In this document: positions 1 through 64,000 of the stretch, one piece after another
Layout: every line of letters starts with the position of its first letter
Numbering within the stretch: position 1 is the first letter of the stretch
Translations under genes and position numbers: made by a program
The notes under the pieces: model-generated
The model's database searches: none
What the model was told of the DNA's origin: nothing
What the model saw: the letters and a program-made list of their open reading frames with translations, nothing else
NCBI GenBank assembly: GCA_037128175.1
Contig: JBAXWY010000005.1
Location: forward strand, 1-64,000
DNA: 64,000 nt
Direction: 5' to 3'
Origin: Methanothrix sp.
GTDB lineage: Archaea > Halobacteriota > Methanosarcinia > Methanotrichales > Methanotrichaceae

Positions 1-54
1 AATGATTATATATAAAACCTTATCCTTAGGTTTATATCAGCCCAGCTGTACTAG
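1..54. mobile_element. Right end (terminal inverted repeat) of an IS/MITE-like element
   Basis: 31-54 TTTATATCAGCCCAGCTGTACTAG matches the MITE terminus at 9921-9944 (TTTATTTCGGCCTCGCTGTACTAG) at 20/24 positions and ends in CTAG. Confidence 0.6.
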
Positions 55-3000
55 GGTCCATGAATATCCATTTTGGACAGTCTGCGCAGCCCAGCAGGCC
101 ATAGAATCAAAAATGGGAGCCAAGAACATCATTGCTGAGGACAGGCTGAAGCTTATACCTCTCCTTAACGATGAGAAGGACTATTATGAAATCGTCCTCT
201 CCCGCGTTAGGGAGATAATAAAGCCCGAGGCAATAACTAGCTATTACTCTTTTTACAAGCGTGGTTTTACCTGGCCAAACAACATCGGCGAAGATGAGTT
301 CAGACGCTTCTTCCCCTTCCACAAGCCTGCTATAGAGGTCCTAAAAGCTCTAACCTATGAGCTTACTACTACCAGGTCAGCCATACATTTCATGCACCAG
401 ACTCTCAGGTATCATATGAACTCAAATGGAACCGAGCTCATACGCCTCTGGGATTTTTTTGATAAAGCCCTGACTTACGAGGAGGACCCAAGTGGTACCT
501 ACGCAGGTATAGTGGCGCTGAAGACTAAGAAAGATATAGAATACAGGATCTATGAAGACTGCCGGAGGCAGATCGATGGAATCACCAAAGGCACCCTCAA
601 GGTTCATAGGGATAAATCCATAAAGGTCCTTCAAACCCTGTTTCTATATTACGTCTCGAAAACGCGTCAGCAGGGCTTAACTCCCGAGGAGATAGCCAAT
701 TCAGTGCTGATTGAGAGAAGTCAGGACGCAACCATAGATGAGAACAATTTGCATTACGAGAGCATAACAGATGCCCTCAGCAAAGAGCTACAGCAAATCG
801 TCATCACCCATGATGAAGATAATCGGCCGAGGTTCAAGTTCGATCCTATTCATACTACAGTCGTACCAAAACGCGAGTTTGATCGGGTTAGAACTGAGGC
901 TGAATCAAACCTGCTTATGCAGCAAGAGGCCTGGAATCATCTAATAGCTCTTGATTATTGGCCCGTACCTATCCGTTCTCGCCAGATAGTTTATGATCTA
1001 TCAAATAAAGTGGAATCGATATTTCGGGATATTGCTCCATTTATTGGACCATGGGAGGAAAGGGATAAGTCCAAGGCTGGACCCCAGAATCTTCTCGTAA
1101 ACTGGCAAAACCGCCAGATCGCGGGAAGAATTGAGATGCTGGATCTGGGAAGGGTAGTATCCGATAGCCTGATTTTACCAGCCGTCGCCAGCCCGGATTC
1201 CGACTTGGACTTCGCGGTCTTTGTGGGAACTAAGCCTTTAGACCAGAACACCCTCAACAAGATACTCTTGCAGAGAAATGACCCAAGAATTATCATCTGG
1301 ACGCCGGACGAGTTGACCACGGAGGAGAGAGATCGGCTCTTCGACTTCGCCGCCTACAGGAAGCTCGTCTTCGATAACCTTGAAAAGGACAGCGAAGACG
1401 CCATCGCCATCATAAACTGGGTAGCAGATCAACTCCAGACAGAGATGGGCAGAATTATCAAGATAGTGGACAGCAGCTACGACCGGGGCCGGATGGACGC
1501 TCTCAACAACACCAGGATGGACTTTCATGTGGCCGGAGAGTTGCCGGGAATTCTCACATCCATCGTCGATCGTGTCTTAAGGGCTGCTTACGACTCCAGG
1601 GATATTGAATTTGAGGGAAATCTGGTCTTCACCAAAGAGTACGGAGTAAACGTCATAAACGGCATCGTCAAGACCGGCCAGATCCCCAAGGGTGCCAAGC
1701 AGGATAAAAACATCAGCGCAGCCCTGAACTTCGGCCCAGGCTTGAAGATCGTCCGGAGAGGCGCCGAAAGAGTTTTGGATACATCTGCAAACAGTCACGT
1801 TTCCGATATCCTGTCCTTCATCGAATCAAAGAGCGACGAAGGCGGCCAGGCCATCAAAATTGACACCCTGATGAAGAACTTCATGGGCGTGGGTGGGCCC
1901 AATGGCAAGAACTACGGCCTCTCCCGCCGCATGGTCCAAATCTATCTCCTCTGCCTGGTCCAGCAGGGCAAGATCAGAATAGCTCTGGGGCCAAAGTCCG
2001 GGATTTCGTCTAACTATATCGATTACTCGAACATATCAAATACAGACTTCACTGCCAGAGTACTTGACTCCATGCTGGAATTGCAGCGCCTGGCCAAACC
2101 TGAAAACTGGGAAGTTTTGCGCCCTTATGCCGAGAAGCTACTCGGGCACGAACTGAAGAATACCAACGATGATGCCATCATCTCGGGGTACCGCAAGGAG
2201 CTTGTTGAGATCTTCGAAAAAGAGAGAGATCAATCTTCAGAAGTCCTGGCAAAAGCTAAAGAGCTTTTCTCTCTTCTAGCCGCGAATAACCCCTATGAGA
2301 AAGAGGTAGAGCAGGCGGCTGCCTTCTTTGCCAACGATCTTCGCGGCGGCAAGGACATCGAGGCTGTGCTCTATGCCTTAGACCAGGCCTTTGGATACAG
2401 AGTCTTCCAGCAGATCAGCCCGGACCAAAGAGAGATAGATGATCTGGCCAATCGGCTGGACAACTACCATAAAATAAGGAGATTCCTCGAATTCGAGAGG
2501 GAGCTGGAGACCATGCATACATACTGCAACTACACTATCCCGGACCAGCAGGAACTGTCATCCCTCCGCGAGATGCAAAAGGCTCTATCCTCGAAAATGA
2601 ACAATCTGCAGCACTATATCGATTCGGAAGTGAAACTCAGCTCAGAACTGATCGGCAAGAATCCTCCACAGGCAGGAGAGTCCGGGACGCTGTGGTCCCT
2701 CATCCACGAGTACACCATCAAGTATGCTACCATGCACGACAACGTCCTGGTGAGGATCGACGAGAACCGTCGCATGATCCGGGAGATACTTCAGAGCAAT
2801 GAGATGAAAGCCCTTGGTGTCCTAGAAAAGATCAACGCAATTCAACAGAACGATTCCGTGGAAATCAAAGCAAGGCTCCAGAAACTATATGAGGAAATCT
2901 TCTTCTGTCCCGAACAATCCCGGTCGTCTATTGATAAAGATCTGAAGGTCAAGCCGGAACACGGTTGCGCCCTCTCCTTTGGTAGCGCATCCAAGCATCT

Positions 3001-3397
3001 TGACTTCGCTTCTCAGAAGTCTGAAGAGGCTCAGAGGATCTTCGATGATGCCATCAACAAGAAGATGGAGTTCTTCTTAATCCCTGGAATTAAAGAGAGG
3101 CTGAGGCAAGGAGAGAACGAGCCTGAAATCGCAGCCCTGCTAAAATGCCAGAGCCCGAGCGAAGTTAGGTCTTACCTGACAGAAAGCAGCCTCCTAGATC
3201 CAACCTTAGTAGACAAGATAAACAAGTATCTGTTGAGAGTTTTTGTCAAATCGGTACGCATCTCGGACTTCAAGCCGATCACCAGGACAATCGAGCGAAA
3301 TCAGATCGACGGCCTGGTCTCTGCCTTCAAGAAGTTCCTGGAGGAGCAGTTTGAAGACGATGATCCCGATTCAAGGCAGATGCTCCAGTTGGAATGA
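53..3397 (+). CDS. BREX-associated BrxC-like / DUF6079-like large ATPase, N-terminally truncated (3' part only)
   Basis: The 1131-aa ORF has no recognisable Walker A, is largely helical/coiled-coil and lies directly upstream of pglZ-brxL. The first ~17 codons derive from the element end. The family call rests on context and partial motif memory (FPFHK). Confidence 0.6.
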   Translation, partial: RVHEYPFWTVCAAQQAIESKMGAKNIIAEDRLKLIPLLNDEKDYYEIVLSRVREIIKPEAITSYYSFYKRGFTWPNNIGEDEFRRFFPFHKPAIEVLKALTYELTTTRSAIHFMHQTLRYHMNSNGTELIRLWDFFDKALTYEEDPSGTYAGIVALKTKKDIEYRIYEDCRRQIDGITKGTLKVHRDKSIKVLQTLFLYYVSKTRQQGLTPEEIANSVLIERSQDATIDENNLHYESITDALSKELQQIVITHDEDNRPRFKFDPIHTTVVPKREFDRVRTEAESNLLMQQEAWNHLIALDYWPVPIRSRQIVYDLSNKVESIFRDIAPFIGPWEERDKSKAGPQNLLVNWQNRQIAGRIEMLDLGRVVSDSLILPAVASPDSDLDFAVFVGTKPLDQNTLNKILLQRNDPRIIIWTPDELTTEERDRLFDFAAYRKLVFDNLEKDSEDAIAIINWVADQLQTEMGRIIKIVDSSYDRGRMDALNNTRMDFHVAGELPGILTSIVDRVLRAAYDSRDIEFEGNLVFTKEYGVNVINGIVKTGQIPKGAKQDKNISAALNFGPGLKIVRRGAERVLDTSANSHVSDILSFIESKSDEGGQAIKIDTLMKNFMGVGGPNGKNYGLSRRMVQIYLLCLVQQGKIRIALGPKSGISSNYIDYSNISNTDFTARVLDSMLELQRLAKPENWEVLRPYAEKLLGHELKNTNDDAIISGYRKELVEIFEKERDQSSEVLAKAKELFSLLAANNPYEKEVEQAAAFFANDLRGGKDIEAVLYALDQAFGYRVFQQISPDQREIDDLANRLDNYHKIRRFLEFERELETMHTYCNYTIPDQQELSSLREMQKALSSKMNNLQHYIDSEVKLSSELIGKNPPQAGESGTLWSLIHEYTIKYATMHDNVLVRIDENRRMIREILQSNEMKALGVLEKINAIQQNDSVEIKARLQKLYEEIFFCPEQSRSSIDKDLKVKPEHGCALSFGSASKHLDFASQKSEEAQRIFDDAINKKMEFFLIPGIKERLRQGENEPEIAALLKCQSPSEVRSYLTESSLLDPTLVDKINKYLLRVFVKSVRISDFKPITRTIERNQIDGLVSAFKKFLEEQFEDDDPDSRQMLQLE

Positions 3398-3406
3398 GGT
3401 GGCAAC

Positions 3407-6301
3407 ATGCTGAAAGATTGGGTCTTATCAAAGCTTGAAGATGTAAAGGATAGTCCTCGGGTTCTTGTAAGCGACCCCTTGCAGCTCCTCAAGCCTGACA
3501 GCGTCATCAATGAGTTTGCCACAAGTAATGGTTTCACCGCAATACCTGCCTCTACTAACCTTGTCTTCCGCGAGCTTTATGATGCGGCCAGTTCTGATCC
3601 GGAAACGCCGAAGATACTTCTCATTGATCGAACTCCAGAGTCTCGGAGGGCTAGGTCAGCGATAAACAAGGCTCCTCCTCTCTTCTATCCGGATTTCCTG
3701 GCCAAAACACCCCAGGAGGCCAGGATACGACTGGATCTTCGTCAGTTCCTGAAAGAGAAAACCGGGGACCCAAACTGGCCTGCAGAAGCTAATGAATCCC
3801 GCTATGCGAGGTTGATCGTCAAGAACATCGAAGGAACGCTGCGCGCTCATTCCAACCTCCGGACTGCAGACGAAAGACGTTTCACAGATCATGACTTCAA
3901 GACCATTGTCGCCTTCGCAACCCTCGGCGTGCCCGAAAAAGCCTTTAAAAAGCTCGATTCAAGGGACCTCTGGACGATAGGACTTTTAAAGCATGAAGAG
4001 CTGAGGGTGCTCGAATATTTGGCTGCGGATATTATCAAGCCCATCAAGGACCAGTTCTCGCAAGCAGAACCTCCCTTCTGCTGGTTTGGCGATCATGATC
4101 CAGAGAGGGTCATCAGAGCTTTTTATCTGTCTGCCATCCTGGCCCAGCACTTCGACAACTGGCAGCTAATGCTCGCCAACATCGACCCGTTGTTGAAACC
4201 ATTATCCAACATAAAACTGGAGGTCCTGAAAGAGGCAGCTCCAAAGCTGGTTGAGCTGGATTTCCTACAGGCCGACTCTGACTTGAGCGACTTGGAGGAA
4301 TCTCTCTCTCAGGAGTCCCTGAAACTCCTGCTCATCGACCAGATGAAGATAATGGATGCTAAGAATTTTGCCTCTGTGATTGAGAAGGAAGAATATTCAA
4401 CTTTTCTCAGATCTCTGGCACTTCTTGCGGCTCTTGAGGATCTTCTCACAAGTGAAGCGAGCCCGACCGAGCATAGAAAGATCAATGAAGTAATCTTTGG
4501 TGGTCATAAAGGTGCCAGGTTTGTAGATCTTCGGGAATCGAGCTCCTGGTCAAATCTCAAAACGGCATACCATCTGGCCTATGAGATCCGCCGGCTTAGA
4601 AGCTCTCTCTTCGAAGCTCTCCGTAAGATGCGGGTTACCAAGGATGATTTCGCTTTCGAGTTTTTCCGCGATCTCTGGAACAAGAAGGAGATCAATCGAC
4701 TTGAATACAATCTCTCCCGCTTGGCAAGGCTGGCAGAAGGCCAGAAGCTCTTGCCCTGTTCCAGCGATAGGCTGCCAAAGGTATTCCTGGAATCTCTTGA
4801 TCACATAAAGCAGCGGATACAAGAGGTCACGGAGAAGACAAATGATCTGCTGGACGAAATCAACCTTCGCTTCCAGGAGATGGTCAAGAAACAGTATCCT
4901 TCATGGATCGAAAAGGATGGCGATGTAATCCTGACCAGCCAGATCCTGAGAAGGTGTATCAAACCCCATTGGGACCCTGAGAAAGAGAAGGCAGTCCTGT
5001 TTATCTTCGACGGCATGCGATATGATATCTGGGATGAGCTCTTTCGTCCCATGCTGATGGGACGCATGGATTTGATCAAGGACTATCCAGCATCCTCGCT
5101 TCTGCCATCCGAAACCCATATCACAAGAAAAGCGATCAGTGCTGGAGCCAATCCGGATGAGTTTGATTCTCGTCGTGGTGAAGATGATCTTTTAAAAGAG
5201 GCGCTGGCACGCGAGTTTCGCTATGCTGGCCAAGTTGATGTGGTAAATCCCGATGGAGCCGGCACTGGCGAAACCGTGCACTATCGAGCCGGGAACCTCG
5301 ATGTTTACATATTCGAACTCTGTGATAAGGAGTTGCACAAGATCAAGATGAAAGAGCTCTCCGATGGCAGACTCATTCCATCAAGGCCGATAGCTTTCAT
5401 TTATACGCAGCTCATCAAAGACATATTGAAGAACGAAGTTATGGAGATTGTCCGCGGCCTTTCGCCCGGGACGAAAGTATTCATAACCGCAGATCACGGC
5501 TTCGTTCAGGTGGGCCGTGAGCCGATATGGTTCAATGAAGAGGATTTGAATGACGAGTACGACTGCTCCTATTTGAACTGCCGGCTAAAGCAATCTCTTC
5601 TCTTCTCAAGGATTCCTGACCGGATCAAGGAGAACATGATAAGTTTCACCCCATCTCAGCTTCGAATGCCCAGCAAAGAGGTTATCATTTCAGACCGAAG
5701 AACGAACACTAAGATAACCAAAACATATCAATCGATCGTGTTCCCTAAAATCAGATATTATTTTAGCAGAAAGGGGGGTCATAAGCCTGATGCCTTTACT
5801 CATGGGGGAATCTCTATTCAGGAGATGATGATTCCCATGTGTGTCCTGCAGGTCAAACAGCCCGATGCCGGTGAGCTGAAAATTGAACTGCATGGACCCA
5901 AAGAGGCTGTCGAGGGTGAAGAGGTTGAATTAGGCATAATTCTGAGCCGTCCTGATGATCGCGAATCGGCTCAGGACCTGCGTGTTGACATTGAGGCCAG
6001 CTACAACTGTGGCCAAGATGAAATGGCATTACCCCTAAAAGTGGCTTATTTGTCTGCCTTGTCTGAGAAAGTGGTCTTTTATCGATTTGTCCCAGACATG
6101 ACTAAATTGCCACCCTCAGAACGACTCAAAGAGGATATAAAAGTCATTATAATTGTAACTGTAAACTACAAAGAAGGCCGCAGAGCGGCACGTAGGTCAC
6201 TATCCCATGAGTTCTGGGTCAGGATCAACTCCGAGAAGATCATTAGGCGCATGGGCAACTTGGGCAGCATCCTGGGACTGACTCCAAGAGGCATGAGGTA
6301 A
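3407..6301 (+). CDS. pglZ: PglZ-domain alkaline-phosphatase-superfamily protein (BREX)
   Basis: Motifs FIFDGMRYD, LLPSETHITR, ITADHGF and FTHGGISIQEMMIP; RBS-like GAGGTG upstream. Confidence 0.9.
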   Translation: MLKDWVLSKLEDVKDSPRVLVSDPLQLLKPDSVINEFATSNGFTAIPASTNLVFRELYDAASSDPETPKILLIDRTPESRRARSAINKAPPLFYPDFLAKTPQEARIRLDLRQFLKEKTGDPNWPAEANESRYARLIVKNIEGTLRAHSNLRTADERRFTDHDFKTIVAFATLGVPEKAFKKLDSRDLWTIGLLKHEELRVLEYLAADIIKPIKDQFSQAEPPFCWFGDHDPERVIRAFYLSAILAQHFDNWQLMLANIDPLLKPLSNIKLEVLKEAAPKLVELDFLQADSDLSDLEESLSQESLKLLLIDQMKIMDAKNFASVIEKEEYSTFLRSLALLAALEDLLTSEASPTEHRKINEVIFGGHKGARFVDLRESSSWSNLKTAYHLAYEIRRLRSSLFEALRKMRVTKDDFAFEFFRDLWNKKEINRLEYNLSRLARLAEGQKLLPCSSDRLPKVFLESLDHIKQRIQEVTEKTNDLLDEINLRFQEMVKKQYPSWIEKDGDVILTSQILRRCIKPHWDPEKEKAVLFIFDGMRYDIWDELFRPMLMGRMDLIKDYPASSLLPSETHITRKAISAGANPDEFDSRRGEDDLLKEALAREFRYAGQVDVVNPDGAGTGETVHYRAGNLDVYIFELCDKELHKIKMKELSDGRLIPSRPIAFIYTQLIKDILKNEVMEIVRGLSPGTKVFITADHGFVQVGREPIWFNEEDLNDEYDCSYLNCRLKQSLLFSRIPDRIKENMISFTPSQLRMPSKEVIISDRRTNTKITKTYQSIVFPKIRYYFSRKGGHKPDAFTHGGISIQEMMIPMCVLQVKQPDAGELKIELHGPKEAVEGEEVELGIILSRPDDRESAQDLRVDIEASYNCGQDEMALPLKVAYLSALSEKVVFYRFVPDMTKLPPSERLKEDIKVIIIVTVNYKEGRRAARRSLSHEFWVRINSEKIIRRMGNLGSILGLTPRGMR

Positions 6302-6351
6302 CTAAGCATGAAAAAGCTATGCGATAAATCGTGGGTAGGAGATGGAGTGCT

Positions 6352-8391
6352 GTGAATACAAAGCTCAAAGAGGTTTTCAAAGGCAAGGTCGTCAATAAGG
6401 CTCACACCCTTAACACAGGCGTTGACGAATTCCCACGATATGTTCTGGAGTACCTCATCGACAATTTCTGCTCAGAAGAGACTTTCTACGCAGATATGGG
6501 CAAAGTTATTCTTCGTTTGAAGGAAAATTTTGTCCATGGTGCTGAGGCGGAGAAGATACGCCATTTCATAAGAGAGAACCGCCATCATACTCTAATCGCT
6601 AACATGGAAGCCCGGTTGGTCGAGACAGAGGATAAGTACTGGGCGTCTATCTCTGCCATAAACGAGAGCTTCGTTAACATTCCAGAAAGCATTGTCAATC
6701 AGTATCCCATGCTCTTATCTGGGGGCATGTGGGGAACCCTCGAACTGACCTACGATGAGACCGAGATCCATAACAAGAAAATCCGTCCCTTCAAGATCGT
6801 TGAGTTCACTCCGTTCCAGGTCAGCGTCATAAATCAGCAAGAGTACATCGATAAGCGTTCCAGATTCGCGACGGATGAGTGGGTAGACGTCCTGATAAAC
6901 TCATGTGGTTTGAATCCGGATAAGTTGACCCGTAGGCAGAAGCTTCTCTACCTATGCAGATGCATCCCCCTGGTCGAGACAAATGTGAATCTTATTGAGC
7001 TAGGGCCGCGCGAGACAGGAAAGACCTATCTCTACAGGAACATCTCTTATTACGCCCATGTTCTATCGGGCGGCAAGGCTACTCCTTCCCAGCTCTTTAT
7101 CAACCTCAACACCGGCAAGATCGGGGTTGTAGGGACAAGGGATTGCGTCGTTTTTGACGAGATAGCCAATACGGACTTCACGGATACCAAGTCTTTCGTA
7201 AGCATCATGCAGGCCTACATGCAGGACGCCAAGTTCAGCCGCGGAAAGAAAGAGATACTGGCCTTCGGCAGCCTGGTGTTCGTTGGGAATCTGGATGTCC
7301 AGGGCAATCTTCCCCATGAAAAGTACTATCATCTCTTCGAGCCACTCCCGGACTTTCTTCAGGTCACCGCCTTTCTGGATAGGATTCATGGTTATTTGCC
7401 CGGCTGGGAGATCCCCAAGTTGACACCAGAGAGCTATGCCAAAGACTATGGTTTTATCACGGACTACTTCTGCGAGATCATGCATGAACTCAGGCGAACG
7501 GATCCGATGAACGCTGTGAGATCCCGCTTCGAGCTTGTAGATAGAGGTGGAACTGGTAGAGGAGTCTCTGGCCGAGATCAGCGTGCAATAATGAAGCTGG
7601 CATCCGGACTTATGAAGCTCATTTATCCTGATGGCAAAGTAACTGACGGAGAACTGGAAGAGCTTCTCACTATCGCATGTGAGCTTCGTCAACGGGTTCG
7701 TGAGCAGCTCCACCTGATTGCCGCAGGAGAATACGAGCGCATAAATTTAGGGGCGAAGATCCTTTCTACGGGCAAAGTGGTCACACCCGAGCTACCGGAC
7801 GCTAATAGAATTCAGAAAGTTGCGTTGCCTCTACAACCCTCTGTGGGAGAAGTCATCGGTTTGGCAGTTGCGGGCGACCATGGTTGCATACTGCTCTTTG
7901 AGATGCAGGCAACAAAGGGCACCGGCCGTATCGTTCCCCTTGGTTCCATTCAGCGGGTAATGAGGGAGAGCATCGAAGCTGGAGCCCAGTATATAAAAGC
8001 CAAACATCAAGTGCTAGGGATTACTGAGGAGTGGCGTAGCAGTTTTGATGTCGCGGTGCTGGCAACGTTTATGGGCATTCCCAAAGAAGGGCCTTCTGCT
8101 GGAGTCACCCTTGTAACAGGTATAGTCTCCGCATTGAAAGGCATTCCCATAAGAAATGATCTGGCAATGACAGGCGAGATCACTATCATGGGCAAGGTCC
8201 TTCCAGTGGGGGGCATTCAAGAGAAGGTGAGAGCTGCATATGATGCGGGAATTAAAGAAGTGCTTCTGCCGGAGGACAATTTGAGAGATGCCCAAAGCCT
8301 TCCGTCGTATATTCTCGATGCGATTAAAATAACTCCTGTAAAGAGCATTGAAGAAGTATTAGCGCATGCACTATTGCCAAGGCAATGCTGA
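6352..8391 (+). CDS. brxL: BREX Lon-like protease/ATPase BrxL
   Basis: Motifs [19 protein letters not shown] (Walker A), VVFDE and AFLDRIH; C-terminal Lon domain PKEGPSAG...GGIQEK with the Ser-Lys dyad intact. The GTG start after GGAG is inferred. Confidence 0.92.
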
Positions 8392-8464
8392 TGCTGCTCA
8401 GCGAGAGGGGAGTGCCTCTGGACTATACAACCGATGATGCTAAAAAGGATCTCCACACGCTGAA
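8385..8464 (+). repeat. Diverged direct-repeat copy of the 3' end of the UPF0175 domain (8890-8970)
   Basis: ATGCTGATGCTGCTCAGCGAGAGGGGAGT(G/T)CCTCTGGACTA... occurs at both 8385 and 8890. Confidence 0.9.
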
Positions 8465-8550
8465 AGTTGAGCTGGGTTTATAATCATCGCTGCCAGCTCC
8501 TCACTAATATCGTTAGCAGCGCTATAAAATATAAGGTAAGTGAAAAGCCC

Positions 8551-8988
8551 ATGTCCACGGCAAAGCTTGATGAAAAGGGCAGGATCGTGCTCCCCGCCGA
8601 TTTGATAGCCAGGCTTAAAATGAGCCCAGGCGACGAGTTTGTCATAGGCGAAGCCACAAGCGACTCGATACTTCTGAAGAAGAGGGACCTGCGAACCACA
8701 TTGGAAGGCGTTATAAAAGAGGCCGAGAAAGTGGATCTCGATAAGATTGAGAGGGATGTCGAGGAAGAGGGCAACAGGATCGCACGAGAGAGGTATGGAA
8801 AGCGCTCTTTAGCAGTGGACCTCTACCGGGAAGGCAGGCTCTCCCTGGGCAAGGCAGCGGAGCTGGCCGGGGCCAGGAGCAAGTGGGAGATGCTGATGCT
8901 GCTCAGCGAGAGGGGAGTTCCTCTGGACTACACAGTCGATGATGCCGAAAGGGATCTCCAGACGCTTGAATCTGTTCTGGGAAGATAA
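8551..8988 (+). CDS. AbrB/MazE-like antitoxin domain fused to a UPF0175 HTH domain
   Basis: N-term AKLDEKGRIVLP...MSPGD (AbrB); C-term LAVDLYREGRLSLGKAAELAG...LLSERGVP (UPF0175). Confidence 0.8.
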   Translation: MSTAKLDEKGRIVLPADLIARLKMSPGDEFVIGEATSDSILLKKRDLRTTLEGVIKEAEKVDLDKIERDVEEEGNRIARERYGKRSLAVDLYREGRLSLGKAAELAGARSKWEMLMLLSERGVPLDYTVDDAERDLQTLESVLGR

Positions 8989-9100
8989 TTGCCATTCCAT
9001 GCCCTCCTACCGTAAGGTTAAGATCGCTGAGAATGGCATGCTTTTCTTGCTGACCGGTTATCATAATATTAGGAACCTATCGGAGCAGCAGGTCGAATTC

Positions 9101-9463
9101 ATGCGTGGAAAAATTGCCTCAGGTCTCGGTCAGGGTCAGTACTTCATCTCCCGAGAGGGCTACAGCCGCCAGTTCCTGGAGCACTTAGGCTTCGTCCCCT
9201 TCCCCGGCACCCTGAACGTGCGGCTGGAAGAGCCCTTCCCAGCGGAGAAGCCAGCGATCCGGATCGAGGGCTTTGCCGAAGAGGGCAAGAGCTTTGGCGA
9301 GTGCAAGTGCTACCGCATCAAACTGAACGGGATCGAAGCCGTTGTGGTCCGGCCCGAGAAGAGCCGCTATCCGCCGGAGCTGATCGAGATCGTAGCGCCC
9401 GTGCAGCTGCGCCGAGCGCTGGGGCTGGAAGACGGCGATCCTGTTGAGGTAATATTATTATGA
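9101..9463 (+). CDS. ribK: CTP-dependent riboflavin kinase (DUF120)
   Basis: Motifs GKIASGLGQGQYF, LGFVPFPGTLNV and ELIEIVAPVQLR; no HTH N-domain. Confidence 0.88.
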   Translation: MRGKIASGLGQGQYFISREGYSRQFLEHLGFVPFPGTLNVRLEEPFPAEKPAIRIEGFAEEGKSFGECKCYRIKLNGIEAVVVRPEKSRYPPELIEIVAPVQLRRALGLEDGDPVEVILL

Positions 9464-9511
9464 TAAGAGAACGTGGTGCAACTTTTCAGATAATCTAAAA
9501 CACTGAGGCAT

Positions 9512-9694
9512 TCAAGTTCTCTGAGTCGTCTTTCTCTGTTCGTCCTTTAATGATTGAGTGTCGATCTTCCATCCTTTTAAAAGGCCAAAGAGGCTCTTTT
9601 TCGTTAGTTCAATGTCTACCACCTCTCCCTCCACCAGGTCCAGCTTATCAAGAGGCCTCAGAACATTGTTTTCATATCTTGCCTTCACAATCAT
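9512..9694 (-). CDS. DUF104 / AF2212-like putative antitoxin
   Basis: IVKARYENNVLRPLDKLDLVEGEVV is typical of DUF104. Confidence 0.8.
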   Translation of the reverse strand: MIVKARYENNVLRPLDKLDLVEGEVVDIELTKKSLFGLLKGWKIDTQSLKDEQRKTTQRT

Positions 9695-9760
9695 CCCATC
9701 ACCAGTGTAGTGGCCTCTCAAGTTTAAATAATTAGCCTGGAAACGTTATCAAGCGGATAG

Positions 9761-9944
9761 CCAGTATAGCCAAGCCTAATTTAAGCCATGATTTTGAGTG
9801 GACAATGTGCCTTGCCTTTGTGAACGTCTGACCGTTCTTCGCGCCCGTCGAGGCTTCGCGTGAGATTCAACCGGGTCCGGTTTCACGCGAAGGCGCGAAG
9901 CCGCGAAGTAAAAACATTAGTTTATTTCGGCCTCGCTGTACTAG
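9761..9944. mobile_element. MITE (family A), copy 1
   Basis: Imperfect TIRs CCAGTATAGCCAAGCCTAAT / ATTTCGGCCTCGCTGTACTAG; internal CACGCGAAGGCGCGAAGCCGCGAAG; a closely similar inverted copy lies at 19658-19827. Confidence 0.85.
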
Positions 9945-10012
9945 AGACCGACCCGCCCCCCCGCGTCCGCGCGCGTGGCCCCGGATTCTCGATGCATATG
10001 GGTTTCGAAAAA

Positions 10013-10070
10013 GAAATGGCGGCGGCGCACCCGCGCTGCAAGCTGCTGCATATCCAGGGCGCCGCCGCAT
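10013..10070 (-). repeat. Partial copy of hairpin repeat family C
   Basis: GGCGGCGGCGCACCCGCGC..CAAGCTGC..CCAGGGCGCCGCCGCAT is the reverse complement of ~51418-51475. Confidence 0.75.
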
Positions 10071-10106
10071 CTTTGACTTTGAACTCAGTTCAGTCACTTG
10101 CTTTTT

Positions 10107-11372
10107 CTACTCAGCTGTTCCCTTCATCACTCCATATTTCTCGCCCATGAGAATGTGAACATTAGGCGTCGCCGTCATTTCAAATCCTGCCTGTTTCTGG
10201 AAGAGCATAACGAAATCGGACCCTCCGAACAGGAAATTGCCGAGCATGTCGCCCTTCTCATGAGCGGATCCCACAACCACGCCCTTCTCGAAGTTGACGG
10301 AAGACACCTGGGCCATACCCATGGGAATAAGTGCCACCAGCCCATATTCTCCCGTATCCATTATTACGTAACCGCGAGTCTGGGAAAACTGCCAGCCAGT
10401 CGAGTCGATTGGGTCATACTTCTTTCCTGTGGAATTCCATGTAACCTCTAAAGCCACATTTTGCGTTATGGACCTATTGTCTACAATCTTTCCGCCCACG
10501 GCGAAATGATAGCGGTGGTAGTCGTTTACATTCAGGAAGGTGTGAGTGAGCACGCCATTGGCAAAGGCATCCTTGTACTCACTGTCATTGCCAAGCAGAT
10601 CCTCTATATTGTAATAGCGCACAAGCTTGATCTGCAATCCGCCATCCACCTGAATGGTTGAGTTGTTATCAATTGCCCACGTTCCCTCGGGGACGGAATC
10701 TGCAGGCGAAACAACGACACTCGTGTCGTTTGACGAATTGATGGGCCGCTGATCAGCCGATGCCAGATATCTGGAGAAGAACTGGTTAAAAGTGCTCCAA
10801 TTAGACGAAGACTCATACCACGGCCCCTGTAAACCATAGATTGGATCGTCATAAAATTGCTGATATGTTTCATTGTTCCATGACTCTTCAGTATCAAGGA
10901 ACATTCCCCAGGTATCTGCAAAACTGCATAGCCACATGGAGAAAGGTTCGTAGTACTGAATTGTATTGTCGAACAGACCCTTGTTTTCTAATTCCGGCAG
11001 GGGCTGGTCAACCAGATAATAGAAGTAGCAGATGCTTTGCAGTATTTGGTCGCGTGTCAGATTGGCCGGATCATCAAGTACATCTTGCGGGATAAGCTCA
11101 GATGCACTGTCTATGAAATCATAGTAATCAGATAAGTTCTGCACGGGATTTGTCTGACGATTGGGATTTATCTCTTTAGCTTTTGCAATAGATTCATCCA
11201 ACATCGTCCCGATTTCCGGATTTGTTTCTATTAATTTTATGAGATCTTTAGTTATCGCCTTATGACTATCCTCTCCCATAGCGGCTGTGCTTATGGCGAG
11301 GATCGATGCTGCTAATACCATTATTGTTAGGTAAAGCTTTGTCTGAGAAACAATTCTTTTCACTTGCCTCAT
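10107..11372 (-). CDS. Phosphatidylserine decarboxylase family protein with N-terminal signal/anchor
   Basis: Motifs FNQFFSR, VVSPADS, FLNVNDYHRYHF and the GNFLFGGSD self-cleavage (pyruvoyl) motif. Confidence 0.85.
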   Translation of the reverse strand: MRQVKRIVSQTKLYLTIMVLAASILAISTAAMGEDSHKAITKDLIKLIETNPEIGTMLDESIAKAKEINPNRQTNPVQNLSDYYDFIDSASELIPQDVLDDPANLTRDQILQSICYFYYLVDQPLPELENKGLFDNTIQYYEPFSMWLCSFADTWGMFLDTEESWNNETYQQFYDDPIYGLQGPWYESSSNWSTFNQFFSRYLASADQRPINSSNDTSVVVSPADSVPEGTWAIDNNSTIQVDGGLQIKLVRYYNIEDLLGNDSEYKDAFANGVLTHTFLNVNDYHRYHFAVGGKIVDNRSITQNVALEVTWNSTGKKYDPIDSTGWQFSQTRGYVIMDTGEYGLVALIPMGMAQVSSVNFEKGVVVGSAHEKGDMLGNFLFGGSDFVMLFQKQAGFEMTATPNVHILMGEKYGVMKGTAE

Positions 11373-11501
11373 CTCCTAAAATGCTGCCATCTCATCATCT
11401 GAGCGATGCGTTAAGTGCTGATTATATTTCTGACAGTTTTGTAGTTTCGCATTACAATCATATTTAGTTTACCCCCAGGTTGAAACGGTATTTGAGGTAA
11501 C

Positions 11502-14500
11502 ATGACATGTGCATATCTAAGGCGCTGGAAATATATCCCATCTGCAATTCACAGTAGATCAGTGATTGCTTTGCAAAGGTCCTTTTCCATCCCGTCCCTG
11601 GTGCGTTCTTCTGCTATGCTGGCCTGTATGCTGCTGCTATTCCTTCCCTATTCTGGGGCAGCTCAAGATAGTGCTGCCTACTGGTTGGAAAATGGCCAGG
11701 CTTCTCTCTTAAACGGCAGCTTTCCGCTAGCCATCGAAAGCTTTGACCGGGTCATAAAGATCGATCCGGAGAATGCATCTGCCTGGGGCGGCAAAGGCAC
11801 TGCCCTCTCCCGGCTGGGCCGTTACAAGATGGCCGAGCTGTGCTTCAATTATGCCCTGGGAAAAGATGACAAAAATGCCCAGCTCTGGCTGGAGGACGGC
11901 AGGGCCAAAGAGCTGGCCGGTGAGTGGGGCGAAGCCCGGCAGAGCTACGAGCGGGCCCTGGGCTTGCAGGCAAACCTGGCCGAGGCGTGGCTTGGCAAGG
12001 CCAATGCATCTCTTGCCCTGGAAAGCTATGATGAGGCACTGCAAAGCTTCAAGAACGCCTCCCTTTACGGCAGGACAGATGCCGGCAAGGCGGGCCAGGT
12101 TAGAGTGCTGCTGGCTCACAGTTCGGCTCTTTTGAAGGAAGGCAAATTTGAGGCGGCTTATAATAGTAGCAATGCGGCTCTTGCCATTGATCCTCAAAAT
12201 ATCCGGGCGCTGATGCTAAAGGGAGACGCTTTGAACAGGCTGGGCCGATTTGAGGCGGCTCTGGCCTGCTATGACGAGATCCTGGCCGGCAGTTCATCTG
12301 ATGAGATGGGCAAGGAGGAAAAGGTGGGCAAGGAGGGCAAGGCCCTGGCTCTGGCAGGCCTGGGCGAAAAAGCGCTGGCCGCTGGAAACGTCTCCCAGGC
12401 ACTTGAAAATTTCAGGGAAGCCTCCCGCTTTGCACCGCAAAACGATGTGGCAGTGTCCGGTTTGGTCAGGGCTCTGACTGTCAAAGGTGATCAGCTTTTG
12501 CGCGACGGTCTCTTCTCAGAGGCTCTCAAGAGTTACGAAACCGCCCTTGTCCTTTTACCTTTGGACCCGGGCGCACTGGCCGGAAAAGAGAAGGCATCAG
12601 CTGAACGTACCGTCAGTATGGAGAAGGTCGAATCGGGGAACGCTTCCCTGCAAAATGTTGGGCAGAACTCAGAATTCTCCCATTATTTTGAGCTGGCAAA
12701 AAACCAGAGCAGGAACGGCTCGTATTCTCTGGCTTTAGAGAGCCTCAACAAATCCCTTGAGCTTGATGCCAGCCGGTCAGAAGCCTGGCTGCTCAAAGGA
12801 GAGATGCTCGCCCGCCTGGGCAGGCAATCCGAGGCACTCGATTCACTGGATCGGGCAATAGAAATCAATCAGTCCAGCCTCCCTGCCCTGGCATTAAAAG
12901 GACAGATCCTGTCCATGACAGGGAAATATAGAATGGCCGGGCTATTTTTCGACTCTGCCCTGCGTCTGGACCCAAAGAACATCGCCCTGTGGAATGATAT
13001 GGCGCGGGTGCAAGAGAAGCTGCAAAACGATAAAGGCGCCCTGCAAAGCTACAACAAGGCATTAAAGCTGGATGATAATAATACAGAGACTCTGCTTGGC
13101 AAAGGCAGTCTCTTGTTGGAAAACGCAAAGTACCAAGAGGCAGTGCAATGTTTTTCCCTGGTATTCGAGAAGGAAAAAGGAAATGTAGCCGCCTTGCGGG
13201 GCATGGGCGATGCAAAGCTTGCTCTCCTTGAATACGGTACCGCGTTAGAGTACTACGAGGCAGCACTTGTGCAAAACTCCAGCGATCTGGCATCAATGCT
13301 TGGAAAGGCTGAGGCACTTTATGCCCGACAGGACTACAACTCCTCTCGGCTGTCATTTTCTCAGGCTCTGAAAATTGATCCCCATGATCTTCGGGCATTG
13401 CTGGGCAATGGATACAGCTTCCTTCTGCTGCATGATTATCCCTTTGCCCTGCAAAGCTTTACCAGTGCTCTGGCCCAGGATTCAAAAAGCGTCCCTGCCC
13501 TGCTGGGAAAAGGAGAGGCCCTCCATCAACTGGGTGAGAAAGTGCTGGCCCTGCAGTGCTATGATCAGGCTCTTTTCCTGGAGCCGGATAATACTGTAGC
13601 ATTGCTTGGTAAAGGAGATGTGCTCTTGGATCAAAACGATCTGACCGGCGCAATGCTGGCCTATGGCCGCGTCCTCGCTCTGGAGCCCGGCAACGTGCGG
13701 GCAATGCTGGGCAGGGGAGACGCTTTCCAGCAAAATGGCCTCCCTGATAAGGCATTGCCACTGTACGAAAAAGTTATTGAAATTGACCGGCAAAATATTC
13801 GGGCATTACTGGGAGAAGCCGGAATTCAATATTCAATGGCGGACTGCAAATCAGCTCTGCATTCGTATGACCAGATCCTCTCACTGGATGAAAATAACGC
13901 CGCCGCCTGGGCAGGGCGCGGCAATGCACAGCTCTGCGGCAAGGATGTTGATCTCGCCCGGCAAAGCTACCAGCGGGCTCTTGCCATCCAGCCGAAAAGC
14001 GTGGCTGCTCTCCTGGGCATGGGTGACGTGCTTTACGAAAGGGGCAACAACGATGATGCCCTTCACTATTACGAGCAGGCTACAGCATTTGATCCCAGCG
14101 CACGCGGCTACCGGGGGCAGGGCAATGTATTCGCAGCCAATGGTGAGTACAACAGATCTTTGCCTCTCTTTGATAGATCCCTGAGCCTGAACCCATCTGA
14201 TGTCGATGCATTGCTAGGCAAGGGCCTGGCGCTGGCAGCTCTGGGCAACAGCTCTCTTGCCATAAAATGTTTCCAAGAGATCGTATCCGTAAATCCGGGA
14301 GACTATGCTGCCTGGTCCAATCTGGGAAGCATGCAGGCCTCTATTGGCCGGTACGATGAGGCTGCCGAGAGCCTGAAAAAGGCATGCCGGGCAGATTCAT
14401 CTCATGAGGATGTCTGGTATAATCTGGGCCAGGTGTACTACTCTTTGGGTCGCTACAGCCAATCGGCAGATGCTTTCCGGAATGCGACCCGGTTAAACTC

Positions 14501-14783
14501 GTCAGATGCAGCCGCCTGGATGGAACTGGGCCTGGCGCAAAATCAGAGTGGAAAGCTTGATGAGGCTTTGCAGAGCTTTGAGAACGCTTCCTTGCTGCAG
14601 CCGCAAAATATTGGTGCCCAATACGACAAGGGCCTGACATTGGTGGCCCAAAACAGATACCAAGAAGCTCTTCGTGCCTTTGAAAGAGTTTTAGTGATGG
14701 ATGCAGAGAATTCAAACGCATTGTATGCCATCAATCTAACCGAGTCACGCCTCAGCGAAACCAGCCCAAATCGAGGTGCATAA
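11502..14783 (+). CDS. Large secreted tetratricopeptide-repeat protein
   Basis: More than 20 TPR repeats (AW..KG..L...G...EA...YD.AL..DP); signal peptide ending GAA-QD; the true start is probably downstream of 11502. Confidence 0.9.
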   Translation: MTCAYLRRWKYIPSAIHSRSVIALQRSFSIPSLVRSSAMLACMLLLFLPYSGAAQDSAAYWLENGQASLLNGSFPLAIESFDRVIKIDPENASAWGGKGTALSRLGRYKMAELCFNYALGKDDKNAQLWLEDGRAKELAGEWGEARQSYERALGLQANLAEAWLGKANASLALESYDEALQSFKNASLYGRTDAGKAGQVRVLLAHSSALLKEGKFEAAYNSSNAALAIDPQNIRALMLKGDALNRLGRFEAALACYDEILAGSSSDEMGKEEKVGKEGKALALAGLGEKALAAGNVSQALENFREASRFAPQNDVAVSGLVRALTVKGDQLLRDGLFSEALKSYETALVLLPLDPGALAGKEKASAERTVSMEKVESGNASLQNVGQNSEFSHYFELAKNQSRNGSYSLALESLNKSLELDASRSEAWLLKGEMLARLGRQSEALDSLDRAIEINQSSLPALALKGQILSMTGKYRMAGLFFDSALRLDPKNIALWNDMARVQEKLQNDKGALQSYNKALKLDDNNTETLLGKGSLLLENAKYQEAVQCFSLVFEKEKGNVAALRGMGDAKLALLEYGTALEYYEAALVQNSSDLASMLGKAEALYARQDYNSSRLSFSQALKIDPHDLRALLGNGYSFLLLHDYPFALQSFTSALAQDSKSVPALLGKGEALHQLGEKVLALQCYDQALFLEPDNTVALLGKGDVLLDQNDLTGAMLAYGRVLALEPGNVRAMLGRGDAFQQNGLPDKALPLYEKVIEIDRQNIRALLGEAGIQYSMADCKSALHSYDQILSLDENNAAAWAGRGNAQLCGKDVDLARQSYQRALAIQPKSVAALLGMGDVLYERGNNDDALHYYEQATAFDPSARGYRGQGNVFAANGEYNRSLPLFDRSLSLNPSDVDALLGKGLALAALGNSSLAIKCFQEIVSVNPGDYAAWSNLGSMQASIGRYDEAAESLKKACRADSSHEDVWYNLGQVYYSLGRYSQSADAFRNATRLNSSDAAAWMELGLAQNQSGKLDEALQSFENASLLQPQNIGAQYDKGLTLVAQNRYQEALRAFERVLVMDAENSNALYAINLTESRLSETSPNRGA

Positions 14784-14883
14784 AAAATCTAGAGCAGAGG
14801 AGCCGGACCGGAAATCTATGGCAAAGAATGTATAAATGGTGGTGGGAAAGATCCATTAGATATTTTCCGATCTGGCTATTTTT

Positions 14884-15342
14884 TCATCTGCTTTCTATTC
14901 TCTTTTTCTCATAGCTTTGATAATTATGCTGCGATATCGTTTCCTGCTCGATGATCTCCATCAATCTATACTGCCGGTTATTTCTATTCCCTCTCTTATC
15001 CAGCAGACCGTCGTGATTCATGCGGGATAGATAGGTTGAGACTGTGGAGAGCTTTATATCATCGGCTACGGTCTCATATCGCTCTCTTAATTCCTGGGTT
15101 GTGAACCAGGCATTGGTAAACTCATGTCGGATGAAGCTTTCCAGTCGGTCCATGAGCGTTCCGCTGCTATAATCACGAGCAGTTGTGGCTGATGCAATGC
15201 TCTCCCCTCTGCCCTCAAAGACACCGGAAGCTGACAGAAAGCCAATGATCCTGTCTCTTAAAGCCTCTCCATCCATGTTTTGCGACTCAAACTCATGGGA
15301 GGATTTAAGGCTCTTGTCTTCTATCTCTATCCGGATCCTCAT
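14884..15342 (-). CDS. Winged-helix DNA-binding protein, putative regulator
   Basis: WFTTQELRERYE...IKLSTVSTYLSRMNHDGLLDKRGNRNNRQYRL wHTH pattern; short beta-rich N-domain. Confidence 0.75.
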   Translation of the reverse strand: MRIRIEIEDKSLKSSHEFESQNMDGEALRDRIIGFLSASGVFEGRGESIASATTARDYSSGTLMDRLESFIRHEFTNAWFTTQELRERYETVADDIKLSTVSTYLSRMNHDGLLDKRGNRNNRQYRLMEIIEQETISQHNYQSYEKKRIESR

Positions 15343-16160
15343 TTTAAATCCCCTTCAATCATCTACAGGATATTATCTTTAAAGAAGGAAGGAATATGCG
15401 TTGCATAGAGGAAGCTGCATCCCGACAGGAGACAAAGCCGACATTTTCTGTCATTGCAGCATTTTTAGGCAGCCAGGACCTCTCCAGGTTCATCTGCAGC
15501 ATAAACAATTTGATGTGCCCTCTCATAATTTTCCCCTCTTCATAGCCAATAACTTTTATTCTCGTGCCATCCCCAATTTTCGACAGGACTGTGAAAGACA
15601 TTACTTCCACAGCCCTGTCGCCAACAATTCGTATCAGATCCCTTCTCAGCCGTCCCCTTTTGATCCTCATGGTCGTCCCTTTCCGACAACGAGGATTTCA
15701 CCGGCCAAGCAATTCATCGTCTGCATCAGGCCTGAGCTATTTTGTCGTCCCTTTCCGACAGTGAACAGTCTGTAGACAGATGCATTGCATCCAGATCCGA
15801 TACGATACTCCCTTTCGCTACCCCTTGTGCCATCTATGCAAGAAAGTGTATTGCTGTGAAGCATTTCGCTGGATACCGAAAATGCCATTTAAGGCTTCGA
15901 TTTCCCCCTTCATTGCTACCCCTCATGCCATCCCTTACAGTGACGTTATGCTTTCACAAAGGCGAACATTTTCCAGACGATACAACTCTTCCACAATTGT
16001 GTGGAATAAATAGAGCCGATACATCAGATTAATCCACCCGATACGCTCCCCTTACTGCACTGATATATTGCCAAGGTTCATCCATCCCCTCAGATGAATA
16101 AGCCCTCTTTAGCCATCCTATCTCGATGTATTCAGACAGGTTGTCTGGCCATTTTGGCAC
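15343..16160 (-). ncRNA. Candidate long structured leader/ncRNA with ~16 AGGG(G)A motifs
   Basis: Motifs are strand-specific; GTCG-GAAAGGGA-CGAC hairpin occurs twice; a 17-bp stem has G.U pairs on the minus strand; BRE/TATA upstream. Confidence 0.55.
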
Positions 16161-16180
16161 ACTATTAACCTGTGTTTTGA

Positions 16181-16197
16181 GATATATAAACCTTTCC
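16181..16197 (-). promoter_or_regulatory. Archaeal BRE + TATA promoter
   Basis: The minus strand reads GGAAAGG-TTTATATATC, giving a TSS expected near 16160. Confidence 0.65.
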
Positions 16198-16742
16198 AAT
16201 AGTTGGTAGTTGTGGTTAATAGCTTAAAACTCATATTTAAAGTTATTTTTTGAAATAAAGCCCTAATAGTATTCAGAATAGTATTTCACAAGGTATGCTT
16301 AAGACAGGGAAAATGCATTATAATGTGTTGTGAAAAGAATTTTCGGGCGAATACTATCATAATAATAGCTATCATTAGGCCCTATGTCTATGCGCGGAGG
16401 ACATAATACCCCTGTGAAACCATTTCACAACGACCAACCGATGCGGAAATTATGGGAAAATTGCCCGGAAATCCGCCCTATTCTCAAAAAACATTGTGAA
16501 TTAATGCGCGCGAAGTTGCCGCACAACATGCCCAGAAATTTAAATAAAGGAAAATCAAAATGATTTAAGACGCTTGACGAAGTTCGAAATATTCTTCTAC
16601 AAGCCAGTCGCCGACCTCCTTAAGATACCTGCGCTTGCGTTCATCTTCGGCAATTAATTGAAAAACCTCAGAAAGATCTTCATCCATTGGACACGTGTTA
16701 TCCACTTACGGCATTTAAACTTATCGAAAGGTCGTTAGAACC

Positions 16743-17528
16743 TCATTTTTGCGCGTTTCCTCTTGCCAGGATCATCGCCACGCAGTAAGGCTCTCTGGTT
16801 CTTTTTAGAGGCCCGGCGTGTATAGGGTGGTCTCCGCAGATGATGAATAATGTCTCGTCATTTGCCGTTCTTGTGATCTCACCTATGCCGCGATCAATAA
16901 GCAAAGCCGCCTCTCTTATACCTTCCAGACCCTGGCCCAGATGAATGCTCTTATCAATTCCTATGAAGTAGGAGACAAGAAGCCTGGGCCTCTCTAAAAG
17001 AGCCTGGCAGGTCATGCGGCAAGCCTCCCTGTCGAAGTCTCGCAAAGGGATGCTGTCCGGTATGCCGTGCACTATCTCAATCATCCCCTGGTAAACGTCG
17101 GCCCCATTTTGCTCCATTATCACCGCGCACTTTTGGCCTGACATGGCTGCTATCTCCGGCAAGCTCTTGATGCGGGACTCTTTAGCGCTGGCCTTATCGA
17201 AAATTCCGTGGTGCTCCGGCAACAGTCCGCATAGGATGCTGGCGATGGCCGGAGTGGTGTGGTTGGAGACGGCGGTTATGCAGAAGAGCTGCCCCGCAAT
17301 GCTCAAAGCTCTCATGTTCTCAAGAGTTGGCAAGAGCCACATCAATAAATCATAGCCCAGGCTGTCGATAATGATGAGCGCGACATTTTTGCAGCCCGAG
17401 GCTACTGCAAAATCAATGGGACGGCCGTCTTGTTTAGGAAGCTGCAGCCCCAGGATAAGAGCTGCCGTGGGCGCGATGTCGAGCTGGCTGATTGGCGGCA
17501 TGGTCTCTTGAGCTGTCATTATGATCAA
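16743..17528 (-). CDS. Alkaline phosphatase/phosphodiesterase superfamily protein
   Basis: Motifs IIIDSLG, TTPAIASILCG..PEHHG, ID..IH and ICGDH. Confidence 0.75.
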   Translation of the reverse strand: MIIMTAQETMPPISQLDIAPTAALILGLQLPKQDGRPIDFAVASGCKNVALIIIDSLGYDLLMWLLPTLENMRALSIAGQLFCITAVSNHTTPAIASILCGLLPEHHGIFDKASAKESRIKSLPEIAAMSGQKCAVIMEQNGADVYQGMIEIVHGIPDSIPLRDFDREACRMTCQALLERPRLLVSYFIGIDKSIHLGQGLEGIREAALLIDRGIGEITRTANDETLFIICGDHPIHAGPLKRTREPYCVAMILARGNAQK

Positions 17529-17644
17529 TGCAGTCTTTCTCAGCCATATAATAATGCCCTGCCCGAAGACGGCCCGATGACGGGTAGCAATATTCCGCAG
17601 GCTTAAATAAGGATTAAGATAAACGAGATCCAGGCAATGAAAAC

Positions 17645-18070
17645 ATGAAAAAAAGAGACTCTCTTCCGCTTCAGCTCAATTCCGCTCCGCTACCTCTAGC
17701 CTTACTGGTTTTGGCTATTACAATGGTGATGGCCGGGGCATATGCCGCCTCTACAAATATGGATATTGATTACAGCCATAACGTTGTAGGTACTGGGACG
17801 GTAATGACCGATTTTAAGATGGGTTCCGACGAGAGTACGCTGGCCACAGGAAGGGTGCGGGGAAGCGGCGAGGTTATGAACAAATATGTCTTTGTCAGCA
17901 ACAACTCCGAGAACGTCTCCATCCTAGACCAGTTCCTTTTTACAAAGGTACCGATCACCCACGATATTACTATTCGCGACTATCCTCAGATGACCAAAAT
18001 CCCAGGAAGCTTCCGTCTGCTGGGGACGACCTGGGCCGCAAAAATAAACCTCACCCCGAAGAATGATTAG
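17645..18070 (+). CDS. Secreted hypothetical protein
   Basis: Signal peptide followed by a beta-rich body. Confidence 0.65.
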   Translation: MKKRDSLPLQLNSAPLPLALLVLAITMVMAGAYAASTNMDIDYSHNVVGTGTVMTDFKMGSDESTLATGRVRGSGEVMNKYVFVSNNSENVSILDQFLFTKVPITHDITIRDYPQMTKIPGSFRLLGTTWAAKINLTPKND

Positions 18071-18124
18071 TTTCGCTGTGCACGCCAAAGACCTATCAGA
18101 CACTCCATCAAAGATACCATAGAT

Positions 18125-19552
18125 ATGCAAGACACCCAAGAGATCGCCGGGAAGTTTCGCGAGCTGTGCGAGTTATGCAAGAGCCCTGCTGATGTGATCA
18201 AGACGAAAAAGAATCTTCTCGTCGTCTCTCACGTGGATGCAGATGGGCTCACGGCAGCGGCAATTGTCTGCACCGCCCTGGAGAGGCGCGGCCTGGACTT
18301 CCAGCCCAAATTTTTCCGCCAGCTTGATGAGGCTGCTTTAGACGAGGTTGCAGATCATGGCGCCGATCTGGTCATTTTTACGGATCTTGGCAGCGCCATG
18401 ATTCAGCAGATATGCGACCATCGCCTTCTGGCCGTTGTTGCCGATCATCACAAGCCCGTTGCCTGTGAGGCCCGTCCCATAGCCCACATCAATCCCCATC
18501 TGGTAGGCGCTGATGGGGCAACACAGCTCTCCGGCAGCGGAACCGCTTTCCTATTGGCAAGGGCGTTGGCGTCCACTCCGGGCAGCAATGATGATCTGGC
18601 AGCAATAGCTGTGGTGGGGGCAGTGGGAGATTTGCAGGACATGGCACACGGCCAGATGGTAGGCATCAACCGTCACATCCTGGAGATCGGATCCAATGCA
18701 GGGGCCTTATCCTTCTCTCGCGACATCAAATTCTTTGGCAGACAGACCCGTCCCGTCTACAAGATGCTGGAGTACTCCCAGGACCCCTACCTGCCCGGCC
18801 TTTCTGGCAATGAGGACGCTTGCATCGCCTTTCTCAAAGAGATCGGCATACGCCTGAGCGGAGAGAAGTGGCGGCGCTGGATCGATTTATCTCAGGAGGA
18901 GAAGGCCGGCTTTGTCACCGCGGTTCTTAGGAAGGGTCTACGAAGCGGCATCTCCAATGTCAAGCTGGAGCGCTTGATCGGCGAGGTCTACATCCTTTTA
19001 GGCGAGCAGGAGGGCACGGAGCTTCGGGACGCCAGCGAGTATTCGACTCTTCTCAATGCTACCGCCCGTTACGGTCATGCCGGGGTGGGCCTCTCGGTCT
19101 GCATGGGCGACAGGGACAAAGCCTTTAGCGAGGCGCAGAGGTTGCTGGGCCAACACCGCCAGAACCTGGTAAACGGCCTGAAGCTGGTTCGCGTGAAAGG
19201 CATCACTACCCTGAAAAGCATCCAGTACTTTGATGCAGGAGATGCCATTTTGGACACCATCGTAGGCATCGTGGCCGGCATGAGCTTTCAGATGGGAGAT
19301 CGCTCCCGGCCCATCCTGGCCTTTGCCCTGACCGGGAAAGGGGAGCTAAAAGTCTCGGCGCGAGGCACACAGGACCTGGTCCGCTCAGGCCTTGATCTGG
19401 CCGATGCCCTGTCGCGCTGCGCCCATGCCGTTGGAGGCGTGGGCGGGGGGCACAACGTCGCTGCCGGAGCGACCATTCCGCCCCAGGCCAAAGAGGAATT
19501 TCTGACGCTCATGGATGCAACGGTAGGCCAGCAACTTATCAGAGAAAAATGA
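18125..19552 (+). CDS. recJ: DHH-family ssDNA exonuclease, archaeal RecJ/GAN-like
   Basis: Motifs SHVDADG, FTDLGS, ADHH, GAVGD and DHHA1 GGGHNVAAGA. Confidence 0.9.
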   Translation: MQDTQEIAGKFRELCELCKSPADVIKTKKNLLVVSHVDADGLTAAAIVCTALERRGLDFQPKFFRQLDEAALDEVADHGADLVIFTDLGSAMIQQICDHRLLAVVADHHKPVACEARPIAHINPHLVGADGATQLSGSGTAFLLARALASTPGSNDDLAAIAVVGAVGDLQDMAHGQMVGINRHILEIGSNAGALSFSRDIKFFGRQTRPVYKMLEYSQDPYLPGLSGNEDACIAFLKEIGIRLSGEKWRRWIDLSQEEKAGFVTAVLRKGLRSGISNVKLERLIGEVYILLGEQEGTELRDASEYSTLLNATARYGHAGVGLSVCMGDRDKAFSEAQRLLGQHRQNLVNGLKLVRVKGITTLKSIQYFDAGDAILDTIVGIVAGMSFQMGDRSRPILAFALTGKGELKVSARGTQDLVRSGLDLADALSRCAHAVGGVGGGHNVAAGATIPPQAKEEFLTLMDATVGQQLIREK

Positions 19553-19657
19553 CGAATGCCAGGAGCCCTTTTTTTCGGTTCCTCGCTGTTTCGCGTGGGT
19601 AATAGAATAATCGAGTCCTCTGTGAGTCCTCCCTCGCGCTCTGTGTCTGCGGTGGTT

Positions 19658-19827
19658 GTAGTACAGCGGGGCCGAAATAAACCAATGTTTTGACTTCGCG
19701 GCTTCGCGCCTTCGCGTGAAACCGGACCCTGTTCAATCCTACGTTAAGGCGCAAAGAACGATCAGCCGTTCACAAAGGCACGTTATCTTCTCACAATCAT
19801 GGCTTTAATTAGGCCCGGCTGTAATAG
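19658..19827. mobile_element. MITE (family A), copy 2, inverted
   Basis: TIRs TAGTACAGCGGGGCCGAAAT / AATTAGGCCCGGCTGTAATAG; interior homologous to 9761-9944. Confidence 0.85.
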
Positions 19828-19949
19828 TCCGTAGCCATTTGGTTATAACCAGCGGCTAACGACGTTTCCACCACAGAGACACAGAGTTCACAGAGAACGC
19901 ACAGAGCGACCTAACTAACAACTGGAAAAACATAGTAACCAGAGGTTAG
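19825..19949 (+). repeat. CACAGAG-rich dispersed repeat (family B)
   Basis: GTTATAACCAGCGGCTAACGACGTTTCCACCACAGAGACACAGAGTTCACAGAGAACGCACAGAG; inverted homologue at 40561-40673. Confidence 0.85.
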
Positions 19950-19979
19950 ACACGGGAAATAGCGAAGAGCCCCTTTTTC

Positions 19980-21000
19980 TCAGTCACCCTCCAGCGGGCA
20001 GTTGCAGCTCGCTCCCTCCCCGGCGATTCCCTCGTCGCATATCATCTCCGATCGGTCCAGCCCCCACTCGGGAGGCCGCCAGCCGTCCTCGGCGTAGGAT
20101 GTCGCCTCGCCCACCGTCACCGTGGCACTGGCCGCTGCTGTTGCCCCTCCGGAGCCGTCCCGGGCATGAGCCTCTATTCTGGCCGTGTTCACGAATTTGC
20201 CGTTTTCTGTGGCCTTTGCCAGGTATTCGATGAACCGGCTTTCACCGGCCGGGATAGCCGCCGTCACCCAGACCAGATTCTGCCCTTGCACCTGGGGCTC
20301 TGCCGAGGCATTGAGCAGTTGCAGACCAGTCGGAAGGCAGTCCGTGACCTGCGCGACGAGGCTCACATTGGCCTGGTTTTTGAGAAGGATGCGATACCAG
20401 ATCAGACTGTTGTCAGTCGCATCGATGCGGGCCTGCTTTTCCACAAGCATCTTTGGCTGGCAGCAGGAGAGCCAGCCGAACTGCATGACGCTCATGTTGC
20501 CGGCATGGCGGAGAGGAAAATGAGATCGGAGGAGGCCTGTTCCGTGATGATAACATCTCTCAGTTTTACTTTGCTTTCGTAAGTGATGGTGTAAGCGACG
20601 GTAGCCCCCGGCCAGACCTCCTTCAGGTCTGAGGTCTTGTTCAGCTTTACCAGGTCGATCGGTTGCTTCAGACACTTCACGCGTATCTGGGCAATTACCG
20701 GGGGCCACGGCTGCCTGGGCTGGTGCTGCCCGTGACCACCACTGTGCTGGTGAGGCTCTCCGATGCTCCTGGTTGTACTTGAGAGGTTACGATTATGGTG
20801 GTTAAAAGCGATGGAGCTTCTGCGGAGTTCACAGATGTGGCCAAAGATTCGACCGTCTGGGCAGCAATCTGTGAGCCAAAGGAGAGGGCCGTCCAGATCA
20901 TAGTGGTGGTACCGTCAGAGTTCTCGATTACGCTCTGGGGACTGGGTTTTGAGGAGACGAACTTCAGGCCTTTGGGCAGCGTGTACTTCGCGCCCAGGCT
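19980..21000 (-). pseudogene. Fragmented DUF11 (Ig-like repeat) surface protein
   Basis: DUF11-type segments (KTSD..EVWPGATVAYTITY; VTDCLPTGLQLLNAS) lie in three different frames, with no intact 5' end. Confidence 0.75.
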
Positions 21001-21206
21001 ACCGAGCAGGATATGTCATTAAGATTTTTGGTTCGGTTGAATCTTGTGGTGATGGCCTGGTGAAATAACTATCAAACGACCATTTAAAATTTCCTGCCAC
21101 TACATGACGCAACAGAACTCTATTGAGATAGCTTAATATAACAAAAGAAGAATTTACAATTATTATACATGACTAACTGACCCAAAGCAAATGAAGCTGT
21201 GGAGAA

Positions 21207-21776
21207 GTGGTAATGGACCTCAATTTAACTGGTACTATAGCTGCAAATCTCACATCGATGGTAGCTGCCAAGACAGATTACGCACAATTATATTCTCAAA
21301 TAGTAACAGCAACCGTGACATTAGTAGCTGTCTTTCTTGCGCAATATCTTAACTCCCGATCCGAAAAAGTAAAACGCGAAGAAGAGAAAAAGAAAAAATG
21401 GTTAGAAGGAAAAAGACTAGCATATCATAAATTTATAGAGGTAATATCACAACCAATTGACGAGTCCAAATCAGGTGCAAATTACATTATTGACATATCG
21501 CTAAAAGCAGCAAGCTTCGGCAATGTAAATCTTCTTGCTCCAGTCAATGTAGATCTTAAGGATAATGATGGGAACAACTATCAAATAATTATACAATCAC
21601 TAAACGACTTTATTGGAAGTATATTAAAGATAAAATATCAAAAAGAGGCTAATCTACATAACCAGAGTTCAAATCTTGAGACTTTAAGGGAAACAGCTGC
21701 AGCAAATTTCTGCCCGTTGTTTTTAAATTTTTTAACAGAAGAATACGCAAAAAAAACTGGAGGGAATCAGGATTAA
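21207..21776 (+). CDS. Hypothetical membrane-anchored protein (AT-rich)
   Basis: 189-aa ORF with one TM helix followed by a basic/coiled segment. Confidence 0.6.
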   Translation: MVMDLNLTGTIAANLTSMVAAKTDYAQLYSQIVTATVTLVAVFLAQYLNSRSEKVKREEEKKKKWLEGKRLAYHKFIEVISQPIDESKSGANYIIDISLKAASFGNVNLLAPVNVDLKDNDGNNYQIIIQSLNDFIGSILKIKYQKEANLHNQSSNLETLRETAAANFCPLFLNFLTEEYAKKTGGNQD

Positions 21777-22004
21777 CAGTGAATCGCCGTTCATCCTACA
21801 CCTTGATACTGCATACATCATGATAATTCACCCAGAGTGGCAGTTGATCGATATTGGTTAATAATGCAGCTATTTCATAATGTAACTGAATAGCAAAATA
21901 ATAATAATAATAATAATTGATATATGGTATAAAAATATAACCGCCTAGTTGGATCATTTTATGGAAAAGTATTTATTGAGGATGTAGTCATTCAATTACA
22001 AATT

Positions 22005-22790
22005 ATGACGTGGCTAAACGGAGGAATTAAAGATACACTCCCAACTCCAAGTGCAGTCCCAACTTCAGATAGGACCGCAACTACTACTATGGATCCGTTC
22101 GCATTTCCATCTTCTTGGTGGCTTAATGACGAATTAAGAGATAAAATTGGGGAATATCCACTATATTCATTTCTATTGCATACTGATAAAGACCAGGAGA
22201 TAGTGGCGTATTTGAACGGCAAAAATCCTTGGATACACAACATTAGCGGAAAAGATTGCCTAATTTTCACCTTTGAGAAGCCATCAAACCGCGACAAAGA
22301 ATGGAAAGCCACATGGGAAGCACGATTGGGTAAAGATTTTAATAAAATATTTGATAATTGGGAAAAAATGACAGACTTTTCAAGGAATACCGATATTAAG
22401 AATATATCCGATATAATGGGTATACCTATTAACCATATGCCTTGTCTTGTATTTACAGAAGACATACATGCTAAAAATCTCTTAGAAATTCCAATTATAG
22501 TAAAAAAAGAAGAAGATTGCAATGACTATTTCATGGACATATTTACTTGCGTCAATTCAGCGGCGGGAGCACAAAAGGAAAATAGAATCATTGTATTGCG
22601 GTCTAAATGGGAGAATTGTTGGAAGAAGAGATGGTCTAAACCGGAATACTTGGGAGAAAGAGAAAAAGCGATATATGACGAATTCCTCAGTAAAGGGGGG
22701 TCAATAATAAAAAAACTTGACAACTTAGTAAATATTCTCAACGATATGTCGCCGACTCTGAAACGACAAGGTGAGGACGAACTTGAGTAA
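22005..22790 (+). CDS. Hypothetical protein (AT-rich)
   Basis: 261-aa ORF with globular alpha/beta composition. Confidence 0.7.
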   Translation: MTWLNGGIKDTLPTPSAVPTSDRTATTTMDPFAFPSSWWLNDELRDKIGEYPLYSFLLHTDKDQEIVAYLNGKNPWIHNISGKDCLIFTFEKPSNRDKEWKATWEARLGKDFNKIFDNWEKMTDFSRNTDIKNISDIMGIPINHMPCLVFTEDIHAKNLLEIPIIVKKEEDCNDYFMDIFTCVNSAAGAQKENRIIVLRSKWENCWKKRWSKPEYLGEREKAIYDEFLSKGGSIIKKLDNLVNILNDMSPTLKRQGEDELE

Positions 22791-23184
22791 TCAATTAACA
22801 TTCAAGTGCAATCCAAGATGAACTTAAATTGAAAATCCCTTTGGCCTCTATGCTTTACGTCCAGGGACAAAGCAAAATCCTGCACAATTGGTCTGCCAAT
22901 AGTCTAATTCCATCTCTAAGCTTGAATATTTCCATAATGAAACCTTCTTTCCTTTACCTGTTGCCATCGCTCACACCAAGCCTCAAAGCGATACGATCGC
23001 CTGAACCTTAGAAGCGTCCAGATTGCCTTTATGATATCAAGATCAGCTTGCAACTTATCCGATCGACTCCTCAACTGGGGCCAGCCTTTTGAGGTCGTCA
23101 GTCTCGATAAAGCGGGACATTCTTTTCTGGACGTCTCGAATCTTGCGATCGATATCATTAAGCGCGTTAAATATTATTTTTTTG

Positions 23185-23325
23185 AATACCCAGCAGCTCT
23201 GCTGCAGGGATAAAGGGCATAGGTATCCAACTTCGGAGAGGATCAGCTACCGGATTCCGTCTTCATGCGGCAGCGCCTCGCATGCCCCGCCAGCTCTGCT
23301 GTGGAGTGCACCGCCGCCGTTTGAC
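23185..23325 (+). repeat. Hairpin repeat family C (IS200/IS605-end-like)
   Basis: Colinear with 51338-51478: AATACCC..hairpin..GGGATAAAGGGCAT...CTTCATGCGGC..GATGCCCCGC..GCCGCCGTTT. Confidence 0.8.
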
Positions 23326-23849
23326 TTATTTTTTTTGAATTATCATATCTCAGATTTTCAATCCCATACTTCTGAGTATATAAAGCAACCATGTGCGATG
23401 CCGCAGTCTCTTCGATGGAGTTCGTCCCCGTTCGTGGACAGGTGCCTGCAGACAGGAGGATGCGCGCGCAGGCTTCGGGCCTGGGGGCTCGCGCGCGTGG
23501 GACTATCGCAAGAATTGCCCCAATATGATGCAGAGAGGGATTGGGCGACTACATGCCTTCGTGAATATGATAATATTTGCAAAAGTTATTATAACATTAT
23601 CCGAAAATTTTATAATAACTAAAGGATGAGCGCTTGGGGGAAGAAGCCGCCGACAAGTTCCTGCGTATAATAGAAGCTATTCAGTAAGACGATTATCCCC
23701 ATTCATCTTTTTCTATATCTTTTGCCCTCCGGAAAAGTTAATCTCATCAGCCGTCCCCATCTGGACCGGGGTTCATTTTCATCCTCATGTGTGATATGAA
23801 GTCATAAGCCCACAACACTGGGCATGCAGAAACAAAAGTGTTTGAGGGA

Positions 23850-24317
23850 TCAAGCGCAGGGCAGATACCCGTCCTCGCACATGTGATCCTTGGCCACAAT
23901 GATCTTCTCATCAATGGAAAAGTTGCCCACAAACATGTGATTGATGCGCGAGACCTCGTCCTTTATGTCGCCGGTCTCCGGGTCCAGCACCAGATAGCCG
24001 ATACGGCCAATGCCGATGAAGTCTGCATCTATGGTCATCTCCGTAAGATTGGGCAGAGCCTTCAATTCCATCTTAGTGGAGAGACGGGTGGCATCGGTAA
24101 ATTCTTTGGATGCGCTCATTTTCATGGGATAGTTATGCAGATTGGTGCTCTCCCGAAACTTCTGGTCGTAAGAGAAAAGATGAGCATTGGGATTGCTCTT
24201 GCTGCCTATCTCCATCACATAATGCTCGGCATAGGCCGGGCTCATGACAATGCATAGGACAAAAATGAGGGAAATAATGAGTTTTATCAGTCCCGAAAAT
24301 GCCGCTTTTGTCTTCAT
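23850..24317 (-). CDS. Secreted hypothetical protein
   Basis: Signal peptide ending AYA-E; immediately downstream of dapF. Confidence 0.65.
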   Translation of the reverse strand: MKTKAAFSGLIKLIISLIFVLCIVMSPAYAEHYVMEIGSKSNPNAHLFSYDQKFRESTNLHNYPMKMSASKEFTDATRLSTKMELKALPNLTEMTIDADFIGIGRIGYLVLDPETGDIKDEVSRINHMFVGNFSIDEKIIVAKDHMCEDGYLPCA

Positions 24318-24336
24318 TTTTGCCTCAATAATTCTC

Positions 24337-25248
24337 TCACGGCTGCATGGAGAGATTCCACAGGTATTCTTCCGAAAGCTCGCCCGAGCAGACCGTTACT
24401 GCCGGCCCTTCCATGAAGGCTTTGCCCTCTTCGAAGGTTATCAGCAAAGGTCCGCCTCTGGTCTGCACCTGGACTTCATCATCCACCAGTTCCAGGCGAC
24501 GGGCCACACAGGCGGCAGCCACAGATCCCGTGCCACAGGAGAGGGTCTCCCCTTCCACACCCCGCTCGAAGGTCCTGATCTCCAAAGGCTGGCCGATCTT
24601 GACAAAATTCACATTTACCCCTTCCGGAAAGAGATTATTGTGTCTTATGAGCAATGCTGCTTCGCGGATGTCAAAATCCATGTCCTCGACGAAAACAACG
24701 GCATGGGGTACACCAGTGTTGACCGCCGATACCTTGCAGCCTTCCATCTCTTCCGAGATCAGCTCTCCCAAGCCGCAGGCCGGTATGGAAGGCCGGTCGA
24801 ACCTTGGCACCCCCATATCGACCTTAGCCCAAAAAGAGCCATCCATCTCTCGAACCTGCACGGGAATTATGCCGGCCAGGGTTTCCACATCGAAGAACTC
24901 GCCCACATATCCCGTGTCCCAGGCATATTTGGCCAGGCAGCGTATGCCGTTGCCGCACATCTCCGCTTCTGAGCCATCCGGCTGAATGAGCCTCATGCTC
25001 GTGGCCGCTCGCGAGCTGTTAGTCAGGAACAAGACACCATCCGCACCTATGCCATAGTGACGGTGGCAGAGGGCAATGGCAAACCTTCTCTTCTCGCTCT
25101 CAGCTACCTGGCATTGCCCCATCTCATCTACCAGGATGAAGTCGTTGCCGTTTCCGTGCAGCTTGGTGAAGGTCAGGCCGTGAGGCCGAAAAGGATCGTC
25201 ATCAAGCTCTATCTCAGAAATATCTGCCAGCTTCATTTTATATACCAT
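24337..25248 (-). CDS. dapF: Diaminopimelate epimerase
   Basis: Motifs FTKLHGNGNDF, EMCGNG, GVPH and ERGVEGETLSCGTG. Confidence 0.95.
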   Translation of the reverse strand: MVYKMKLADISEIELDDDPFRPHGLTFTKLHGNGNDFILVDEMGQCQVAESEKRRFAIALCHRHYGIGADGVLFLTNSSRAATSMRLIQPDGSEAEMCGNGIRCLAKYAWDTGYVGEFFDVETLAGIIPVQVREMDGSFWAKVDMGVPRFDRPSIPACGLGELISEEMEGCKVSAVNTGVPHAVVFVEDMDFDIREAALLIRHNNLFPEGVNVNFVKIGQPLEIRTFERGVEGETLSCGTGSVAAACVARRLELVDDEVQVQTRGGPLLITFEEGKAFMEGPAVTVCSGELSEEYLWNLSMQP

Positions 25249-25310
25249 GCACCTTTTTACTTAGATTGTGCTGATGTATACTAATGTGTGCTGATGTGTG
25301 GTGATGTCAT

Positions 25311-26591
25311 ATTAAACCCATTCTACAGGTGGCACTGGATCTTCTGGAGCTGGACAGATCAATTCAGATAGCCAAAGAGGCAGTCTCGGGCGGCGCAGAC
25401 TGGATTGAGGCAGGAACACCTCTTATCAAGAGCGAGGGCATGGACGCTGTGCGCGAGATGAAGAAGGCCCTGCCCGGCACCAAAATCGTAGCCGATATGA
25501 AGACCGTGGACACCGGGGCCATGGAGGTGGAGATGGCAGCCAAAGCCGGAGCCGATATAGTGGCATTGCTTGCCGCCTCCGACAACTCCACCATCGAGGA
25601 TGCCCTGCGAGCGGCACGAAAATACGGCGTGCAGATCATGATGGATCTTCTCACCGTTCCTGATCCGGTTAAGCGCTCCCGCGAGCTGGATGCCCTCGGT
25701 GTGGACTACATCTGCGTTCACGTAGGCATCGACCAGCAGATGACCGGTCGCGACACAGTCGATTTCCTGAAAGAGATCGTAAGAGAGGTCAAAACTCCCG
25801 TGGCGGCAGCAGGCGGCATAGATGCCCTCACAGGTGCCGAGGCTATCGCCAGCGGTGCTGCTATCGTCATTGTGGGCGGAAGCATTGTGAGAAGCGCCGA
25901 TGTGACCGCATCCGCCCGCAAGATTCGCGAAGCAATAGACCATGCAAAGATCAACGCCGCTCCAAAAGTAAGCCTGGAGGAGGAGATGGTGGCCATTTTG
26001 CGAAAGGTATCGGCACCCAACATCTCCGATGCCATGCACCGCAAAGGAGCCATGCGCGGCATACTTCCCATCAATCAGGGCAGCAAGATCGTAGGCAGGG
26101 CAATAACCGTGCAGACCTTTGCCGGGGACTGGGCCAAGCCCGTGGAGGCCATCGACCTTTGCGGTCCGGGGGATGTGCTGGTCATCTACAACGGCAGCAA
26201 CTTTATCGCGCCCTGGGGCGGTCTCGCCACTTTGAGCAGCAAGAATAAGGGAATTGAAGGCGTGGTAATAGATGGAGCCGTGCGGGATGTGGATGAGATC
26301 AGAGCTCTTAACTACCCCATATTCTCCTCAGGCATCACCCCCAACGCCGGCGACCCCAAAGGCATGGGCGAGATCAACTCCGAGATCACCTGCGGCGGCC
26401 AGACGGTGCGCCCCGGAGACTACATTGTAGGAGACGATAGCGGAGTCGTGGTCATACCCAAAGAGAGGGCCTACGAGATCGCCAGGAGAGCCAACGAGGT
26501 AGAGAAGATGGAAAGCAGGCTCTATGAGGAGATCCGGCGCGGCAAGACCCTTTCCCAGGTGGCAAACCTTAAGAAATGGGAGAAGGTTTGA
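25311..26591 (+). CDS. hxlA: Bifunctional 3-hexulose-6-phosphate synthase / RraA(MenG)-like protein
   Basis: Motifs [21 protein letters not shown] and HVGIDQQ; C-terminal RraA domain (WGGL, DGAVRD, GDDSGVV). The start is inferred as ATT at 25311. Confidence 0.9.
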
Positions 26592-26725
26592 TTGATCGTC
26601 GGGCTTGGACGGCAAGCTATGAAAGGCAACTTTGACGACAAGCCGTAAATAGATTGAAATATTCATATTCGCAAAGCAATATTATGTGGTGGGTTTAAAT
26701 ATAGAGGAAGTTCGAGGAGAATAAC

Positions 26726-27616
26726 ATGGAATTGGAGGACATAGTTTCTAAGTACCCACCCAAGCAGATAATGCTGGTTCCTATCGCCATCATAATATTA
26801 GCACTTATCAGCTTGGGCGCGACCTATCTTGCCACAGGCTCACCTGTGAAGCTGGGGATAGAGTTTACAGGAGGCACTCTTGTCACAGTGCCTTCGATGG
26901 ATTCGGAAGAAAAAGTGGCGGCAGAGTTTGCTTCTTATCCTATGGTGGACATAAGAAACATCGGCAGCAGATATATGCTCCAGTTCGGCCCCATGAGCGA
27001 ATCGCAGTATGCCGATCTGGTCAAGCTGGCCAATAACAATTTCGATAGTCCGGAGATCAGGCACATAGGACCGATTTACAGCAAGGAGCTTCAGGCGCAG
27101 GTCATCAGGTACCTTCCTCTTTCGTTCCTATTGATGGCCATAGTGGTCTTCCTGGTGTTCAGGGAACCTATAGTTTCTCTGCTTATTGTGGTCAGTGCGC
27201 TGGCCGACATTTTGACGGCAGCGGCTTCCATGAACTTGACGGGCGTACAGCTCTCACTGGGAACGGTGGCTGCACTTCTCATGCTCATCGGTTATTCTGT
27301 TGATACCGATATCCTGCTATCCATGAGGGTGTTGAAGCGTAAGGGCAGCGTGGAAGAGAAGATCTTGGGAGCGATGGGAACGGGCCTGACTATGGCCGGG
27401 ACCACCATTGGTGCGGTAATTTCCCTGATAATAGTCTCAAACTTCCTATACCTCATAATACCGTCATTTACCAGAATGGACATCATTGCCGATATGTCTG
27501 CAGTTCTCATATTCGGCCTGGCTGCGGATGTCTTCAACACCTGGGTCACCAATGCCCAGGGGCTCAGATGGTACTTGAATAGACCGAAGAAGGCGGCACG
27601 GGGGCAGAGAAGATGA
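26726..27616 (+). CDS. secF: Protein translocase subunit SecF
   Basis: Motifs LGIEFTGG and IGYSVDTDILL; 6 TM. Confidence 0.95.
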   Translation: MELEDIVSKYPPKQIMLVPIAIIILALISLGATYLATGSPVKLGIEFTGGTLVTVPSMDSEEKVAAEFASYPMVDIRNIGSRYMLQFGPMSESQYADLVKLANNNFDSPEIRHIGPIYSKELQAQVIRYLPLSFLLMAIVVFLVFREPIVSLLIVVSALADILTAAASMNLTGVQLSLGTVAALLMLIGYSVDTDILLSMRVLKRKGSVEEKILGAMGTGLTMAGTTIGAVISLIIVSNFLYLIIPSFTRMDIIADMSAVLIFGLAADVFNTWVTNAQGLRWYLNRPKKAARGQRR

Positions 27617-29292
27617 GCCTATTCGAGGAATTATCCAAGGATCGAAGGGTCGTATTGTATGCGGTGTTCGTGGCTTTGGCCATCATTTCCATCGGCTTTT
27701 TCGGTCTGAAGTTCGGGCTGGATCTGGAAGGCGGCTCATATCTGCAACTGCAATTGCAGGGAGCAGAGGCGCAAATCGATGTCCCGCCGGAAAAGATTCT
27801 GGAAATGCAATTTAATAACTCTACCGTAGAGAAGCACGGACAGAGCTATGTGGTGACTGTGCCGGGAATTGTCGATTCAACCTTTACTGATGATCTCGGC
27901 TACATAGGTTCGAAAATTGCAAAAGGAGATAACAGCACCAAGATCACAATAATGGCTGCTCCTGAGACGATTGTCATCAATTACCTCAAGAAGAATCTGG
28001 ATGCAGATGTCCAGCTCAATGTTGCAGTCGCACCCATCCGCTATGAGATCCGGACTAATGTTACCCGGGAATCGCTCAATGCTCTCTTAGCTCCTGTGGG
28101 TGGCAAAGTGCCTCCCGGCGAAGACGCATTTGTAATGGGCGTGTCCAAGGAGACCGTGGACGAGACCAAGAAGGTTTTGGACTCCAAGCTCAACCGCCTG
28201 GGACTGCAGGACATAAAGGTAAGAGTTGTAGATAATAAGTACATCCTCATCGATCTGGCCGGAATGGATGTAGCCGCTGCCCAGGAGGTAGTGGGCAAGC
28301 CCGGCAAGTTCGAGATAAGAATCCAGACCGAGAACAACCAGAGCATGCATGTGCTCTACGGAGATGCCGTGGAGTCGGTGGAGATTCCCGACCCAAGAAA
28401 TGGAGGATGGGGAGTTCCCTTTGTTCTCTCGGAAGAGGGAGCGATGATCTTCCAGAAGGCGGCGATCGATTCGGATGCCACCAAGAGACCTGAGGACCAT
28501 TACATATCCATGTACCTGGATAAGGATGAGATCTTTTCCGCTCCTCTTGCCCCCGAGCTGGCAAGCAGTCTTCAGAAGGCTCCCTCCCGAAGCATGCAGG
28601 CAACAGTAGGTGGAGGCGATGCAGGCTCAGTTAAGGCTAAAGAGCTTTACATCCACCTGCGAGAAGGCGCCCTGCCGGTAAATGTCGAGGTTGTCGGCTC
28701 CGGTCAGGTATCGGCAGCTTTGGGCAGGCAGTTTAAGATTCAAATGGTCATAGCCGGGCTGATTGCTCTCATGGCCGTAGCCGGCATGATTTACTACCGC
28801 TACCGGGAGAGAAGGATTGTCCTGCCTATGGTGACAACCTCCTTTTTCGAGGTCGTAATGATGCTGGGCGTCTGGGCAGTAGCCGGCTGGCAGCTGGATC
28901 TGGCAAGCCTGGCCGGCATCATCATGGTGATAGGCACAGGCGTGGATCAGCTGGTCATCATCACCGATGAGCTGATGAAAGGCGGCGAGGCGGCGGTATC
29001 AACCGTTGAGCGCAGCATCAAGGAGAGGGCAGCTGACGCGGCTGAGAAAGCAGGGGTAGGCAATATTGTCGCCACAACCAACAAGGTCTATTTGGCCCGG
29101 CTCTCCAAGGCTTTCATGATCATAATGGGAGCTGCCGCTACAACGGTTGTGGCTATGCTGCCGTTGCTTGTCATGGGCTTTGGCTCGCTCACCGGATTTG
29201 CACTCATCATCATCCTGGGTGTGATCCTGGGCACATTCATAGCGAGACCAGCTTACGGCAGGATCATCGGGCACATACTGGCCACGGATTAG
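27613..29292 (+). CDS. secD: Protein translocase subunit SecD
   Basis: Motifs FGLDLEGG, GALPV and IGTGVDQLVIITDE; ATGA overlap with secF. Confidence 0.95.
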   Translation: MSLFEELSKDRRVVLYAVFVALAIISIGFFGLKFGLDLEGGSYLQLQLQGAEAQIDVPPEKILEMQFNNSTVEKHGQSYVVTVPGIVDSTFTDDLGYIGSKIAKGDNSTKITIMAAPETIVINYLKKNLDADVQLNVAVAPIRYEIRTNVTRESLNALLAPVGGKVPPGEDAFVMGVSKETVDETKKVLDSKLNRLGLQDIKVRVVDNKYILIDLAGMDVAAAQEVVGKPGKFEIRIQTENNQSMHVLYGDAVESVEIPDPRNGGWGVPFVLSEEGAMIFQKAAIDSDATKRPEDHYISMYLDKDEIFSAPLAPELASSLQKAPSRSMQATVGGGDAGSVKAKELYIHLREGALPVNVEVVGSGQVSAALGRQFKIQMVIAGLIALMAVAGMIYYRYRERRIVLPMVTTSFFEVVMMLGVWAVAGWQLDLASLAGIIMVIGTGVDQLVIITDELMKGGEAAVSTVERSIKERAADAAEKAGVGNIVATTNKVYLARLSKAFMIIMGAAATTVVAMLPLLVMGFGSLTGFALIIILGVILGTFIARPAYGRIIGHILATD

Positions 29293-29334
29293 ACGGGAGA
29301 AGAAATGCCTGCAGGTCGAGCGGACTTGCAGGAT

Positions 29335-29400
29335 AATCTTTTCTTTTTAATTTTAGTGCTTCCTTGCTTATTTTTTTTTTAGGAGCGGGCTTTTTTTGTG
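29335..29400 (+). terminator. Oligo-T tracts after secD (archaeal terminator-like)
   Basis: Several T6-T11 runs between secD and the next gene. Confidence 0.45.
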
Positions 29401-29543
29401 CTCTTGGCTATTTTCTTTCATCATTCTCACGATCCCAACTCATGACTTGAAAAAATTGCTGCAGCTTCGTGGATCGAAATCTGCTCCCGCTCGAGCAGAA
29501 AGATGTAAATATAGAGAAAATATAGTTATTAAAGGAGATATAG

Positions 29544-29921
29544 ATGCCCGGCGTTGATGCCATAAATGCCACTCTTGATGAACTATTCGAGGCACTCTCG
29601 TCCCAGTTAATATGCGAGCCTATTGAGTTGGAGGACAAGATCATCATACCGATCACAAAGATGGGCATGGTTTTATGCACCGATATCGGTCGAACCGGCC
29701 CGCATGTGAGCCCGGAAGGCCTGGATAGGTGCAAAGCTGGTGGGGGAGTAGGGATCTTTCCCGTTGCGGTGGTGATCGTCTTCAAAGGAATCTTGGGGCC
29801 ACAGGGCGTGAAGGTTGTCTCCTTGTCGCTACCAGGGGAATCGTTATCTGACATCGCTCATGTCTTAATGGAGAAAATAATGGGCCATAGAGAAAAGAGA
29901 ACTGATAATCTGGTAGAATAG
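29544..29921 (+). CDS. YtfJ/GerW family protein
   Basis: EPIELEDKIIIPITK...GGGVGIFPVAVVIV. Confidence 0.75.
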   Translation: MPGVDAINATLDELFEALSSQLICEPIELEDKIIIPITKMGMVLCTDIGRTGPHVSPEGLDRCKAGGGVGIFPVAVVIVFKGILGPQGVKVVSLSLPGESLSDIAHVLMEKIMGHREKRTDNLVE

Positions 29922-29943
29922 CCGCCAGCTTGAGGCTTCCGAG

Positions 29944-30612
29944 ATGCAGTTTTATTATCTAGCCGTATTTTTCTTGATTATTATCATTCTTTTAGCTTTT
30001 CTTCTCCTTGCCCCCTTTCATCTCTCCCTGAATATCGGCAAGAAGGGACCACTGATCGAGGGTAGTATTAAGCTCGCCTGGCTTGGGCTTACTTTAATGA
30101 AAGCAGAGATTTCCCCCCAATCCGCCGGTGATTTTCTGGCGTCCATCTGGAAAGAGGCATCCGGAACGAAAGATCGAACCATTGAGGCGAGAAAGTCCGA
30201 CGAGGAGGAGATGGGAAGAGAGGAAAGAAGCGAAATCGATAATCAAAAAAAAGGTGTCGTTCGGCCTCCCAGTATCCAATCTCTGATTAATGCCGCTCCG
30301 GCCCTGGCGAAAATTCTCAGGGATCTGCTCAAGTCAATCCACTTTAAAAATATCTCCTGCAGATTATGCTTTGGCCTGGACGATCCCGCCCAAACTGCGA
30401 TTATCAGTGGCTACCTCTGGTTTTTGGCATCAGCGCTCGGCCTTTTTTCGGCCAGGATCTTCATAGAGCCCTGGTTTGAGGGAGAACGGCTGGAGGGTGA
30501 ACTCGTAGCCGAGATGGAGGCCAGACTGCAGTGGGCCGTCTTTGCCGTGATCCAGGTCCTGCGAGTGAGGGAGATAAGGTTGCTCTTAAAAGAAACGTTG
30601 GGGTGGGCATAA
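29944..30612 (+). CDS. DUF2953-domain membrane protein
   Basis: N-terminal TM; FGLDDPAQTAIISG motif; typical YtfJ neighbour. Confidence 0.75.
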   Translation: MQFYYLAVFFLIIIILLAFLLLAPFHLSLNIGKKGPLIEGSIKLAWLGLTLMKAEISPQSAGDFLASIWKEASGTKDRTIEARKSDEEEMGREERSEIDNQKKGVVRPPSIQSLINAAPALAKILRDLLKSIHFKNISCRLCFGLDDPAQTAIISGYLWFLASALGLFSARIFIEPWFEGERLEGELVAEMEARLQWAVFAVIQVLRVREIRLLLKETLGWA

Positions 30613-30614
30613 CT

Positions 30615-30881
30615 TTGGATAATATGGATATGCGAGTTTTGGTGGGCAAGGAGATAAAAGCGGGCGACAGAACCATCTGGCCCGTGATGAGGATCTTTGT
30701 TCTAAAGACCCGGGAGGACGGGATCCAGGCAATCCAGATCACGCCTCTCGCTATGCTCATCATCGAACCGGCAGGACAATACGCGTTATCCTTTGATGGA
30801 GAGCCGATGACTATCGAAGCCATCTTAGAGCTGGCCGCCCCCCTGAAAGAAGTCCTGGAAAAATCCAGGAGATTAAGATAA
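30615..30881 (+). CDS. Small YtfJ-like protein
   Basis: VGKEIKAGDRTIWPV...ITPLAMLII; start uncertain. Confidence 0.55.
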   Translation: MDNMDMRVLVGKEIKAGDRTIWPVMRIFVLKTREDGIQAIQITPLAMLIIEPAGQYALSFDGEPMTIEAILELAAPLKEVLEKSRRLR

Positions 30882-30883
30882 AG

Positions 30884-31339
30884 CTACTGCTGATTGGTTA
30901 CGATCTTGATGTAGTTAGCAGCAGATGCTGGTCCATAAGCCATTGCCTCCCGATTGCCTGCCTTGATCGTCTCTATGTTAACTTTGGTGCATGAATCACT
31001 GCACAAGGTTTCCCCGCAGGGACTGCAATTCCCAGAATCCTGATTCTTCTTGATCTCCAGGTTATTGGTAGCCGTGGCGATGGGTCTCTTTTGCCAGAGA
31101 TTCCCCAAAGCCAATGCCCTATCATCACCAACAGTCAAACTATCGATGTTTGTATCCTGCCTTTCCGGGAACTTGAAAGCAGATCCTTCCGTCTCAAATA
31201 TCCCTCCATTTTTTCCAAGGATATCCACACCTCCGTTGCCGACTATGCCCTGCGCCATTACATGAACCGAGAGCATAGCCATAGCCAACACCAATATAAC
31301 GCCTATTTTTTTGATTATCTCACCCCATACATTCTTCAA
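30884..31339 (-). CDS. Secreted hypothetical protein
   Basis: Signal peptide KKIGVILVLAMAMLSVHVMA; Cys cluster near the C-terminus. Confidence 0.65.
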   Translation of the reverse strand: MKNVWGEIIKKIGVILVLAMAMLSVHVMAQGIVGNGGVDILGKNGGIFETEGSAFKFPERQDTNIDSLTVGDDRALALGNLWQKRPIATATNNLEIKKNQDSGNCSPCGETLCSDSCTKVNIETIKAGNREAMAYGPASAANYIKIVTNQQ

Positions 31340-31530
31340 TATCGGAGAATGTTAGTAGTGATACTATTTATATTTTTTGGTAGTATATACTAGCTAAGCT
31401 ATGCTTAATACATTATAAGTTTTCCAAATATTTAATAAGTATATGCATATTTTTTGATGCATCTTAAATGAAAAAGCATTCCATTCTAATCCAAAAGGCT
31501 TCTATACAATTGGGCAATTGTAGTGGCTGC

Positions 31531-32133
31531 ATGATCTTTTCCATCGAAGAAATCCTCCGCACATTCGGCTATTTCGCACTATTCGGCTTCGTGTTCGCCG
31601 AGTCCGGTCTGTTCTTCGGCTTTTTTTTGCCGGGAGACTCGCTTCTTTTCACGGCAGGAATAGTTGCGGCTAACGGGCATCTCGATATTTACACAATTAT
31701 ATTCGGATCGATCATCTGTGCATTTCTGGGTGATCAGGTCGGATATTGGACTGGAAAATGGTTTGGTGCTGCATTCTTTTCTAAGCCGGGCACTTTCTTT
31801 AGAAATCCGGTTTATATGGAAAAGGCGGAGAGGTTCTATATGTTGCACGGCAAGAAAGCAATCGTGCTGGCCAGGTTTGTACCAGTAGTGCGCACCTTCG
31901 CTCCGATACTTGCCGGAACCGGGCGCATGGATTATTCCACATTCGTTACCTACAATGCATTGGGTGGTATTTTCTGGTGCCTACTTCTCATTGGAGCCGG
32001 CTATATTCTCGGCAATATCCTTCCTAATTCTGGCGAGGTTTTAACCCTTGTAATCTTTGCGATAATCGTAGTATCCCTGATCCCCGTTGCGAACGAAGCT
32101 TATGGCGAATGGAAGAAAAGAAAAATCGAATGA
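31531..32133 (+). CDS. DedA/VTT family membrane protein
   Basis: Motifs FAESGLFFGFFLPGDSLLF and ARFVPVVRTFAP. Confidence 0.92.
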   Translation: MIFSIEEILRTFGYFALFGFVFAESGLFFGFFLPGDSLLFTAGIVAANGHLDIYTIIFGSIICAFLGDQVGYWTGKWFGAAFFSKPGTFFRNPVYMEKAERFYMLHGKKAIVLARFVPVVRTFAPILAGTGRMDYSTFVTYNALGGIFWCLLLIGAGYILGNILPNSGEVLTLVIFAIIVVSLIPVANEAYGEWKKRKIE

Positions 32134-32138
32134 AAAAT

Positions 32139-32582
32139 TCATTTCTCACCTACAGTCCCTTTGATCTCCACCTTGAAGACCATCTCCGAGGCAGGAGAAG
32201 AAACCAAGATCGTCAAATCCACGGGGATCTTTCCCAGGGAAATGGTCAGGGGTGCACCAGAATTAGCGACCTCCACCTTGATCCCCTGAGACAAATTTGT
32301 GAATGCACCGATAAGAGCGCCAAAATCAATAGTCTTTGCTACCGATTCTAAATTAGGAATTATGGTGATGGGTGCAACCTCTATGGGCCCGACAGCGATG
32401 GGACTCCTGGAATCGCCGGATATCCTTGCCGATATGGGACTCGCTTCTTCCCCGGAGACCTGCACGCTCAAAGCCCCATCTTTTCCCGTTCCTTTCACCT
32501 TGGCCACTATTGGGTGCTTCTCCTGGTCCTCCGATCCCTGGATTGTTGCCCGCGCATCTGCATCTACTTTGAAGGTCACCAT
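32139..32582 (-). CDS. Hypothetical protein
   Basis: 147-aa beta-rich ORF filling the gap between convergent and divergent genes. Confidence 0.6.
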   Translation of the reverse strand: MVTFKVDADARATIQGSEDQEKHPIVAKVKGTGKDGALSVQVSGEEASPISARISGDSRSPIAVGPIEVAPITIIPNLESVAKTIDFGALIGAFTNLSQGIKVEVANSGAPLTISLGKIPVDLTILVSSPASEMVFKVEIKGTVGEK

Positions 32583-32730
32583 GGTATCATCGTAAAGTCT
32601 TAGGATTTTCTGGGATATAAAGAATGGCAGAGATCGAGCTTAGGCTACGATGGTTAACAGGATAAATAAAATATAACTTAAAATAATAGCAGCGAAAGGC
32701 TGATATCTTCATGGAGGACACTACGCTGCG

Positions 32731-33693
32731 ATGCTTGAAGTAGGATATCTGCATATCGATAATCCCATTGCCGTTATTTCTTCACATAACAAGCCCGACT
32801 TTAACGATGCGGCGGGCTTGCTCTTGCTGGATGGTTTCGATCTGGATGAGGTTCCTCTCGAGGAGATGCAGGCCAGTTTAGAAACAATCAGCCAGAAAGG
32901 GACAGGAGCCTTTGGCCTATCCGCCACCTGTTCCCGGGACGAACCCCTCCTGGAGGCGGCCCGGCTCGCAAGCAAAAATCTCTGCCTGCTCGAACTCCGG
33001 CTTTCCAAGATTCGCGACCCTATTCGCCTCTTGGAACTCATTTCGCGCCTGAAGAGCTGCGGCGTCACCCTCTCCCTGAGGATAAGGCCGGAAGACCTAT
33101 CCAATGCCCTTTTAGAAAAGCTCAATGAGAGCGAGCTGGACATAATTCACCTCGATCTGCGCGGCCTGAATGGAGCCGGACCAAAAATGGTCAAGAAGGC
33201 AAAAGACAGCAGAGGTCCAGTAATTATGGCCCTGGCTGATATCGGCGAGTTTGAAGATGCCAGGAACCTGCTGGTCATGGGTGCGGACGTTGTATCTATG
33301 CGTGGAGCGGACCCCGAGTTTGCACAATGGCTCTCCGGAGCCATGCAGGAGTACGACTCTTTGAGCGGATGGTGCAATGCACCCAAGCACATCTGCGCGG
33401 GCGGCGACCTGCGCGGCCTGGCCTTCTGCTGTCCTCCCGTCAAGAATTGCCCGGTCCTCGGCGCTCTTAAAAAGGCAGGCATGTCGCCGGATGAGTTTAT
33501 CCAAAAGAAGCTCTCCTTTGCCAAGGGTACCCTTCTGGAGACGGGCGAAGGAACCTGCTTTGGAAGCCTAGTGTGGTGCTGCAAGAAGAGCAAGCAATGC
33601 TATCTGCGTGATGCTGCATTAGCCAGAATCGGGCTTTCGGGAAAGGAATATATGGAGCTGAAAAAGAAGCTGGCAGAAGAGCTTCTTTCCTAA
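32731..33693 (+). CDS. Methanogenesis marker 9 domain protein
   Basis: C-term APKHICAGGDLRGLAFCCPPVKNCP...TCFGSLVWCCK. Confidence 0.85.
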   Translation: MLEVGYLHIDNPIAVISSHNKPDFNDAAGLLLLDGFDLDEVPLEEMQASLETISQKGTGAFGLSATCSRDEPLLEAARLASKNLCLLELRLSKIRDPIRLLELISRLKSCGVTLSLRIRPEDLSNALLEKLNESELDIIHLDLRGLNGAGPKMVKKAKDSRGPVIMALADIGEFEDARNLLVMGADVVSMRGADPEFAQWLSGAMQEYDSLSGWCNAPKHICAGGDLRGLAFCCPPVKNCPVLGALKKAGMSPDEFIQKKLSFAKGTLLETGEGTCFGSLVWCCKKSKQCYLRDAALARIGLSGKEYMELKKKLAEELLS

Positions 33694-33708
33694 AGCCTCT
33701 GATAAGTC

Positions 33709-34551
33709 ATGAATCCCGAACGCGTGGCCCAGTGCGCCGTGCTGGCTATGCTCTTTGAGCTTTCCTCCAGTCCCAAGCCCGGCAATGTGGATCGCTGCCA
33801 CGACTTTTCCGATATCGGATTTCATCATTTCCTGACGAGTGCCGTCTCCGCTTACCCCATCTTTCGCAAAGCCGCCAACGGCAGAGGGAGCGTGGGCTCG
33901 CTTATTCTGGAAGGCGTGGAGGCCTGGCAGACCTGGTTTTTGAGCAGCAACACTCACTTTGGCTCTCTGGTCCTCATGATACCCATAGCTATTGCTGCCG
34001 GAAATTCCGGCGAATTGCATAGAGAGCTAAGAAGAGTCCTGGAAAAGACCACCGTAATCGATGCCATCGACTTTTACAGCGCCTTCGAGAAGGCCAAAGC
34101 CAGAGTGGCCGAGGTGGACAGTTTCAGCCTGAATGATCGGAACTGGCAAAAAACCGTTCGGGAGAGCGGCAAGACTCTGTTAGAGCTGATGAGGCTCTCC
34201 TCCAAGCACGACATTGTGGCTCGCGAATGGTCCACCAATTATGAGCGCTCATTTCTGCTCGGAGATCGATTGGCAGAGCAAATCAGCCGATGGGGCCAAA
34301 ACGACGGCGTGGTCAGAACCTTCCTGGAGGCGCTGGCCGAGGTGCCCGACAGCCTGATTTGCGCCAAATTTGGGGAGGAGACGGCCCAACGGGTCTCGCG
34401 ACAGGCAAGCGAGGCTCTCCTGGATGACACCCTTGGCAAGGCTCATGAGCTGGATCGCTCTCTTCTGGCACAGGACATAAATCCCGGGTCCACTGCGGAC
34501 CTGATTGCAGCATCTTTATTTATCTCCCTTCTGAGGGGTTTGAGGTTTTAA
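33709..34551 (+). CDS. citG: Triphosphoribosyl-dephospho-CoA synthase (CitG family)
   Basis: Motifs PKPGNVDR, NTHFG and NPGSTADL. Confidence 0.88.
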   Translation: MNPERVAQCAVLAMLFELSSSPKPGNVDRCHDFSDIGFHHFLTSAVSAYPIFRKAANGRGSVGSLILEGVEAWQTWFLSSNTHFGSLVLMIPIAIAAGNSGELHRELRRVLEKTTVIDAIDFYSAFEKAKARVAEVDSFSLNDRNWQKTVRESGKTLLELMRLSSKHDIVAREWSTNYERSFLLGDRLAEQISRWGQNDGVVRTFLEALAEVPDSLICAKFGEETAQRVSRQASEALLDDTLGKAHELDRSLLAQDINPGSTADLIAASLFISLLRGLRF

Positions 34552-34553
34552 TA

Positions 34554-35147
34554 ATGCTTTATGGAAATGACGGTTTAGATGAGCTTGGAATATTAGGCGG
34601 CATAAACGAGGTAATTGCAACTACGGAGAACGCAGGCAGGATCAATGCCGCGCCTCTAGGCATCATCAGAGATGGTGAGAGCCTTTATGTGCGGCTTTTC
34701 TTGGGAACTCATACCTACGAAAACATCCTGATCAATGGGTGGTTTGTGGCCAATATCTGCCATGATGCCTGGCTCTTCGCGGAGACGGCGATAGAAGACC
34801 TTGAAGCTGAATATTTCACGCGCCGGGAAGAATTGCCCATCCTAAAAGAGGCAGAAGCCTGGGGGCTCTTTAAATGCGAGAACTTTGCCACGGATATAAT
34901 CATCGCCAAGGTGGAGCTGGTTAAGGGCGAGGTTTTGCATAGAGACTTTCGCGCCTGCAACCGGGGGGCAAATCTTGTGATCGAAGCGGCGGTTGCTGCC
35001 ACCCGATATCTGGCTCTTCGCACCGATTCCTATTTCGAGGAGCTGATGAAGATGCAAAGGATCATCGACCGCTGTGGTGGTCCCAGGGAGCGTGAAGCCA
35101 TGGACCGGCTCATGGATCGGATCGATAGATTTACTCATGTAAGATAG
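34554..35147 (+). CDS. DUF447 family (FMN split-barrel) protein
   Basis: Motifs NAAPLGII, THTYEN and NRGANLVIEAAV. Confidence 0.85.
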   Translation: MLYGNDGLDELGILGGINEVIATTENAGRINAAPLGIIRDGESLYVRLFLGTHTYENILINGWFVANICHDAWLFAETAIEDLEAEYFTRREELPILKEAEAWGLFKCENFATDIIIAKVELVKGEVLHRDFRACNRGANLVIEAAVAATRYLALRTDSYFEELMKMQRIIDRCGGPREREAMDRLMDRIDRFTHVR

Positions 35148-35164
35148 GTGATTTGTGATCGCTC

Positions 35165-35830
35165 ATGCTTGAACGTTTGCCTTCCGGCTGCCAGAGCCTG
35201 GATCTTCTCTTAAGCGGGGGATTTGAATCGGGCATAATAACCCAGCTTTACGGGGAGGCAGGCACAGGAAAAAGCAACATTGTCATGCAACTGGCGGTGC
35301 AAGCGGTAGCTCGGGGGCTACGCGTCATATTCATAGATACGGAGGGCTTTTCAGGAGAGAGGTTCAAACAGATTGCCGGTCCGGGCGCAGAAGAGATGGC
35401 CGCGAAGATCATGATCTTTGAGCCCATGAGCCTGGAACAGCAGGCCATAGCCATTCGCGAGGCCTCTAAGATCGCCGGCCGGGATTTAGGCCTGATAATT
35501 CTCGATTCGGCAACATCCCTTTACCGTGTGCTTCTGGAGGCAGATGATAACCGTTCTATTCGCCGAACATTAACCGTCCAGCTCTCCGAGCTACAGGAGA
35601 TTGCTCGCCGGCACAGGATTCCCGTAGTAATAACCAATCAGGTCTACATGGACATTGAGAACAACTCGCTGCGGCCCATAGGCGGCACGGGCCTGGAGCA
35701 CATCTGCAAGGCCATCATCTTTTTGGAGAAGAAAGGAGATGGTTTGCGACGTGCCCGGCTCATGAAGCACCGCTCTTCCCCGGAAGGGATCGCGGCGGAT
35801 TTCCGCCTGACGGCTCGCGGCGTGGAATAG
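35165..35830 (+). CDS. radB: DNA repair and recombination protein RadB
   Basis: GEAGTGKS, IDTEGFS, ITNQVY and C-terminal KHR; no N-terminal domain. Confidence 0.95.
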   Translation: MLERLPSGCQSLDLLLSGGFESGIITQLYGEAGTGKSNIVMQLAVQAVARGLRVIFIDTEGFSGERFKQIAGPGAEEMAAKIMIFEPMSLEQQAIAIREASKIAGRDLGLIILDSATSLYRVLLEADDNRSIRRTLTVQLSELQEIARRHRIPVVITNQVYMDIENNSLRPIGGTGLEHICKAIIFLEKKGDGLRRARLMKHRSSPEGIAADFRLTARGVE

Positions 35831-35869
35831 TAATGGTATAACCAGCGGCTAACGACGTTTTCAACCACA
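35828..35869 (+). repeat. Truncated copy of repeat family B
   Basis: GTATAACCAGCGGCTAACGACGTTTTCAACCACA directly after the radB TAG. Confidence 0.75.
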
Positions 35870-35874
35870 TGCGC

Positions 35875-36375
35875 TTACAGTCGCATCTTCATGATGATGG
35901 CCGCCTCACCGTCACTATAGTAAGCAGGACAGATGCCGAGCATACGAAAGCCCAGCATGGAATAGAGCGACTGGGCCTTTTTATTGCTCACTCTCACCTC
36001 CAGGGTGACGCTGAGAGCTCCCATCTGCCGGAAGATCTGTAAAACCTCCAGCATAAGTCTCATGCCTATGCTTCGGCTCTGAAAACCCGGCCTTACGGCC
36101 AGCCAGAAGACTCTCCCCTCGAAAGGAGTATGCTTGAATCCCAGAACGAAGCCTGCCACAATTCCACTCACCTCTGCGACAAGAGAGCTGCCGCCGTGGT
36201 ATTCATAAAAGGCCGAGAAGATGGCCGGATCATATCCGCCGAAGACCTCCCGGTCGATCTCTAAAGCTGCCTCCAGATCGTCCGGCAGAAATCTCCTTAC
36301 CACGACGGGATTATTGAAGAATGCCGTACCCATTCCATCCATTAGCCGACTGCGAGTCTGTTCCTCAGGCCACAT
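35875..36375 (-). CDS. rimI: RimI-like GNAT N-acetyltransferase
   Basis: Motifs LAVRPGFQSRSIG, LEVRVSN and YYSDGEAA. Confidence 0.85.
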   Translation of the reverse strand: MWPEEQTRSRLMDGMGTAFFNNPVVVRRFLPDDLEAALEIDREVFGGYDPAIFSAFYEYHGGSSLVAEVSGIVAGFVLGFKHTPFEGRVFWLAVRPGFQSRSIGMRLMLEVLQIFRQMGALSVTLEVRVSNKKAQSLYSMLGFRMLGICPAYYSDGEAAIIMKMRL

Positions 36376-36476
36376 TCTCTCATGCCCCAGGATTTATGAG
36401 CGGAAATAGTTTATCCGACAATAGATAAAGAGGGTAAAGAGGAGAATAGAACTCCTGTCCGTGAAAAGGAAGGCCA

Positions 36477-39311
36477 ATGAGAAAGACTCAGTTCCAGACA
36501 GCTCTGCTTGCTATTGTTTTATTACTGATCTGGTGGCAGGCAAGCCTTTGGTATCAGGCCCAGCTTGTAACTGATGAGCGAACGCGCGTTGCCGGCCAGC
36601 TTGATCCACAGGGCAACTCTCTAGCTATGGCCATTTCTCAGCGCCTGGAATTGCTGGAAGGCCTGGATGCCTTTGTCCAGGCAGAGATCAGATCGCCCAA
36701 GCCCGCCTTGGATGATGAGTTTGAGATATTCTCAGAGCATATCTATTCCAGCACCAACGGCATTCGCAATCTTGCCGTAGCGCCAAATGGAGTCTTTCGG
36801 TACGTATATCCGGCACGCGATTATGAAGCCATGATCGGACGCAGCCTCTTCCAGGATCTTTTCCCCGGCTTTAGGGAGGATGTGCAAAAAGCCATTGACA
36901 CCCATCGCCTGGTTATCACCAATCCTCATGAGATGAGGAGAGGCGGCCTGGGGCTAGTGGCCAGAAAAGCCGTTTATGAGAATGAGACATTCTGGGGAAT
37001 AGTCATGATAACGGTCGATATCCCACCGGTGCTGCAAGCGGCAGGAGTGAACAACACCTCTGGTGGCCTGGATCTGGCACTAAGAGATAGCAGTGGGCAG
37101 GTATTTTTTGGAGAAAGCCGAGTATTCAAATTTGAACCGGTGATTCATAGAGTAGAGTTGCCCGACGGCTACTGGGAGATGGCCGGGGTGCCGGCAGGCG
37201 GATGGATTGACTCAGTACAGGTGCCTCTGAGGATCGCCCAAATGGTAGGCTTGATAATTATTGGACTTTTAATCGGCCTTTTTTACCTGGTGGCCGGCAG
37301 ACAGGACTTACTGAACAAGATGGTCATAAAGAAAACAGCCGATCTGAATAATGAGCTGACTGAACGGAAAAGAGCGGAAAAGGCTTTACAGGAGAGGGAT
37401 CGGCATTTAAAAGCTATTTTTGAAGCTGCTAAGAATGTCTCGTTTATCATCGCCGATACCAGAAGTTTGGATCCCACCATCCTGGAATTTTCTCCGGGTG
37501 CTGAGAAGTGCTTCGGCTACCTTCGTCAAGAGGTCTTGGGAAAGCCGGTTTCATTGCTGCTTGTCCTGGAGGATCGCGATAAATTGGTGGAAGCGGCTCG
37601 CCGCATGAGAAAAGAAACAACAATCTCTGGGTTTAGAACATTTGTGAGACATAATCTGGAGAAGTTTCCGGCAATGTATTCCATATATCCCCTGCTCAAC
37701 GAATCGGGTGAGTTTTATGCGGCTCTGGGTGTTTGCATAGACATAACCGAGCAGAAGAAGATGGAGGAGGAGCTGGTCAGGGCCAGGGACGCTGCCGAGG
37801 CCTCGGCCAAAGCGAAAGCGGAGTTCACTGCCAATGTGAGCCATGAGATAAGAACGCCTCTTAATGCCGTCATCGGCATGACGGACCTGCTCTTGGAGAG
37901 CGATCTTGATCCGGTAAAGAGAGATTATGTAAAGACCATTCGCAGCAGCGGCCTTTCCCTGCTTTGCATCATCAACGAGATACTGGATTTTTCTAAGATC
38001 GACGCCAGGAAAATGGATCTTGTGGACCTTCCATTCGATTTGCGGGAGGTTCTGGAGACCTCTCTCGATCAGGTTGCAGCCATTGCCGCTGAGAAACGAT
38101 TGGAGCTGGCTTATGTTATGGCAAGCGATGTACCACGGAAAATGAATGGCGATGCCTTGCGTCTGGGGCAGGTTCTTGTAAACCTGGCTAACAATGCCAT
38201 CAAATTCACCGAATCGGGAGAGGTCACAGTCTTCGTGGCAATGGAGAAAAAAGAAAAAGCATATCACTTCACAGTCAGCGATACAGGGATAGGCATTCCA
38301 GAGGATCGCATGTCCCGGCTATTTCTCCCCTTCAGCCAGGTAGATTCATCACTTGCCCGCAGGTATGACGGAACCGGCCTTGGTCTGGCCATTAGCAGCC
38401 GGTTGGTGGAGCTGATGGGCGGTCGAATCTGGGCGGAGAGCAAAACCGGTGTAGGATCTCAATTTCATTTCACCATACCTGAAAAAAACACAGAGGGCGC
38501 GGCCATTGATCAAGATGCAGAAGATTATTCCAGATTAATAGGCAAGAAGGCACTCATTGCAGTCGGAAAAGAGGCGGGAAGAGAGATGCTGGCCAATCAT
38601 CTTCGCTATTTTGCCATGCCTGCGGCAAAGCCCGGCTCGGACTGGGAAGCCGGCAAGCTGCTGGACAAGGAGAAGTACGATGTAGTTATCGCTGATGCCG
38701 ATATCTCAAAATGGCCACATCTGGCGGAAAGATTGAGCCAGCCGGATCTGCAATCATTGCCCGTGATCGAGGTCGGCTTTTTGGGAGAGGAGGCAACACC
38801 GCAGGCCAAAATCAAAGCCTTCTTAACCAAGCCTGTCAAAGAAGCGTCGCTTGGCAGTGCATTGCTGCGCATTTTTGGGGAAAGGGAAGAATCAATAGAG
38901 CCGCAGAGGGAAACGGCTTTGCCTTTTGCGAGAAACCAAGATCTTCGCATTCTTCTTGCAGAAGACAATCCAATCAACCAAAAAGTGGCATTGGCCATGC
39001 TAAAACATTTGGGTTATAAGGCTGATGTGGCCGTCAACGGCAATGATGTGCTGAAAATTTTAGAGCAAAAATCCTATGATGTGATCCTCATGGACATCCA
39101 GATGCCGGAAATGGATGGGCTGGAGGCTACAAGATCCATTCGCAGCAGCCTGCCCGGGGCAAGGCAGCCCAAGATAATCGCCATGACCGCCTATACCTTG
39201 CAGGGAGATCGGGAGCAGTGCCTGGCGGCGGGAATGGATGAATACATCAGCAAGCCGGTGAAGATGGAGGAGCTGAGAGGAGCTCTCGATAAGGTAGGAA
39301 AGTCAGATTAG
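36477..39311 (+). CDS. Hybrid sensor histidine kinase (CHASE-PAS-HisKA-HATPase-REC)
   Basis: Motifs SHEIRTPLN, NAIKFT, DTGIG, GTGLGL, LAEDN and MDIQMPEMDG; two TM helices flank a CHASE-like domain. Confidence 0.93.
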   Translation: MRKTQFQTALLAIVLLLIWWQASLWYQAQLVTDERTRVAGQLDPQGNSLAMAISQRLELLEGLDAFVQAEIRSPKPALDDEFEIFSEHIYSSTNGIRNLAVAPNGVFRYVYPARDYEAMIGRSLFQDLFPGFREDVQKAIDTHRLVITNPHEMRRGGLGLVARKAVYENETFWGIVMITVDIPPVLQAAGVNNTSGGLDLALRDSSGQVFFGESRVFKFEPVIHRVELPDGYWEMAGVPAGGWIDSVQVPLRIAQMVGLIIIGLLIGLFYLVAGRQDLLNKMVIKKTADLNNELTERKRAEKALQERDRHLKAIFEAAKNVSFIIADTRSLDPTILEFSPGAEKCFGYLRQEVLGKPVSLLLVLEDRDKLVEAARRMRKETTISGFRTFVRHNLEKFPAMYSIYPLLNESGEFYAALGVCIDITEQKKMEEELVRARDAAEASAKAKAEFTANVSHEIRTPLNAVIGMTDLLLESDLDPVKRDYVKTIRSSGLSLLCIINEILDFSKIDARKMDLVDLPFDLREVLETSLDQVAAIAAEKRLELAYVMASDVPRKMNGDALRLGQVLVNLANNAIKFTESGEVTVFVAMEKKEKAYHFTVSDTGIGIPEDRMSRLFLPFSQVDSSLARRYDGTGLGLAISSRLVELMGGRIWAESKTGVGSQFHFTIPEKNTEGAAIDQDAEDYSRLIGKKALIAVGKEAGREMLANHLRYFAMPAAKPGSDWEAGKLLDKEKYDVVIADADISKWPHLAERLSQPDLQSLPVIEVGFLGEEATPQAKIKAFLTKPVKEASLGSALLRIFGEREESIEPQRETALPFARNQDLRILLAEDNPINQKVALAMLKHLGYKADVAVNGNDVLKILEQKSYDVILMDIQMPEMDGLEATRSIRSSLPGARQPKIIAMTAYTLQGDREQCLAAGMDEYISKPVKMEELRGALDKVGKSD

Positions 39312-39319
39312 ATAATAAA

Positions 39320-40546
39320 TTATTTCGCCACAGCCAGCGTCAGATTCCCGTGCGGCATGACCAGCATGCGTGCATCCCTGCCCTGCCGCTCTCTGGCCAG
39401 CTCTAGAGCCTCCTCAAGAGTTGCCGCTGGAGTCATGAAGCACATCTCGGCCTTATCCGTCGGCAGGGCCGATACCAGGATCAGGTGATGCTGCATGGAC
39501 TCTTTGGCCAGGAAGGCGGCCTTGTGCCCGCCAAACTCGTACTCTCGCCCGAATCGCTCCCAGCAATCTTTAGCAGATGTCGCTTCCCTTGCCCAGCGTT
39601 CGAAGACGGGATGGCCCAGCCCCTCGCAGCACTCCGCCACCAGGATGATGCTTCCTCCCGGCAGGGCGGCATTCTTGGCATTGTCCAGCGCTTTTTGGGC
39701 CTGGAAGAGGTTGAGATCTTTGGGTCTGCCGCCAGCACAGGTCACAACTATCTCTGCCTGCTTAACGGGGCGTCGGTACATGCGATCCACAGTAGCGGCC
39801 CCCAGGCGGTGAGCGGTGATAAAGTCGCCTGCAACCGACTGCACTATCTCCTTTTTACCGTTCAGAACGACATTCAAAATGAAATCCAGCCCGGCAATTC
39901 CAGCCGCGTCCTCCATGTCCTGACGCACTGGGCTGTCCAATCTACCCGTAATTGAGTTTGCTTCTCTCATCAGCTCGTGGTTCTTGATGACAGAACGCTC
40001 CGAGCTGACTCCGGGCAGGACGGCTTTGCCTCCGCCGCTGTAGCCTGCATAATAGTGATATTCGATATTTCCAGTGGCCACGATTAAATCCGAGGAGGCA
40101 ACACTCTCCAGTATCTCCACCGGCGTTCCCCGCCCGGTCTCGCCCAAATATACGCAATTCTTTGGGTCATGCTGCATGTAGGGCAAACTGGTGCAGCCGC
40201 GCAGGAGCAAGCGCTCTTCCTCTGTCGTCATTCTGCGGTGCGTGCCCAGAGCAAAGACGATTTTCAGGTCGGCAATGCCCAGATCCTTGAGCCTCCTAAT
40301 TAGGGGGGGAAGCATGAGGTGGCTGGGAGCAGGCCGGGTGATGTCGCTGACCAGAATGCTGGCCGATTTGGAGACGGCAAAATCATCCAGGCTTTTTCCC
40401 GTGGCATGATCAATCGATCTTTCCACCTCACCGGGGGGCGCGGCTGGAAGCTCCTCTGCCAACACTACCTCTGTCCCAACACCTACCACCAGATCGAGGC
40501 ATCCTTGGCCGTAACCAAGCTTGATTTTGCGATTATTTGAATTCAT
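39320..40546 (-). CDS. larA: Nickel-dependent lactate racemase (LarA/DUF2088) family
   Basis: Motifs SDITRP, ALGTHR, HYYAGYSGG, YEFGGHK and MPHG; start uncertain. Confidence 0.85.
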   Translation of the reverse strand: MNSNNRKIKLGYGQGCLDLVVGVGTEVVLAEELPAAPPGEVERSIDHATGKSLDDFAVSKSASILVSDITRPAPSHLMLPPLIRRLKDLGIADLKIVFALGTHRRMTTEEERLLLRGCTSLPYMQHDPKNCVYLGETGRGTPVEILESVASSDLIVATGNIEYHYYAGYSGGGKAVLPGVSSERSVIKNHELMREANSITGRLDSPVRQDMEDAAGIAGLDFILNVVLNGKKEIVQSVAGDFITAHRLGAATVDRMYRRPVKQAEIVVTCAGGRPKDLNLFQAQKALDNAKNAALPGGSIILVAECCEGLGHPVFERWAREATSAKDCWERFGREYEFGGHKAAFLAKESMQHHLILVSALPTDKAEMCFMTPAATLEEALELARERQGRDARMLVMPHGNLTLAVAK

Positions 40547-40560
40547 TAACATTCCGGTGA

Positions 40561-40673
40561 CTAGCCTCAAGTTATCTAGTTCTTAGTTCGTCTCTGTGCG
40601 TTCTCTGTGAACTGTGGTGTCTCTGTGGTGAAAACGTCGTTAGTCACTGGTTATAACAAACGACTACGAACTA
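40561..40673 (-). repeat. CACAGAG-rich dispersed repeat (family B)
   Basis: Reverse complement of 19825-19949; begins at the TAG stop of the DUF58 gene. Confidence 0.85.
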
Positions 40674-41528
40674 CGTCTTCCAGATCACAGCACGGCTGAG
40701 CATCTCGGAAAAGGCCTCGAAGATGGGCCGGTCCGTTTTCACAAGGAAGTAATCCGCTCCAACCTGGCTGCACGCTGCCCGGATGCGATCGTTGTGCTCT
40801 GCCATGCTTCTCAGATACTCCTTTCGCTCATCCTCAGTTACGCGGGTGATGAGGGGCAGGCTGCTCTCCAGATCCACGAATTTGACATCGCCTCCGAAGC
40901 TTAGTTCCGTCTCCTGCGGTGCCAGTACTTGAATTACCACCAGCTCATGCCCGGAGAGCCGGTAGATGCTGGACAGGACATCATCCGTCTCGCCCAGCAG
41001 GTCGGAAATCAGGACCACCAGGCTGGTCGTCTTGAGGAGCGACTCCACCTGATCGGCAACGGCAAGCAGGCCCGTGCCACCGCGAGGCGTGATCCCATCC
41101 AGCAGAGCGATGGTTTGAAAGAGATTTCTTCTTCCCCGCTTGGGCTCAGCCGGATAGAGCTTATTGCAGAAAAGCGATATGGCATACTTCTCATTTTCCA
41201 TGGTGGCGAGATAGGCAAAGCCGACTGCTAGGCGCGCCGCATATCCGAACTTTCCCTCGTAATCCATGCTGGCGCTGCCGTCTAAAAGGATGTGCACCAC
41301 CAGGCTTCTCTCCTCCTCGTGCTCCCGGATGTAGAGCTTCTCAGTTCGACCGTAGACCTTCCAGTCCACCAGCTTGAAGTCGTCTCCCTTGCGGTACTCT
41401 CGGTAGCCGACGGGGCTGATGCCGTGACCGAAGCGCAGGGACTTTCTGCCTCCGCTGTAGGCGGTCGATACCCGCTTTTTTACGAGCAGGGAGAACTTCT
41501 CCAGCTCTTTGAAGAACTCTGTATCCAT
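40671..41528 (-). CDS. DUF58 (vWA-like) protein
   Basis: Motifs YREYRKGDD..VDWK, LDGSASM and LISDL. Confidence 0.9.
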   Translation of the reverse strand: MDTEFFKELEKFSLLVKKRVSTAYSGGRKSLRFGHGISPVGYREYRKGDDFKLVDWKVYGRTEKLYIREHEEERSLVVHILLDGSASMDYEGKFGYAARLAVGFAYLATMENEKYAISLFCNKLYPAEPKRGRRNLFQTIALLDGITPRGGTGLLAVADQVESLLKTTSLVVLISDLLGETDDVLSSIYRLSGHELVVIQVLAPQETELSFGGDVKFVDLESSLPLITRVTEDERKEYLRSMAEHNDRIRAACSQVGADYFLVKTDRPIFEAFSEMLSRAVIWKT

Positions 41529-41548
41529 GATTTGTCCTGAAGATTTTT

Positions 41549-42505
41549 TCAGAGTGACTGGCTCTTCAGAATGTCCGTTACCACCTGGTCGCGGGTGAGT
41601 CCTTTTCTCTCTGCCTCAAAGCCCAGGATGATTCTGTGCCTCAAGACAGGGTAGGCCATGACATGTAGATCTTCTTTGGAGACATAATTTCTGCCCTGCA
41701 GGAAGGCCCTGGCCTTGGCGGAGAGGATGAGGCCGATGGTGGCCCTGGGGCTGGCGCCGTACTGGACGCCTTCCCACTGGCGCGTGGCCAGCACGAGATT
41801 TACGACCGCAGTCTTCAGATCATCAGAGACGGGTATGTCGCGACACAGCTGCTGCAGCGCTATCACTTCTTCCTTGCTGACCACCGGCTCCACGCTCGGC
41901 TCACCGCGAATGGTATAGCGCTCCAGGATCTCCAGCTCCTCTTTCTGAGAGGGATATTCCATGAAAATTTTAAGCAAGAATCGATCCAGTTGTGCTTCGG
42001 GCAGAGGGAAGGTGCCTTCCATCTCGATTGGGTTTTGCGTGGCCAGGATAAAGAAAGGCTTATCGAGAAGATAGGTCTTGTTTCCCACCGTTACCTGCTT
42101 TTCCTGCATGGCCTCCAAAAGAGCGCTCTGCGTCTTGGGAGAGGCCCGGTTGATCTCATCCGCCAGGACGATATTGGAGAAGACGGGCCCCGCCTCGAAG
42201 CGGAACTTTTTGCCTTTATCGATCTCTTCGATAATGGTGGTGCCGGTGATGTCGGCAGGCATAAGGTCCGGAGTGCATTGAATCCGGCTGTAATCAAGGC
42301 CCAGGCAGGAGGCTGTGGTCTTCACCAGCAGTGTTTTTGCCAGCCCGGGATTGCTCTCCAGGAGGGCATGGCCTCCGGCCAGGATGGCAATCAGGAGCTG
42401 CTCGATGGCCACATTCTGGCCGACTATGACTTTGTCGATCTCGCGCCGGAGCCTTTTGAAGATCTCCGGTGCCCGGCTATAGACTGCTTTCTGATCCTCC
42501 GACAT
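41549..42505 (-). CDS. MoxR family AAA+ ATPase
   Basis: Motifs PGLAKT, RIQCTPDLMPAD, DEINRA, ATQNPIE and LPEAQLDRF. Confidence 0.95.
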   Translation of the reverse strand: MSEDQKAVYSRAPEIFKRLRREIDKVIVGQNVAIEQLLIAILAGGHALLESNPGLAKTLLVKTTASCLGLDYSRIQCTPDLMPADITGTTIIEEIDKGKKFRFEAGPVFSNIVLADEINRASPKTQSALLEAMQEKQVTVGNKTYLLDKPFFILATQNPIEMEGTFPLPEAQLDRFLLKIFMEYPSQKEELEILERYTIRGEPSVEPVVSKEEVIALQQLCRDIPVSDDLKTAVVNLVLATRQWEGVQYGASPRATIGLILSAKARAFLQGRNYVSKEDLHVMAYPVLRHRIILGFEAERKGLTRDQVVTDILKSQSL

Positions 42506-42969
42506 TATTCTCTCCTTCTCTCAGCTTGATAATAAAACCCTGGCGGTTTACGAAATAATACCACAGAGGCACAGAGCGCACAGAGGACGAACGAACGGAG
42601 ATATTATAAAATAGAAATATACTTTGATATTATTTTTCAATAATCTCTGATGGGAATGCTGATCGTCTCTGTGAACTGTTGTGCTTTCCATGGTTAATAA
42701 TAGTAGCCGAGACCGCCTGGAAATTGAGAGGGAAATGATATATTGACTGGGCAATGGTTTTGCACCTATACTGCCTGAAAAGGAAGACTTTAGGTCCAGA
42801 ATCAATTATTATAATTATCAATATATTTATTTGGAACGGTCTAGATTTTCATGCATGTATGGGAGCTAGAGTGATACCTGCAAGGTTGTCTTGGGTGCGA
42901 CGTCCATAACTCGGTTTCATTCTCCTTGATATTGATGACAAATTTTTTGTAGTTAAAGCCGCAATTACT

Positions 42970-44568
42970 TTGGACAGGAGGATTACTGAGCTGGCATTAG
43001 CTTGGGTTCTTATAGCGCTACTATTACTGGTTCCGATATCTCAAGGATCAGATGATTCTCTGAAGCCAATTCTAGCTAGCGATATTCTGAATGAAATTCA
43101 AAAAGGCGAGCCCGTAGAATATGATCACTGCATCATTAAGGGCGATCTTAGCCTGTCTCAATATTTGATGAGCTCAAATAAATCATATCTGCCGAAGAAG
43201 CATGTCGAGCTACCTACAATTGCTTTTAGCGCGCCAGAGATTTCATTCGAACTTTATAACGAGTCACTAGATGCAACGCTCATCGCATCTTCTATAAAAA
43301 TTAGAGATTCTGTGATTGAAGGATATGTAGATTTAGGAAGATCAATATTCTTAAACTCAGTAGACTTCCAGAACACGCAATTCCGGAATGCCGCCTCCTT
43401 TAAACGTTCTTGGTTTTATGGAGATGTAAATTTTGGAGGTTCTAAGTTCTTTTCAAAGACCTCTTTTTTCAGGTGCATGTTCGAAGGAAACGCAATCTTT
43501 TATGGTGCCTGGTTTGAGGGTGATACCATTTTCGAGGGATCTCAGTTTAACAATCCTAAAACATACCACACAACTTTCAGTGTTTGCCAATTCAAGGGAG
43601 ATGTCGATTTCATGGCATCTCAATTTGAAGGATTACCTGACTTTAGTGGCTGTCAGTTCAATGAAGACTCAGATTTTAGTGGGTCTTGGTTTAATAATGG
43701 GGTTTACTTTAAAAAATCTAAATTCAATGGTATGACGAGGTTTAGTGGAGCCAATTTCAACAACAGCGCTGATTTTAAAGAGTCGACTTTCAATGGAAAT
43801 GCCATCTTTTCAGGGTCCCGATTCAACCAAATCGCCAATTTCCGTGATTCTCAATGGTACAAAGAAGTCACCTTCAATGACGCCATTTTTGAGCGGAATA
43901 CAAGCTTCAATAACAGTAATTTCAATGGAGATGCGCTTTTTCTGAATACAACGTTCATGCAAATGCTCGATTTAACAAGAGCTAAATATAATAGATTATA
44001 TATTAGGTGGGCAAGTATAAACAACAAATTGAATTACGACGACACCACATATCTATCGTTGATAAAGAACCTTAAAAGCCTAGGTTATTATGAAGATGCG
44101 GATAACAGTTATCTCGAATACAGAATAGAGCGCAGAAGCCATCCTTGGAACATACCAGGCGAAAGATTAATGAAAACCATCGATTGGCTTTCCGAGTGGT
44201 CTTATGGATATGGTGTAAGGCCGATGAATCCCCTGATAATCTCGTTAGTACTCATTGGGATTTTCGGACTTTACTGGAGATCAAAAGGGATAGGACACGA
44301 TGATGATGTTTCCGAAGCTAAAGGCCAATTCGCATTTGTATCGATTGTTGTGCAGAAGATATTTGATGCATTGGAGCCGTTCATATTTAGCTTCGGAGTT
44401 TACATATCAGGTACTGCATTCTTCCGAGAATCTCCGGACCTTCCGGAGCAATTAAATAGACCTAAATCATGGACAAAGCGTGTTTACAATCTGGAAAGAT
44501 TTTTGGGCGGGATTTTAATGGCTTTGTTCTTGATCGCACTCAGTAGCACGATAATCAAGACGGCTTAG
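42970..44568 (+). CDS. Pentapeptide-repeat membrane protein
   Basis: Signal peptide, many A.F.gs.F repeats, and a C-terminal TM region (SYGYGVRP). Confidence 0.85.
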   Translation: MDRRITELALAWVLIALLLLVPISQGSDDSLKPILASDILNEIQKGEPVEYDHCIIKGDLSLSQYLMSSNKSYLPKKHVELPTIAFSAPEISFELYNESLDATLIASSIKIRDSVIEGYVDLGRSIFLNSVDFQNTQFRNAASFKRSWFYGDVNFGGSKFFSKTSFFRCMFEGNAIFYGAWFEGDTIFEGSQFNNPKTYHTTFSVCQFKGDVDFMASQFEGLPDFSGCQFNEDSDFSGSWFNNGVYFKKSKFNGMTRFSGANFNNSADFKESTFNGNAIFSGSRFNQIANFRDSQWYKEVTFNDAIFERNTSFNNSNFNGDALFLNTTFMQMLDLTRAKYNRLYIRWASINNKLNYDDTTYLSLIKNLKSLGYYEDADNSYLEYRIERRSHPWNIPGERLMKTIDWLSEWSYGYGVRPMNPLIISLVLIGIFGLYWRSKGIGHDDDVSEAKGQFAFVSIVVQKIFDALEPFIFSFGVYISGTAFFRESPDLPEQLNRPKSWTKRVYNLERFLGGILMALFLIALSSTIIKTA

Positions 44569-44677
44569 GCGAAACACAGCTGTGCTCTCGCGCAGCGACC
44601 TACCAGGTATTACATTTAAAAAATAATCCGTCATATGCCTATGCATCACCAGGAGCGAAACCCAGCCCCCAAGCACG

Positions 44678-46189
44678 TTATTTTTCCCCCAGCATTCTCC
44701 TCAGCTCGGCCACATTCGCTTTGATCTGGTCTTCCAGTGCCTCTATCTTGTCCAGAATCACTTTTGGCTTCTCGTACTCTACCTCTTGGTACTCGATCTC
44801 TCTGTACTTCGAAATAGAAAGGTCGTAGCCGTTCTCTTTGATCTCGCTGTAGGGCACGAAAAAGCACTTGCCCTTCCTGTCCGTGGGGCTCTCCTCGCGC
44901 CTCTTTTTGTACCGCTCGATGATATCCGGAATGTCGCCCTTTCCGTCGATGAAGTTCCTCTTGTCGTCTAAAGAGTAGCCGTCTTTCTCCATTTTGTAGA
45001 ACCAGACCCGCTCCGTCCTGCCGCCCTTGGTGAAGATCAAGACCGCCGTGGACACGCCTGCATAAGGCCGGAAGACTCCGGATGGCATGGAAACAATGCC
45101 TTCCAGCTGGCACTTTTCCAGCAGGAGTTGTCGCAGTTGCTTGTGGGCCTTGGAGCTTCCGAAAAGCACGCCGTCGGGCACAATCACGCCGCACCTGCCG
45201 CCGTTCTGAAGGAGCTGCGTCATTCTCAGCACAAAGAGAAGTTCGGTCTTCTTCGTACCCAGTGTTGCTAGACGATCGTTTATGTCGTTTTCGTCGATGC
45301 TGCCTGTAAAGGGCGGATTAGCTAGGACCACAGTATATTTTTCTGACTCGGTGAAACCCTTGGAGAGGGTGTCCACCTGCCGAATCCTGGGACCGCGTAT
45401 GCCGTGCAGCATCATGTTCATGAGTGATATCCTGACCATTGTGGAGTCAAAGTCAAAGCCGTAAAATGTCTCATTCCATAGCAGGTCCCAGTGTCTTTTC
45501 TCCACTATTCGGTCTCCGGTTAGATTATGGAAAGCGCCCTCCTCGTCCTGCTCAATTGCGTCCGAGCTGGTATATCTGCGGAGGATGTGATCGTAGGCGT
45601 TGACCAGGAAGCCAGCCGTGCCGCAGGCCGGATCGCAGATGCGATCGCCAATATCAGGATCGACCAATGCTACTATCATTCTTATTATGTGCCTGGGCGT
45701 CCTGAACTGGCCATTCTTGCCCGCGCTCTTAAGCTCGCTCAGCAGGTACTCGTAGATGTCTCCTTGCGTGTCTCTATTCTGGGCGGTTATGTCCAGGTCG
45801 TCGATGATGGCCACTGCCTCCTGGAGGAGCGAAGGCTTGGGGATGATGAAGACTGCATCCTTCATCTGCTCTGAAAATAGGGTCTGGTCACCATCATGCA
45901 GTTCCTTGATGAAGGGAAAAACCACATCCCGGACGTGGCTTAGCATCTTCTCCGCCCGGTAGTTCTTCCAGTTGGACCAGCGGCAGTCTTCGTGACCCTC
46001 GAAGGCGGAGTTGTAAGGATGTCCCTGGGCCTGGGCGCGCTTGCGCTCGATCGCGTCCATGTCCTCCAACCGTTTCATGAAGATGAGGTAAGACATCTGC
46101 TCGATGGAGGATATGGGATTGGAAAGGCCGCCAGCCCAGAACCTATCCCAGAGGGAGTCGATCTTAGATTTCAATTCATGGGCAAGCAT
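44678..46189 (-). CDS. hsdM: Type I RM methyltransferase subunit
   Basis: Motifs GQFRTPRH, DPACGTAGFL and NPPF (N6-adenine). Confidence 0.95.
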   Translation of the reverse strand: MLAHELKSKIDSLWDRFWAGGLSNPISSIEQMSYLIFMKRLEDMDAIERKRAQAQGHPYNSAFEGHEDCRWSNWKNYRAEKMLSHVRDVVFPFIKELHDGDQTLFSEQMKDAVFIIPKPSLLQEAVAIIDDLDITAQNRDTQGDIYEYLLSELKSAGKNGQFRTPRHIIRMIVALVDPDIGDRICDPACGTAGFLVNAYDHILRRYTSSDAIEQDEEGAFHNLTGDRIVEKRHWDLLWNETFYGFDFDSTMVRISLMNMMLHGIRGPRIRQVDTLSKGFTESEKYTVVLANPPFTGSIDENDINDRLATLGTKKTELLFVLRMTQLLQNGGRCGVIVPDGVLFGSSKAHKQLRQLLLEKCQLEGIVSMPSGVFRPYAGVSTAVLIFTKGGRTERVWFYKMEKDGYSLDDKRNFIDGKGDIPDIIERYKKRREESPTDRKGKCFFVPYSEIKENGYDLSISKYREIEYQEVEYEKPKVILDKIEALEDQIKANVAELRRMLGEK

Positions 46190-46225
46190 CCAGGATAGAC
46201 CTCCTCATAATTATTAATTATCGTT

Positions 46226-47134
46226 TTAGATAAATAGTCTAAATAAATCATTTTCTGTCTCCTCAGAGATTTTAGCATATCTTCCATATAGGATCGCATC
46301 ATGATCCTGAATAATGAAAGCTGAATAAGCAATGGCAAGAGAAAAAGCAAGTAATGCATCGGACTTATTAAGATCTCTAATTGGCGGTTCATATGAGCCA
46401 ATATGTCTAACGTTTGGATGCTTGTTGGTAAATTCATAATATTTTTCGAGCGATTCTTTGGCAAGATTGGATGGAAAAATCGTTCCAGATTTATCTAGTG
46501 CTTTTCCCAACGTGTTTTCCTTAGTTCTTTCATAAAGAAAATGTTCAATTAATTTTATAGAATCCTCAATGCAATAGATTTCCTCATAAGATGAATCAAT
46601 TTTATTTATATGATGCTCCAACATCTTAATACAATCAATTCTCGATTGAGAACCCGTGATTTCAGCAAAATGCTTTATATAATTCATCTGAGTCCAAAGC
46701 AAACCTTCCAAGGAAAGAGTCAATTTGCAGGGTGGAAATAGTCGATACCGTATATTATATTTTGCTAAAAAATATTTTAGATATTCTACATATTCCTCTG
46801 CCAATACCTCATTATTTTCTAAGATATAATTATAATATCCTTCGAAAATGTTTATCGTATCTTCTTCTGTTGGAGGAATTGGGGCATTATAAAATCCACT
46901 TCTTGCACTACTTATATCGTTAGCAGCGCTTTGCAGGTCTGAAAAAATTTTCTTGTGATTTATTAGATCTTCTTCTGTTCTCCCTTCTTCCTTAAAATAA
47001 TAATCTTCTAAATTAATTAGGTAAGTAGTCAGGAGTACGCAATATAGATCGTCTATTGCATTCTTGGATTCTTCTAATTTAGCTGCAATCTCATTGTTAA
47101 TAATATGCCAATTATGCAATAAAAACATGCTCAT
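46226..47134 (-). CDS. Hypothetical protein, possibly AbiJ/Abi_C-like, inside the RM operon
   Basis: AT-rich; C-term KENTLGKAL...EKYYEFTNKHPNVRH resembles Abi_C/HEPN-like tails; ATGA overlap with hsdS. Confidence 0.55.
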   Translation of the reverse strand: MSMFLLHNWHIINNEIAAKLEESKNAIDDLYCVLLTTYLINLEDYYFKEEGRTEEDLINHKKIFSDLQSAANDISSARSGFYNAPIPPTEEDTINIFEGYYNYILENNEVLAEEYVEYLKYFLAKYNIRYRLFPPCKLTLSLEGLLWTQMNYIKHFAEITGSQSRIDCIKMLEHHINKIDSSYEEIYCIEDSIKLIEHFLYERTKENTLGKALDKSGTIFPSNLAKESLEKYYEFTNKHPNVRHIGSYEPPIRDLNKSDALLAFSLAIAYSAFIIQDHDAILYGRYAKISEETENDLFRLFI

Positions 47135-48327
47135 AGTACCAAATCTCCTACAAATGCTTTTTGCATAAGAGATGCAAGAAGATCCTCGATTTGTGGATTT
47201 GACAGCGCTTGAAGATTTCTTATTTCTTCTACTTGATTGACCTTTTCCGAAAATTGATTCTGTAGTTCGATTTCAGGCAGGGGAAATTTGATTGACTTAA
47301 AAGTGCTAAGATTTATTTTTTGCTGTGCCGCACCTTTTGTGCTCCTAATAACTTGATTTCTAACATAATCTGTCCTAAAAACCCATAGGATGTAGGAAGC
47401 ATTTGCTATTCTGGGATTCAATGTAAGCTTGATGCAATCCGCAGTAATTATGCCAGGCTGAGAATTCTCGGGATATAAAGCAACGTCACCTGGAGGGTCA
47501 CCCATTTTTGTCATTAAGATGTCCCTTGGATTTACTCGATGAGATTTAAGTTCCTCGCCTTTTGATTCATCAATAAATCGGATACCATTTCCTCGAAATT
47601 TATTCTCCCTTATATTTTTTACAAATATTAAAGGAACACCATGACTTCTATAATCCTTTGCCATTAGGTCGCTTCCAAAGGGGCCTATTGTTATTGCATT
47701 CTTATCATCTGATGCGATATCTGTAGGTGTAACCATCTTCCATCCTTTGATATTTTGCATTGGGTCCCCAAACATTTCTACGAATATGCTAAATGGAAGC
47801 TTTTCCGCCAACTCATCCGCCTGGGCTCGTAGCCTCCTGGTCTCCTCGGCTTTATCGAGAATGGCCACGATACGGCGCTGAGTTTCACGGGGCGGCAATG
47901 GAATTTGAATGTCCTTCATTTGCTTCGCTGAAAGATGTTTGACGGTGACTTGTGGAGTTTTATCTTCTATTTGTTTTAGAATTTTAACTAGTGCTCGATA
48001 AGCAAAATCAGGTATTATTTCAGTAGAGCTAAACTCAAGTTTGCATATCCTTTGATTGAGAAGTGCCTTTCCGCCATTCCATTTAACAATATTGAATTCA
48101 CCATCCATCCCTACAAGGATTTCGTCATTATTTACGATATAATTCTCATCATAATACCCATCATAATACATTTCCGTGGCGCACGAAATTAAATTTCGAA
48201 TGCGAATAATTGGCAAACCATTTCCATCTGAGTTAAATTTCGATGATTCAAAGGGGCATCCGTAGACGAATTTCGCCAAATCCTCCAATTTTCTCCATCT
48301 CCACCCCACCGGCAACTTCCCCTCCAT
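47131..48327 (-). CDS. hsdS: Type I RM specificity subunit
   Basis: Two TRDs with conserved IPLPP.ETQRRIVAILDKA and PLPEIELQ segments. Confidence 0.93.
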   Translation of the reverse strand: MEGKLPVGWRWRKLEDLAKFVYGCPFESSKFNSDGNGLPIIRIRNLISCATEMYYDGYYDENYIVNNDEILVGMDGEFNIVKWNGGKALLNQRICKLEFSSTEIIPDFAYRALVKILKQIEDKTPQVTVKHLSAKQMKDIQIPLPPRETQRRIVAILDKAEETRRLRAQADELAEKLPFSIFVEMFGDPMQNIKGWKMVTPTDIASDDKNAITIGPFGSDLMAKDYRSHGVPLIFVKNIRENKFRGNGIRFIDESKGEELKSHRVNPRDILMTKMGDPPGDVALYPENSQPGIITADCIKLTLNPRIANASYILWVFRTDYVRNQVIRSTKGAAQQKINLSTFKSIKFPLPEIELQNQFSEKVNQVEEIRNLQALSNPQIEDLLASLMQKAFVGDLVL

Positions 48328-48330
48328 CCC

Positions 48331-51192
48331 TCACGCCTCCGCAAACAGTTCTTTCTCTAGCGAGCCGCAGATCTTGATAAAGCTTTTCAGCTCATCCTCA
48401 GAGAACATGGGCATGGGCGCTTTGGCCCCGAAGTTGATGAAGGGCGCATCGAATAGGTCTCCAAAGTCCAGGTGCTTCTTCTTGGCAAAGACGGATCGAA
48501 TAGCCCGGATGAAGTTGAGTTGATCCGCCGTATAATTCCGGTTGTTCTCGATGATGTAGGTCTGGAAGGCGTCCCAGATTCGCTCCTCCGGCTGGGGAAA
48601 CTCGTAGAGCCCAAGCACCTTCTTGATGAACTGCACCAGCGTCCCGGCCCGCTGCCGGTAGGTCTTTTGCAGTGTTTCCTCGCTGATGAAAAGCTCCGGG
48701 CTGTTTAGCGTCTCCTCTAACCTTCGCAGATCCTGCTCATCCAGCTCCTCGCCCTGCTTGATCTTCTTCAAAGCCGGATGCTCCTCTGCCAGCTTCTTGA
48801 TCTTCTCCTCCACCTTCTCTTTGTAAACGGAGACGTAAACCTCCTGGCAGTCCGGCCCGAAGACGATCGTCTCCCGGCTCTGGATGAGGTCCTCCATGTC
48901 GATTATGATCGTTTTGCGCGGCTCTTTGGACATGTACTTCATGAGGCCCGACAGCTCACTGATGAGCATCTGCGCGTCATCAAAGCTCATATTCTGCCAG
49001 AACTCCTCCGACAGCGCGCGCTGCATGAAGGCCTCTTTGGGCCGGACCAAATCCAGATTGGTGGGCAGGCACTCAATCATCTCCCCAATCTCCGGCTTGA
49101 GCTTCTCAATCTCCTCCCCGTCAGCCGTCAGGATGGCCAGGCCCAGCCGCTCGCAGCGCAAAGTGAAAGAAGCCTCATTCAGGTTCACATCCGGCTTGAA
49201 CTTCATGAGCGGCGTGATCCTCTCCTTCAGGAACTTCACCGGATCAAGGCCCACGCTCTCCCAAAGCCGGGGCGAGAGCGCTTTTTCCACCTCGCGCAGG
49301 CTCTCCCGCACACTCACCGAGTCCTTGGGCAGGGATTTGATGTCTTCCAGAACCTTTGACCTGACAGCCTGCACGCCAACCTCAGCGCCGCTCTTGCGGA
49401 AGTGGTCAAGCTGCTTGAGCCTGACCATGAAGATGCGGTTGGTTATGGCCTCCTGGCTCTGCTGAATGTCTCCATCCGGGTGCAGATCCCAGAATTCGAA
49501 GTTGCGCCAGAAGTCGAAGACCTTAAAATACTCCTTTTTCCCGTTGGGCAGCCAGTCGCGATGCTTGCAGGTTTGATCCGCGCGGGTGCCACGCCCCAGC
49601 ATCTGCCAGAACTTGATCTTGGAGAGCACCGGCTTGGCAAAGACCAGATTGCAGACCTCAGGAACATCGATGCCCGTGTCCAGCATATCCACGGAGATGG
49701 CCACCCTCGGCCACTCCTCCTCTTTGAAAGCCTTAATCAGCTGATCTGCCCGCGAGTTAGCGGATACTATTATCCTCGCCAGCAGTCCTTTGTACTCGGG
49801 ATAAAGCTTCTCGAAAGCCTCCCAAAGCCTCTTGGCATGTTTTTGAGAGACCGCAAAGAAGATGGTCTTAGCAGGATGATTGCCGGACCTGTCCATCTGG
49901 CAGCTATCCATGAACTCCCTGACGATGGCCTCGCTCGTCCCCGTGACTGCAATCTTCTTCTCCAGCTGTGTTCCCTCGAAATTGATATCGTCCGGATCAA
50001 TGCCTGCTTCCGCAAGCCTCGTAAACTCTCCTGATGTCAAATCCTCAGGCTTGATGCCTTGAATCTGAAAATGAGTCTGCGCGCCCAGGATGTTCCTCCG
50101 AAAATCGCAAAGAACGCCCTCCTTGACCGCCTCCTCGTAATCGTAAAGAGCCGTTGGCGCTCCATCCAGGCAATTAAAGAACCTGAAGGTGTCCCTGTCC
50201 AAAAGATCAGATGGCGTGGCTGTGAGCCCAATCTGAATGGCATCCAGATAGGTGAAAACATCCCGCCACTTATTGTAAATGGAACGGTGCGCCTCGTCTG
50301 AGATTATCACATCGAACTCGGCAGGCGAGATCATGTACTTGCCAGAGCTGTCCTTCTTGTTGTAGATCTCCTGGAAGGTCTGAATGGTGGAGACGTACAG
50401 CCTGGCGGTCTTATCGAAATTACCGGACAGAATCTTGGACTTGGATTCTTCCGGGAGGAATTTCTTGAATCCATCGTCGCTCGCCTGATCCCGGAGCGCT
50501 CTTCGATCCGCCAGGAAAAGAACCTTCTGCGCCCGGTTGGTCCTCAAGAGCACATCGATAATGGCCATCGCCACTCTGGTCTTTCCCGTGCCCGTGGCCA
50601 TGACCACCAGGGCTTTACGATTTCCTCTTTGAATATGCTCAATTACCCGCTTGGTTATCTCAATGCTCTTGGGACGATCAACGATCTTGCTGTTAACCTC
50701 GACGTTATTGAGTTCCAATCCCATTTCAACCTGAAAGCGGAGACGCTCCAGGTTTTTCAGAGAGAAGAAACCCTTTACCAGTCTGGGACCATAACGTGCT
50801 CTATCCCAGAACCACATCTCATATCCGTTAGAAAGAAAGATAAAAACGTCTTTTCCCGTCTGTGATTTTATGTCATCCGCATATTCTTCAGCTTGCTTTC
50901 GGCCCAAGATGGGATCTCTTAATGTGCGCTTTGCCTCCACAACTGCAATCGGTGCGCCCATACTGTCAAGAAGAAGATAATCTGCATATTTGCTATCCAG
51001 GTCATTCCTCAAAGTCTCAGAGATTTCTTTGTAATTTTGAGCGCGAAAATCAGATTGCTTTGTGTCAACCTCAAGAATTACCTTGGATCTGTCACCAACA
51101 TTCCAGCCCTGCTCTCTGAGAAGAACGTCGATCTTCTGTTTTCGAGTCTCGAACTCGTTTAGGTCCCTCCCAGAGTTGGCAATAGGCGGCAT
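48331..51192 (-). CDS. hsdR: Type I RM restriction subunit (EcoAI/EcoEI-like)
   Basis: ADYLL..VVEAKR nuclease motif, MATGTGKT, DEAHRS, LTATP, MLDTGID and QMLGRGTR. Confidence 0.95.
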   Translation of the reverse strand: MPPIANSGRDLNEFETRKQKIDVLLREQGWNVGDRSKVILEVDTKQSDFRAQNYKEISETLRNDLDSKYADYLLLDSMGAPIAVVEAKRTLRDPILGRKQAEEYADDIKSQTGKDVFIFLSNGYEMWFWDRARYGPRLVKGFFSLKNLERLRFQVEMGLELNNVEVNSKIVDRPKSIEITKRVIEHIQRGNRKALVVMATGTGKTRVAMAIIDVLLRTNRAQKVLFLADRRALRDQASDDGFKKFLPEESKSKILSGNFDKTARLYVSTIQTFQEIYNKKDSSGKYMISPAEFDVIISDEAHRSIYNKWRDVFTYLDAIQIGLTATPSDLLDRDTFRFFNCLDGAPTALYDYEEAVKEGVLCDFRRNILGAQTHFQIQGIKPEDLTSGEFTRLAEAGIDPDDINFEGTQLEKKIAVTGTSEAIVREFMDSCQMDRSGNHPAKTIFFAVSQKHAKRLWEAFEKLYPEYKGLLARIIVSANSRADQLIKAFKEEEWPRVAISVDMLDTGIDVPEVCNLVFAKPVLSKIKFWQMLGRGTRADQTCKHRDWLPNGKKEYFKVFDFWRNFEFWDLHPDGDIQQSQEAITNRIFMVRLKQLDHFRKSGAEVGVQAVRSKVLEDIKSLPKDSVSVRESLREVEKALSPRLWESVGLDPVKFLKERITPLMKFKPDVNLNEASFTLRCERLGLAILTADGEEIEKLKPEIGEMIECLPTNLDLVRPKEAFMQRALSEEFWQNMSFDDAQMLISELSGLMKYMSKEPRKTIIIDMEDLIQSRETIVFGPDCQEVYVSVYKEKVEEKIKKLAEEHPALKKIKQGEELDEQDLRRLEETLNSPELFISEETLQKTYRQRAGTLVQFIKKVLGLYEFPQPEERIWDAFQTYIIENNRNYTADQLNFIRAIRSVFAKKKHLDFGDLFDAPFINFGAKAPMPMFSEDELKSFIKICGSLEKELFAEA

Positions 51193-51337
51193 CAGTTATT
51201 TAGCTATGGCACATAATATATTTAAGATTAACTTAATAAAATTAATTTATAAGACGAAAAACAATTTTTGTTTGTTAAATGTCTGATCCTAGCAAATGAT
51301 TTTTTATAGGAAGATTTGCAGTATTTATTTTTAAAGC

Positions 51338-51478
51338 AATACCCCGATGCTTGCATCGGGGATAAAGGGCATGCTTATTCAGCTTAGGTTTGGATCAGCT
51401 TAACCTGGTTCCACCTTCATGCGGCGGCGCCTTGGATGCCCCGCAGCTTGCTGCGCGGGTGCGCCGCCGCCGTTTCAC
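51338..51478 (+). repeat. Hairpin repeat family C (IS200/IS605-end-like)
   Basis: Perfect hairpin CCCCGATGC-TT-GCATCGGGG and CCCGCAGCTTGCTGCG; homologous to 23185-23325. Confidence 0.8.
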
Positions 51479-51493
51479 TGAGCAAGGAACCCT

Positions 51494-51802
51494 ATGATAC
51501 ACATGAGCCCAAGAGTTGCCGTCAGCAACACAGGTCCGCTGATTTCAGCACTACCACACGAGCCGGAAGAAGAGGTGCTATCTGCCACAGACGCCATCCA
51601 GGATGCAGAGCAATCGGAAGCTCGCTGGCAGGCCTTTGAAAAAGGTGAGAAAATGTGTCGAGTGCTTGTCGAGCTGCCGCAGCCTGCCTTCTCCAGACTG
51701 GAGAAACTGGCCCTGCAAAGAAAAAGGACCGTGTCTCATCTTGTAGAAGAGGTCATCACCGGCCTGGTGGACGTTTTTGTTCTTCCTGAAGAAAAAGCCT
51801 GA
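51494..51802 (+). CDS. Small chimeric protein: PIN(DUF3368)-like N-terminus plus ribbon-helix-helix-like C-terminus
   Basis: VAVSNTGPLIS; RVLVELPQPAFSRLEKLALQRKRTVSHLVEEVI. Confidence 0.5.
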   Translation: MIHMSPRVAVSNTGPLISALPHEPEEEVLSATDAIQDAEQSEARWQAFEKGEKMCRVLVELPQPAFSRLEKLALQRKRTVSHLVEEVITGLVDVFVLPEEKA

Positions 51803-51844
51803 GGCGACCATGGACTATGGCCCCGCTTAATACGTTTTTGCCGG

Positions 51845-53284
51845 TTAGAATTGGGCAGAATTCAATCCTCTGTATACGGAGACCAGGGTTCCAATTATGC
51901 ATAATATCCCCGCCAGTATCATCACTCGACTTATGGTCAGAGCGAGTAGCGCTGGCCCGGCCCCCACCAGGGTCCCGTGGTATCCTGCCTGGGCAAGCTG
52001 CAGCGATACCAGAACTCCTGAAAAGGAGACCCCCAATGCCATTCCCAGGTTTCTGATAGTGGCAGTGAAGCTGGAGGCGATGTTAATCTTTGCTCTGGGT
52101 AGAGCCCTCATTATCTCGGTGTTGTTAGGGCTCTGGAAGAAAACGCCACCTATGCCCATGGACACAAAGGTGAGCATCAACAACCGGGGGTCACAGCCTA
52201 TGCTTCCCGCCAGATATCCGAGGAGCATCATGGAAATTGCCATAATCAACATTCCCAGAGCGGCTAAGTAGCGAAACTGGTGTTTATCGTAGACCCAGCC
52301 GGTTACCGGCGCACCAATAACCATTATGGCCGGGACGATAAGGTAAATCAAACCCACTTGTGATGCCGTATAACCCATCACGCCTTCGAAATAGAATGGC
52401 CCCAGTATGGATATCATCAGGTTGGCCACAAAGAATAGTATCATGCTGATGCAGGGCAGCACAAACATCCTGTAGCGGAATATGGAGAGGTCCAGGAGCG
52501 GGGCCTTATGCCTGGACTCAGTTATCGCAAAAGCCGCCAGAGAGCCCAGAAAGATCAAGGCCAGGGCAAGAATTCCAGGCTGAAAGGTGAAACTAACAGA
52601 AAGTTGGCCTAATATTGCCATCAGAGAAACTATAAAGGTTATCAGGGTTACTGCTCCGATCCAGTCCACCTCTAAGCTGCGGGCTCTGATGTCCTCGATT
52701 CTCATGTACCGGGTAGAGAGCAGCAACTGCATTATGCCGATAGGAACGTTAATGAGGAAAATATACTTCCAGCCCAATAGATCTACAATAAAACCGCCCA
52801 ATGTGGGTCCCAACATACTGCCGATAGCGACAGTGGCTCCGATGTAACCCATGGCCCGGCCCTGCTCACCCCGAGGGAAAGCCTGAAAGATTATGGCCGA
52901 GCTTATGGAAAACATCATGGCCGCCCCCGTGGCCTGGATTATCCGGCAAAGCACAAGGAGGTTCAAGCTTGTGGAAATGCCGCAGGCCAAAGAACTGAAA
53001 GAAAAGAGGGCAATCCCGATAAAGAAGAGCCTGGCCTTGCCAACGTATTCTGCGACCTTGCCGAAGATCATCAGCAAGCTGGTAAGCGTGACAAGATAAG
53101 AGGTCATGATCATTTGTGACTGGGCGATGCTGACACGAAAATATGCGGTAATGGTGGGAAGGGCGATGCTGACCACGGAACCATCAACCACTGCCATCAA
53201 GACGCCTGTGAGAACAAGCAGCAAAACTATGTAACGATTCTTGCTACCCGATTCCAGCTCCAAATCCCTTTCTTCAGCGTGCAT
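51845..53284 (-). CDS. MFS transporter, DHA2 (EmrB/QacA-like)
   Basis: Motifs VDGSVVSIALPTI, GPTLGG and W..IFLINVPIG; ~14 TM. Confidence 0.92.
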   Translation of the reverse strand: MHAEERDLELESGSKNRYIVLLLVLTGVLMAVVDGSVVSIALPTITAYFRVSIAQSQMIMTSYLVTLTSLLMIFGKVAEYVGKARLFFIGIALFSFSSLACGISTSLNLLVLCRIIQATGAAMMFSISSAIIFQAFPRGEQGRAMGYIGATVAIGSMLGPTLGGFIVDLLGWKYIFLINVPIGIMQLLLSTRYMRIEDIRARSLEVDWIGAVTLITFIVSLMAILGQLSVSFTFQPGILALALIFLGSLAAFAITESRHKAPLLDLSIFRYRMFVLPCISMILFFVANLMISILGPFYFEGVMGYTASQVGLIYLIVPAIMVIGAPVTGWVYDKHQFRYLAALGMLIMAISMMLLGYLAGSIGCDPRLLMLTFVSMGIGGVFFQSPNNTEIMRALPRAKINIASSFTATIRNLGMALGVSFSGVLVSLQLAQAGYHGTLVGAGPALLALTISRVMILAGILCIIGTLVSVYRGLNSAQF

Positions 53285-53424
53285 CCCTATTGAGCCTCAT
53301 TCCTTTTCCCAAGAGTAAATCTCCTTTTCCCGATCAAGAGTAGACCTCGCATGGCTACCCTTGATGAACTGGCTTGGCCCGTAAGTAAATTCCGGTTAAG
53401 ATTGTCATTGGGCAATGTGATATT

Positions 53425-54162
53425 ATGAATGTTCAAGATAAGATCGTCATCGTAACTGGTGCCTCATCGGGCATCGGCCTGGCTACTGCCAAACTTCTCG
53501 CGGAACACGGCGCGAAAGTCGTCCTCGTCTCTCGTTCCAAGGAGAAACTGGAGAAGCTCTCCAAGGAGATTCCATTATCTATTGCCATTGATGCCGATAT
53601 GACGAAGATCTCCGATATAAAAAGGGTGGTAGATCAAACGCAGGAGCATTTCGGAAGAATTGATATCCTGATCAACAATGCCGGGCAGGGATACGATGCT
53701 CCCATTGAAAAGACCAATATCGACACGTTTCATTATATCTTCGACCTTGATGTCGTCGGACCGCTTGCAGCCATGCAGCAAGTAATTCCCATCATGAGGA
53801 AGCTTGGTGGAGGAGCAATCATCAATATCAGCTCAGGATCGGCACTGATGTATCTGCCGAACATGGGTGCCTATTCGGCATCCAAGCGAGCTCTGGCCAA
53901 TATCAGCCTGACCGCGCGTGAAGAGCTGAAAAAGGATAATATTATTATCAGTGTGGTGTATCCCTATATTACACTCACTGATTTTGAGAATAACACCAGA
54001 AAAGAGCCTGCAGATAATGGCGGAGAGCAAGCAGGCAATGCCCCCTTTCCACCAGACTCTGCAGAATTAGTGGCCCATAAGATACTGGACGGCATAGAAA
54101 GCGGGGCGGCGGAAATCTTTGCCCATGATTGGATGAAGAAAATGGGCAGAAGAGAAGAATAA
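53425..54162 (+). CDS. Short-chain dehydrogenase/reductase
   Basis: Motifs TGASSGIG, NNAG and YSASK. Confidence 0.93.
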   Translation: MNVQDKIVIVTGASSGIGLATAKLLAEHGAKVVLVSRSKEKLEKLSKEIPLSIAIDADMTKISDIKRVVDQTQEHFGRIDILINNAGQGYDAPIEKTNIDTFHYIFDLDVVGPLAAMQQVIPIMRKLGGGAIINISSGSALMYLPNMGAYSASKRALANISLTAREELKKDNIIISVVYPYITLTDFENNTRKEPADNGGEQAGNAPFPPDSAELVAHKILDGIESGAAEIFAHDWMKKMGRREE

Positions 54163-54254
54163 CATTGCAGCTTTGCATTTTGAGGATACTGGAGAGCGTG
54201 AGGCACGATAAACGCCCCGCCCGAACACGCTGGCGCATGGGTCACAACTTTACT

Positions 54255-54490
54255 CCGCAGGAAGTGCGCCGCATATTAGTAATCGCGTCTGGAAGATGAG
54301 GTTGCCGGAAAACCCCTTAGGCGCGATGACGATTGTCTCCCTCCCGGCAGCTCTCGATCAGTATCCCTTTGTGCTTCGCCTCCTGGCTCGCTTCATGGGC
54401 CGGGGCGGCGATCAGCTCTCCTTACCGCCGGCTCCTGTCCACGCGCTCGCACCCGGCCCCCGGTCCTCCTATACGGCCTCTGGACAACAG
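54255..54490 (-). pseudogene. Decayed partial copy of mtxX (3' half)
   Basis: GGAAGATGAGGTTGCCG...CCCGGCAGCTCTCGATCAGTATCCCTTTGTGCTTCG...GTCCACGCGCTCGCACC aligns to ~61225-61460, with indels. Confidence 0.85.
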
Positions 54491-54509
54491 CGGATGGCCA
54501 CCTCGCTAT

Positions 54510-55391
54510 CTAGCTTTTTATGTTAGGGGTTGGAAGGTTAAATAGCACATTTCCGCCCCCTGATCCAATGGGTACATACAAGACGTTAGGGTTGGTCTTT
54601 ATTCCCTGAACAAATTCCCAGGAAACCAGTGTTGGCGTAACTGATTCTCCCTTGATACGGTTTGCCTCAGCAATGCCCTTTGCTTCAATGACCAGTCTCT
54701 TGGCTTCTTGCTCGGATTGCTGGATGGTGAACTGCATCTGCTGAGCTTGTTGCTGCTTCTGCTGTTTAATTGTAATGGCTTCCTGAAGCTCCTTTGGCAG
54801 ATAAATTCCCCTCAGCCAGACTCTTTCGATGATAATGCCGGTTTGACCAAGCTCTTGCTTAAGGTGCTTTTCAACATCCGCTTGAATTTCGGTCGACTTG
54901 TTTGTGTAAATATCTTCTGCTGTGTATTTTTTGATTTCAGACCGCAATAGGCCCATGAAAGAGGGGGTCAATTTTGTGTCGACATAGTCTCCTCTTACGG
55001 TTCGGTATATTTCGGGAGCTTTAGTCGGATCAAGATGCCAGAGCACGCTACTGTCAAGCTTTATTTCAAGACCTTCGCTCGTTAGCGTCCCAGTTACTTC
55101 TTTGTATTCTATTTGCTGGGTCTGAGTATTCATCTCATGAACTCCGGTGAGCGGATCTTTAAAATTGAATCCAGGACTGAGCACGATGTCGGAAACCACT
55201 CCGAACCGGTCCAGCACGCCGACATTACCGGCTGGAATTACTGCTATAAAGGATCCTCCCACTAGTCCAAGCACTATCAGGGATATGATTGCAATTACGA
55301 GGAATGCCTTTAACCCAAAAGAAAACGTTGGAGTCTTGGGCATCTTCTGCTTTATTTTCTCTCTTAATATATCGCTATCTATTCCGCTCAT
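54510..55391 (-). CDS. SPFH/prohibitin (band 7) protein
   Basis: TM, then IPAGNVGV..FG, PG.NFKDP, and a coiled-coil EQEAKRLVIEAKGIAEA. Confidence 0.9.
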   Translation of the reverse strand: MSGIDSDILREKIKQKMPKTPTFSFGLKAFLVIAIISLIVLGLVGGSFIAVIPAGNVGVLDRFGVVSDIVLSPGFNFKDPLTGVHEMNTQTQQIEYKEVTGTLTSEGLEIKLDSSVLWHLDPTKAPEIYRTVRGDYVDTKLTPSFMGLLRSEIKKYTAEDIYTNKSTEIQADVEKHLKQELGQTGIIIERVWLRGIYLPKELQEAITIKQQKQQQAQQMQFTIQQSEQEAKRLVIEAKGIAEANRIKGESVTPTLVSWEFVQGIKTNPNVLYVPIGSGGGNVLFNLPTPNIKS

Positions 55392-55462
55392 CTATTAGAG
55401 AATTAGAACGTCTAAGAATTTAGTTCTGTCGATAAGAGTCTCGCGAAATGAACAAATGCATA

Positions 55463-56359
55463 TCACGCCATCTCTCCGTAAAATTTGAAGACCGTGTATG
55501 AGTTTCCAACAACTTGAATCTCTGACATTCCAAAGAACTCCTTATTCCAATTCGTGGGCAGATATCTTGCGATCGCTAACATAGCCCCGCTGATCAGCAA
55601 TACTATGAAGAAGAACAATCTTTTTTCAATGAATGAAAAGGCACCGACGAGTAAGCAAATCAAGGACACTATCGCCATTGCATTTCCCCAGCCAATATGT
55701 TTCAGTCCGCCCGTTATTTGGATTGTGTTATCATCCACCCTTTCAGCAAGCAGCATGATATTATTCATGTTGATTGCCATAGATTCTTCCACCCGCTGAT
55801 TGGTGCCTACCACGTTTGACGGGTTTTCAAAGTCAAATTGCGCCCCGTTGTCAGTCATAATTACCAAAGGAAGATCAAAGCATCCCAAGAAGTTTCCACT
55901 TGTGTGCTTGCCATCAATTACATACTCGGTTACCAGTTCAAGCGGTTTGATTTTACTAACCAGTGCGACTTTTTCCGAGTCGGATGGAACTTTGACAAGC
56001 CTTGCCAAATTAAACAGGTCGCTAGCGGCTTTTGCAGAGTCAAAATCCCTTAACCGATTCAAGGCTTCTTTATCGTTGCTGAAAATGAAATCATCAACGA
56101 CCTCAGGGAAAACGTTCTGCCCAGGGGTCTTGTAGCGATTCTTAATTGCTTTTTTCAACTCCCCTACGCTCACCAGGAATACCGGTCCAAGGATTTCTAT
56201 CTTATTCTCTGTTGTAATAATTTTGGGATTGTGAAGCTTCACTGCTCTTGCAGAAGCTTTTCCGCCGATCTTTTTTGAAGGTAGATGAGAGGTGGCAGCA
56301 AGTGTTATCGCCTCAATCTCTTTATCCATCAAATTGGAGATCTCTTGGATTTCATTCAT
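55463..56359 (-). CDS. Hypothetical protein with two C-terminal TM helices
   Basis: 298-aa ORF, co-oriented with its neighbours. Confidence 0.65.
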   Translation of the reverse strand: MNEIQEISNLMDKEIEAITLAATSHLPSKKIGGKASARAVKLHNPKIITTENKIEILGPVFLVSVGELKKAIKNRYKTPGQNVFPEVVDDFIFSNDKEALNRLRDFDSAKAASDLFNLARLVKVPSDSEKVALVSKIKPLELVTEYVIDGKHTSGNFLGCFDLPLVIMTDNGAQFDFENPSNVVGTNQRVEESMAINMNNIMLLAERVDDNTIQITGGLKHIGWGNAMAIVSLICLLVGAFSFIEKRLFFFIVLLISGAMLAIARYLPTNWNKEFFGMSEIQVVGNSYTVFKFYGEMA

Positions 56360-56363
56360 AGCT

Positions 56364-56963
56364 TCACCGCTCTAGGATGACAACATAAAAGGGACTGCTA
56401 ATATACACCGTCCCCGTTTGGCGGTATATCCGATCGTCTATCTGCACTATATCTGGATCGGTTCTGGGCAGGACCTTTAAAGCCTCAGCCGGAGTATCAA
56501 GGTCCTTTGTGACATCAGAGTACTTGGGTCCGGTTATTGAGGTTTCGCCTCCCTTCACGTAGAGCACATCCGGATCTTGGCATGACTGAAAAACCATGTC
56601 GCTTTCCGCCAGACTCACTTCAAGATTTTCGGGATTATCTACGTTGCTGCATGTCAATTGTCTCCCCTTAAAAGATTCGCCGAATCCTGAGATTCTTATC
56701 GACAGCAATTCGCTGGCGCCGGCAACCATGATTACTTTTCTTGAAACAAAGTATCGAATAGGGGAGTGCTTAAACTCGAAATCCTTGCAAGCCGCCAATC
56801 GTCTGGCCGTTTCCGGATCGATTTGCCCTTGTCTCGCAATTTCTATTAGCTCTTGATTCATCGTTCTCAAGATCGTTGAACCTGCATTTATATCAATTGG
56901 AGCCCGTAGAAGATCTATGCCCAATTCCCCTGAGGCCCTATCCTTTCTATTTTCTAAGTTCAA
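56364..56963 (-). CDS. Hypothetical protein
   Basis: 199-aa ORF, 4 bp from the next gene. Confidence 0.6.
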   Translation of the reverse strand: MNLENRKDRASGELGIDLLRAPIDINAGSTILRTMNQELIEIARQGQIDPETARRLAACKDFEFKHSPIRYFVSRKVIMVAGASELLSIRISGFGESFKGRQLTCSNVDNPENLEVSLAESDMVFQSCQDPDVLYVKGGETSITGPKYSDVTKDLDTPAEALKVLPRTDPDIVQIDDRIYRQTGTVYISSPFYVVILER

Positions 56964-56978
56964 AAAAGATGTGGTGAT

Positions 56979-58331
56979 CTAAAAATAGACCGCCGTTCCT
57001 GGTTCCACGTTGATTATCTTCAGGACTCCCCGTTGGAAGAACATGGTCTTAGGGTAGTTAAACTGGCCATCATAAACTCTAATGTCATGGTTCTGATTGC
57101 CAACAACACTAAAGCTGAACCTTCCGTCCAGAGCATCTCCAATCGTACCTTCAGTGCCGATTAATGTGCCATCCAAAAATACTTGATATCCACGCATACC
57201 TTGGGACACTATTGTTGCAGGCGTGTCCCCATAAGTTGGAGACGGTGTTGTTACTGGCGGCAGAGTCTGAGTTGGAGGATAGGTAGCAACTGGCGGTTGG
57301 TATGGCGGATTGTAGCTCGTAACATCGATGACTATCGAATTACTCACTTGACCGCCAATAACGAAGAGCAGTATGTGCTGCCCGATTTCACCCGCGTTGA
57401 ATCCTATCTGGCTGTTTCCAGGGAAGAAGTTGAAGCTGTTCTTGGACAGTATTCCATTGGGATTTATCTCATATAGGTATCCATTGCCTCCGGGGGAAGT
57501 TGTTGCCAAGAGGGACAGACTGGATCCTTGTGGAACTACGGCGTACTGCGTCCAGCTTGTGGCACCCCGTATCCACAGAGAATTGCCTCCTGTATATGTG
57601 GCATAAGTCTGGTACTGAGAGTATGGCACCTCTTGCATCTGGTAACCGAAGTAGAGTGTGGATGGAGCAATCTGTATCGAATATTTCTGAGGCGCGATGA
57701 TGTGGGTGCTTGCAGCAACCGAAGACGACATAGAATAATACTGGGAATACTGCAAGATGGAATTCGAACTGATCTTTTGGCCAACTTGCGAGGATGTGCC
57801 TTGCTGCATGGTGGCTTGAGTCTGAACTTGACTGCTGGATGTTTTAGTTGAAGACTGGCTGGTAGATCCAGCAATTATGGTTTGGCCGAGAGATGATGAC
57901 GTTTCTGTGGTGGCAGTCACCTTTATCGTGCCGCTTATTGCTGTATCTATGAGGCTATAAGTGTATTCGCCAGAAGTGCCATAATAAAACGAGAACTTTT
58001 TGCCTGCATTTATGACCACCGAATTGAATTGTCCGTTGCTGCTTAATACATGTACCTTTCCATCCTGGTTATGCCATGTTACAATTGTTCCTTCGGGCAC
58101 CAGCAGAATTGAGGGCTTGAATGAATCATCCTTGATATTTATGGTATATGCAGAGCCACCATTTCCAGAGGCATCCGATTCTTTGTCCTTATTTCCAGAG
58201 CCACTATTTCCGGGGGAATACGATTGATCTTTGTCCTTTCCATTACCTTTGCCCTGATCATTATCCTTGACAGCTATGCTGGACGAGCTAATGACAAGAA
58301 GCAACATCAATATAAGCAAATATCTTTTCAT
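56979..58331 (-). CDS. Secreted protein with cupredoxin-like domain and S/T/Q-rich linker
   Basis: Signal peptide; FKPSILLVPEGTIVTWHNQD..H...GEYTY.....SGTIKV. Confidence 0.75.
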   Translation of the reverse strand: MKRYLLILMLLLVISSSSIAVKDNDQGKGNGKDKDQSYSPGNSGSGNKDKESDASGNGGSAYTINIKDDSFKPSILLVPEGTIVTWHNQDGKVHVLSSNGQFNSVVINAGKKFSFYYGTSGEYTYSLIDTAISGTIKVTATTETSSSLGQTIIAGSTSQSSTKTSSSQVQTQATMQQGTSSQVGQKISSNSILQYSQYYSMSSSVAASTHIIAPQKYSIQIAPSTLYFGYQMQEVPYSQYQTYATYTGGNSLWIRGATSWTQYAVVPQGSSLSLLATTSPGGNGYLYEINPNGILSKNSFNFFPGNSQIGFNAGEIGQHILLFVIGGQVSNSIVIDVTSYNPPYQPPVATYPPTQTLPPVTTPSPTYGDTPATIVSQGMRGYQVFLDGTLIGTEGTIGDALDGRFSFSVVGNQNHDIRVYDGQFNYPKTMFFQRGVLKIINVEPGTAVYF

Positions 58332-58494
58332 TATCCATTCTCCTATATAGATTCGCTATATAACAATAATACTCTTACTACTTATAATAGTGGCCTTTAT
58401 GTGTTGAAGAATCCAAAGATTTAAATGTTGGTATTTCAACCAATGAGACAACCATATTTTTCAATTGGCGGACGGATTTTCCATGGTCGTATAC

Positions 58495-58670
58495 TTCCCC
58501 ATCATCCCCGCTCTGGCGCTTGCCGGCATCATCCAGCCCGTCGAACCCGCCCCTGGGCCCTACCGGAGTCCATGAAAGATAACTGTCTATCAGCATCGAG
58601 CAGCTATAGGGATGCGCCCCGAATTGCGCCCCGAATAATAGAAGCAGCGTTTAGAAGATGATGTGGCCCG
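58495..58670 (-). pseudogene. Second decayed partial copy of the mtxX 3' end
   Basis: CATCCCCGCTCTGGCGCTTGCCGGCATC..CCGTCGAACCC..GGAGTCCA..AATAG..AGCGTT.AGAAGATGA aligns to ~61120-61280; the ORF fragment ...RGGFDG matches MtxX. Confidence 0.8.
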
Positions 58671-58710
58671 CGACAAAATTTCTGTTAAAATTTGTCTTTC
58701 CAGTCCGGCA

Positions 58711-59283
58711 TTACTTTATCGGCTGATAGCGGAGCCAGACGATTCCATTCTTGAACGTTCTTGCTTCGAGCAAATTCAGGTTCATCTTTTGTACATCTGC
58801 AAATAAGTTCTTGCCTGCACCCAAGATAACGGGATTGACCTGGAGTATGCATTCGTCAATAAGGCCGAGATTGGCAAACTGTTGTACTATGGTGCCGCTT
58901 CCCAATATTGCAATACCTTTGCCCTCTTGCTCTTTCAGTCTAATCATTTCTCCCAGGTTAATTTCATGAAGGAGCTTGATGTTTTTCCAACGAGGACCTT
59001 CCTCAACGCTTTGCAGGGTCTTTGAAAAGACTATTTTCGGGATATTGTTCATGACCTCTGCCATAATGGGATTGTTCTTAATTGCATCAGGAGTGGGCCA
59101 GTAACTACTCATCAGTTCATAGGTCGTACGGCCGAAGATCAGCAAATCACCTGATTTCGGCTGCTCACGGGAAAACTCATCGTACTCATCATCTCTATCA
59201 ACTTTAAACCAATCTATCTCACCGTGCGGCCCTGCAAAGTAGCCGTCAACTGTAACATTATTGAATACGACGATTTTTCTCAT
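58711..59283 (-). CDS. Dihydrofolate reductase-like (RibD C-terminal) protein
   Basis: Motifs MRKIVVFNNVTVDGYFAGP, GRTTY, GSGTIV and PVILGAGK. Confidence 0.9.
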   Translation of the reverse strand: MRKIVVFNNVTVDGYFAGPHGEIDWFKVDRDDEYDEFSREQPKSGDLLIFGRTTYELMSSYWPTPDAIKNNPIMAEVMNNIPKIVFSKTLQSVEEGPRWKNIKLLHEINLGEMIRLKEQEGKGIAILGSGTIVQQFANLGLIDECILQVNPVILGAGKNLFADVQKMNLNLLEARTFKNGIVWLRYQPIK

Positions 59284-59412
59284 ATATTCACATCCACACG
59301 CACAATGTTTAGTTTTATCTTTATAAATAGATTTTTGCCACCAGCAAAAATATTGAGTAGATTGCAATGTCTGTAGAAAAATTTAAATACTATTCATATT
59401 AATAACCCCTTT

Positions 59413-61083
59413 GTGCACCAGATAACATTTGGCCACAAGATAAGGCTTTTAATCATAATGGGCGTGCTGTTGTCATCCATCATATTTTCTCAAGGATCTC
59501 CATGCACCGAAAATGTGAGTTATGCCTCCTCTGGATCCGTTTTCGATGCAGTCCGATTACTGCAATGGACGGGGTACGTGGGCGTCGTGCCCTATTGGCC
59601 GGGACCGTTGATCTATGTCGAAATTCATAATAATCCTCCAGAAATACCGATTATCCCCGTGGGATCGGCCAATGGCGTCCCTGCTGCATCCTATAGCTAT
59701 TCCACCTTTGCCGTCGATCCGGATGCAGACCAGGTTACGTACACCTTCGATTGGGGTGACGCAGCTGAATCGAACACGCCTCTCATCAATTCGGGTGTTG
59801 CTGCGAGCGCTAATCACACATGGAGCAAGGCCGGGAAATATAGGATCAGAATCATGGCCACCGATAGCAAGGGCGCCTTCTCCGAATGGTCGAAGCCGCT
59901 TAACATCACCATAAATACGCCGCCAGGCAAACCCAATGCGCCATCCGGCCCAGTTTCAAGCAGGCCTGGCTCTACCAATAATTATACCGTATCCTCCACT
60001 GATCCAGACGAAGATCAGATGAAGTACACACTTGATTGGGGTGATGGAACTGAATCGATCACCGGCTTTCTCGTCTCCGGTGCAAAAGCGAGCGCGAATC
60101 ATACCTGGAAGAAAGCCGGAACATACCGGATCAGAGCCAATGCCGTTGACGAAAGGGGGTCATCCTCCGGATGGTCAGAGGCGCAAAATGTCATCATAAA
60201 TTCTCCCCCCGATAACCCCTCCAAACCATCCGGCCCCGGATCGGTCTATGCCTGGGCCGCATATACTTACACTTCATTGGCATCCGACCCAGACGGAGAT
60301 GAAACCGAGTACATCTTCGACTGGGGAGACGGAAATAATTCCAGTACGAATCTGATCAGATCCGGCAGCAATGCAAGTGCAGTGCACAGTTGGAGGAATG
60401 ATGGAGACTACCGGGTCAGAGCCATTGCCAGAGATCGGATGGGAGCCCCATCAAATTGGTCCGAAAATTTGACAGTAACCGTTATTGCAAACAGCAAACC
60501 CAATAAACCAAAGGAGCTATTCGGACCGAGCTCTGGCTACACAGGGATCGCTCACAGCTACTTTACAATGGCTAAGGATAACGATAGTGACAAAGTTATG
60601 TACTCTTTCGATTGGGGTGATGGGACGACCTCTACTACTGAGATGGTCGATTCCGGCTCAGTTGAAAGCGCACCTCATACCTGGTCCAAAGCGGGAAGGT
60701 TCCGGATCAAAGCCAACGCTACCGACAGCAAAGGCGCATCATCAGGGTGGACGGATCTTATGAATGTAACTATCAGCGACAATGATCCACCCCATTCACC
60801 GATCGTGCCGGCGGGACCGACATCTGGACGAAGCAAGGCCACTTACAGATATGCTACATCTGCAAACGATCCCGATGGAGACCGGGTCAAGTATGTCTTC
60901 GACTGGGGAGATAAAACCACTTCCTGGACAGGTTTGGTCTTCATCGAATCCGGAAAGAAGGAAAGCGTATCTCACAAATGGAGCCAGGCCGGAACATACC
61001 AGGTCAAAGCCATGGCCCTCGACGATAAAGGAGCGACATCAGGATGGTCGAATTCGCTGGTTATCAATATATCCTCGGACTAA
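59413..61083 (+). CDS. Secreted PKD/Ig-like repeat protein (5 repeats)
   Basis: Five repeats of DPDGD.V.Y.FDWGDG...H.W..AG.Y..A.D..G..S.WS. Confidence 0.9.
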   Translation: MHQITFGHKIRLLIIMGVLLSSIIFSQGSPCTENVSYASSGSVFDAVRLLQWTGYVGVVPYWPGPLIYVEIHNNPPEIPIIPVGSANGVPAASYSYSTFAVDPDADQVTYTFDWGDAAESNTPLINSGVAASANHTWSKAGKYRIRIMATDSKGAFSEWSKPLNITINTPPGKPNAPSGPVSSRPGSTNNYTVSSTDPDEDQMKYTLDWGDGTESITGFLVSGAKASANHTWKKAGTYRIRANAVDERGSSSGWSEAQNVIINSPPDNPSKPSGPGSVYAWAAYTYTSLASDPDGDETEYIFDWGDGNNSSTNLIRSGSNASAVHSWRNDGDYRVRAIARDRMGAPSNWSENLTVTVIANSKPNKPKELFGPSSGYTGIAHSYFTMAKDNDSDKVMYSFDWGDGTTSTTEMVDSGSVESAPHTWSKAGRFRIKANATDSKGASSGWTDLMNVTISDNDPPHSPIVPAGPTSGRSKATYRYATSANDPDGDRVKYVFDWGDKTTSWTGLVFIESGKKESVSHKWSQAGTYQVKAMALDDKGATSGWSNSLVINISSD

Positions 61084-61107
61084 AAAGCTGTTCGCTTGCA
61101 TGATATT

Positions 61108-61914
61108 CTATTCCCTATCCATCTCCCTCATCCCTGCCATGGCACTCGCCAGCATCACCGGTCCGTCGAACCCTCCCCTGGCCCGGCTGGAGTCCACGAA
61201 GACCTTGTCCATCAGCACCGGCGCGCCGTAGGACGAAGCCCCACATAATAGTAATAGCGTTCGGAAGATGAGGTTGCCGCAAATGCCATCGGGTGCGATG
61301 ACGATGTCGTCTCCCCGGCAGCTCTCAATCAGTATCCCTTTGTGCTTCGTCGCCAGGCCCGCCTCCTGGGCCCGGGCTGCGATCAGCTCGCCTTCCAGAA
61401 GACTTCGGTCCACGCGCTCGCACCGGCCCATGTCCTCCATCCGCCCGCCCGAGAGCACGGCCCCCTTTGCCGCCAGGTCCATGCCCTGCAGGAATTTCGC
61501 TCCTCCCAGCAAGAGCTCCAGCCGGTCCGACACAGTTTCGCCCTCATCGATGCCCACCGGCCCCAGCAGGAAGGCCCAGCCGGACAGCTCCAGCAGGGCC
61601 AGACGCCGCACGCGGATCTGAAACTGCTCTGCAACGGCCCGCATGGTCCTTCCTGCTGGCAGGTTTCCCCTCACCGCCCCATCAATCTCGCCCTCGGCCA
61701 AAAGGCGCACCAGCTCCTTCCAGGGCTCTTTGCAGGCGACATAATCGAGAGCACAGTCGCAGCAGGGATCGCCTACCAGGAGCAGATCGGCATATTTCGT
61801 GGCTGACTGGAGGGAAGCGATCAGCTCTGCATCTGCATTCCAGATGCCAATGCCGATGCGGGCGTGCCTGGATCTGGCCTTTTCCTGTAGTGAGCGCACA
61901 AAGTTAGAGTCCAT
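61108..61914 (-). CDS. mtxX: Methanogenesis marker 4 / MtxX family protein
   Basis: Motifs IDGAVRGNL, LGPVGIDEG, LSGGR.ED.GR, APDGICGNLIFRTL and VFVDSSR. Confidence 0.9.
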   Translation of the reverse strand: MDSNFVRSLQEKARSRHARIGIGIWNADAELIASLQSATKYADLLLVGDPCCDCALDYVACKEPWKELVRLLAEGEIDGAVRGNLPAGRTMRAVAEQFQIRVRRLALLELSGWAFLLGPVGIDEGETVSDRLELLLGGAKFLQGMDLAAKGAVLSGGRMEDMGRCERVDRSLLEGELIAARAQEAGLATKHKGILIESCRGDDIVIAPDGICGNLIFRTLLLLCGASSYGAPVLMDKVFVDSSRARGGFDGPVMLASAMAGMREMDRE

Positions 61915-61915
61915 A

Positions 61916-62878
61916 TCAGTGAATTCCGGTTACGCACTCCTTTTCCAGATCGAAAAGGACAATCTCTTCCGACCCCTGACGAATGACGAGCTTCCTATCC
62001 TCCGTCACCCGGCCGATCACCCTTGCCGTCAGGCCGCGCCTTTCGAACACCTCTAAGACCGCCTCTGCATTCTCAGGTTTAGCGGTTACGACAAAGCCCA
62101 TTCCGGGATACATCTTCAGCCAGCTTGCCAGATCCAGGCCCGCGGGAACTGGAATTGCTTCTACATCCACAACGGCGCCCACCCGGCTTGTTTCCAGCAG
62201 CATGCCCAGGGTCCCCAGCAGTCCCGGATTGCTGATATCTTTTCCGGCCTTAACCAGCCTCCTCTCGCCCAGCTCCTGCATACTTCCTAGCTGCATGAGC
62301 AGAGTCTTGCTGTCCTTGAAGCTGGTGGAGTCGAAGTTTATAGCGAATTTGGGATGGGGCCGGCCATCCATATCCGCAGCCGCTACTACTACCTCGCCCG
62401 CCCTGGCCGTACTGCTTAGAATGACGCCGCTCTTTTTGGCCTTGCCAAGGATTGCCACGTCTAGAGCGCTGTAAGGCGTGTCCGGATGCAGGTGGCCGCC
62501 GATAATGGGCACATGAAACTTCTCAATTGCGGTCTTCATGCCTCGCAGGACTTTTTCCATAATCTCCTGGTTGTCCACGGAGAGCACATCCACCATGGCC
62601 ACCGGCCAGCCGCCCATGGCCGCGATATCGTGCACATTGACCAGAACGGAACAGTAGCCGGACCACTCCGGATCGACCTCCATGAGCTTGGACCAGATGC
62701 CGTCCGCAGCCAGGAGCATGACCTCCTCTCCATCGTCAATAACTGCCGCATCCTCACCAAAGGAGGCGATGATACGCTCTGACTCTATGGGAAAGAATTG
62801 CATGAGGCTACCTATCTGCTTTTTGCGAGTGATGCCTACAAATCCTCGCAGCTGGGATGCCAGAGACTCCAGATTCAT
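61916..62878 (-). CDS. Methanogenesis marker 2 protein (AIR synthase/PurM-like)
   Basis: Motifs GITRK, GEDAAV, VNVHDIAAMGG, GGHLHPD and KDISNPG. Confidence 0.9.
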   Translation of the reverse strand: MNLESLASQLRGFVGITRKKQIGSLMQFFPIESERIIASFGEDAAVIDDGEEVMLLAADGIWSKLMEVDPEWSGYCSVLVNVHDIAAMGGWPVAMVDVLSVDNQEIMEKVLRGMKTAIEKFHVPIIGGHLHPDTPYSALDVAILGKAKKSGVILSSTARAGEVVVAAADMDGRPHPKFAINFDSTSFKDSKTLLMQLGSMQELGERRLVKAGKDISNPGLLGTLGMLLETSRVGAVVDVEAIPVPAGLDLASWLKMYPGMGFVVTAKPENAEAVLEVFERRGLTARVIGRVTEDRKLVIRQGSEEIVLFDLEKECVTGIH

Positions 62879-63342
62879 TGCAGAATCTTGCGGCTTTGAT
62901 CAAAAATAGATGACGCTTTGAGGGGCCGCAAGGTTCTTAAACTCCCGGCTAAGAATGAAAAGTCCCGCGTTCTGGGGAGAATAATCTCTGCAGGGGAAAA
63001 CTCCAGTGGAAAAATGTCACAAAGAATTTTTTAAAGTTTCTATAGCTATTGAAAATCTGCGACTGAATAAATAATAATAATAAATGAATCTAGCTTTATT
63101 GCCTGCAAACGATATATGTTGTGGCATCGCCACACGCGAAGCCGAGGGGTTGGAAGGTAATATATTCTAGTAAGTTGGCACAAAAAAGTATCAAGCGCCA
63201 TCTTATCGTCAATGAGGTCCCGTTTTAATATGGTCCTTTAAAGTAGAGAAAAACAGCACTCATTTTCCAACATGCAGAATAACTGCCCTTCGAAAGCATT
63301 ATGATCTTATGAGACACTGAGGGAGACTGGGGTTGGTTAATT

Positions 63343-63768
63343 ATGATCAGGGAGTTCAAACAAGGTCGCATTTTTCTTGCCAGGCTCGACCATGGTGCGG
63401 ATATCATCAGCCAGATCACCAATCTGGCAGAGGAGAATGGAATTGAGACGGGCGCTTTGAGCGCTATCGGTGCCCTCTCGCGGGCGGAACTTGGCTACTA
63501 CGATCAGCTTTCTCACGAGTACGGCACGTTTTTCCTGGAAGAGCCCGTGGAATTGGCCTCATGCTCCGGAAATATATCCATGCGGGACGTTCGGCCCTTT
63601 GTGCATGCTCATGCCGTTCTATCGGACAGGACGGGAAGGACCTGGGGCGGCCACCTGACCTCTGGCACCATCTTTGCCGCCGAGCTTTTTTTGCAGGAGC
63701 TTTCCGGCCTGCCCCTGAAAAGAGTCCCTGATTCTATCACAGGCCTTAACCTCTGGGGAAAAGAATAA
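63343..63768 (+). CDS. PPC/DUF296 domain protein
   Basis: Motifs RLDHGAD, AIGAL, GNIS, HAHAVL and GGHL. Confidence 0.9.
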
Positions 63769-63802
63769 TGAACGGAAAAGAAGTGGAAGACAAAGAGTCG
63801 AA

Positions 63803-64000
63803 ATGAAGAATTCCGAATACTTCGAGCATTTACAACTGGGTCTTAAAAACGCCATGGACATAGCCCAGGCCGCACGTAGCCAGGGATTGGACCCCAGCAC
63901 CGAGGTGGAGATACCGCTGGCCGTGGACCTGGCGGAAAGAGTGGAGAAGCTGATAGGCATTCCCGGCATTGCTGTACGTATTCGGGAGCTGGAAGAGAAT
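63803..64000 (+). CDS. polC: DNA polymerase D large subunit DP2, N-terminus (runs off window)
   Basis: Translates [10 protein letters not shown]...[29 protein letters not shown]; not in the ORF track because it has no stop. Confidence 0.9.

What the first reader, a model, noticed from the sequence alone, without database searches (positions are those of the whole stretch)
15343..16197. ~820-nt structured RNA with ~16 AGGG(G)A motifs upstream of a wHTH regulator: CsrB-like sponge architecture in an archaeon
Seen: a BRE/TATA (GGAAAGG-TTTATATA, minus strand, ~16197-16183) precedes a tract with no convincing protein. The minus strand carries about 16 purine motifs such as AAAGAGGG, GAGGGGAT, AAGGGGAG, AAGGGAT, GAGGGGTA, AAGGGGGA, AAGGGGTA, GAAAGGGA (x3), AAAGGGGA, GAAGGGAT and AGAGGGGA. 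I find essentially no GGG runs on the plus strand here. Several motifs sit in hairpin loops: TTCATCT-GAGGGGAT-GGATGAA (~16077-16098), and GTCG-GAAAGGGA-CGAC twice (17-nt exact duplicate at 15672-15688 and 15744-15760, the first extended by ATCCTC/GAGGAT). A 17-bp stem (15581-15597 with 15604-15620) has two non-Watson-Crick pairs. Both are G.U on the minus strand but A.C on the plus strand, which argues for selection on an RNA. The last motif (GAAGGGGAT) sits where the RBS of the wHTH gene 14884-15342 should be. Knowledge: bacterial CsrB/RsmY/RsmZ sRNAs present many GGA loops to titrate CsrA, and I do not know a CsrA/CsrB system in methanogens. Inference: this may be a multivalent RNA sponge or giant 5' leader for an unknown RNA-binding protein, which would also control translation of the downstream regulator.
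Basis: partly seen in the sequence, partly recalled or inferred. Interest (0 to 1): 0.85.

Follow-up and report, generated by a model that had tools for sequence, protein, structure and literature searches.

The report
G-rich structured leader RNA, Methanothrix
This is a transcribed, folded, non-coding leader RNA of about 635 bases in front of a tiny gene and a regulator gene, and it carries copies of motifs from a nearly invariant short element elsewhere in the genome, so it may be an archaeal RNA decoy.

Summary

Two corrections:
- The last 168 nt (15526-15359) is a frame-conserved 55-codon small ORF, so the non-coding leader runs from about 16162 to 15527.
- G-run/C-run asymmetry alone is not rare in this genome.

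Evidence that the leader is real:
- DNA homologues occur in 31 of 36 same-genus genomes. G-rich upstream regions occur in other Methanotrichaceae genera but not in 10 loci of other families.
- It shows no codon periodicity.
- Helices covary: 85% of cells pair, against 31-50% for slid controls.
- Metatranscriptome contigs cover 14809-16147 and nothing upstream of the promoter.
- No Rfam family matches, and no CsrA gene is found.

New result: the leader's invariant motifs copy a 63-nt stem-loop between trm1 and npdG, found in 103 of 105 family genomes. Each of 26 leaders shares 11-20 exact nt with it.

Best reading (0.4): a multivalent G-rich decoy or target that pairs with the C-rich transcript of that element. 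A protein sponge is the main rival (0.22).

The scan did not note this before on other DNA.

The parts
16351..16379 (-). Conserved upstream block with GATAG repeats. It resembles the promoter-proximal part of the ultraconserved element locus on contig C1.
   Evidence: Near-invariant in the 20-sequence alignment. The similarity to C1 was seen by eye and was not scored.
16283..16336 (-). Inverted TTTTCACAA / TTGTGAAAT boxes upstream of the promoter; probably operator DNA.
   Evidence: TTTTCACA is invariant and GTGAA nearly invariant in 20 sequences. Also noted by earlier finding e1-6366954.
16183..16197 (-). BRE/TATA promoter (GGAAAGG + TTTATATA).
   Evidence: GAAAG[G/T]TTTATATA is kept in all 20 aligned relatives. 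A like box is kept in other genera.
15527..16162 (-). Non-coding structured G-rich leader RNA. The start near 16160-16163 is predicted from the TATA spacing.
   Evidence: No codon periodicity, and 100 of 581 gap runs are 3n. MFE -215 kcal/mol, z -6.0. RNA contigs reach 16147, where an adapter follows.
16077..16098 (-). 5' hairpin with a GAGGGGAU loop; the best-conserved part of the leader.
   Evidence: Alignment. Helix 16106-16092/16087-16073 is 97% paired. A profile of it hits C9 and C25 in the same genome at E 7e-4 and 0.018.
15961..16038 (-). Helix 16038-16032 with 15967-15961, enclosing a variable insert.
   Evidence: 7 bp, 93% paired, 5 pairs with compensatory changes in 31 leaders.
15880..15945 (-). 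Module M1: AAGGGAUGGCAU..GGGGUAGCAAUGAAGGGGG, a copy of the ultraconserved element.
   Evidence: Covariance model R1 of the element hits it at E 2.1e-5. It shares 16 exact nt with the element.
15806..15836 (-). Module M2: GAUGGCAC-AAGGG-GUAGC-GAAAGGGAGU.
   Evidence: Invariant core. Duplex window -40.6 kcal/mol with the element's C strand.
15629..15805 (-). Central domain closed by the 12-bp long-range helix 15805-15794 / 15640-15629.
   Evidence: 7 of 12 pairs change on both sides.
15743..15760 (-). Hairpin UGUCG-GAAAGGGA-CGACA.
   Evidence: 90% of cells paired, 2 pairs changed on both sides.
15663..15696 (-). 13-bp hairpin with the same GAAAGGGA loop.
   Evidence: 6 of its 9 outer pairs change on both sides.
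15581..15620 (-). 17-bp stem whose loop takes variable inserts in relatives.
   Evidence: 11 aligned pairs, 87% paired, 5 compensatory.
15561..15574 (-). Module M3: GGGGAUGGCACGAG, invariant. It is complementary to the leader's own 5' GUGUGCCA and identical to the element's 5' flank.
   Evidence: GGGATGGCAC is invariant. The candidate helix 16162-16155/15569-15562 never varies, so covariation cannot test it.
15359..15526 (-). Small ORF of 55 codons, with ribosome-binding site UGAAGAGGGG at 15542-15533.
   Evidence: No Pfam family.
14884..15342 (-). Gene for a 152-aa winged-helix regulator, with ribosome-binding site UGAAGGGGA at 15357-15349.
   Evidence: Substitutions by codon position 75/52/196. 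The AlphaFold model has a wHTH at residues 63-127, and Foldseek finds MarR/Fur/ArsR-type folds.
14809..14883 (-). 3' untranslated end of the transcript.
   Evidence: RNA contigs of two studies (X1, X5) both begin at 14809. This is only a weak hint.

Best explanation
The region is the roughly 635-nt non-coding, highly folded, G-rich and C-poor 5' leader of one mRNA. That mRNA goes on to encode a 55-codon small ORF and a 152-aa winged-helix regulator.

The leader is specific to the family Methanotrichaceae. It is built from modules: two or three diverged copies of a 63-nt stem-loop element, plus extra hairpins whose 7-9-nt loops show sub-motifs of that element (GAAAGGGA in this genus, UUGAAGGG in others). 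The intact element is nearly invariant and lies between trm1 and an npdG-like gene.

Most likely mechanism (inferred, not shown): the intact element is transcribed from its C-rich strand, as the leader of a small membrane protein / npdG operon or as a small RNA. The G-rich modules and loops of this leader then base-pair with that C-rich loop at several sites. The leader would be a multivalent decoy or target. It would either titrate the C-rich RNA or have its own small ORF and regulator translated in step with it.

Shown: transcription of the region, non-coding status, RNA structure, conservation, and the motif identity between the two loci.
Inferred: which strand of the element is made, and that the two RNAs meet.
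For: Leader is real and non-coding:
- DNA homologues occur in 31 of 36 same-genus genomes.
- There is no codon periodicity, and only 100 of 581 gap runs are 3n. The wHTH gene gives 37 of 37.

Structure:
- On a sequence-only alignment of 26 leaders, 30 tested pairs are 85.3% paired, against 30.8-49.6% when slid.
- 15 pairs change on both sides, and 0 of 500 shuffles reach the covariation score.

Transcription:
- Contigs of 4 metatranscriptome runs from 3 studies cover 14809-16147.
- No contig of the four runs covers about 16150-16600, although 16150-16400 was part of the query.

Link to the element:
- The element is found in 103 of 105 family genomes and 15 of 16 genera, and in 73 of 74 family genomes with model R1.
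- In 5 near-complete genomes its 20-nt core, with up to 3 mismatches, occurs at the element in all five. In 3 of them it also occurs at a site in or beside the wHTH leader, and one other 3-mismatch site was left unassigned.
- All 26 of 26 leader/element pairs from one genome share 11-20 exact nt (median 17). Two controls give a median of 8.

C strand of the element:
- The flanking genes are on that strand.
- A BRE/TATA-like AAAAC-TTAATAAA box lies upstream in at least 12 of 15 loci viewed.
- A paralogue in genus g10 has a like box 23 nt before its stem.
- The C strand folds better than shuffles (z -2.67 and -4.62), while the G strand does not (z +0.65 and -0.63).
- Predicted duplexes of leader windows with the C strand reach -50.4 (M1), -40.6 (M2) and -38.4 kcal/mol (M3).
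Against: - No strand-specific data exist here, and contigs cannot show strand.
- Wobble-pair evidence on the element is mixed. One inner pair and the terminal pair favour the G strand. The variable hairpin favours the G strand in 2 loci and the C strand in 2.
- The invariance of the element is not explained by pairing with the more variable leader copies.
- The whole-leader duplex z-score is modest (-4.6, against mononucleotide shuffles), and duplexfold ignores the leader's own folding.
- Identity of motifs fits a shared protein partner equally well.
- Only about a quarter of the RAAGGG motifs sit in clear hairpin loops.
Confidence: 0.4

Rival explanations
1. Protein sponge or autoregulatory platform. 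An RNA-binding protein recognises RAAGGG motifs. The intact element, read as G-rich RNA, is its main site. The leader offers many decoy sites and two sites at the ribosome-binding sites of the small ORF and the regulator.
For: - Loops are constant over variable stems. L058 has about 8-10 such hairpins with different stems.
- Motifs are enriched in loops: 13.8% against 1.5% for stems of 7 bp or more.
- The intact element carries three RAAGGG motifs.
- G.U pairs at two positions of the element favour the G strand.
- In this genome both ORFs have UGAAG(A)GGGG ribosome-binding sites.
Against: - No candidate protein was found. CsrA is not found in the genome.
- The 55-aa product has no family, and its gene is missing in two genera that keep the leader.
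- The regulator's fold matches DNA-binding wHTH proteins.
- No promoter at a fixed distance is seen on the element's G strand, and that strand folds no better than shuffles.
- The similarity of ribosome-binding sites to loops is not kept in other genera.
Confidence: 0.22
2. Purely cis-acting sensor. The leader folds alone and controls translation of the small ORF and regulator in response to a ligand, temperature or ribosome loading, with no trans partner. One route is alternative pairing of the 5' GUGCCA with one of three UGGCAC motifs.
For: - The fold is strong and conserved.
- There is invariant complementarity between 16162-16155 and 15569-15562.
- A frame-conserved upstream ORF has a conserved N-terminus but a free C-terminus, as in regulatory leader peptides.
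Against: - Copy number and order of modules vary widely between genera, and L060 has three tandem repeats. That is unlike a single ligand pocket.
- No Rfam riboswitch matches.
- It does not explain why the motifs match a second, unlinked, ultraconserved locus.
Confidence: 0.15
3. DNA-level element. The shared 20-bp core and the GATAG and TTCACA boxes are operators of the winged-helix protein. That protein would then repress its own gene from sites inside the transcribed region and act on the npdG promoter region.
For: - The core occurs at the element in all 5 genomes searched and at a site in or beside the wHTH leader in 3 of them, with one other 3-mismatch site left unassigned. One site lies next to a TATA-like box.
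- The downstream gene encodes a DNA-binding fold.
- Upstream boxes are invariant.
Against: - Helices spanning up to 170 nt covary, and stems carry G.U pairs on the transcribed strand only.
- Loops are constant over free stems.
- A 63-bp block at 84-100% identity across genera is far longer than a usual operator.
Confidence: 0.08
4. Decayed or unannotated protein-coding sequence across the whole tract.
For: ORFs of 73 aa (15667-15888) and 103 aa (15359-15670) exist in the window. G-rich strands are common in coding DNA.
Against: - Upstream of 15526 there is no periodicity (chi-square p 0.11-0.99), and gap lengths are mostly not 3n.
- There are no Pfam hits.
- Those ORFs are not kept in relatives.
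Confidence: 0.02

Closest known systems
CsrB / RsmY / RsmZ protein-sponge RNAs of bacteria (properties recalled, not read here)
   Same: Many short G-rich motifs, some in hairpin loops over variable stems. Copy number varies between lineages. In this genome the motif also lies at ribosome-binding sites.
   Different: No Rfam match and no CsrA gene. The motif is RAAGGG in 7-9-nt loops rather than GGA. The RNA is an mRNA leader, not a free sRNA. It occurs in an archaeal family only.
Sponge RNAs that pair with C-rich-loop small RNAs, such as RosA with RoxS/RsaE in Firmicutes (recalled, not read here)
   Same: A G-rich RNA with several sites complementary to a conserved C-rich loop of another RNA. 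In this genome the G-rich motifs also lie at the ribosome-binding sites of the small ORF and the wHTH gene.
   Different: Transcription of the C-rich partner is not shown here. The decoy is the leader of a regulator mRNA. There is no sequence relation. The C-rich element is far more conserved, at 84-100% over 63 nt across genera.
Long structured leaders and large non-coding RNAs catalogued in Rfam 15 (riboswitch arrays, T-box, OLE, GOLLD, ROOL, HEARO)
   Same: Several hundred nucleotides long, with covarying helices and a location upstream of genes.
   Different: No family matched at E up to 1 on the window stretch or E up to 5 on six relatives. The modular, copy-number-variable build is unlike a single compact fold.
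Trans-acting small RNAs of Methanosarcina (recalled)
   Same: Same class of archaea. Regulation by pairing near ribosome-binding sites is known there.
   Different: Those are short free sRNAs. Model R1 of the element found only 2 weak matches in 76 genomes outside the family.

Membership tests
CsrB/RsmY/RsmZ sponge RNAs | Match to the curated covariance models | tested here: not met
   cmscan of 13000-19000 at E up to 1 gave only a chance miRNA hit. Six relatives at E up to 5 gave none.
CsrB/RsmY/RsmZ sponge RNAs | CsrA/RsmA partner protein encoded in the genome | tested here: not met
   PF02599 gave 0 matches in the 99.8% complete genome. Controls rang in E. coli, B. subtilis and T. maritima.
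CsrB/RsmY/RsmZ sponge RNAs | Many GGA motifs presented in hairpin loops | tested here: inconclusive
   The motif is RAAGGG. 88 of 327 instances (27%) sit in loops of stems of 5 bp or more, against 8.5% in the control. That is 1-6 such hairpins per leader, and none in 2 of 48 leaders.
CsrB/RsmY/RsmZ sponge RNAs | Free small RNA with its own terminator | tested here: not met
   No run of 5 or more T lies between 16160 and 15527. One RNA contig spans leader, small ORF and regulator gene.
Sponge / small-RNA pair by base-pairing | Extended complementarity between the two RNAs, kept across species | tested here: met
   11-20 exact nt in 26 of 26 genome pairs, against a median of 8 in controls. In the five genomes the core matched the element in all five and a site in or beside the wHTH leader in three. 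One other 3-mismatch site was left unassigned.
Sponge / small-RNA pair by base-pairing | Partner transcribed from the complementary (C-rich) strand | tested here: inconclusive
   A promoter-like box, gene orientation and folding z-scores favour the C strand. Wobble pairs are mixed. There are no strand-specific reads.
Structured non-coding RNA (general) | Base pairs kept by compensatory change on an alignment not fitted to the structure | tested here: met
   15 of 30 pairs change on both sides, 85.3% of cells are paired, and 0 of 500 shuffles reach the score.
Protein-coding gene | Third-position excess of substitutions and 3n gaps | tested here: not met
   For the leader there is no periodicity, and 100 of 581 gap runs are 3n. 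The small ORF keeps its frame (5 of 5) but shows no third-position excess (56/88/66).

The most novel reading that the evidence does not exclude
Methanotrichaceae carry a two-part RNA circuit not described in archaea. One part is a nearly invariant C-rich-loop RNA tied to an F420/NADP oxidoreductase operon. The other is this long G-rich leader, which pairs with it at several sites and so acts as an RNA sponge. The sponge is itself the mRNA of a transcription regulator, linking redox-cofactor metabolism to a regulon in the main acetate-using methanogens.
Probability: 0.3. Interest if true: 0.85.

Novelty: new variant of a known kind. Interest (0 to 1): 0.74.

Why it matters
[quoted passage not shown] Very little is known about how it regulates its genes. 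My four literature searches found no paper on non-coding RNAs of this genus and none on RNA sponges in methanogens (listings and abstracts only).

A family-wide, expressed, structured leader, together with a 63-nt element kept at 84-100% identity across genera, gives two concrete and testable RNA parts. If they interact, or share a protein, this would be an archaeal counterpart of bacterial decoy RNAs. It would also point to the function of a winged-helix protein family found across the class Methanosarcinia.

Tried and rejected
- Rfam: nothing beyond chance hits in the window stretch, six relatives' leaders, or the C1 and C9 loci.
- Repeat family in the own genome: the leader is single-copy. 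Only short modules recur, on C1, C9 and C25.
- Ribosome-binding-site mimicry as the general logic: TGAAG(A)GGG occurs 131 times in the genome. By my own estimate, not computed in any call, about 135 are expected, so there is no genome-wide enrichment. The genome's usual Shine-Dalgarno words are GGAGG and GAGGT. The likeness of ribosome-binding sites to loops is lost in other genera.
- Complementarity of the element's loop to rRNA: the rRNA genes are not assembled in this genome. In the five near-complete genomes searched, the pattern matched the element, sites in or beside the wHTH leader in three of them, and one other 3-mismatch site that I did not assign.
- G-quadruplex reading: considered by eye only. 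Spacers between G-runs are mostly longer than 7 nt, and I did not pursue it.
- Origin-of-replication reading, prompted by a weak Cdc6_C hit (E 7e-4, below cut-off): dropped, because all motifs share one orientation and the region is transcribed and paired.
- Depth of RNA contigs cannot rank leader against coding part, so I draw nothing from it. Stretches without cover outside 14809-16147 are only a weak hint.
- The 152-aa protein: a PDB profile search gave only E of about 0.5 to IdeR and MarR recognition helices. Foldseek gave generic wHTH folds at E 2e-3 or weaker. Neither suggests RNA binding.
- Earlier scan notes: nothing on this RNA in other genomes.
- Supplementary files of papers were not opened, and no claim here depends on them.
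Full report
**What is in the sequence.** On the minus strand, GGAAAGG plus TTTATATA lies at 16197-16183.
- the GAGGGGAU-loop hairpin at 16098-16077;
- the 17-nt duplicate at 15760-15744 and 15688-15672;
- the 17-bp stem 15620-15604 with 15597-15581, with two G.U pairs that would be A.C on the other strand.

G-run asymmetry alone is not special. At least 25 other 600-nt windows of the genome show a difference of 16 or more.

**Coding or not.** A 20-sequence alignment of relatives gives a clear split.

| Region | Substitutions by codon position | Gap runs that are 3n |
|---|---|---|
| wHTH gene 15342-14884 | 75 / 52 / 196 | 37 of 37 |
| Leader 16160-15540 | no periodicity (p 0.11-0.99) | 100 of 581 |
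| Small ORF 15526-15359 | 56 / 88 / 66 | 5 of 5 |

So the leader is not coding. The last 168 nt of the finding is different. It is an ORF of 55 codons with a G-rich ribosome-binding site 6 nt upstream. Its start codon varies among ATG, GTG and TTG. Its N-terminus, MRG(H/Q)IKLF, is conserved in 28 of the 29 relatives where my pattern found the wHTH start. Across genera the N-terminal codons differ mainly at synonymous sites, while the C-terminus is free. The lack of third-position excess means the frame matters more than most of the product. The ORF has no Pfam family. It is absent in two genera that keep the leader (L060, L061).

**Conservation.**
- The stretch is single-copy in its genome.
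- DNA search found it in 31 of 36 genomes of the same genus and in 0 of 24 genomes of other genera of the class.
- Source names of the wHTH homologues place the genus as Methanothrix.
- A six-frame search with the wHTH protein found full-length homologues in 90 of 104 genomes of the family. In other families only the C-terminal wHTH part aligned in most matches, inside longer frames. ORF translation of 10 such loci shows that they share the MKIRLEIE-type N-terminus.
- In 20 loci from other genera of the family, most of the 1-kb upstream regions are again rich in G-runs and poor in C-runs. Examples are 35/4, 28/3 and 20/0. The asymmetry is weaker in genus g12, at 26/12 and 19/13.
- In 10 loci from other families it is absent, for example 6/8, 10/7 and 4/5.
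- The BRE/TATA box and the first 40 nt after it are kept across the family.

**Structure.**
- The minus strand folds to -215 kcal/mol (z -6.0). The plus strand folds to -158 kcal/mol (z -5.5).
- RNAalifold on 31 leaders gave helices with compensatory pairs: 16038-16032/15967-15961 (5 pairs), 15805-15797/15637-15629 (7), 15696-15684/15675-15663 (8) and 15617-15606/15595-15584 (5).
- I then counted 30 named pairs on a plain MAFFT alignment of 26 leaders. I dropped 5 of the 31 (L027, L031, L033, L034, L039) because the domain was short or missing in them.
- In that count 85.3% of cells pair, against 30.8-49.6% when the partner is slid. 15 pairs change on both sides, in 48 cells. 0 of 500 shuffles reach the covariation score.
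- The tool warns that related sequences can beat shuffles without any structure. The slid controls are therefore the stronger test.

**Transcription.**
- Twenty metatranscriptome runs from 12 studies hold part of the stretch.
- Contigs of four runs from three studies cover 14809-16147. One contig ends at 16147 followed by adapter. Two runs from different studies start a contig at 14809. One 997-nt contig spans 14870-15867.
- No contig of the four runs covers about 16150-16600, although 16150-16400 was in the query.
- This fits a start about 23 nt after the TATA box. That spacing is a rule from general knowledge of archaeal promoters.
- Contigs cannot show strand or level, and the runs were chosen because they hold this stretch.

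**Architecture.**
- The leaders are modular. Hairpins with different stems carry the same loop. The loop is GAAAGGGA in this genus and (U)UGAAGGG in others. L058 has about 8-10 such hairpins.
- Between them lie GGGAUGGCAC and G(A/G)GUAGCAAUGAAGGGG motifs.
- L060 has three tandem repeats of about 120 nt.
- Over 48 leaders there are 327 RAAGGG motifs. 27% sit in loops of stems of 5 bp or more (flank-shuffled control 8.5%). 13.8% sit in loops of stems of 7 bp or more (control 1.5%).
- So several motifs are in loops, but most are not.

**The second locus.**
- A profile of module M1 hit one other place in the genome, on contig C1, at E 8.5e-6.
- That place is a 63-nt stem-loop between trm1 (PF02005, E 1.3e-93) and a 126-aa membrane protein plus an npdG-like F420/NADP oxidoreductase.
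- It was found in 41 of 41 genus genomes and in 103 of 105 family genomes from 15 of 16 genera. Its core is 84-100% identical across genera.
- It has a 9-bp stem, a 3-bp inner stem with compensatory changes, and an invariant 31-nt loop.
- A covariance model of it found 73 of 74 family genomes and only 2 weak hits in 76 genomes of other families. In many genomes the next-best hit is the wHTH leader.
- In five near-complete genomes the 20-nt core, with up to 3 mismatches, occurs at the element in all five. In three of them it also occurs at a site in or beside the wHTH leader. One other 3-mismatch site (G134) was left unassigned.
- In all 26 of 26 genome pairs the leader shares 11-20 exact nt with the element's G-rich strand (median 17). 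Controls give a median of 8.
- No Rfam family matches the element.

**Which strand of the element is RNA?**

For the C-rich strand:
- All flanking genes lie on it.
- A start codon follows 18-38 nt after the element in at least 6 genera.
- An AAAAC-TTAATAAA box lies upstream in at least 12 of 15 loci viewed.
- A paralogue in genus g10, seen in 7 of 7 genomes at weak to good E-values, has a like box 23 nt before its stem, a U-run after it, and a wholly different but complementary stem.
- The C strand folds better than shuffles (z -2.67 and -4.62), unlike the G strand (z +0.65 and -0.63).

For the G-rich strand:
- There are G.U pairs at one inner and one terminal position.

The variable hairpin is split two loci to two. 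I judge the C strand more likely, but it is not shown.

**Mechanism.** If the C strand is made, the leader's modules can pair with its loop. Predicted duplexes are -50.4 kcal/mol at M1, -40.6 at M2 and -38.4 at M3. The GAAAGGGA and UGAAGGG loops match sub-sites of the same loop. The leader would then be a multi-site decoy or target of that RNA. If instead the G strand is the active form, both loci display the same motifs to a protein. No CsrA gene is present, and I found no candidate protein. A purely cis-acting switch and a DNA-operator reading remain possible but fit fewer facts.

**The regulator.** The model (mean pLDDT 70.5) has a beta-hairpin and helix at the N-terminus and a wHTH at residues 63-127. 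It resembles MarR, Fur and ArsR DNA-binding domains only weakly.

**Verdict.** The finding is real and the observation largely correct. It is a new RNA family of a kind known from bacteria.

Noticed in passing
G000 contig C1:34232-34338 (L082:1501-1607), outside the window: A 63-nt stem-loop with a 31-nt invariant loop lies between trm1 and a membrane-protein/npdG-like operon. It is present in 103 of 105 family genomes at 84-100% identity across genera and has no Rfam match. It is probably an undescribed RNA in its own right.
   Followed up: yes
L161:1214-1308 (genome G063, genus g10): A paralogue of that element with a different 11-bp stem and a like loop. On the C strand it has a TATA-like box 23 nt upstream and a U-run after it, so it looks like a small RNA gene. 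Model R1 hits were seen in 7 of 7 g10 genomes.
   Followed up: partly
G000 contig C9:48827-48900 (L094), outside the window: A copy of the leader's 5' hairpin plus AAUGAAGGGGG, just before a membrane-protein ORF. An upstream CUUUCCC could mask the G-run (chance-level SAM-III hit, E 2.9). DNA matched in 28 of 41 genus genomes.
   Followed up: partly
G000 contig C25:31114-31143, outside the window: Another copy of the UUCAUCU-UGAGGGGA-UGGAUGAA hairpin in an AT-rich spacer (nhmmer E 0.018).
   Followed up: no
window 16351-16379, minus strand: A GATAG-repeat block upstream of the leader promoter resembles the promoter-proximal part of the C1 element locus. It may be a shared operator of the two loci.
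   Followed up: no
window 15549-15556: Most relatives carry an extra hairpin here (GAUCGGAUC...GAUCCGAUC, with a GGAAGGGGA-type loop). It is missing in this genome and in four close ones.
   Followed up: partly
window 16565-16705, minus strand: A 46-aa ORF (..EDERKRRYLKE..WLVEEY..) upstream of the locus is also present at the same place in other genera (L061, L064). There a small Cys-rich ORF follows it.
   Followed up: no
window 14884-15342 and loci L072-L081: The wHTH protein belongs to a family found across the class. It has an MKIRLEIE-type N-terminal beta-hairpin, a variable linker and a wHTH. It has no Pfam family over cut-off and no known function.
   Followed up: partly
L060 (genus g16), leader: Three near-identical tandem repeats of about 120 nt, each ending in GCAAUGAAGGGGGG. 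This suggests recent amplification of a module.
   Followed up: no
whole genome G000: No rRNA signature motifs were found, so the rRNA operons seem not to be assembled in this 98-contig genome.
   Followed up: no
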